34,186 nucleotides of DNA from an uncultured Ignavibacteriaceae bacterium (GTDB lineage: Bacteria > Bacteroidota > Ignavibacteria > Ch128b), in the NCBI GenBank assembly GCA_964571865.1, contig CAZNDS010000002.1, positions 1,973-36,158 of the forward strand. Reading direction: 5' to 3'. Below are positions 1 through 34,186 of the stretch, one piece after another (the stretch's first letter is position 1; each line of letters begins with the position of its first letter). Below the pieces are notes generated by a model. That model did not search any database. It was not told where the DNA came from and saw only the letters and a list, made by a program, of their open reading frames with translations. A program made the position numbers and the translations under genes.

Positions 1-1804
1 ATGCGCTGATAGGGACTTTCTTGGCGCCGTACGGCTCTTCGTACTTCAGCTGGCGAGTATACCAGTTGGTGTTCAGCAGGCTCAAATTTACGATCCGAAT
101 ATCCCTCCGCACGCCTTCAACGTCCTGTAAATACCAAAGCGGAAATGTGTCATTATCACCATTTGTAAATAGAATTGAATTCGGCTCGCAGCTTTGCAAT
201 ATGTTATATGAAAAGTCCCACGGTATCCAATTTTCGGCTCTGCTGTGGTCGTCCCAGTTTTGCACTGCCATATTTATTGGAACGGCAACCAATGCAACGC
301 CAACAATCCCGAATGCAAGTATTTGAGATAAACTTTCTGATTTAAGTTTTTCTCTGACCAGCTCTATCAATCCGGAAACGGCAATTCCGATCCAAATCGC
401 ATACGTGAAAAATGCGCCAACGTAAAAATAATCTCTTTCGCGCGGCTGCGGCTGCTGCTGGTTTTGATAAAGAGCGGTAAGAATTCCCATCAATAAAAAC
501 ATAGAAAGTATGCTTGCCGCTAACTTCCAATCACGTCTGAAATGATAGTACAATCCAATCAGCCCCAGCAATAATGGAATTCCGTAATATCGATTTGGAA
601 ATTTACTTTCGTCTCCAACAAATGAATCGTTCGCTTTTCCAAACCAAATGCTCTTTGCATCCTGGATGTCGCCTTCTCTTCCAATAAAATTCCAATAAAG
701 ATAACGGTTGAACATGTGATCAATTTGATACCGCCACATGAAGTCCATATCGCTGGAGTAGTTCGTATAAATTCCTTGTTGGTGCGGTTCCTGGCTGTAA
801 CGTCTTTTGAAAATCGGGAAATCGCCATACTGCTCACGATTGATATAATAAACAAACTCGTTAATTGTATCGGGCTCATTTTCATTCATCGGCGGATAAG
901 CATTCGAACGAATAATTACCATTGTATATGATGTGTATCCCATAAAAATTAGAAACAGAGAAGTAATTCCGAGAAATGCGACTGGGTGATTGTTTTGTTT
1001 TGCCCAATAGATCCCATAAATCAAAAGTGCAATAAATCCAACTATGATAAACAACTTCAATATAATGTTATTGCCGCCAACTGCTGCGAGAAGTTTTGGA
1101 AAATATTTTATTATACCAGGGTATACCGCCCAGAATGCAAGAACATTAACAACTCCCATTATAATAAATGTTTTTTGTGTCACTTCATACTTCTTGAAAT
1201 AAATTAGAAGAATAATAGTAAGAATCGCAAGCACACTGAGAAGATGCACTCCGATTGAAAGTCCAATAATAAAAGCAATCAGCAAAAGAATTCTTTCGTT
1301 GCCTTTTTCATCTGCTTTTTCGTACCATAAAAGCATCAGCCAGGTGATGAAAGCTACAAAGAAAGTTGAGATCGCATAGACTTCGGCTTCAACAGCATTG
1401 AACCAAAATGTATCCGTGAATGCATACGTCATTGCACCGACAAATGCCGCACCATAGCATGATATTGCTTCAAACAGATTCGATGGCTTTGCATTTCGAT
1501 AAAAATTAATAAGCTTAACAATTACAAAGTACAGAAACATTATCGTGAATGCACTTGAGAGTATTGAAACTGTGTTCATCCGCAAGCCAAGATTTTCCAC
1601 AAACGGCACCATCATAAAAAGTCTTCCAATAAGGAGAAACAATGGTGCGCCCGGCGGATGGGGCACTTGTAAATAATAAGATGCGGCAATAAATTCACCG
1701 CAATCCCAGAATGAAACACTCGGCTGAACTGTCATAAAATAAACAATTGCTGAAATTACAAACGCAGCCGCACCTAAAATTCGATTAATCAACTTATGAT
1801 TCAT
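1..1804 (-). CDS. DUF2723-family polytopic membrane protein (TMEM260-like putative glycosyltransferase); C-terminal part cut by window edge
   Basis: Not in the supplied ORF track because it has no stop inside the window. Minus-strand ATG at 1804-1802, then an unbroken frame down to position 2 (about 601 codons by hand translation): MNHKLINRILGAAAFVISAIVYFMTVQPSVSFWDCGEFIAASYYLQVPHPPGAPLFLLIGRLFMMVPF... It has many hydrophobic spans. The FWDCGEF / PHPPGAPLF N-terminal signature is what I recall for DUF2723. Track ORFs 21..326, 342..530, 559..885, 716..931 and 986..1207 are other-frame or antisense shadows. Confidence 0.75.
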   Translation of the reverse strand, partial: MNHKLINRILGAAAFVISAIVYFMTVQPSVSFWDCGEFIAASYYLQVPHPPGAPLFLLIGRLFMMVPFVENLGLRMNTVSILSSAFTIMFLYFVIVKLINFYRNAKPSNLFEAISCYGAAFVGAMTYAFTDTFWFNAVEAEVYAISTFFVAFITWLMLLWYEKADEKGNERILLLIAFIIGLSIGVHLLSVLAILTIILLIYFKKYEVTQKTFIIMGVVNVLAFWAVYPGIIKYFPKLLAAVGGNNIILKLFIIVGFIALLIYGIYWAKQNNHPVAFLGITSLFLIFMGYTSYTMVIIRSNAYPPMNENEPDTINEFVYYINREQYGDFPIFKRRYSQEPHQQGIYTNYSSDMDFMWRYQIDHMFNRYLYWNFIGREGDIQDAKSIWFGKANDSFVGDESKFPNRYYGIPLLLGLIGLYYHFRRDWKLAASILSMFLLMGILTALYQNQQQPQPRERDYFYVGAFFTYAIWIGIAVSGLIELVREKLKSESLSQILAFGIVGVALVAVPINMAVQNWDDHSRAENWIPWDFSYNILQSCEPNSILFTNGDNDTFPLWYLQDVEGVRRDIRIVNLSLLNTNWYTRQLKYEEPYGAKKVPISA

Positions 1805-2012
1805 TTTATCCTCGATTATAAAGTTTTGGGAATCCAATATAATTTTTAACCCCTCTTATTTCAAGAATAAAAGAGGTTGAGCTAAAAACATCAGATAAAA
1901 TCAAACTATTAACACCTATTTTTTGTTATTTGGACGACCAAAATGATTTCAATGTTCAAATTGAATATCAGATTAGACTTTCATACTTTTACAATAAAAT
2001 TCAGAGGCATAA

Positions 2013-2705
2013 ATGAAAAACTTGCTCTGTTTGCTTGTAGTCTTAATTTCGACCTTTAACGTTCTTTATCCACAAGCAGTTTCCAAATATGTCAACGTAC
2101 CTTTAAAGATTGACGGAAACCTTACAGACTGGGATTTCGCCGAGTGGTATTGGATGAAGCCGCAGGATGCGAACTGGAAAGATTCAGCAAGGTTCGCCTT
2201 GTTTTGGGACGAAAACTATCTCTATGTAGCTTTTGAAGTTTTTAATTCACACCTTCAAGCAGAACAAACTGAACGGGATGCAAACGGGCTTCATATGGAT
2301 GATGGTGTGGAGATTCTAATTGATCCAAATTTAGATAGAAGCTTAGATTGGAGAGATGACGATTTTGCATATCACATAAACATTTACAACGCAATTCTTG
2401 ATGATAGAGGACTGAATGATGAGGGAAAATATAACAATGATTGGAATGGCGAAATAAATGTCGTCGTTCGAACTTATGGAACAATAAACGAACCGATTGA
2501 TAAAGATTGGGGCTATACTGTTGAGGCGGCGATCCCGTGGAACGAAATTGGATATCTACCATACGCTGGAAAACAATTCGGGGCAGACTTTTGTGTAAAC
2601 GATCGGGATGATTTAATCGGCAAGTACAGATATTATGACTGGATGGGATTGAAGAAATTTCATGTCCCTTCTGGATTCGGCACGGTGACTTTAATTTATG
2701 AATGA
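2013..2705 (+). CDS. secreted carbohydrate-binding (CBM9/DOMON-like) domain protein
   Basis: 230-aa ORF with a signal-like N-terminus (MKNLLCLLVVLISTFNVLY). It then shows IDGNLTDWD ... YLYVAFEV ... DDGVEILIDP ... GYTVEAAIPW, a pattern I associate with CBM family 9-like modules. An AGAGG lies just upstream of the ATG. Confidence 0.55.
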   Translation: MKNLLCLLVVLISTFNVLYPQAVSKYVNVPLKIDGNLTDWDFAEWYWMKPQDANWKDSARFALFWDENYLYVAFEVFNSHLQAEQTERDANGLHMDDGVEILIDPNLDRSLDWRDDDFAYHINIYNAILDDRGLNDEGKYNNDWNGEINVVVRTYGTINEPIDKDWGYTVEAAIPWNEIGYLPYAGKQFGADFCVNDRDDLIGKYRYYDWMGLKKFHVPSGFGTVTLIYE

Positions 2706-2742
2706 TATTTTGAAAATAATTAACCAATAAGGAGAAATAATA

Positions 2743-3144
2743 ATGGGAATCAATTTCTTAGCAATTATAGTTGCAGCAGTCTTTAACTTTGTTTTAGGTG
2801 CATTTTGGTATTCGCCTGTGTTATTTGCAAAACAGTTTATGGGCGCCATCGGAAAAAGTGAAGAAGAGCTTAAGCAGGGAAGCAACAAGATGATGTATTT
2901 ATATCAGTTCATTGCCATTTTGATAACCACCTACATTCTTGCTCACTTTGTAGATTTTGCATTGGCAGATTCATTCTGGAAGGGAATTCAGACAGGTATT
3001 TGGGCATGGCTTGGATTTGTTGCGGCAACTCAAATTGCAGGCGTTGTGTTTGAAGGAAGAAATTTGAAATTGTATTTGATCTACGTTGGTTATCAACTCG
3101 TTGCTATTTCAATCAGCGGTGGAATCTTAGCCATCTGGAAATGA
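2743..3144 (+). CDS. DUF1761-like small integral membrane protein
   Basis: 133-aa ORF with an AAGGAG Shine-Dalgarno at 2729-2734 and about 4 hydrophobic spans. The N-terminus INFLAIIVAAVFNFVLGAFWYSP resembles DUF1761. Confidence 0.6.
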   Translation: MGINFLAIIVAAVFNFVLGAFWYSPVLFAKQFMGAIGKSEEELKQGSNKMMYLYQFIAILITTYILAHFVDFALADSFWKGIQTGIWAWLGFVAATQIAGVVFEGRNLKLYLIYVGYQLVAISISGGILAIWK

Positions 3145-3160
3145 CGATCTTCAATCAGCC

Positions 3161-3208
3161 AGGGCGCAGAGTATTTTCCATTGAATGATTAACTTTACTC
3201 AGCGCCCT
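3161..3208. terminator. GC-rich hairpin between convergent genes (bidirectional intrinsic terminator candidate)
   Basis: AGGGCGCAGAGTA (3161-3173) pairs with TACTCAGCGCCCT (3196-3208) at 12 of 13 positions, with a loop of about 22 nt. It sits between the stop of 2743..3144(+) and the stop of 3228..3740(-). Confidence 0.5.
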
Positions 3209-3227
3209 TGCGATATAAGTTTGTCTT

Positions 3228-3740
3228 TCACTTTCTCGAATGAACAAATCCTCGATAAGGTGTTGCAGATTGGATTGATATAAAAGCTTTAGAATCGATT
3301 TTATCAATTATTTTGATAGCTTCTTCCTGTCGTCTTCGCGTAGTCAATATTACTAAAACCGCAACTCCCCCTCTTCCGCCTTCTGCAGGAAGGATTGTAA
3401 CTCCAAAATTATTTTTTCTTAATTCGTCGGCGATCTTGTCTGTAAAATAAAGTGAAATAGTATAGAGCTGAACGAATCCTACTCCGAACTTCTGTTCAAC
3501 ATAGATTCCGAGTACATTGCCGAGTGCAAATCCGGTCGAGTAGCCGAGTATGTTCCACAAATTATCAAGGTGCAGCATCACATGTCTGATTGCAAAGATC
3601 CAAATCGTAACTTCAATGAAGCCCAAAATCCCGGCTTGATATTTTCTTCCCTGCACAACCATCAAAGTTCGAACAGTGCCAAGCGTAACATCGGCAACTC
3701 GCATTGACATGATCATCAACGCACTTAAGAATATTTCCAA
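3228..3740 (-). CDS. UPF0316 / DUF2179-family membrane protein
   Basis: 170-aa ORF. The N-terminal half is membrane-embedded (RVADVTLGTVRTLMVVQGRK...) and the C-terminal half is a soluble domain (GVTILPAEGGRGG...AFISIQ). This architecture is typical of UPF0316 proteins. Confidence 0.65.
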   Translation of the reverse strand: MEIFLSALMIMSMRVADVTLGTVRTLMVVQGRKYQAGILGFIEVTIWIFAIRHVMLHLDNLWNILGYSTGFALGNVLGIYVEQKFGVGFVQLYTISLYFTDKIADELRKNNFGVTILPAEGGRGGVAVLVILTTRRRQEEAIKIIDKIDSKAFISIQSATPYRGFVHSRK

Positions 3741-4014
3741 AACTTCTCCTCAGTTTATTACAAAAGTAAGACATTTTTTTTTGATCGATGAAAGACCTTG
3801 TTTAATTTTAAATGCATAAGCTCTATATTTACACCGGAAACTGATTTTCAAATCAAAAACAATAAAAAATAATTATGATAATAATTCACAGACTTGATGA
3901 ATTCATTTATGAAACTTTTCCTAATTTAATTGGTCTGACAAAGTTGGAAGTTAATTTTAAGAATGAGTACGAGCAAGCAAAGAAAATATATCATAAAAAA
4001 TAAATTGAATTAAA

Positions 4015-5997
4015 ATGGACGGAAACTCCTTAAACAACTTGTCCCGATCCTTCGGGATACTTCAAGACCAATTGGAAAAACTGAAACAGATTTTTCCCGA
4101 AGCCATTACGGAAGGAAAAATTGATTGGGAGAAACTTCAAGCTGCACTCGGCAAGGAAAATATTGAGTTTAGAAACGAACGCTATGTTTTGAATTGGGCG
4201 GGCAAAACAGATGCATTTAAAATTTTGCAGCAGCCAACTACTGCAACTCTTAAACCCATTAAAGAAGAATCTGTAAACTTTGATACTACGGAAAACATTT
4301 TTATCGAGGGTGAAAACCTTGAAGTGCTGAAAGTGCTGCAAAAATCTTATTACGGAAAAGTAAAAGTTATTTGTATTGACCCGCCGTATAACACAGGAAA
4401 CGACAGCTTTATTTATCCCGACAGTTTTAAGGAAAGCAGAGAAGATTACAAAAAAAGAATTGGCGATGTGGATGAAGAAGGTTATTTGATGAAAGAAGGT
4501 ATGTTCCGCCGCAACAGTAAGGACAGCGGGCATTACCACAGCAACTGGTTAAGTATGATGTACCCGCGCCTTTTCCTTGCAAAAAATTTACTGCGTGATG
4601 ATGGAGTTATCTTTGTCCACATTGATGATAACGAAGTGCATAACCTCCGCTTAATTATGAATGAGATTTTTGGAGAGGAGAATTTTTTTGCCCAAGTTAT
4701 TGTAAGGTCAAACAGTAGAGGGCAAACTTATAAACAAATTGCAAAAACTCATGAATATATTCTTGTTTATACCAGAAATGTTGAGACTGATTTGAACGAA
4801 TTGGAAAAAGATGAAGAAAATTACGATCTGAATCTTAGTGATACTATTGGAAACTATAATATAAGGGAGTTAAGAAATAGAAATCCAAAGTTTGGCAAAC
4901 ATAATAGACCCAATCTTTTTTATCCAATTTATACTAATCCAAATTCCTCTGACAAAGATGGATTTTCACCAGTGAGTTTGGTAGAAACTGAAAATTATTA
5001 TGTGGAAATATTGCCACTTAATTCTGAGAAAAAAGAAAGTTGTTGGCGCTGGGGACAAAAGAAATGTAATTCAAACATTAATCCAAATACACTTGAAAGT
5101 AATTTAGTAGCTAAGAAGAAAAGCGATGGTTTATTTGGTATTTATGAAAAATACAGAAAGGCAACATACAAACCGAAATCAATTTGGGATGATAATAGTT
5201 TCTTAACTGAAGCCGGCACCGTAGAATTAGGAGAATTGGGAATTGAAAATATTTTTGACTTTCCTAAACCAGTTGCTCTTGAAAAACAAATATTAAATTT
5301 ATCGATACAAGATGATGACATTGTTCTTGATTTCTTCGCTGGTAGTGCAACAACCGCCCAAGCAGTTTTAGAACAAAACAAAGACGACGGCGGCAGCAGA
5401 AAATTTATTTTAGTGCAGCTTCCAGAAAAATGTGAAGAAGAAAGCGAAGCATACAAAGCCGGTTATAAAACAATTGCAGATATTGGTAAGGAGAGGATAC
5501 GGCGTGTAATAAAGAAATTGAACGAACAATGTAATGCTGAACGAATTGAAGCAACTAAAAAGGAAGGATTGTTTCAAACAGATTTTCAGAATGACAGGTT
5601 GGATTTGGGTTTCAAAGTTTTCAAACTCGCTCCATCTAACTTCAAAATCTGGAGAGGCAATGAAATCACGGAAGAAAATTTAGTCGAACAGCTTGATGCT
5701 TTCACAAACCCGGTTAAAGAAGGCAGCGATAAAGAAAACATGCTTTATGAGTTAATGCTTAAAGCCGGTCACTTACTAACAGATAAAGTGGAATACAAAA
5801 ACAAACTTTATTATGTTAAAAGTGGAGAGTTAATAATTGCTCTTGAAGAGATGAGTCAAATACTAATTGAAGAGACAATTTCTGCAAAACCGAAGAAAGT
5901 AATTACACTCGATTCTCTTTTCGCTTGTAACGACCAGCTAAAAACAAACACCGTATTGCAAATGCGCGATGCAGAGGTTGATTTTAGAACAATATGA
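4015..5997 (+). CDS. mod: Type III restriction-modification DNA methyltransferase (Mod), beta-class amino-methyltransferase
   Basis: 660-aa ORF. Catalytic motif IV DPPYNTG (aa 122-128) comes before the SAM-binding motif I LDFFAGSATTAQAV in the C-terminal third, separated by a long variable region (TRD). This IV-TRD-I order and the size fit Type III Mod. A Res-type helicase-nuclease lies downstream on the same strand. Confidence 0.9.
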   Translation: MDGNSLNNLSRSFGILQDQLEKLKQIFPEAITEGKIDWEKLQAALGKENIEFRNERYVLNWAGKTDAFKILQQPTTATLKPIKEESVNFDTTENIFIEGENLEVLKVLQKSYYGKVKVICIDPPYNTGNDSFIYPDSFKESREDYKKRIGDVDEEGYLMKEGMFRRNSKDSGHYHSNWLSMMYPRLFLAKNLLRDDGVIFVHIDDNEVHNLRLIMNEIFGEENFFAQVIVRSNSRGQTYKQIAKTHEYILVYTRNVETDLNELEKDEENYDLNLSDTIGNYNIRELRNRNPKFGKHNRPNLFYPIYTNPNSSDKDGFSPVSLVETENYYVEILPLNSEKKESCWRWGQKKCNSNINPNTLESNLVAKKKSDGLFGIYEKYRKATYKPKSIWDDNSFLTEAGTVELGELGIENIFDFPKPVALEKQILNLSIQDDDIVLDFFAGSATTAQAVLEQNKDDGGSRKFILVQLPEKCEEESEAYKAGYKTIADIGKERIRRVIKKLNEQCNAERIEATKKEGLFQTDFQNDRLDLGFKVFKLAPSNFKIWRGNEITEENLVEQLDAFTNPVKEGSDKENMLYELMLKAGHLLTDKVEYKNKLYYVKSGELIIALEEMSQILIEETISAKPKKVITLDSLFACNDQLKTNTVLQMRDAEVDFRTI

Positions 5998-6025
5998 GAA
6001 CTACAAATTATTTTTCGAATTGTAC

Positions 6026-6212
6026 CCTTATTACCTTAGTAATTACGGACGAGAAAGTAAGTATCAACCTTATTACCTTAGTAACTAACCTGGAACTGAA
6101 TGATAGAGAAAAGAAACCTTATTGCCTTAGTAACGGGAACAATAAGCAGAATAATTTACCTTATTACCTTAGTAACAGAAACTGTACGAAAAAAACTAAC
6201 CTTATTACCTTA
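6026..6212 (+). repeat. left array: five direct copies of a 20-bp repeat (consensus AACCTTATTACCTTAGTAAC)
   Basis: Copies at 6026-6042 (17-nt core), 6066-6085 (perfect), 6115-6134 (1 mismatch), 6157-6176 (first base differs) and 6198-6212 (truncated 15-mer AACCTTATTACCTTA, ending 5 nt before the ATG at 6218). Start-to-start spacing is 41-49 bp and the spacers are unrelated to each other. Confidence 0.9.
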
Positions 6213-6217
6213 TCACA

Positions 6218-6658
6218 ATGAAAATAGAGTATAACAATCTATATACCCACTTTATTTTAATAACAAAAAACAGACTCCCACTAATTTCTACGAATTATAG
6301 ACTAAGAATTGAAAAATTTATTACGGGCGTCATTAGGAATCATGATTCAAAATTATACGCAATTTATGCCAACCCGGAACACGCGCATTTACTTGTATCC
6401 CGTTCGCCTAAAATATCGGAAGAAACACTAATTACAAGAGTTGCTGATAGTTCACGAAAATTTATAAACGAAAACAAACTTTGCGCCGGGAAATTTGAAT
6501 GGCAAAATTCTGCTTCTGCTTTTTCTGTATCTAAAGCTGATGTTGATAAAGTTTGCAAGTATATTCTCAATCAACCAGAACACCATAAGAAAGTAAGTTT
6601 TCAGGATGAGTATGACAGCTTTATAAAATTTTATCAAAAAACTTTAAAGTGGGAATAA
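6218..6658 (+). CDS. single-domain HUH / Y1 tyrosine transposase (IS200/IS605 TnpA-like, RAYT-like)
   Basis: 146-aa ORF. YTHFILITKNR N-terminal strand; HUH motif H55-A-H57 (NPEHAHLLV); WQNSASAFSVS; catalytic-Tyr helix KY115ILNQPEHH, comparable to QYIENQ of IS608 TnpA. Size and motif order match the Y1_Tnp family. Confidence 0.8.
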   Translation: MKIEYNNLYTHFILITKNRLPLISTNYRLRIEKFITGVIRNHDSKLYAIYANPEHAHLLVSRSPKISEETLITRVADSSRKFINENKLCAGKFEWQNSASAFSVSKADVDKVCKYILNQPEHHKKVSFQDEYDSFIKFYQKTLKWE

Positions 6659-6750
6659 GGTAATAAGGTTACGATTTATGAGTTCAGTAGTTACTAAGGT
6701 AATAAGGTCGTATTATGTTAGTTCAGATGAGTTACTAAGGTAATAAGGTT
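6656..6750 (-). repeat. right array: three copies of the same 20-bp repeat in inverted orientation
   Basis: TAAGGTAATAAGGTT at 6656-6670 is a truncated 15-mer, the exact reverse complement of 6198-6212, and contains the ORF stop codon TAA 6656-6658. GTTACTAAGGTAATAAGGTc lies at 6690-6709 and a perfect GTTACTAAGGTAATAAGGTT at 6731-6750, which ends 7 nt before the res ATG. Confidence 0.9.
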
Positions 6751-6757
6751 AAGTAAG

Positions 6758-9403
6758 ATGAAACTCCATTTTGACAGCAACCAGGCATATCAACTCGAAG
6801 CTATCAAATCTATTACTGATATTTTTGAAGGGCAGCAATTAAACAGAGGTGAGTTTGAGTTTTCGCTTTCTCAACCCGGCTCAATCTTTACCGAAAACGG
6901 CTTCGGCAATCAAATTGATTTTGCCGACATAAAACAACTGACCGAGAACATTCAGAGAATTCAACAAAATAATGGACTGAAAGTATCTTCAGAGGATGAA
7001 ATCCAAAACAATGGATGGAATTTCTCGATTGAAATGGAAACCGGCACTGGTAAAACTTATGTATATCTCCGAACCATTTATGAATTGAGCAAACTTTACG
7101 GACTGAAAAAAATTGTGATTGTTGTTCCGTCAATCGCGATTCGTGAGGGCGTATTAAAAAATCTTGATATTACTGAAGAGCATTTTCAAAATCTTTACGA
7201 CAATATTCCCGTTACTTTCGATGTTTATGACAGCAAGAAAGTGTCTAACCTTCGCGGATTCGCGTCTTCAAACTCAGTGCAGATTTTAATTATCAATATT
7301 GATTCATTCGCGAAAGATGAAAATATAATTAACAAACCCAATGACAAACTCACCGGCAAAAAGCCAATTGAATTTATTCAAACGTGCAGACCGATTGTTA
7401 TTGTTGATGAACCACAGAATATGGAAACAGAAATCCGTAAGAGAGCAATTGAAAATCTTAATCCGCTTTGTACTCTCCGTTATTCTGCAACACATACAAA
7501 TCTTTACAACTTGGTTTATTCACTCAATCCGGTGAAAGCTTACGATTTGGGTTTGGTAAAGCAGATTGAAGTTGATTCAGTTGTAAGCGAAAATGATTTC
7601 AACACTCCTTTTCTTCAGTTAGAAAATATTACTCGAAGCGGTAATGCAATCAAAGCCAAGATAAAACTCGATACTGTTACCGAAACCGGAATTAAAAGAA
7701 GATCGGTAACTGCTAGCGCGAGAAAACTTGATCTGTATGAATTGTCAAATCAAAACGAAAAATATGATGGTTTAAAAATTTATGAAATTGATTTTGCCAA
7801 CGAACAGATTGAATTGACAAACGGAATCATTCTTAGAAAAGGAGAATCCGTTGGAGGAATGAATGACGATGTTACGCGTTTTATGATTAGTAAAACGGTT
7901 GAAGAACATTTAAAAAAGGAAAAGCATTATCGAGAAAAAGGAATAAAAGTTCTCTCTCTTTTCTTTATTGACAAGGTGAAGAACTATCGTGAATACGATA
8001 TTGACGGAAATTCCATAAAAGGGAAGTTCGCTCAGTGGTTTGAAGAAATATATCTTCAAGAAACTTCCAAGCCTGCGTACAAAGATTTGAATTCATATTC
8101 TGCTGATGAAATACATAATGGATATTTTTCTTGTGATCACAAAGGAAAAATAAAAGATACTGAAGGAGAATCGCAAGCAGATGATCAAACATATCAGCTT
8201 ATAATGAAGGATAAGGAAAAATTGCTCGATACAAATATTCCTCTTCGGTTTATATTTAGCCATTCTGCATTACGCGAGGGTTGGGATAATCCAAATGTAT
8301 TTCAAATCTGCACTTTGAACGAAACAAAATCGGAACTAAAAAAACGTCAGGAAATAGGAAGAGGATTAAGATTGGCAGTTAATCAGCAAGGACAAAGAAT
8401 ATTCGATCGCAACATAAACAAGCTAACTGTTGTTGCTAATGAACGATATGAAGATTTCGCAAAGGCATTACAAAAAGAAATTCAAGAAGATTGCGGCGTT
8501 GATTTTACCGGAAGAACTAAAAATAAAAATGACAAAAAGAAAGTCAACTACAGAAAAGGTTTTGAGGCGGATCCAAAATTTTTACAGATATGGGAAAAAA
8601 TCCGTTACCGCACAAAGTATAGAGTAGATTACGATACAGCTAAACTCATAACTCTTGCCTCAAATGCCGTTTGTAAAATGGGGGAAACAAAGAAGCCATC
8701 TATTAGATCAGTAACAAAAAAAGTTTTGTTGACAGATGAGGGAGTTGAGGGACTATTGATTAGGGATAGTAAAAAGGATGAATACTATTACAAATTTGAG
8801 ATTCCGGATATTCTGTCCTATATACAAAGTAAAACTGAATTAACAAGACACACAATATTAGAAATTCTTAAAAACTCAAAACGTTTGAAAGAATCTTTAT
8901 TGAATCCACAAATGTTTATGGATAATTCGGTTGCTTCAATACGCGAAGTGCTTCATGAACTAATGATAGATGGAATTAAGTATCAAAAAATCGGAAATAA
9001 ATTTTACGAAATGACATTATTCGATGACGAAGGTTTTGAGATTTATCTTGATGATTTCACACATCTTGTTAAAGACAACTCAAAAACAATTTATGATAAT
9101 TTCATTCCCCTTGACAGCAGTATAGAAAACCAATTTGCAAAAGATTGCGAAAGCAGTGAGCAAATTGAATTTTACTTCAAACTTCCCAATTGGTTTGAGA
9201 TTGACACACCGATTGGTAAATATCGTCCCGATTGGGCATTAGTTTTTAAAAGTGAAAAGAAAATTTATTTCGTTGCAGAAACAAAATCTTTCGGCCAGGA
9301 ATTGAGGCAGAGCGAAAAATTAAAAATTGAATGTGGGACAGCACATTTCAAGAATTTTGATGATGTAGTTTATAAAAGAGTTTCGTCAGTTTCAGAATTG
9401 TAA
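6758..9403 (+). CDS. res: Type III restriction enzyme Res subunit (SF2 helicase plus PD-(D/E)xK nuclease)
   Basis: 881-aa ORF. Walker A METGTGKTYVYL; motif II VIVDEPQNM; motif VI-like HSALREGWDNPNVFQI; C-terminal nuclease-like YRPDWALVF...YFVAETK. Same strand as mod and downstream of it. Confidence 0.9.
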   Translation: MKLHFDSNQAYQLEAIKSITDIFEGQQLNRGEFEFSLSQPGSIFTENGFGNQIDFADIKQLTENIQRIQQNNGLKVSSEDEIQNNGWNFSIEMETGTGKTYVYLRTIYELSKLYGLKKIVIVVPSIAIREGVLKNLDITEEHFQNLYDNIPVTFDVYDSKKVSNLRGFASSNSVQILIINIDSFAKDENIINKPNDKLTGKKPIEFIQTCRPIVIVDEPQNMETEIRKRAIENLNPLCTLRYSATHTNLYNLVYSLNPVKAYDLGLVKQIEVDSVVSENDFNTPFLQLENITRSGNAIKAKIKLDTVTETGIKRRSVTASARKLDLYELSNQNEKYDGLKIYEIDFANEQIELTNGIILRKGESVGGMNDDVTRFMISKTVEEHLKKEKHYREKGIKVLSLFFIDKVKNYREYDIDGNSIKGKFAQWFEEIYLQETSKPAYKDLNSYSADEIHNGYFSCDHKGKIKDTEGESQADDQTYQLIMKDKEKLLDTNIPLRFIFSHSALREGWDNPNVFQICTLNETKSELKKRQEIGRGLRLAVNQQGQRIFDRNINKLTVVANERYEDFAKALQKEIQEDCGVDFTGRTKNKNDKKKVNYRKGFEADPKFLQIWEKIRYRTKYRVDYDTAKLITLASNAVCKMGETKKPSIRSVTKKVLLTDEGVEGLLIRDSKKDEYYYKFEIPDILSYIQSKTELTRHTILEILKNSKRLKESLLNPQMFMDNSVASIREVLHELMIDGIKYQKIGNKFYEMTLFDDEGFEIYLDDFTHLVKDNSKTIYDNFIPLDSSIENQFAKDCESSEQIEFYFKLPNWFEIDTPIGKYRPDWALVFKSEKKIYFVAETKSFGQELRQSEKLKIECGTAHFKNFDDVVYKRVSSVSEL

Positions 9404-9438
9404 AGTTAATTTTGGTAATCTCTATAACTCTTCTACCA

Positions 9439-9474
9439 CTCCTCATTACATACTCTCCTCATAACACCCCCCCC
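9439..9474 (+). repeat. 12-bp direct repeat (CTCCTCATTACA / CTCCTCATAACA) followed by a C8 homopolymer tract
   Basis: Copies at 9439-9450 and 9455-9466, then CCCCCCCC at 9467-9474. They lie in a plus-strand stretch of about 55 nt that is free of G (about 9420-9474), between res and the ATPase gene. Confidence 0.7.
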
Positions 9475-9524
9475 GAAATCACCCATTTTCCTTGTTAAAT
9501 TGAATGAAAACGAAGGATTTTGAT

Positions 9525-9568
9525 TTTACTCAATGCATTGAGTAAATTTGCTCAGTCAATTGAGTAAA
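9525..9568. promoter_or_regulatory. two abutting 22-bp dyads TTTACTCA-N6-TGAGTAAA (operator-like) just upstream of the ATPase gene
   Basis: 9525-9546 TTTACTCAATGCATTGAGTAAA is a perfect 22-bp palindrome. 9547-9568 TTTGCTCAGTCAATTGAGTAAA matches in 7 of 8 arm positions. The pair ends 4 nt before the ATG at 9573. Confidence 0.6.
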
Positions 9569-9572
9569 AAAT

Positions 9573-10760
9573 ATGTATGAACGAAAACAGCTCTCGGAAC
9601 TTAAAAAAAGAATTAGTGAAGAATTGCCGCTCATCCAGGTGATAACAGGATCACGGCAGGTTGGTAAAACCACCTTAGCATCTCAATTAGTTGAAGCAAT
9701 AAATTTGCCGCATATTTTCGCATCGGCTGATGCCGTCCCTTTCTCATCATCAGGCTGGATTGAACAGCAGTGGGAAGCTGCCCGGATTAAATTGGCAAGC
9801 TCAACGTCCAATACATTCTTTTTGGTATTAGATGAAATTCAAAAAATCCAAAATTGGAGCGAGTCAGTAAAAAAACTATGGGATAAAGACCGGCGCAATA
9901 AAGTTAATCTAAAAATTATTTTGCTCGGCTCTTCAACATTAATGCTAAGCAAGGGATTAACAGAATCGTTGACAGGTCGGTTTGAGTTGATTCAACTGCC
10001 TCATTGGAGCTTTGCTGAAATGCATCAGGCATTTGGTTTTTCACACGACCAGTATGTTTTCTTTGGCGGTTACCCTGGCGCTGCGCGTTTTATTTCAGAC
10101 GAAAAAAGGTGGCGAGATTACATATTGAATTCAATAATTGAACCAACAATTTCAAAAGATATCTTGCAGCTTACAACAATTCAAAAACCCGCACTGCTTA
10201 AAAATCTGTTTGAGATTGCGTGCATTTATAACGGAGAAATTTTATCCTACAATAAAATGTTGGGGCAGCTTGTAGATGCCGGAAATACTACTACACTTTC
10301 GCATTATCAAAATTTACTCAACTCAGCATGGATGATTTCGGGCTTGCAAAAATTTTCAGGCTCAATTGTTTCTGCAAAATCATCAACGCCTAAGTGGTTA
10401 AATTATAATACGGCATTTACTTCTGTTTATACAAATAAAGAATTTGCATCAAGTTTAACACAGCACGAATATTGGGGACGCAGAGTTGAGCAAAGTATTG
10501 GTGCTTATTTATTAAACCTCTCAAGAATGCACAATTTCGATCTGTTTTATTGGAGAGAAGGAAACTACGAAGTGGATTTTGTTCTGAGAAAAAACAAAAA
10601 GGTGGTAACAGTTGAGGTAAAATCTGGCAAAGTGAAATTTCATGCGGGGCTTGAGCAATTCAAGAAAAAATACAAACCGGCAAAGAGCATATTAATAAGC
10701 GAAGATGCTTTAACCTGGAAAGAATTTCTAACGCTGAATTTGATATCGCTGTTTGAGTAA
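9573..10760 (+). CDS. AAA+ ATPase of the AAA_14/DUF4143 (COG1373-like) family with a C-terminal PD-(D/E)xK-like nuclease motif
   Basis: 395-aa ORF. Walker A GSRQVGKTTL; Walker B FFLVLDEIQK; C-terminal YWREGNYEVDFVLRKNKKVVTVEVKSGK (D...E-x-K). Confidence 0.8.
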   Translation: MYERKQLSELKKRISEELPLIQVITGSRQVGKTTLASQLVEAINLPHIFASADAVPFSSSGWIEQQWEAARIKLASSTSNTFFLVLDEIQKIQNWSESVKKLWDKDRRNKVNLKIILLGSSTLMLSKGLTESLTGRFELIQLPHWSFAEMHQAFGFSHDQYVFFGGYPGAARFISDEKRWRDYILNSIIEPTISKDILQLTTIQKPALLKNLFEIACIYNGEILSYNKMLGQLVDAGNTTTLSHYQNLLNSAWMISGLQKFSGSIVSAKSSTPKWLNYNTAFTSVYTNKEFASSLTQHEYWGRRVEQSIGAYLLNLSRMHNFDLFYWREGNYEVDFVLRKNKKVVTVEVKSGKVKFHAGLEQFKKKYKPAKSILISEDALTWKEFLTLNLISLFE

Positions 10761-10841
10761 GCTTTTCGAAACATTACTCGGCAATCCAATTCTAATAAAT
10801 TCCTTCTTCTTAGAATTTAGCCTCCTTTTTCTTCGAAAAGC
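10761..10841. repeat. nested inverted repeats (long imperfect hairpin) directly after the ATPase stop codon
   Basis: Outer arms GCTTTTCGAA (10761-10770) and TTCGAAAAGC (10832-10841) are a perfect 10-bp pair. Inner arms AATTCTAA (10788-10795) and TTAGAATT (10810-10817) are a perfect 8-bp pair. Confidence 0.45.
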
Positions 10842-10864
10842 AAACAGAAATGAAGAATGTTGAT

Positions 10865-10908
10865 TTTACTCAATGTATTGAGTAAAAGTACTCAGTGCCC
10901 TGAGTAAA
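10865..10908. promoter_or_regulatory. second copy of the 44-bp double dyad, with no gene attached
   Basis: 10865-10886 TTTACTCAATGTATTGAGTAAA and 10887-10908 AGTACTCAGTGCCCTGAGTAAA. By my alignment 36 of 44 positions match 9525-9568. Five of the eight differences fall in the N6 spacers and three in the left arm of the second dyad. The preceding TGAT is also shared. Confidence 0.6.
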
Positions 10909-10999
10909 GATTCTTACTCTTATTTTATCAGTTCAGTATCATTTGCCTAATAGGAATTGTGGTGTTTGTTAATGTTTTTTCTCTCAAGTTTAAAATACA

Positions 11000-11040
11000 A
11001 AAGGCGAATCAATGATCCGCCTTTCTTTAATTTTATTTTT
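11000..11040. terminator. intrinsic terminator-like hairpin with T-rich tails on both strands
   Basis: AAAGGCGAATC (11000-11010) pairs with GATCCGCCTTT (11014-11024) at 10 of 11 positions with a 3-nt loop, followed by CTTTAATTTTATTTTTT. The reverse strand also runs into a T-rich tract. Confidence 0.5.
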
Positions 11041-11130
11041 TGTCACTCCATTTGACCGCCTAGATTGATAAACTGGAAAAACAGTTTAAGCATTAAGAAA
11101 CTGACCAAATAGTTCTTAGAGTAGCTTTGT

Positions 11131-11207
11131 GTCTTGGTGTCTTTGTGGCTCTTGGGTTGAATTTGATTCTTAATCGAAATTTTTCTTTGCCACTAAGGCA
11201 CGAAGAC
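11131..11207. repeat. 19-bp imperfect inverted repeat built from GTGTCTT-type heptad units (structured intergenic element)
   Basis: GTCTTGGTGTCTTTGTGGC (11131-11149) pairs with GCCACTAAGGCACGAAGAC (11189-11207): 16 Watson-Crick pairs, 1 G-U and 2 mismatches. The loop is 39 nt. The left arm is a tandem GTGTCTT-N-GTGTCTT-N-GTGGCTCTT. Confidence 0.55.
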
Positions 11208-11321
11208 TCGAAGAATTACAAAGATTAATTCCTTTTTGAACAACCTCTTAATAAAAAAACATCCAGAGTAATAACCGTTTTAACGGTTTATTTTATAAAG
11301 CACTCAACATGAATTTTGTTC

Positions 11322-12308
11322 TTAAAACTTCCAAAAGAACGTCAGCTTGCCCGTTATATCGGACTTAACTCCGCTCATTTCATATTTATTGAAAGCAATA
11401 TTTGGAATGATGCTTAAGTTTTTATCTGCTTTATAATCAACTCCAGCAAGGATTGTAATTTCGGAGTCGTTCTTTACATTTGAATCAAAGTTTGCATCCC
11501 AAAAATCAAATCTTCCAAACAGCGCAAAGTCCTCCGAGACATTTGCATTTCCAAATGCAGAGACTCCGAGTGAATTTAAATTTTTGTCCCCAGGTAAAAC
11601 TTTTTGGAACGAATTATATAGTGCACTGGCGCCAAACGAATAAGAACCTTTTTCTTGATAGTATAGCCCGAATCTTCCCATCAAATGATTTTTATCCTTC
11701 GCAGCATTAGCAAAGTTTAGATCCAGATTTACTAAAAAATTTTGTGACACTTGTTGATTTACCTGAGCATATACACGTTTATATTTATTTGCTTCGGCGC
11801 CATGCGAACTGTTATTACCATACATTATCCAATAATTAGTGGATTTCTCTCCACCGAGAGTTCCTCTAACAGCGATTCCCATATCTCTTGTTGCAACTCC
11901 GCCACGAATATCCGCCTGGATTTTTTCAACAGAACGATATCCCCAATATTTTTCTTCAGTTTCGATCGGAGGTGTTCCTTGCAAACCGATAAAAAGTGCG
12001 GCGTTCTCAAATTTATATTGTACGTAGAGATCTTTAAGGTAAGATACGAATCTAGGAGCTCCGGAAAAATTTGCACCATCAGACTCTAACCTTACACGCG
12101 ATGCAAGTTTTTCTGAAACATCAAAATCTGCAGTGAAGAATAATCTTCTGAATTGAAATCCTTGCTGATCCTTTTCGGAAATTTTTCCCGCATTTCTTTC
12201 AAAATTGTAGAAGTAATCAAAATATGCCAGCCCGGAAAATTTAACCTGGCCGAATGATATCTGGCTCATTAATAAGATTGAGCAAATTGTTACTAGTATT
12301 TTTTTCAT
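11322..12308 (-). CDS. outer-membrane beta-barrel porin-like protein
   Basis: 328-aa ORF with signal peptide MKKILVTICSILLMSQISFGQ, an alternating amphipathic pattern rich in aromatics and Gly, and a C-terminal ...KLTFFWKF (terminal Phe, an OMP signature). It is the last gene of the Rrf2-led gene string. Confidence 0.6.
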   Translation of the reverse strand: MKKILVTICSILLMSQISFGQVKFSGLAYFDYFYNFERNAGKISEKDQQGFQFRRLFFTADFDVSEKLASRVRLESDGANFSGAPRFVSYLKDLYVQYKFENAALFIGLQGTPPIETEEKYWGYRSVEKIQADIRGGVATRDMGIAVRGTLGGEKSTNYWIMYGNNSSHGAEANKYKRVYAQVNQQVSQNFLVNLDLNFANAAKDKNHLMGRFGLYYQEKGSYSFGASALYNSFQKVLPGDKNLNSLGVSAFGNANVSEDFALFGRFDFWDANFDSNVKNDSEITILAGVDYKADKNLSIIPNIAFNKYEMSGVKSDITGKLTFFWKF

Positions 12309-12338
12309 ATAGCGTCCTATGTTTGTTAAAAATAATTG

Positions 12339-13085
12339 TTACTTGATTGAATGAATTACTAAATCCTTTGAGCTTCTTTTTATGAATTTCTCTTTCTGCA
12401 AACTGCCATAAATTTGTATTCTTGAAAAACCGGCTGATTTCAATGAGTTTGTTAAATCCTCTTTTGAGTGTGGATATATTTTCGTTGTGAACAAATTAAC
12501 ATCTTTCACATTAGCCTTTGAAATTGACAGGACATTGAAGCCAAGTATATTATTCTCAAAGTCATAAAATCGTACATAAATCATCTTTTCGTTTTCTGTG
12601 CTGCATATCAGTCTTTCTTTTCGATGTAAGATGCGATCATAATTAAGGATTTGAAACAAAAATGAACCTCCTGCATTTATCATTTTATAAACGTGCTTAA
12701 AAATTCTATTAATGTTTATTAAAGGAATGTTGGCAAGTGTGTTGCCTATTGAAATTACAAAGTCGGTTTTTAATTTTATTTTTTTGGGCTTAGTAAGGTC
12801 GTATTCATAAAATTTTATTTTGCAATTGTATTTTTCTGAATTCCTCCTAGCTGCATCTAACATCTTAGAAGAATTATCGAATGCTGAAACTTTCAATCCT
12901 AAACTCGATAGCGCTATAGAGTCGGCTCCGCTTCCGCATCCAAGATCCAGTGCGGTTTTATAGTTTTCCCGAATAAAATTTGGAAATAGTTTCTTCTTTG
13001 AATTTACCGAGTTGTCGAAGCTAACCATTTCATCATAAAAATCGGATATGGAGTTATAAAAGTTTTTGTTGTTCATAGCGTTCAC
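12339..13085 (-). CDS. class I SAM-dependent methyltransferase
   Basis: 248-aa ORF with motif I ALDLGCGSGADSIAL followed by an acidic residue (VSAFDNS). Its start overlaps the stop of the upstream hemerythrin gene by 4 nt. Confidence 0.75.
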   Translation of the reverse strand: MNAMNNKNFYNSISDFYDEMVSFDNSVNSKKKLFPNFIRENYKTALDLGCGSGADSIALSSLGLKVSAFDNSSKMLDAARRNSEKYNCKIKFYEYDLTKPKKIKLKTDFVISIGNTLANIPLININRIFKHVYKMINAGGSFLFQILNYDRILHRKERLICSTENEKMIYVRFYDFENNILGFNVLSISKANVKDVNLFTTKIYPHSKEDLTNSLKSAGFSRIQIYGSLQKEKFIKRSSKDLVIHSIK

Positions 13086-13555
13086 ACTAAATCGGTAAGT
13101 GTCTTTAACTCAGGCTCTGTTAATGTTCTCTCCACAAGATGGAAGAGAATGATATTTTCTTTATTTATGTGTCCGCTTAATAGATTCACAATTTCGGATG
13201 CGCTCCATCTCAATGCAATATAGTTATTTGTGTTAGTATTATCTAATTGGATCATTTCAACTTTCTCGATAAGTCGATCCATTTTTTCCCACAACATTCG
13301 ATGTTCTGTGCGCATCATTTGAGTTGGACTATTTTGCTGCAAATGTTTTTCAAGCAAGGGAAAAAGATTTCTTTCTTCGGATTCATTGTGGGAGCGGATC
13401 TCTTTAGAGATAAAATCAACTGATTTCTTAATCATCTTGAAGTCTTCTTCGTTGAATCCCTTTTCAACTAATCTGCGAGTTGCGTCGTCAAGAAATCCAA
13501 GCTGGACCAACCCATGCTCGTGTTCCGATACTAACTTTCTGATGTACGGATTCAT
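13082..13555 (-). CDS. hemerythrin (HHE cation-binding) domain protein
   Basis: 157-aa ORF with His/Glu spacing typical of hemerythrin-like four-helix bundles: SEHEHGL, HNESEERNLFPLLE, TEHRMLWEKM, SGHINKEN. It overlaps the upstream gene by 4 nt. Confidence 0.7.
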   Translation of the reverse strand: MNPYIRKLVSEHEHGLVQLGFLDDATRRLVEKGFNEEDFKMIKKSVDFISKEIRSHNESEERNLFPLLEKHLQQNSPTQMMRTEHRMLWEKMDRLIEKVEMIQLDNTNTNNYIALRWSASEIVNLLSGHINKENIILFHLVERTLTEPELKTLTDLV

Positions 13556-14655
13556 TGCTTCGTTCTTTCTCTATTTACATTCATCTCACTTGTTTCTTTA
13601 TTTATCTCTTTAAGATGTTCTGTTCCTGTCGGATGAGAATATGTCGACGATTCAATTTTTTTTATGTGTTCTATGTAGTCGCTCATTTCCATTTTATTCT
13701 GCCAATTGCCTGAAAGCATTCCAATGCCTGTTACCGCCATAAATATAATCACAATGGCTATTGCAACGGTTTTGGGTTTTATGGCTTTCTTTGTAATCAC
13801 CGATTTGAGTTCGAGTGTGTTTTTAACCGGACATGCGTCAACACAATTTAGACAAGATGTACATTCATCCGAAATTACTACTCTTGCTTTTGCAACATTT
13901 ATAAATGACGGGCAGACTTTATTGCATTTGTCACAGTCGACGCAAGTTGGAATGTTTCTTTGAATTTTATAAGGGCTTAAAAAAGTAAAAAACGACAAGA
14001 AGGCACCATATGGACATAAATATCTGCACCAGAAATTTCGAAAAACAACTGAAAGCAAAGCGAGCACAACAATAACAATTAGAGAAAATCTCGAAATCTT
14101 TGCAAAGAAATAATACATTTTAATATCGGCCACTTGATTGTAAGGACTGTCGAGAAACATTTTCAATGCAACGATATCCATCGCAAAAAATATGACATAA
14201 GCAAAAAATGCAAGCATTAAATATTTTAAGCTACGCAACGGATAGTCGAGAAATTTTGGCATTTTAATCTTGTGCTTAAAAAGCTTTTCTCCCAAATCGC
14301 CAAGACTTTCAGACATCAAGCCTACAGGACACAACCAGCTGCAAAATGACTTTCCGAACACGAATGACACCAAAATTATTGCCAGAAGAATAAAAATGCC
14401 GGCAGGATGAGCCCAATGTATATCTCCAGTTGCTACTGTATAACGAAGGGACATTAAAGAACTGATAGGAAGATAACCATCAACACCCGGCGGTCGATTC
14501 ATAAAAAATGTTTTTCCGCCGGTCTCTAAGTACGTAACGAAAAAATAAAACTCGACTCCTATCCATACTGAAAGCAATGTGAATAATGATTGAACTGTTA
14601 GTCTTACTTTTTGAATCGGTTTGTTAGTATTGCGGATAACTTTATTCATTTTCAT
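13552..14655 (-). CDS. polytopic membrane 4Fe-4S protein (NapH/MauN/YccM-like)
   Basis: 367-aa ORF. Two CX3CP motifs (CSWLCPVG, CRYLCPYG) lie between TM spans. Two ferredoxin-type clusters follow: CVDCDKCNKVCP and CTSCLNCVDACP. Confidence 0.75.
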   Translation of the reverse strand: MKMNKVIRNTNKPIQKVRLTVQSLFTLLSVWIGVEFYFFVTYLETGGKTFFMNRPPGVDGYLPISSLMSLRYTVATGDIHWAHPAGIFILLAIILVSFVFGKSFCSWLCPVGLMSESLGDLGEKLFKHKIKMPKFLDYPLRSLKYLMLAFFAYVIFFAMDIVALKMFLDSPYNQVADIKMYYFFAKISRFSLIVIVVLALLSVVFRNFWCRYLCPYGAFLSFFTFLSPYKIQRNIPTCVDCDKCNKVCPSFINVAKARVVISDECTSCLNCVDACPVKNTLELKSVITKKAIKPKTVAIAIVIIFMAVTGIGMLSGNWQNKMEMSDYIEHIKKIESSTYSHPTGTEHLKEINKETSEMNVNRERTKQ

Positions 14656-14694
14656 AGAATCAGATATATTTGTCCGAATAATTCCTAAAAAATT

Positions 14695-15126
14695 TTACAG
14701 GCTTTTTATTTTTTCTACTGCTTGTTCTTTTAAATCATCAAGTGTTTCGTTGCTCAGCATATCATAAGCTTGATTTCTTAATTTTCCCCAAGATTCATGT
14801 ACGGGACACGGAACATCGGATGAACAATGCGGAAATCCAAGTACGCATGTCTTAAACGCCTCCAATCCATCGATTGCTTCTACGATATCTATTAGCTTAA
14901 TTTTTTTTGCACTCTTTGCGAGACTGAAGCCGCCAAACTTTCCCTTTTTAGATGAAATTAACTTATGATCCGTCAGGGACTGTAAAATTTTTGAAATAAA
15001 TTCTTTTGGAATTTTCAATTCTTCAGCTATTCTATATGCGGGAACACTCTCTTCCTGGGAAAAACTTGATAGATATAATACAGCTTGTAAGCCATACTCA
15101 CAAGCTTTTGAAAAAATAACTGCCAT
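14695..15126 (-). CDS. Rrf2-family transcriptional regulator (NsrR/IscR-like, Cys-ligated cluster type)
   Basis: 143-aa ORF. N-terminal wHTH (ACEYGLQAVLYLS ... IAEELKIPKEFISKILQSL) and three clustered Cys (CVLGFPHCSSDVPCP). Confidence 0.8.
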   Translation of the reverse strand: MAVIFSKACEYGLQAVLYLSSFSQEESVPAYRIAEELKIPKEFISKILQSLTDHKLISSKKGKFGGFSLAKSAKKIKLIDIVEAIDGLEAFKTCVLGFPHCSSDVPCPVHESWGKLRNQAYDMLSNETLDDLKEQAVEKIKSL

Positions 15127-15148
15127 AATCAGATAGTTTAATCTGATT
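15127..15148. promoter_or_regulatory. perfect 8-bp inverted repeat abutting the Rrf2 start codon
   Basis: AATCAGAT (15127-15134), a 6-nt spacer, then ATCTGATT (15141-15148). It starts immediately next to the minus-strand ATG at 15126-15124. Confidence 0.4.
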
Positions 15149-15179
15149 CGAAATTAATCAAAACCCTATAATTATTCAA

Positions 15180-15980
15180 CTAAAATCTATACGAAAATGA
15201 CAACGCTAAACTTCTATTTGTCGGCATTGCATTAATATTTACATGTTCGGTATTTTGTTTGTGGATCAAGGGTATCAAATAGCCAATCGCACTTCCGACA
15301 ATTGCTCCGGTAATTATATCTGTAGGAAAATGTTTTCCCGCTTCATAACGAGAATATCCTGTTGCCGCAGCAATTAATAATGAACCTGCCCAGATATATG
15401 GCTTATATTTTGAGTCGGGAAAGTAATCGCTATAAACTGTCGATAAAAAAACAGCCGAAGAAAACGCAAATGTAGTATGACCGGAAAAGAAAGACTTATT
15501 CACGTCAGCCGATAATTTTTCCTCCAACGGTGCATTATTATTATATATGAAAGGTCGTTTACGTTGGACAATTCCTTTGGCAAGATAGGGAAGTGAAAAG
15601 GAATATATCATCGTTTCTAAATACATTGCTGAGATTATGAAGAGATCATTTCTAATTTTTTCCGAAGCAAATAATAATACCGGAGCTGCCGCTCCAATTG
15701 TAACTAAAACATCGCTCGCCGTTGAAAAATCTTCCGACCAATTAAATATTGCACCTTTATCAAGCCAGTTTATTCCATTTGAATTAAGCTTATTTATTTC
15801 TTCAATAGAGGGAGATTTGACTTTGCTGTCTAAAATCAACGCTGCCGCGGCTGATAAAATGCCTGTGCCTCCTATTAATGTTTCGTTTTTGTAATCAAGT
15901 TTGTACGGACTCTGTGAAAAGGAAATATTAACGGCAAGCAGCAAAAAAATCAAGAGACACGAAATATTTTTAACTCCCAT
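15180..15980 (-). CDS. PAP2-family (type 2 phosphatidic acid / lipid phosphate) phosphatase, membrane-bound
   Basis: 266-aa ORF carrying the three PAP2 motifs KGIVQRKRP (KX6RP), FFSGHT (PSGH-like) and SRYEAGKHFPTD (SRX5HX3D). It has a signal/TM N-terminus. Confidence 0.8.
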   Translation of the reverse strand: MGVKNISCLLIFLLLAVNISFSQSPYKLDYKNETLIGGTGILSAAAALILDSKVKSPSIEEINKLNSNGINWLDKGAIFNWSEDFSTASDVLVTIGAAAPVLLFASEKIRNDLFIISAMYLETMIYSFSLPYLAKGIVQRKRPFIYNNNAPLEEKLSADVNKSFFSGHTTFAFSSAVFLSTVYSDYFPDSKYKPYIWAGSLLIAAATGYSRYEAGKHFPTDIITGAIVGSAIGYLIPLIHKQNTEHVNINAMPTNRSLALSFSYRF

Positions 15981-15992
15981 AAGACGCCAGTT

Positions 15993-17075
15993 TTAATTAT
16001 GTCTGATTAAAATTATATCCCCGTCTTTTACAATATATTCTTTTCCTTCGAGACGCCAGGCTCCATGCTCTTTTGCTTTGGCGAATGAACCGTAATTAAT
16101 AAAATCATCGTAATGAACAACTTCTGCCCGAATAAATTTCTCATAAAAATCTGTATGAACTTCTTTTGCCGCTTCATGCACGTTTGTCCCTTTTTTGATT
16201 GTCCATGAATGACATTCCTCTTCACTAACTGTAAAGAACGAATGAACTCCAAGCAGATTATATGCTTCGCGGATCAATTTGCTTAGAGCCGATTCTTCTA
16301 TTCCGTATTCTTTCATAAAAACCGCCGCATCTATCTCAGACAATTCAGACATTTCCATTTCAATTTGTCCATAAAAAGCAATTGCTTTTGTGTTCTTGCC
16401 GACTTTGTGCTTAACAAGAATTTCAAAATACTTTTCAATATCTTTTCCCTGGGCTTCATCCAAATTAATTGCAATCAGCATTGGCTTATGAGTCAATAAC
16501 TGATAAGAGCGAATTATTTTTTCCTCTATGTCTGTAAGATTTGTATCTCGAAGTGGTTTTTCGCCCTGAAGAATTTCATAACATTTTTCAAGAACCGGTA
16601 GTTCTCTTTTCAGGTTTTCATCGCTTGTTTTGATGATATTTTTTTTAACTTTATCAATCCTGCTTTCGAGCAGAGCCATATCTGAAATTATGAACTCCGT
16701 TTCAAATATGTTTACATCCCGCATTGGATCGATTGAGCCGTATGGATGCGGAACCATTTCGTTTCTAAAAAGACGGACAACCTGCACTAGTGCATCATTA
16801 GTACGAACCTTTGCAAGAAAGTTGTTAGTGAATTGAGGTGAACTGGAATCTCCCTTGTGAAGCCCAATCACATCTACAAATTCAATGGCTGCATTAGTTT
16901 TCTTTTTTGGTTTGAAAATTTCCGCTAATTTATCTAACCGATCATCGGGAACTTTTACAACGGCTTGATGCGTCTCCATTTTTATTAATGCAGTCGAATC
17001 TAAATAAGTTTTTGTGATTGTTTGAAATAAAGTCGTTTTTCCTGATTGAGGAAGACCTACTATTCCTATTTGCAT
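15993..17075 (-). CDS. ychF: redox-regulated ATPase/GTPase YchF (Obg family)
   Basis: 360-aa ORF. P-loop IGIVGLPQSGKTTLF and a C-terminal TGS-like block SWTIKKGTNVHEAAKEVHTDFYEKFIRAEVV. Confidence 0.85.
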   Translation of the reverse strand: MQIGIVGLPQSGKTTLFQTITKTYLDSTALIKMETHQAVVKVPDDRLDKLAEIFKPKKKTNAAIEFVDVIGLHKGDSSSPQFTNNFLAKVRTNDALVQVVRLFRNEMVPHPYGSIDPMRDVNIFETEFIISDMALLESRIDKVKKNIIKTSDENLKRELPVLEKCYEILQGEKPLRDTNLTDIEEKIIRSYQLLTHKPMLIAINLDEAQGKDIEKYFEILVKHKVGKNTKAIAFYGQIEMEMSELSEIDAAVFMKEYGIEESALSKLIREAYNLLGVHSFFTVSEEECHSWTIKKGTNVHEAAKEVHTDFYEKFIRAEVVHYDDFINYGSFAKAKEHGAWRLEGKEYIVKDGDIILIRHN

Positions 17076-17210
17076 TACTTAGTCTATAATTTTTAGTATA
17101 AAGCTCGAATTACTTATTGAATAATATTTTACAGAAAGATAATTAATTTTTTTAATCATGTACAAAACCTTGAAATCTTTAATAAAGTTATACAGCGTTA
17201 ATTTTTGATT

Positions 17211-18320
17211 CTAAAACCATCTTTTCTTTTTGAAAAACAAAAACATCCCTCCGGAAATAATCAAAATAACAGTCAAGACGAATGGATATCCAAAATACCA
17301 TTTAAGTTCGGGCATGTTCCAGGGGCTTGTGGATGGGTCAAAGTTCATTCCATATAAACCGACTATAAAACTCAAGGGCATAAATATCGTTGCGATAATT
17401 GTAAGAACTTTTATTACCTCATTCATCCTGTTACTTTCGCTTGAGAGATAAACATCTATCATGCTTGAAGCAAGCTCGCGGTAGGTCTCAATTATATCCA
17501 TCAACTGAATTGTGTGATCATATGTATCTCTCAAGTAAATTTTGGTTGAAGATTTAATAAAACCCAGTTCGTCTCTGCTTAGCTGACTCAACACCTCACG
17601 TTCAGGCCATACTATTCGGCGCAAGACTAGAAGTTTTCTTTTGATATCGTGGATTTTATGAATTGTCTCTTTTGTTGGATTCTCTAACAATTCTTCCTCA
17701 ATCTTTTCAATTTCATCTCCAACGGAATTCAGAATAGGGAAAAGCTCGTCTATAAAAAGGTCTAAAATTGAGTAAAGCAGATAATCGCTTCCATATTTTC
17801 TGTGGCGGCCTGAAAGCGATTGAATTCTTTCTCTAACCTGTTTGAACGGATCTCCACCATTTTCAACTACAGTAATAATTAGATTATCTCTAAAATAGAT
17901 ATCAATCTCATTATCTGATAAATCTTCATCTTGTGTTACTCGATGAAAACAGATAAAGTTGTGCTCATCATAAATTTCGAGTTTGGTTGTTTGCCCTCTA
18001 TTGAAAACATCCTCCATCGCGAGGGGATGAAGATTAAAATGTTCTCCAAAATTTTTAAACCCCTCGGTATCACTAAAGTTTACAATGTTAATCCACAGCA
18101 GACCATCTGCGTTCTTATACATGAACAGATCTGAAAGATTGTTAAATTCTTTTTCTTCAAAATTTTCCTTTTTATATCTGACAAGAATAATTCTAGTTTC
18201 AACATGTTCTTTTTTCTCTTTCTGAAGTGTACCAGGAGAAGTACCGGGAATGTGATGCTTCTTCCGAGGAATATAAATCTTTACCTTTGGAATCTTAAAA
18301 TTAATAACTCGCTTTTTCAT
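17211..18320 (-). CDS. corA: CorA-family magnesium/cobalt transporter
   Basis: 369-aa ORF. A soluble N-terminal domain precedes two C-terminal TM helices carrying the YGMNF signature. Confidence 0.85.
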   Translation of the reverse strand: MKKRVINFKIPKVKIYIPRKKHHIPGTSPGTLQKEKKEHVETRIILVRYKKENFEEKEFNNLSDLFMYKNADGLLWINIVNFSDTEGFKNFGEHFNLHPLAMEDVFNRGQTTKLEIYDEHNFICFHRVTQDEDLSDNEIDIYFRDNLIITVVENGGDPFKQVRERIQSLSGRHRKYGSDYLLYSILDLFIDELFPILNSVGDEIEKIEEELLENPTKETIHKIHDIKRKLLVLRRIVWPEREVLSQLSRDELGFIKSSTKIYLRDTYDHTIQLMDIIETYRELASSMIDVYLSSESNRMNEVIKVLTIIATIFMPLSFIVGLYGMNFDPSTSPWNMPELKWYFGYPFVLTVILIISGGMFLFFKKKRWF

Positions 18321-18577
18321 TTTATAATTATACTTTCAATTGTAATTATTCTAAGAACAGTTTCTGCTTTATTTAACAATCCATCGTCAACACTTAAGAG
18401 CTTTTGAGGAATGGATTGCACGCCAACGATTGCGACCGGAGTAAGTCCAAATACAAAAATGTTTGTAACCATAGAAGAAAATGATGCTACATTAAATTCC
18501 GAAAGCAAACAGAATAAAATCACTGCAATGCCTAAAATCGAAATAAAATATCCCAAACATTTTTTTTCATTTACCAC
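18317..18577 (-). CDS. small hypothetical membrane protein, probably translationally coupled to corA
   Basis: 86-aa ORF with two hydrophobic spans. Its stop overlaps the corA start by 4 nt. I recognise no family. Confidence 0.4.
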   Translation of the reverse strand: MVNEKKCLGYFISILGIAVILFCLLSEFNVASFSSMVTNIFVFGLTPVAIVGVQSIPQKLLSVDDGLLNKAETVLRIITIESIIIK

Positions 18578-18620
18578 TGCCTTATATTTTTTTACTCATA
18601 TTAAAAATCTTTTTATAAAT

Positions 18621-19760
18621 CTAAAACAAATTATATTGTAAAGTCATTGAAAGCCCCATTACTCTCGGTCTATTGCCGATCCTTTGTATCGAGCCGTTAA
18701 TACCAAGGTATATTTCATTTTCTAAGTAAAAAAGAAATGCCGTATTAAAAATATTGCTTACTTCAGCTTCGCCGACACCCGGCTTAAAGACTCCCAATTT
18801 ATAACTCGTGACGAGATTTATTCTATTGCTCAGTTCGTATATAAAATCCAATCCAATGTTTGAGCTTATCTGTTTAGCAAACAAAGAATCGAGCGGCGAA
18901 TATATTTCACCGATTGTATTAATTTGGAATCTCCATCCGAGCGGATAAGAATAGCGTCCGGCTAAATTTAAATTTGGTGAGCCAACTTTTCCTTTGTCGT
19001 GAGTAGTAAGGTTAAATCTTGTCCCGAATGTTACGTCCCATCCGTAATAACGATTATTAACTCTTTCATTTATTCCGAAAAGAACTTGCCGCATTCTTAG
19101 GATGCCAATTGCGCCAAGATTATTTCCAATCAACATGTCTGATGCTTTTATTTCGTTTTCAATATCAAAGAACCAAACTGTTTCATAAGTATCTGAATAG
19201 ATATTTTCATATTCAGATTTTCGCTCGATGATATTTGCAATCTTCACCATCGTATTTTTTGGAAGATGTCCTTTAATAACCGATTCCTTGATCAAGTGTT
19301 CTTCGATTCTTACAGCTTTGGCGAGTGCAGTTGCATCGATATATCGGCCGTAACCGGCTCCAAAAGTCAAACTTGAAGAGATTTGTTTATAATAATCGAT
19401 ATGTCTTGCGTTTATCTCAGTGAATGCAAATAGATCTCGTTCTTCCCAAATATATTTTCTTGCACTTGCTTTAACTTTTACATCATGGGAATATTTGGAT
19501 AATGTTTTCCCTCCTGAAACGTCTGCATCAAGAAACCACGCAAACGGCAGTGAAGAATAAAATTTTCGAAATATTAAATCTGCGCTGGCACTGTTTGTTG
19601 ATACCGAATCGCCGATCTGCCCCCAATTCCAGAATGTACTTGTTCGCAAAATCTGAGCTCGGCTAACTGGAACTTGATAGTCTTTTACTTCAACTTTTTG
19701 CGCTTGTAATAAACTTACGAAGAGTAACAAAATTATTGTATTAATTATTTTCATTAACAT
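18621..19760 (-). CDS. hypothetical outer-membrane beta-barrel protein
   Basis: 379-aa ORF with signal peptide MLMKIINTIILLLFVSLLQAQ, an alternating beta-strand-like pattern, and a C-terminal ...TLQYNLF. Confidence 0.55.
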   Translation of the reverse strand: MLMKIINTIILLLFVSLLQAQKVEVKDYQVPVSRAQILRTSTFWNWGQIGDSVSTNSASADLIFRKFYSSLPFAWFLDADVSGGKTLSKYSHDVKVKASARKYIWEERDLFAFTEINARHIDYYKQISSSLTFGAGYGRYIDATALAKAVRIEEHLIKESVIKGHLPKNTMVKIANIIERKSEYENIYSDTYETVWFFDIENEIKASDMLIGNNLGAIGILRMRQVLFGINERVNNRYYGWDVTFGTRFNLTTHDKGKVGSPNLNLAGRYSYPLGWRFQINTIGEIYSPLDSLFAKQISSNIGLDFIYELSNRINLVTSYKLGVFKPGVGEAEVSNIFNTAFLFYLENEIYLGINGSIQRIGNRPRVMGLSMTLQYNLF

Positions 19761-19907
19761 CCAACCTTAATTCAAAAAGTAAAAATTTATTCCAAGTTAA
19801 TAAGGTCAGAGTTTTGCTCAAAATCATTACTCGCTTTAACCGATAATCTTATTTCTGTCCAGAATTTCCTAAACTGTTTTAGTGGATTCAAGATATATAT
19901 AAGTGTA

Positions 19908-20669
19908 TTATTTTGGCGTTGTTGCCTTCATAAAAACATCAAATAGTCGTGCAGGCAAAAACTTTACTAAAAAGGTCAGAGCTGCGAGAACAAATGGAAA
20001 CTGGATGATATCTTTTTCTTTTTCTATCCCGTTAATTATTTTTTGTGCCGCCGCCTGTACATCAATGACAAATTTCATGTTTAATTCATTAAGTTTTATC
20101 ATGTTTGTGTCAACGAAACCCGGGCGAACTGTGATCACTTTGATATTATGTCTTTTTAATTCAATACGTGCAGATTCGAGAAAGGTAGTAATCGCCGATT
20201 TGCTTGAGCAGTAAGCCGCCGAGCCAGGAAATCCACGGGCATCGGCTAATGAAGAGATCCCGACTATTATCCCAGCTTTTTGTTTATTAAATATGGGTAT
20301 AAGGTGTTCAAAAAAATTTATTACTCCATAGAAATTCGTATCGATCAGCTCTTTTGTTTTTTCAAAATCAAAATCTATTAGCTTCATTCTATAGCCGATG
20401 CCTGCATTTAGAATGGCAATGTCAATTCGCTTAAAAATCAACACGGCTTCGTCCATCGCAGCTTTAATTTCTTGAATATTCGTTACGTCACATTTTATGA
20501 AATAGACTTCTGTATGTGTTTCTAGTTCTTTTTTTTGATCGGCTAGTTTTTCAACATTTCTTGCAAGAAGAAACAGCTTTGCTTTCTTCTTTGCGAGCTC
20601 ACCCGCAATTGCCTTGCCAATTCCCTCTGAAGCTCCCGTAATTAATACAATTTTATTTTCAAATTTCAT
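19908..20669 (-). CDS. short-chain dehydrogenase/reductase (SDR) family oxidoreductase
   Basis: 253-aa ORF. Cofactor motif TGASEGIGKA, NAG (ILNAGIG), and catalytic S...YCSSK. Confidence 0.85.
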   Translation of the reverse strand: MKFENKIVLITGASEGIGKAIAGELAKKKAKLFLLARNVEKLADQKKELETHTEVYFIKCDVTNIQEIKAAMDEAVLIFKRIDIAILNAGIGYRMKLIDFDFEKTKELIDTNFYGVINFFEHLIPIFNKQKAGIIVGISSLADARGFPGSAAYCSSKSAITTFLESARIELKRHNIKVITVRPGFVDTNMIKLNELNMKFVIDVQAAAQKIINGIEKEKDIIQFPFVLAALTFLVKFLPARLFDVFMKATTPK

Positions 20670-20784
20670 TTTCTTTCAGAACTGTTTTAACTTGTTGTCA
20701 ATTGATAGTTTAATTTAAAATGAATTAAACACGAAATATTTAGACATAACATAGAACTATTTCTTCTTTTTACAAAAATCTTTT

Positions 20785-21822
20785 ATGAATAAGCTTCTTT
20801 TTAATTTATATCTATCTATTTGGCAACGGATACCCGCTGATCTTCAAAATAAAATCAGTGACATGCTTAGATATAATTTTAAAGTCGACACTCTCACACC
20901 AAGACTTCCTCGTGCGGCTGTAATTGATCCAATAAATATTTGCAATCTCGATTGCCCGCTTTGTGCTTCGAAAACTCAAAATTATGACAAAGGTAAAATG
21001 TCTTTTGAGACTTTTAAAATTGTTCTTGACAAAATCCCGTCATTGCGAGTTTTAGTTCTTTTTAATTGGGGCGAGCCGTTGTTAAATCCAGAAATATTCC
21101 AGATTATTAAAGAGTCTGCCTCGCGAAATATTTATACAATTACTCATAGCAACTTCAGTTTGAAACAGAAATATGAATTCTTTGAACGTTTAGTACGATC
21201 AGGACTTCATCAATTGGTAATCTCGATAGACGGCGCCTCGCAAGAGACTTATGAAAAATATCGGATCAAAGGAAGATTTGATTGGGTAATAGAGAATATT
21301 AAACATACTGTCACCGCTAAAAAATATCTGCGAAAGCGTGATCCAAAAATCATCTGGAAATTTCTAGTTAATAAATACAATGAGCATGAAATTGATAAAG
21401 CAAAGTCACTTGCTCGAGAGCTTGGTGTTGAGATAATTTTTGACAAGATGGGTCTTGCCGATGATTTACCCGATATTTCTTTTCCTGGAACATTGGAGGA
21501 AAGAAAAAATCTTTGGCTGCCAAAGAATCAGAATTTCATTTTGGATTATTACAAAAACGGAAACAAGCTTCCGATTAATGATAAGCCATGCTATCAGCTT
21601 TTTTCTTCTATCGTGGTTAATCCTGACGGAAAAGTTACGCCGTGCTGCTGGGTTACCAATAAAGAAAACGTTTGGGGCGATCTAAAATTTCAATCCATTC
21701 AGGAGATTTGGCATGGAGAGAATTATAAATATTCAAGAAGCTTATTTAATGCGTTGCAATATAGTGGTTCGGTTAAGAAAAATATTTGTACTAAATGTGA
21801 TATTTTCAAGCGGGCTAGATAA
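20785..21822 (+). CDS. radical SAM enzyme with a Cys-rich C-terminal (SPASM/twitch-like) extension
   Basis: 345-aa ORF. CNLDCPLC (CX3CX2C) with a downstream GEPLL. The C-terminal cysteines are C-x20-CC ... CTKC. Confidence 0.7.
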   Translation: MNKLLFNLYLSIWQRIPADLQNKISDMLRYNFKVDTLTPRLPRAAVIDPINICNLDCPLCASKTQNYDKGKMSFETFKIVLDKIPSLRVLVLFNWGEPLLNPEIFQIIKESASRNIYTITHSNFSLKQKYEFFERLVRSGLHQLVISIDGASQETYEKYRIKGRFDWVIENIKHTVTAKKYLRKRDPKIIWKFLVNKYNEHEIDKAKSLARELGVEIIFDKMGLADDLPDISFPGTLEERKNLWLPKNQNFILDYYKNGNKLPINDKPCYQLFSSIVVNPDGKVTPCCWVTNKENVWGDLKFQSIQEIWHGENYKYSRSLFNALQYSGSVKKNICTKCDIFKRAR

Positions 21823-21842
21823 TTGTGAATGATGATTGTGAA

Positions 21843-22436
21843 TCAAACTAAGTTAAAATCACATTCTTCAAAACATTTGATTAATAGGTCGTAAACCTCC
21901 AGATCTTTACTCCAAAATTTTAGATAATTGATATCGAGATTATTCGACTGAACTTTTATAACTCCCAACACATCACGCCATTGCTGTTCTAATGTTTTCC
22001 CTCTTGCTTTATACCAATCAAGCTTAGCTAAGATTATATCTTCGGGGGAACAAAGATAAATCTCTAGAGCATCAGGGCTGTCTTCTAATTTTTCAAGAAC
22101 TCTTCTCTCGAATGCTTCCTGATAAAAAGATTGTTTCTTAAAAATAAAGACATTGATTTTTAACATTGTCTGGAGATGGATAATGTTAAATGTAAACTCT
22201 GTTTCGATTGCATCTTTTATCGCCCCTTCATCAATATAGTATTCGTCTTTTAATTTATTTATTAAAGGAATGACATGCTCAAAACTTATTTTCGAAACAA
22301 TGTCAATGTCTAATGTTGCGCGCGCTGTGCCAAAAGCTGAACTTGCTATCGAGCCGCCAATGTAATACGGTATTCCTGTGTCATTAAATGCCTTTATCAC
22401 CGGTTCAATTGCGTCAATAATTTCATTTTGATTCAT
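21843..22436 (-). CDS. minimal nucleotidyltransferase-fold protein (possible TA/abortive-infection-type component)
   Basis: 197-aa ORF. The N-terminal IGGSIASSAFGTARATLDIDIV matches the G-S ... D-x-D signature of pol-beta-like NTases. Confidence 0.55.
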   Translation of the reverse strand: MNQNEIIDAIEPVIKAFNDTGIPYYIGGSIASSAFGTARATLDIDIVSKISFEHVIPLINKLKDEYYIDEGAIKDAIETEFTFNIIHLQTMLKINVFIFKKQSFYQEAFERRVLEKLEDSPDALEIYLCSPEDIILAKLDWYKARGKTLEQQWRDVLGVIKVQSNNLDINYLKFWSKDLEVYDLLIKCFEECDFNLV

Positions 22437-22689
22437 CTAAAATCTTTCTGATATGTTCGCTAAGTTTTTTAAAAAGATTTTCGCCGTAATTTAACTTCAC
22501 AAACAACAGGTTCCGTTCGTCATTTGTCATTGACGCATTTGCTTTCTTCAGTGCATTCTTTGATAAGTTTATGGCTAATGAACTGAGGGCTTGCATAAAC
22601 ACCAACCTTTGGGGAACCGATTTTTTACGTACTAGCTCAATTAAAAAATTTTCGGCTGATGAATTAGTGTCTCGAGATAATTGTTTCAT
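22423..22689 (-). CDS. small hypothetical protein, upstream partner of the nucleotidyltransferase
   Basis: 88-aa ORF whose 3' end overlaps the NTase start by 14 nt. It is preceded by a 12-bp perfect inverted repeat. I recognise no family. Confidence 0.4.
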   Translation of the reverse strand: MKQLSRDTNSSAENFLIELVRKKSVPQRLVFMQALSSLAINLSKNALKKANASMTNDERNLLFVKLNYGENLFKKLSEHIRKILDESK

Positions 22690-22691
22690 GG

Positions 22692-22731
22692 ATTCTAATT
22701 TTTATTAAAATATGTAAACAAAAATTAGAAT
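22692..22731. promoter_or_regulatory. 12-bp perfect inverted repeat upstream of the 88-aa/NTase pair (operator candidate)
   Basis: ATTCTAATTTTT (22692-22703) and AAAAATTAGAAT (22720-22731) with a 16-nt spacer. It begins 3 nt upstream of the minus-strand start codon at 22689. Confidence 0.45.
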
Positions 22732-22806
22732 TCTATTTTGCAAGAAAATATTTGGGCTTTAAATTCGCGAGTATTGCTAATGAACGGGGTCTTAAAGTTA
22801 AATCAC

Positions 22807-23280
22807 CTATTCAAAATCATATGCAAACGGTGGAACGATGTTAAGCATACGAGCATATACTGTAAGCTGTCCATAATGATGATAAAACTCGGTGAAGTAA
22901 AATTGCAGAAGCTGCCAAACTGAAAATTCTCCATAAAACAGTTTTACTTTTTTAGCAAGCTCATCATCGCTTAAAGAGATTGCCAGATTAAAAATTGAAT
23001 CAAAGGAATTGTCACAAAATTTTAGAAGTTCGTCAATATTTGATGCGCTCGAGGATTCAAATTGAATATTTTCCTCTTCGGAAAGACCGCCTGTTTGAAT
23101 CGCTTTAACAAATCCTTGACCGGCACCGTAAAAATGAGAAACAATTTCTTTGACACTCCTTACTTCATTCGCTGGTTTCCAATCAAGCTGCTCGTCTGAA
23201 ATTTTTGCTATAAGCTTCTTAACGACATTTTGAGATAATTTCAACTGCGCAAACAAATCTTTGACAGCAACCGAATCCAT
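22807..23280 (-). CDS. DinB-superfamily four-helix-bundle protein
   Basis: 157-aa ORF. Conserved His positions (EIVSHFYGA ... EFYHHYGQLTVYARM) are typical of DinB/YfiT-like metal-binding proteins. Confidence 0.7.
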   Translation of the reverse strand: MDSVAVKDLFAQLKLSQNVVKKLIAKISDEQLDWKPANEVRSVKEIVSHFYGAGQGFVKAIQTGGLSEEENIQFESSSASNIDELLKFCDNSFDSIFNLAISLSDDELAKKVKLFYGEFSVWQLLQFYFTEFYHHYGQLTVYARMLNIVPPFAYDFE

Positions 23281-23332
23281 GTTTTGCCTTCTTCAATAAT
23301 TTTAACTTTAATTTTTTCTGTTTGATTTGTTA

Positions 23333-25765
23333 TTACTCTTCCTCTTCCGGAATAACTCGAGCGATAGCCGCGATCCGATCGTTCAGATTCAGTTTTATCA
23401 AGCGTACGCCTTGTGTGTTCCTTCCCATCAATCGCAGATCTTTTGCATGCTGACGAATGATCATTCCTTTATTTGTAATAATAACAAGATCATCATTATC
23501 TTCTAATTCTCTGATTGAGACCATCTTGCCGTTCTTATCACTTGTCTTAAGAGTTCTTACTCCTTTTCCGCCCCGGCGAGTGATTCTATATTCATCAATC
23601 TCTGTTCGCTTTCCAAATCCTTGTTCGGTAACAACAAGAACGGATGCTTTGCGTTTCGAGACAATCATACCAACTACGCGATCAGTTTTATTTAATTTAA
23701 CAGCTTTCACTCCGGCTGCACCACGCCCCATATCTCTTACATCTATTTCGCTAAATCTTATTGCCATTCCTTCATAAGTACCGATTATTAGATCATCCGT
23801 TCCTTCACTCACCTTTGCTTCAATAAGCTTATCTCCTTTTTTAAGGTTGATGGCAATAATTCCACCCTTCCGTGGATTACTGAAAGCATCAAGTTTTGTT
23901 TTTTTAATTAATCCTTTTTCAGTTGCCATTACAACAAACTTCTTTGGATCAAAATCTCGAACTGACACAAATGCGCGAATGTTGTCTCCTTTATCAACCT
24001 TGATTAAGTTTAAAATTGATCTGCCGCGAGTTGCTCTTCCGCCTTCTGGAATTTCATAAACCTTCAGCCAATGACATCTTCCTTGATCTGTGAAAAGAAG
24101 AATGTAATTATGCGTAGAAGCGATAAACATGTGTTCGATAAAATCATCTTCGCGAGTTGCCGCTCCTGTCACGCCCTTTCCTCCGCGGGATTGTCTTCTA
24201 TACCCGCTAACCGGAAATCTTTTAATGTATCCATTGTGCGAAATCGTAATTACGACATCTTCTTCGGCGATAATATCTTCAATATTGAACTCCGTATAAT
24301 CTTTGATTACTTGAGTTCTTCTTTCGTCACCATATCTTTCTTTAATTTGAAGAAGTTCGTCGCTGATCAATTGCATTCTTTTTGATTTACTTGCAAGAAT
24401 AGCGCGAAGTTTTTCTATTAACTTAATGGTTTCTTTGTATTCGTCTTCAATCTTTTTGCGTTCAAGTCCTGTTAGGCGTTGTAATCTCATATCAAGGATC
24501 GCCTTGGCTTGAATTTCGCTGAGCTTAAATTTCTTCATTAAACCGGTTTTAGCGGTCTCGACATCTTTAGATTTTTTAATTAGTTGAACAATTGCATCTA
24601 TGTGATCGAGAGCAATTTTATATCCTTCAAGAATATGTGCACGTCTTTCAGCTGCATCTAAATCGAATTTCGTCCTTCTAATAAGCACCTCATGACGATG
24701 GTCAATAAAATGCTGCATAGCTTCTTTAAGGGTCAGAACCGTTGGAATGCCATTTACGAGTGCAAGCATTATTACTCCGAACGTGACTTGCATATTTGTA
24801 TGCTTGAAGAGTTGGTTCATAACAACTTCTGTCTGTGCGTCGCGTTTCAATTCAATTACGATTCTCAATCCATCTCTGTCAGATTCATCTCTAACATCTG
24901 AGATATCGTCCAACTTTCCTTCGCGAACTAAATCTGCAATCTTTTCGATGAGCGAAGATTTGTTTACTTGATATGGCAACTCTGAGACAACAATATTCTC
25001 GCGGTTATTTTTTAGTGTTTCGACATTTGCCCTTGCACGAATGGTCAGCTTCCCGCGTCCGGTTGTATACGCATCTTTCACTCCGTCGTAACCGTAAATA
25101 ATTCCGCCTGTCGGAAAATCAGGAGCTGAAACGTACTTCATCAATTTTTCATTTTTCAGATCGGGGTCTTTTATTAAAGCAATCAATCCATCGATCACTT
25201 CGGTCAAATTGTGCGGTGGAATGTTTGTTGCCATTCCCACTGCGATGCCGCTGCTTCCATTGACGAGGAGATTCGGAAGGTAAGATGGCATTAATGTAGG
25301 TTCTTGAAGACTATCGTCAAAATTCGGAGCGAAGTCGACTGTGTTCTTTTCTAAATCACGCAAAATTTCTTCGGATATTCTTGCCAACCTCGCTTCTGTA
25401 TAACGCATTGCTGCCGGTGAATCGCCATCGACTGAACCGAAGTTTCCTTGCCCATCAACTAATGGATAACGAAGTGAAAAATCTTGAACCATACGCACCA
25501 TCGTATCGTAAACTGCAGAGTCTCCGTGCGGATGATATTTACCAAGAACCTCACCAACGATCCTTGCAGATTTTTTGTAAGCGCGGTTGTGAGCTAATCC
25601 GAGTTCATGCATTCCGTATAGAACTCTGCGGTGAACGGGTTTCAATCCATCTCTTACATCGGGCAAAGCTCTTGCAACGATTACTGACATTGCGTAATCG
25701 ATGTACGAGCCGCGCATTTCTTCTTCTATTGTTACAGGTACTATTTTTTCAAAAAGTGTCGCCAT
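23333..25765 (-). CDS. gyrA: DNA gyrase subunit A
   Basis: 810-aa [27 protein letters not shown], the catalytic region [29 protein letters not shown], and C-terminal beta-pinwheel repeats. Confidence 0.95.
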
Positions 25766-25810
25766 ATATGTCTCAAAAATTAAAAATCATATTATTAACT
25801 GTTTTATCTT

Positions 25811-26161
25811 TTATATTTTATACGAACCAAATTTTTTGTTTAGCCATATTCTAATTCTTTCAATTAAATATTGAGGTGTTATACACGGTTTATCATCAAG
25901 ATATTTCCTTTCGTTGTCTTTCCAGCTCATAACTGCAAGGAAATAAAATAATATTGTATAAAAAATTACACTAAGACTTACTAAGAGCAAATGTTTTTGA
26001 GATAGTTCCTGCGGAAAATCAAAACCATACTCATAAATATATGTTGCGATAGGGTGTAAAAAACCTATGACAGCGCCTACAGGAATCATTCTTTTCCATA
26101 TATAATTTTTTCTTCCTTTACTTCGAATTTTTTCCCATTCTTTTTTTTGCCGTGGTGTCAT
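25811..26161 (-). CDS. hypothetical two-TM membrane protein
   Basis: 116-aa ORF with a basic N-terminus and two hydrophobic spans. It starts 9 nt downstream of the HepT stop. No family recognised. Confidence 0.4.
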   Translation of the reverse strand: MTPRQKKEWEKIRSKGRKNYIWKRMIPVGAVIGFLHPIATYIYEYGFDFPQELSQKHLLLVSLSVIFYTILFYFLAVMSWKDNERKYLDDKPCITPQYLIERIRIWLNKKFGSYKI

Positions 26162-26169
26162 ATTTATCT

Positions 26170-26562
26170 TTATTTAAGTTCGTTAATGATTTTGTCGATA
26201 GCTCTTTTAAGCCTCGGAAGGTCATTTTTACAGATGTTATAAATTTCTTCTTCATCAATTTCTAAATATTGATGAGAAATTACATCTCTTAATCCCATAG
26301 CTTGCTTCCAATTGATTTCTGGATAGGAAGTCAGAAAGTTGGGATTCTTCTTTTCGATGTTCTTTAAAATCTCACCAATTACCTGTAAGCGCATCATAAC
26401 GGAATCAAATCTTTCGATGCCACTGTCATCTTTCACAAATTCCGAAAAAGATTTTATATCTCTGGTTCTCTTTAGAATTATATCAATACAATCTTTTACA
26501 TCTAAAAATTTTTTTATCAAAACTTCATTATGCATTGACAGCATCCTTCTCAACTTCTTCAA
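26170..26562 (-). CDS. hepT: HepT-like (DUF86) ribonuclease toxin
   Basis: 130-aa ORF with the RX4HXY motif (GLRDVISHQYLEID). It sits immediately downstream of, and overlaps, an MNT gene. The real start may be the internal Met (MHNEVLIKK, about 26535), which would leave a short overlap. Confidence 0.75.
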   Translation of the reverse strand: MKKLRRMLSMHNEVLIKKFLDVKDCIDIILKRTRDIKSFSEFVKDDSGIERFDSVMMRLQVIGEILKNIEKKNPNFLTSYPEINWKQAMGLRDVISHQYLEIDEEEIYNICKNDLPRLKRAIDKIINELK

Positions 26563-26830
26563 GCAAACGTTTTCGTAAGCTCGGTCTTTTTCTAATTATA
26601 TCGACCCTTCTATTAAAAGTTCTTTCTAAAAATTCTTTTAATCTAAAAATTTTATCATACGAGGCGGGCATATCTACATAAAAATCTATATCACTTTCAT
26701 CATTTTGTTCATCTCGTGCAAATGAACCAAAAAGGGAGATTTCTGTAACCGCAAAATTTTTGAATAAGAAATTTTTCTTGTCTTTTAATAACTTTAATAT
26801 TTTACCTTTATCAAGTGACTTCGTTGTCAT
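26528..26830 (-). CDS. mntA: MNT-type minimal nucleotidyltransferase (HepT antitoxin)
   Basis: 100-aa ORF with LFGSFARDEQNDESDIDFYVD (GSxxR ... DxD). Confidence 0.75.
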   Translation of the reverse strand: MTTKSLDKGKILKLLKDKKNFLFKNFAVTEISLFGSFARDEQNDESDIDFYVDMPASYDKIFRLKEFLERTFNRRVDIIRKRPSLRKRLLEEVEKDAVNA

Positions 26831-26860
26831 GTACTATTTTTTTTAATATCACTAATTATA

Positions 26861-29179
<2,319 letters not shown>

Positions 29180-29205
<26 letters not shown>

Positions 29206-30295
29206 TTTTTATATAAAAAACAGAATCTTTCTCTGACTTTCGCAGTGCCGAAATATCCGTAAAGTCTGTAAGTGTGATAAATGTTTGTCCTAAATCGCCA
29301 AGATGCTCACTGATTTTCTTTCCACGCGTTTTATCCAGATCGCCAAATACATCGTCTAGAAGGAAAAAGGGATTTTTGTTCAGCTTATCACGCAGATAAA
29401 AATATTCTGCGAAACGTAATGCTACTTGAAATGTTTTATGCTGACCTTGAGAACCGAAAGTTCTCAGATCAATACCATTCAATAAAAATTTATAATCATC
29501 TCTATGCGGACCAACGAGATTTGCAGTGCGTCGAATCTCGTTTCCATTTTCTTCGTCAATTAGTCTTCTGAAATGACTTTCTATTTCCGGATTCATTTCA
29601 TCGATAATTGTCTGATATTGCATATCGGGAATTTCAATTCCTTCCATAATGAAAGCATAAGCCGACTCGACATAATGTTTGAATTCCGATATAAAATGGA
29701 TTCTGCTTTTTATCAGTTTTGTACCGATATCGATTAATTTTTCGGTCCAGACTTTTAACTCATCAATTAATTCATCTCTATAGTTTTCTCTTATTTGAAA
29801 TAATAGCGACGCTCTTTGGCGGAGTATCCGCTTATATTCGAGAAAATTTTGAAAATATGAAATGCTGTACTGTGATATTATTGAGTCGACAAATTTTCTT
29901 CTGTCTTGAGGAAATTCTTCGGTAATTTTGGAATCTCGCGGTGAAAGAAGTACAACAGGATATTTTCCAACTACTTCCGATGGACTTGAAATAAGTTTTC
30001 CGTTAATCGCGTACTGCTTTTTATTTTCATTTATATCGTATCTGATCACCATGCTATCATCGATTAAGTCCGATACATTCGCTTTAATCTCATAAAGGGA
30101 TTCATCAAAATTAATTATTTCACTTTCGCTGTTAGCAACAAAGCTCTTTGTGGTTGAGATATAATGAATTGCTTCAAGTATAGTGGTTTTTCCCTGTCCA
30201 TTTCCCCCAACGATGTAATTCAATCCCTCAGAAAAATTCAGAACAGCGTTTTTGTGAAGCCGAAAGTTCAACAACGAAAGTGATTTTAAATACAT
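29180..30295 (-). CDS. recF: DNA replication/repair protein RecF
   Basis: 371-aa ORF. Walker A GGNGQGKTTILEA, signature SQGQHKTF, Walker B FFLLDDVFGDLD. Confidence 0.9.
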
Positions 30296-30296
30296 C

Positions 30297-31406
30297 TCAA
30301 GTGTTGAGTCTCATCGGCATAATTAATACCAAAAAGTTTTCACTCTCCAATTGAGTTTTTGGCTCTAAAATACAAGCCCTTGTTGGATTATTTAGCTTAA
30401 ATATTACTCTGTCATTGTCAATATTTCTAATTGCCTCACTCACATAAATAGAATTAAAAGCAATCACCATAGGTTCGCCTTGATAATCGCAGAGGATTTT
30501 TTCGTTTGCTTCGCTGCCAAGATCAATATTTTCGGCAGAGAGTGAAAGAATATCTTTTGATATTGAGAATTTCACCTGTTTCGTTTGTGAACTTGTAAAC
30601 AGTGAAATTCTTCTTAGCACGTTTGATAATTCTTCTTTAGATGTTTCAAGAAGATTATCATTTTCTAACGGTATAACACTTTCATAATTCGGATATTGAT
30701 CTTCGATTAAGCGGGCTACAAAAACTATACTTCCCTGTTCAAGTCTTATTTGAGAATCATTAAATGAAACTCTAACATCGCTGTCTGATAACATTTTTGA
30801 TACGACTTGTACGGCTCTGCCTGGAATAATTATTTTCTTTTCAATCGTGTTCTGAATATCTAAATATGATAACTTAACGAGTCTATGTGCATCCGTTGCA
30901 ACAAATCTTAATTCATCGTTTTTCAATTCCATCAGCACGCCTGTCATTGAAATGCGAGCTTCTTCTTTGCTAATTGCTGTATTCGTCGTATCAAATGCTC
31001 TTTTTAGACGATCTGTGCTTATTGTAAAATTATAAATTTCCTGAAACGCCGGCAGATGCGGAAAGTCGGCTGCTTCTAAGAATGAAATCTTGAAAACACC
31101 AGTATCGGTTGTAACCTTAAATTTCTGATCCTTATCAGTGCTAATTTTCACATCGGTATCGGTAAGTGATTTTATTGTATCGTGCAATAATCTCGCTGGT
31201 ACTACGATACTCGTTTCATGTGCTGAAGTAACAGGGATCGAAGTCTGCAGAGAAATTTGCATGTCTGTAGCATAAACCGAGAGCATATTATCTTTGATTG
31301 ACAATAGAAAATGATCGAGAATCGGCATGGGAGATCTTGCCGGAATTATCGAAACTACCTGGTTTAATATTTTTTCAAATTCTTTTGTGTTTACTTTAAA
31401 TTCCAT
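30297..31406 (-). CDS. dnaN: DNA polymerase III beta sliding clamp
   Basis: 369-aa ORF at the conserved position between dnaA and recF. Typical length for a three-domain clamp, ending ...LIMPMRL. Confidence 0.9.
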   Translation of the reverse strand: MEFKVNTKEFEKILNQVVSIIPARSPMPILDHFLLSIKDNMLSVYATDMQISLQTSIPVTSAHETSIVVPARLLHDTIKSLTDTDVKISTDKDQKFKVTTDTGVFKISFLEAADFPHLPAFQEIYNFTISTDRLKRAFDTTNTAISKEEARISMTGVLMELKNDELRFVATDAHRLVKLSYLDIQNTIEKKIIIPGRAVQVVSKMLSDSDVRVSFNDSQIRLEQGSIVFVARLIEDQYPNYESVIPLENDNLLETSKEELSNVLRRISLFTSSQTKQVKFSISKDILSLSAENIDLGSEANEKILCDYQGEPMVIAFNSIYVSEAIRNIDNDRVIFKLNNPTRACILEPKTQLESENFLVLIMPMRLNT

Positions 31407-31573
31407 TGAATATTCCTTAAAAAGACTTCAAAATTTACGAAAATAATAACTGCTTCTCAATTGATTTTATTGGAACCAGAATTAAAAAATTATCTATTTT
31501 TCATTAAATGGCGGATATTTTATCCCTATATTATAATTAAATTATCTCTTTAAACTAAGTGTAATAATAAGCG

Positions 31574-31755
31574 TGTTGATTTGTTGAAATGCAGGATTTG
31601 CTGCCATTTCATTGCAGAATCTTGCCAAAAATTTTCAACAAGAGAATGTATAAATAATTGATTAATCAACATGTATTAAAAAAAATATTTTCAAAAGAAT
31701 TTTATCAACTACGAATAAACACTATTCCACAGAAAATCATCATAAGTTATCAACA
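31574..31755. promoter_or_regulatory. cluster of DnaA-box-like 9-mers in the dnaA-dnaN intergenic region (candidate oriC half)
   Basis: TGTTGATTT 31574-31582 and TGTTGAAAT 31582-31590 on the bottom strand. On the top strand: TTTTCAACA 31632-31640, TAATCAACA 31663-31671, TTATCAACT 31702-31710, TATTCCACA 31723-31731, TTATCAACA 31747-31755. A very AT-rich stretch at 31441-31560 lies next to them. Confidence 0.5.
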
Positions 31756-31791
31756 TTGGAATTTTGGGAAAAAGAATAGATTAATTAAAAA

Positions 31792-33240
31792 TCAGCTGTT
31801 GATCTCTATCTTCCGTTGAATCGAATTTATTATAGAAATAAATTTATCCTCGGTCAGCATTTCTTCGACAGACTGAATAGAATGAATTACCGTAGAATGA
31901 TCTCTTCCTCCGAAATGCAGGCCGATTGTTTTTAGGGAAGCATTGGTAAACTTTTTGCAAAAATACATTGCTATCTGTCGTGCTTGAACAAACTCCTGTT
32001 TTTTAGTTTTTGATCTTAACATATCTTCTGGAATTTCAAAATACTGGCTGACTATTTTTTGAATTTGCTCAACAGTGATTGAGAATTTTCTATCGGTTGC
32101 AATGGATTTTACAACTTCTTTTGCCAGTTCAAGAGTAATTTCTTTTCCTTCAAGCGAAGCAAGAGCAAGAATTTTTACCAAACACCCTTCTAATTCACGA
32201 ATATTATTTGTGATGTTTGATGAAATATATTCAATTATTTCAGGATTAATTTCTAATCCGAAGGATTCACATTTTTTCAGAAGAATAGCAATTCGTGTTT
32301 CTAGATCCGGTGGCTGAATGTCAACGGATAAACCCCAGTGAAAGCGAGATATCAATCTCTCATCAAGTCCGGATAAACTTTTCGGCGGTTTATCGCTCGA
32401 AAGAATGATTTGTTTTCCAAGCTGGTGTAAACTGTTAAAAATATGGAAGAAAGTATCGGTAGTAGCTTCTTTAAGTGCAAAAAACTGAATATCATCAATA
32501 ATTAAAACATCAACCTTGCGATAGAAAGATGAAAACTCGTTTGTGCTGTTCTTTTTTATGGAATCAACGTATTCCATCGTGAATTTTTCTGCAGTTGTGT
32601 ACAGAACTCTTTTTGCTATATTATTTTTTAAAACAGCATTTCCGATTGCTTGAATAAGATGTGTTTTTCCTAATCCTACACCGCCGTAAATAAAAAGTGG
32701 ATTAAACGAAGTTCCGCCGGGTGAATTAGCGACAGCATATGCAGCAGCTCGAGCAAGTTGATTCCCCTCTCCCTTAATAAAATTATCGAAAGAAAATTTT
32801 TCGTTTAAATGTGTCTCAAAATTGACCGCATCAACATCGATTGATTTTTCTTGCGGAGATATTTGTCTAAGAGTTTTAGCATTTAATTCGTTGTCCGATA
32901 TTTTTGTGAGTTCATTCTTAATTTTATCATCGATTATGTAAACGAGTTTAGCTTTATCTCCAATAGAATGAAGTAAAGCTTTTTTAATTAATGTGTTATA
33001 ATGAACCTCAATATATTCCCAGGAAAAATCGTTAGGAATTTTTACTGTCAAAGTATTATTTGTAAAGTCGATTGGAACGATTGGCTCGAACCATGTCTTA
33101 AATGACAATCCGCCAATATGGTCTTTAATAATTTGAATGCAATTTTTCCAAACTTTCTGAGCCTCTTCAGTGTTTGATTTTGAGATTTCCTCTGAAAAAT
33201 TTAAGACAGAATTTTTCGTTTTATTCACAATTGGGGGCAA
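31792..33240 (-). CDS. dnaA: chromosomal replication initiator protein DnaA
   Basis: 482-aa ORF. Walker A GGVGLGKTHL, Walker B VLIIDDIQF, and C-terminal domain IV (ARQIAMYFCKKFTNASLKTIGLHFGGRDHSTVIHS). The track start is a TTG at 33240-33238, a GTG lies four codons in, and there is no nearby ATG. Confidence 0.95.
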   Translation of the reverse strand: MPPIVNKTKNSVLNFSEEISKSNTEEAQKVWKNCIQIIKDHIGGLSFKTWFEPIVPIDFTNNTLTVKIPNDFSWEYIEVHYNTLIKKALLHSIGDKAKLVYIIDDKIKNELTKISDNELNAKTLRQISPQEKSIDVDAVNFETHLNEKFSFDNFIKGEGNQLARAAAYAVANSPGGTSFNPLFIYGGVGLGKTHLIQAIGNAVLKNNIAKRVLYTTAEKFTMEYVDSIKKNSTNEFSSFYRKVDVLIIDDIQFFALKEATTDTFFHIFNSLHQLGKQIILSSDKPPKSLSGLDERLISRFHWGLSVDIQPPDLETRIAILLKKCESFGLEINPEIIEYISSNITNNIRELEGCLVKILALASLEGKEITLELAKEVVKSIATDRKFSITVEQIQKIVSQYFEIPEDMLRSKTKKQEFVQARQIAMYFCKKFTNASLKTIGLHFGGRDHSTVIHSIQSVEEMLTEDKFISIINSIQRKIEINS

Positions 33241-33493
33241 AAATTTCTCTAAAAAGTTAAACAGTTTTATTTAATAATTTACTTGAGATACAATCGTATT
33301 CCACAAGAAATCCACATATTATTGATTTTAATAACTTATTGTAAAATAATGACTTACAAGAATATATATCTGCGTAATTTACAATAGTCCATGTGGAATT
33401 CATGGATAGAAAAGCCACAAGTTTTTGTGAAACATTTTCACAAAAAAAGTATTCCACAATTTATTCACACAAAATGAAAGAACTTTTTCAACA
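33221..33493. promoter_or_regulatory. cluster of DnaA-box-like 9-mers upstream of, and overlapping, the dnaA start (candidate oriC half / dnaA autoregulation)
   Basis: TTATTCACA 33221-33229 (inside the first dnaA codons), TATTCCACA 33297-33305, AAATCCACA 33308-33316, TGTGGAATT 33392-33400, TGTGAAACA 33426-33434, ATTTTCACA 33434-33442, TATTCCACA 33450-33458, TTATTCACA 33461-33469, TTTTCAACA 33485-33493. An AT-rich tract follows to 33582. Confidence 0.55.
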
Positions 33494-33582
33494 AAAAGAT
33501 ATTAATAAAGTAGTCGATTCAAAGCAAGAAATATTTTTCAATTAAGAAAAAAAATTATAAAAATTATGGACGTTAAAAAATT

Positions 33583-34140
33583 TTATTTTTTTATTACTTT
33601 TAATACAAAAGTTACTTCTTCGGGAGAAAGAATTCCCGACAAAAATCTTTCATACATTACCGGCTCGATATTAATAAAAATATTAAGCCATTTTAGAATA
33701 GAGAAGTTAGAAACGTTAAATTTCTTTTCAATTATTTCAAACTGAGCAGATCCTTTATAATTAGTTCTGTGTTTAAGCTTCCATTTCTCATAAAACTTAA
33801 GACTTTTATTCTCAATGTATTCATAGTTATCAAACGTTCTAATGCCAAAAGGAGTTTTGTGATCAGGATCGCCGAAAAATTTAGTATTAAGAAAAAACGG
33901 AGCAAAAACTTTAATAATACAATTCGGCTTTGAGATTCTATAAAGCTCGTTTATCGTTACGTGAAAATTTGTAAGATGCTCAAGAACATGTGAACAATAA
34001 ATTTCATCAAAGGAATTGTCTTCAAACGGATATGGAAAAGAATTTAAATCATGGATCAAATTTCCGCCATAATCAACAACATCAATATTGATGTATCCCT
34101 CTTTCAAATCATATCCGCAGCCGAGATTTAATTTTTTCAC
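33583..34140 (-). CDS. class I SAM-dependent methyltransferase (Methyltransf_11-like)
   Basis: 185-aa ORF. Motif I KLNLGCG and the post-I/II block FDEIYCSHVLEHL. Confidence 0.7.
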   Translation of the reverse strand: MKKLNLGCGYDLKEGYINIDVVDYGGNLIHDLNSFPYPFEDNSFDEIYCSHVLEHLTNFHVTINELYRISKPNCIIKVFAPFFLNTKFFGDPDHKTPFGIRTFDNYEYIENKSLKFYEKWKLKHRTNYKGSAQFEIIEKKFNVSNFSILKWLNIFINIEPVMYERFLSGILSPEEVTFVLKVIKK

Positions 34141-34186
34141 TGAGCGAATATAAAAATAAAAGCTAAGATTTAGAAGAATTAGAAAT

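Follow-up and report, generated by a model that had tools for sequence, protein, structure and literature searches.

Organization of the locus

The window, i.e. the whole analysed stretch of 34,186 nt, contains a restriction-modification operon in Type III order, in which Mod, a beta-class N6/N4 methyltransferase, precedes Res, an SF2 helicase with a C-terminal endonuclease, and both are encoded on the same strand. Mod aligns over its full length with Mod of relatives, and Res is 61-83% identical, likewise over its full length, to 80 metagenome relatives. Res also matches the type III endonuclease model PRK15483 (E = 6.6e-96, 322 bits), without reaching the equivalog cut-off of 564. The two genes are separated by a gap of 760 bp (5998-6757) that contains a gene for a 146-aa Y1_Tnp protein and arrays of a short repeat; the open reading frame coordinates confirm the Mod stop at 5997, the Res start at 6758, and the gap length that had been given by an earlier, sequence-only reading of this DNA. 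The operon and its insert comprise the following features.

4015..5997, + strand: Type III mod, 660 aa, intact; PF01555 (N6_N4_Mtase), E = 1.7e-31
5998..6023, + strand: junction between mod stop and first repeat, 26 nt; homologous to the junction of locus L173
6024..6043, + strand: left copy 1, degenerate, ACCCTTATTACCTTAGTAAT; 2 mismatches (19-mer scan)
6066..6085, + strand: left copy 2, exact consensus, AACCTTATTACCTTAGTAAC
6115..6134, + strand: left copy 3, AACCTTATTGCCTTAGTAAC; 1 mismatch
6157..6176, + strand: left copy 4, TACCTTATTACCTTAGTAAC; exact in its 19-mer core, with T for A at the first base
6198..6212, + strand: left copy 5, inner, truncated 15-mer; ends 5 nt ahead of the Y1 ATG (6218)
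6218..6658, + strand: HUH/Y1 gene, TnpA_Y1 class 1, 146 aa; PF01797; signature of subclass 1.2
6656..6670, - strand: right inner copy, truncated 15-mer; contains the Y1 TAA stop (6656-6658)
6690..6709, - strand: right copy 2, 20-mer in reverse complement, ending in C
6731..6750, - strand: right copy 3, outermost; 7 nt from its end to the res ATG
6758..9403, + strand: Type III res, 881 aa, intact; ResIII, DEAD and RE_endonuc

The Y1 gene has five direct copies of AACCTTATTACCTTAGTAAC on its left and three inverted ones on its right, and a scan at up to three mismatches returned seven matches versus 0.01 expected by chance. Spacing in the left array is 42, 49, 42, and 41 bp. The opposed arrays and their period of about 41-49 bp had been described before, and the repeat coordinates differ from the earlier ones by no more than 1-2 nt. 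The inner copies are confirmed as exact inverted repeats placed 5 nt before the ATG and over the stop codon; extended by a base on either side, they form a perfect 17-nt inverted repeat (6197-6213 and 6655-6671). Both placements are shared with homologous modules: in six of the seven that were inspected, the inner left copy keeps the distance of 5 nt to the ATG (12 nt in L208), and the overlap of the inner right copy with the stop codon recurs as well. The spacer 3' of left copy 3 is homologous to a spacer of L173. Ahead of the first repeat, alignment shows that the window and L173 have ATGA..ACAAAT..TTTCG.GAA.TGT in common, and because this junction is homologous the two go back to one insertion event; the junctions of L131, L091, and L004 differ from it.

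A single 20-mer folds with about -1 kcal/mol (z-scores of +0.6 to -1.0), and the TTAC/GTAA mini-stem suggested for it is thus present in its letters but forms no meaningful structure. Outside the module, the 34-kb window contains zero further copies, and dispersal of the repeat is known from other genomes. A full-text search of published papers for the repeat sequence found none. On the + strand within the module there is no terminator-like site, as had been remarked earlier, and no sigma-70-like site, and an Rfam scan of positions 5800-6900 returned no RNA family at E <= 1. The nearest relatives of the window are the Melioribacter/Ignavibacteria MAGs L091 and L113.

Family, fold, and conservation of the Y1 protein

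The protein scores 67.6 bits with Y1_Tnp (PF01797; cut-off 23, E = 1.4e-18) over profile positions 3-121 of 121, and thereby answers in the affirmative one of the checks proposed from the sequence alone. Its motifs are E54-H55-A56-H57, W95-Q96, and Y115-ILN-Q119-PE-H122-H123, of which H55, H57, W95, Q96, Y115, Q119, H122, and H123 are invariant among 34 homologues. In a profile alignment, the HUH and Tyr motifs are in register with PDHVH and KYIESQ of ISDra2 TnpA, in agreement with the earlier statement that the histidine pair (H55, H57) and the Tyr helix are kept. Most homologues are 145-148 aa long. The HuH motif is EHAH in the window and has the consensus EH[VA]H in its clade, with DHVH present in some clade members (L091, P0012) and in a distant protein from L181.

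Structural comparison places the protein next to the IS200/IS605 transposases. The single sequence had no phmmer match among PDB sequences and a profile was required; built from 34 sequences, it matched ISDra2 TnpA (2.8e-10) and IS608 TnpA (2.9e-8). An AF2 model with a pLDDT of 83.6 was compared to the PDB with Foldseek, and the best 29 matches were all IS200/IS605 TnpA (IS608, ISDra2, Sulfolobus), with a probability of 1.0 and TM-scores of 0.54-0.61 (query-normalised) or 0.56-0.68 (target-normalised). The RAYT structure 4ER8 followed at rank 30. The NCBIfam models point in the same direction: the IS200 equivalog NF033573 was marginally missed (53.2 bits, cut-off 55), and the RAYT model NF047646 (REP_Tyr_transpos) scored 17 bits against a cut-off of 80, so the proposed check for RAYT membership came out negative. 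No HTH-family Pfam match was found in the protein, and at E <= 1e-5 it matched 0 families of PADLOC-DB 2.0. In JGI, homologues are annotated as 'REP element-mobilizing transposase RayT'.

The Y1 gene is under strong purifying selection. Its dN/dS is 0.05-0.1, with synonymous sites saturated, and about 0.06 in comparison to the closest homologue from another mod-res gap; across the comparisons used for these values, the non-coding 20-mer is near-identical. Copies between mod and res have stayed intact over large divergence (dS > 1), and copies elsewhere are under equally strong purifying selection. In a neighbor-joining tree, copies from mod-res gaps interleave with one copy from another location.

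Dispersal of the repeat and gene-less derivatives

At least 120 stretches, drawn from about 60 GTDB assemblies of Bacteroidota and Ignavibacteriota, contain an 18-mer core of the repeat. Most of these loci are extragenic, gene-less elements with two direct followed by two inverted copies ('++--'), and 97 of the 120 have no Y1 remnant. Forty-two repeat clusters show the '++--' arrangement with sharp ends (A|ACCTT...AAGGT|T), and none of 35 short elements lies within a long open frame. The canonical complete unit in other genomes is about 560 bp long and reads '+ + gene - -', with full-length outer and truncated inner copies. Full modules with the same ends were found between murC and murB and, in L002, adjoining HTH/DAGK genes. 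Sizes form a series from full genes (555-565 bp) through elements with Y1 fragments (230-393 bp) to elements without an open reading frame (122-292 bp). Through these graded deletion intermediates the gene-less elements are tied to the full module, of which they are internal-deletion derivatives.

Copy number is low, with 3-13 exact repeat matches per assembly seen. The Segetibacter MAG CAXUMK01 has at least three degenerate Y1 copies (L060, L099, and L107) that are flanked like its gene-less elements. In this MAG, the conserved unit reaches about 70 and 40 nt past the inverted repeats, and because conservation extends further outward here, the inverted repeats are only putative element ends and cleavage sites. 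The flanks of 35 dispersed elements have in common only an A at -1 and a T at +1, both part of the 20-mer. Arrays of up to eight direct copies with a two-unit period of about 80 bp also occur in the absence of any Y1 gene. The 18-mer was not found in IMG/VR viral contigs, and there is therefore no evidence for a phage vehicle.

The mod-res gap as a cargo slot

The sequence-only reading took for granted that mod and res of Type III systems are normally adjacent and proposed an inspection of relatives' loci. Among the 59 related Type III loci that we surveyed, directly adjacent mod and res do exist (10 loci), but most gaps are filled, with co-oriented cargo genes in 47, and the premise of adjacency fails for this lineage. 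The mod-res spacer is here a tolerant cargo slot, and mod and res are, as a rule, separated by a gene. Cargo comprises IetAS, TIR-APAZ/pAgo, HEC-01, GmrSD-like and OLD-like genes, and many unknown genes, such as those for a 677-aa protein in L148 and a 301-aa protein in L004; matches to PADLOC-DB 2.0 were obtained for IetA/IetS, TIR-APAZ/pAgo, and HEC-01.

The Y1 module occupies the slot at about eight distinct loci and in about five of the 80 Res relatives. All slot copies seen (window, L130/L173, L131/L175/L209-214, L091, L004-007, and L208) are co-oriented with mod and res. The slot of L181 has a second, distant subclass-1.2-like Y1 gene, and L183 has a decayed remnant of which the right array alone is left. 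In L004, the element took the place of the start of a cargo gene, DUF6978; the idea that DUF6978 itself is a diverged HUH protein was rejected (HHalign probability 0.2%).

Two further ideas about the arrays were discarded. Against an invertible switch for res stand the uniform orientation of all slot copies seen and a negative promoter search. A supply of head-to-head Type III recognition sites is incompatible with the presence of the 20-mer beside Mods of differing specificity regions (54-58% identity) and at sites outside restriction-modification loci. A role of the conserved 3' end of mod and 5' end of res as recombination handles was also considered and dropped, as its support is weak: identity is 78% over the final 60 nt of mod versus 64-65% further upstream, but the first 60 nt of res are unexceptional.

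Interpretation of the insert

We consider it likely that the insert is a small mobile module of the Y1 type (HUH, single tyrosine) that resides as a passenger in the tolerant mod-res slot. It consists of a TnpA_Y1 subclass 1.2-type gene with inverted copies of its presumed cognate 20-nt repeat at both ends, in arrays that in the window are enlarged to 5 + 3 from the canonical '+ + gene - -', probably by tandem duplication of repeat-plus-spacer units. A Y1 dimer may recognise the 20-mers, most likely on single-stranded DNA with the left and right ends pairing together, which we propose because a single unit does not fold. Cutting and rejoining would then proceed via the HUH-bound metal and Tyr115, as in IS608 and ISDra2 TnpA. 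The module presumably landed in, or recombined into, the mod-res spacer and has since been passed on together with the locus; it points the same way as mod and res, is probably transcribed with them, and has no working part in restriction. Because copy numbers are low and the protein is as deeply conserved as domesticated RAYTs, the gene may no longer move.

In a reading that we regard as unlikely, the gene is of the domesticated RAYT type, i.e. an immobile and usually single-copy host Y1 whose action is limited to mobilising or maintaining the short '++--' elements, with a fixed and vertically inherited position in the gap. This reading would agree with strong purifying selection, the depth to which protein and repeat are both conserved, the absence of the gene from most repeat loci, the name given to homologues by JGI, and the low copy number reported for subclass 1.2 (PMC6006769). 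However, the complete gene-plus-ends unit recurs with the same sharp boundaries at the mod-res slot, between murC and murB, and beside HTH/DAGK genes, and one MAG contains several degenerate Y1 copies in flanks like those of gene-less elements. The graded deletion series, the low score against the RAYT model, and a repeat unit that has no REP hairpin likewise argue for a mobile module. The insert could also be an old, tolerated insertion that is now neither expressed nor active. Irregular arrays with degenerate outer copies, the failure to find a promoter-like site, and the decayed remnant of L183 fit such an inert relic, but the open reading frame is intact with all invariant catalytic residues, dN/dS to the closest slot homologue is low, and the inner repeats are perfectly conserved, and we judge this outcome extremely unlikely.

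Functions within the operon have also been considered. According to the sequence-only reading, Y1 and its iterated sites might be a recruited third component of the Type III system that tunes or uncouples Res relative to Mod or processes single-stranded DNA in defence. The constant co-orientation of Y1 with mod and res, a gene intact over dS > 1, a second and distant Y1 in the slot of L181, and a module without terminator could be taken in its favor, and slot persistence together with constant co-orientation would indeed also be predicted by a host function. Yet few Res relatives have the Y1 gene, and the surveyed slots mostly hold unrelated cargo or none. The outcome that the sequence-only reading had itself named as refuting this proposal was obtained, with the 20-mer at many unrelated extragenic sites in many genomes and with mod and res directly adjacent in some related Type III loci, and the Y1 clade occurs with it at many sites that are not part of restriction-modification systems. 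Non-slot copies are equally constrained, the tree mixes slot copies with a non-slot copy, Y1 has no PADLOC match, and the replaced start of DUF6978 in L004 looks like an insertion. The proposal found no positive support, and we give it a very slim chance. The chance is slim, too, that Y1 is an active player at the slot whose cut-and-join activity on 20-mers (on hairpins in L181) aids capture or exchange of defence cassettes or sets Res relative to Mod. If true, an HUH enzyme would be a functional accessory of a restriction operon. A smaller part of this reading is better supported, namely that Y1 proteins of subclass 1.2 have cognate non-hairpin end repeats and gene-less derivatives in Bacteroidota and Ignavibacteriota.

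A small transposon that sits harmlessly between two genes is an ordinary event. For a Y1 subclass described without REPs or IS features, however, the module supplies a sequence that may serve in recognition, together with a family of derivatives that have no gene, and its iterated, non-folding 20-mer ends hint at a recognition unlike the hairpin-plus-guide mechanism of IS608 and RAYTs.

Comparison with known systems

The ends of IS200/IS605 elements are same-orientation subterminal imperfect hairpins rather than terminal inverted repeats, and their insertions lie 3' of a defined tetra- or pentanucleotide such as TTAC. The window element resembles them (IS608, ISDra2) in its best sequence, profile, and fold matches, its set of HUH, Tyr, and Gln residues, its very small size, and TnpA as sole product. 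In contrast, its ends are inverted and iterated 20-mers, each of which is non-folding alone.

REPtrons and RAYTs, reportedly also treated by Nunvar in 2010, rest on a REP unit that is an imperfect palindrome (hairpin) with a GTAG/CGTC-type tetranucleotide, and the RAYT gene is single copy per genome. In RAYT-REPIN systems, the Y1 gene lies between inverted short repeats that are also dispersed extragenically as hairpin-capable inverted doublets, and strong purifying selection is combined with long persistence (Bertels & Rainey 2011, PMC3116915). The window gene similarly has inverted repeat copies on both sides, the repeat is scattered outside genes as inverted doublets that could form long hairpins, and strong purifying selection and long persistence are likewise seen. 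However, its repeat unit is no palindrome and has no GTAG/CGTC tag, its protein is class 1 and IS200-like in contrast to the class 2 RAYTs, and complete units of gene and ends lie at unrelated sites and degrade through internal deletions, as in IS elements and MITEs. The earlier view of an IS200- or REPtron-like insertion was right in substance, but the element is neither a canonical REPtron nor a canonical IS200/IS605 element because the 20-mer does not fold by itself.

TnpA_Y1 subclass 1.2 was defined by a Y-x3-Q-x2-HH Tyr motif, a WQ motif, a length of about 148 aa, and a DH[IV]H HuH motif; it is nearest to IS200/IS605 TnpA, occurs at low copy number in Bacteroidetes-type genomes, and was published as being without REPs or IS features (Quentin, Siguier, Chandler & Fichant 2018, BMC Genomics 19:475, PMC6006769). 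The window protein fits this subclass with its 146 aa, W95-Q96, Y115-x3-Q119-x2-H122-H123, and proximity to IS200/IS605 TnpA, an assignment by motif signature and not by the authors' HMM. Its clade departs from the published description in having EH[VA]H as consensus HuH motif, although some members have DHVH, and in its conserved inverted 20-mer ends and dispersed gene-less derivatives. Terminal inverted repeats in place of hairpins are shared with TIRYTs, in which a Y1 gene lies between such repeats (Di Nocera et al. 2013, PMC3733652). Most TIRYT proteins belong to class 2 (subclass 2.1), measure about 240 aa, and have a C-terminal HTH, and their repeats read GGGG[AT][CG]A[CG] (PMC3733652), whereas the class 1 window protein is shorter and has no HTH-family match, and its AT-rich repeat is unrelated.

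Embedded genes are known from restriction and defence operons, such as PrrC in EcoprrI and DarTG2 in a Type I system (PMC12255303), and were exploited as 'guilt-by-embedding' by Payne et al. 2024 (bioRxiv 10.1101/2024.01.29.577857). The systems examined in these surveys were Hma, BREX, DISARM, and Type I (PMC12255303; bioRxiv 10.1101/2024.01.29.577857). The locus described here likewise has co-oriented foreign genes between modification and restriction genes, but here a Type III operon is the host, and what lies embedded in the window is a module resembling a transposon rather than a gene for defence. The busy mod-res slot of its relatives extends 'guilt-by-embedding' to Type III systems and yields new defence candidates.

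The insert between mod and res

Here, we provide comparative evidence that the 760-bp gap between mod and res, the two genes of a Type III restriction-modification locus and both intact in the window, is best explained as holding a compact Y1 transposon-like module. The module consists of one gene between opposed arrays of a 20-mer, AACCTTATTACCTTAGTAAC.

Features of the locus (window coordinates)
4015-5997, + strand: mod (PF01555)
5994-6221: 75-aa ORF; its ATG overlaps the mod stop (ATGA) and it crosses the left repeat array
6024, 6066, 6115, 6157 and 6198-6212 (truncated), + strand: left array, five direct copies of the 20-mer
6218-6658, + strand: Y1 ORF, 146 aa
6656-6670 (truncated), 6690 and 6731, - strand: right array, three reverse-complement copies
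6758-9403, + strand: res (ResIII helicase and RE_endonuc; type III endonuclease model PRK15483, E = 6.6e-96)
9573-10760, same strand as res and 170 nt downstream: AAA_14 and DUF4143 ATPase gene, 395 aa

This arrangement of five direct copies, ORF and three inverted copies bears out the description in an earlier sequence-only reading, as does the innermost repeat pair, for which perfect inverted pairing extends to 17 nt; its left arm stops 5 nt before the ATG and its right arm contains the stop codon. The window scan found seven 20-mer matches in the gap against a chance expectation of 0.01, and none in the rest of the window. As that reading had also stated, no terminator-like site was found on the + strand of the insert, nor was a sigma-70-like site, and an Rfam search of the insert matched no family. 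Its account of internal structure within the repeat held only in part, as the proposed TTAC/GTAA mini-stem fell away: single units fold at about -1 kcal/mol, not better than shuffled sequence. The 75-aa ORF is probably spurious, and its first ~30 nt, common to the related locus L173, may be what is left of the 5' end of a gene that once lay downstream. The AAA_14 and DUF4143 gene may be a further defence-island neighbour.

Family and fold of the Y1 protein

The ORF product is a Y1_Tnp protein (E = 1.4e-18). Its NCBIfam IS200 equivalog score of 53.2 bits lies slightly below the cut-off of 55, whereas the RAYT model gives only 17 bits against a cut-off of 80. The HUH and Tyr motifs that the sequence-only reading had recognized are retained throughout, with H55, H57, W95, Y115, Q119, H122 and H123 invariant across 34 aligned homologues. 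The profile of this alignment matches ISDra2 TnpA (2.8e-10) and IS608 TnpA (2.9e-8), and in the printed profile alignment both motifs are in register with ISDra2 TnpA. When an AlphaFold model of the protein (pLDDT 83.6) was ranked against PDB folds, the best 29 were IS608, ISDra2 and Sulfolobus TnpA structures, and the RAYT structure 4ER8 came 30th. Homologues number 4,727, many of them from Bacteroidota and 72-84% identical to the window protein; a PADLOC search with the protein gave no match.

The 20-mer in other genomes

Judged from sequence comparison, the repeat belongs to the Y1 protein and not to the restriction locus. The 20-mer recurs at matching places in the modules of Y1 homologues from other contexts, whose genes are flanked by inverted full-length outer copies. 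Of seven modules inspected, six have the inner truncated left copy 5 nt ahead of the ATG and L208 has it 12 nt ahead; its right counterpart overlaps the stop codon in homologous modules. With each GTDB species represented by a single genome, a scan for the 18-nt core gave at least 120 loci; those listed come from ~60 assemblies and include Chitinophagales, Cytophagales, Flavobacteriales, Bacteroidales, Sphingobacteriales and Ignavibacteria/Melioribacter. Among the matches listed, 97 of 120 loci lack any trace of Y1, and the most frequent form is two direct followed by two inverted copies (42 clusters), with sharp ends at the slashes in A/ACCTT...AAGGT/T. None of 35 short elements checked lies inside a long open frame, and on folding they form long hairpins solely via their inverted arms. 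An exact 18-mer copy also occurs in one contig (L050) binned as a 'Desulfurococcales archaeon' MAG, which is probably mis-binned, as every other listed match is from Bacteroidota or Ignavibacteriota.

The elements form a size series, from 122-292 bp without an ORF, through 230-393 bp with pieces of Y1 from its 3' or 5' end (L060, L099, L069, L118), to 555-565 bp with the whole Y1 gene, as expected of an autonomous element that has given rise to shorter forms by internal deletion. Comparisons of Y1 genes show saturation at synonymous sites (pS 0.6-0.85; dN/dS 0.05-0.1), yet the non-coding 20-mer stays near-identical in them, which argues that the repeat is under selection. The simplest reading, which we infer from these patterns, is that the 20-mer is a candidate recognition site of the Y1 protein.

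An intergenic region of an Aequorivita MAG (L064 2558-3620) has no Y1 gene and holds five reverse and eight forward copies, the two arrays being separated by GC-rich simple repeats. Alternating spacers give the forward array a two-unit period of ~80 bp, which points to growth through tandem duplication. Since arrays of more than two copies thus occur elsewhere without the gene, the five and three copies in the window plausibly arose in the same way. In the Segetibacter MAG CAXUMK01, the repeated unit, seen at nine loci (L011, L012, L036, L054, L060, L099, L107, L109, L112), continues ~70 nt to the left and ~40 nt to the right past the inverted 20-mers. The true ends may be external to the repeats, as they are in IS200/IS605, or else a larger mosaic repeat encloses the element; because conservation extends beyond them, we treat the 20-mers as putative termini only.

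A cargo slot in related Type III loci

The premise that mod and res are normally adjacent does not apply to relatives of this locus (window 4015-9403). We compared 80 metagenome loci (L128-L207) with Res 61-83% identical to that of the window, 59 of which span the mod end and the res start. The genes are adjacent, 0-8 nt apart, in 10 of the 59, and two gaps (84 and 355 nt) are free of ORFs. The other 47 gaps, of 0.4-6.2 kb, are tightly packed with genes, so that in this lineage mod and res usually have a gene between them. Their 90 ORFs fall into 40 protein clusters and, except for one short ORF, lie on the operon strand. Many are unknowns; the recognizable cargo includes IetA/IetS (E = 1e-145 and 1e-298), TIR-APAZ with short pAgo (5e-138 and 3e-193), an HEC-01/NsnB-like ATPase with DUF4276, a Ppl-like ATPase with a Schlafen/AlbA_2 protein, GmrSD_N, OLD-TOPRIM, PDDEXK_3, Bro-N, KilA-N, DUF1828/1829, DUF6978, a type IIG enzyme, SIR2 and long pAgo.

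The last 60 nt of mod show 78% nucleotide identity versus 64-65% further upstream, and duplicated mod-3'/res-5' fragments stand between cargo blocks. L091 has a direct res-5'/mod-3' fusion (3470-3631, - strand), L004 an 88-nt duplication of the mod 3' end (4828-4915 and 6298-6385), and L181 three mod-3' ends and two res-5' starts (561-609, 1972-2020, 2473-2521, 2342-2455 and 3878-3991). These fragments resemble scars left when tandem Type III loci collapsed or cassettes were exchanged, and the former process may explain the accumulation of cargo.

Insertion history of the Y1 module

Besides the window, the slot carries a Y1 module in L130 and L173 (Y1 84% identical), L004-007 (82%), L208 (80%), L131, L175 and L209-214 (78%) and L091, a locus of a Melioribacter MAG (77%). 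The modules of the window and L173 descend from one insertion, as they share the left junction and a spacer. The junction in L004 differs; here the element is preceded directly by the initial 17 nt of a DUF6978 cargo gene, of which L133 and L134 have intact copies. In an NJ tree, weakly supported given the short protein, the slot copies form three groups interleaved with the non-slot L002/P0003. Outside restriction loci, a 77% identical Y1 gene bounded by these end repeats separates murC from murB (L215 6001-6447; also L216 and L217), inside the conserved cell-division (dcw) cluster, co-oriented and disrupting neither gene; another member adjoins HTH and DAGK genes. In L183 (8463-10000), all that survives of the module is the right-hand array, upstream of an intact res; no mod was found within 10 kb, and an IS110-family transposase gene and an AcrB gene lie upstream of res. 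We read the res here as having been orphaned by a rearrangement at the element.

In L173 (2193-2320) and L208 (2947-3040), the mod stop is followed by a separate gene-less element, '++--' or '+--', ahead of the Y1 module; that of L173 precedes a leftover piece of the res leader with its start codon. Such elements suggest repeated insertion into the same slot. L181 (610-1165) has a second, 30% identical Y1 straight after mod in this slot, followed by a DUF1828/1829 gene as in L004. Its motifs (DHVH, YIRNQVEHH) are also subclass-1.2-like. GC hairpins flank it on the outside (CCCCCGAC-n-GTCGGGGG) and on the inside (GGGCTTTAGCCC / GGGCTAAAGCCC), the right inner one overlapping the stop codon. L181 shows that flanking structures are also present at other subclass-1.2-like genes.

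Proposed origin and mechanism

Of the two origins offered by the sequence-only reading, the first, an IS200/REPtron-like insertion that spared both genes, is right in essentials once the family assignment is refined. The other, in which Y1 takes part in restriction itself, is improbable and unsupported: it draws solely on the persistence and co-orientation of Y1, both of which would also follow from a preference for one strand at insertion and from hitch-hiking in a locus that is often exchanged. The transposon-like module would have entered a tolerant mod-res slot and then been inherited along with it, probably being transcribed by read-through from mod. The gene may still move together with its ends, or may by now be RAYT-like, leaving mobility to the short elements alone; non-homologous contexts and the deletion series speak for past mobility of the whole unit, and deep conservation with low copy number for domestication.

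The chemistry is likely that of IS608 and ISDra2, in which case the HUH motif would bind the metal and Tyr115 attack single-stranded DNA. Because a single repeat unit does not fold, recognition of the ends would have to differ from these elements, and pairing of left and right ends on one strand would be the most economical model.

Comparison with known systems

Embedded defence genes are already known in Type I, BREX, DISARM and Hma systems (PrrC; DarTG2, PMC12255303; Payne et al. 2024), and Type III systems lie outside the coverage of the survey by Payne et al.; the Type III cargo slot is a useful side finding. Among TnpA_Y1 proteins as classified by Quentin et al. 2018, the window Y1 resembles subclass 1.2, sharing Y115-ILN-Q119-PE-H122-H123, the WQ motif and a length of ~148 aa. 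This IS200-related subclass occurs in Cyanobacteria and Bacteroidetes with few copies per genome, and its entry reads 'REP: no' (PMC6006769). What is new here, at a modest level, is that a subclass-1.2 Y1 comes with inverted, iterated ends of a non-hairpin kind and with derivatives that are dispersed.
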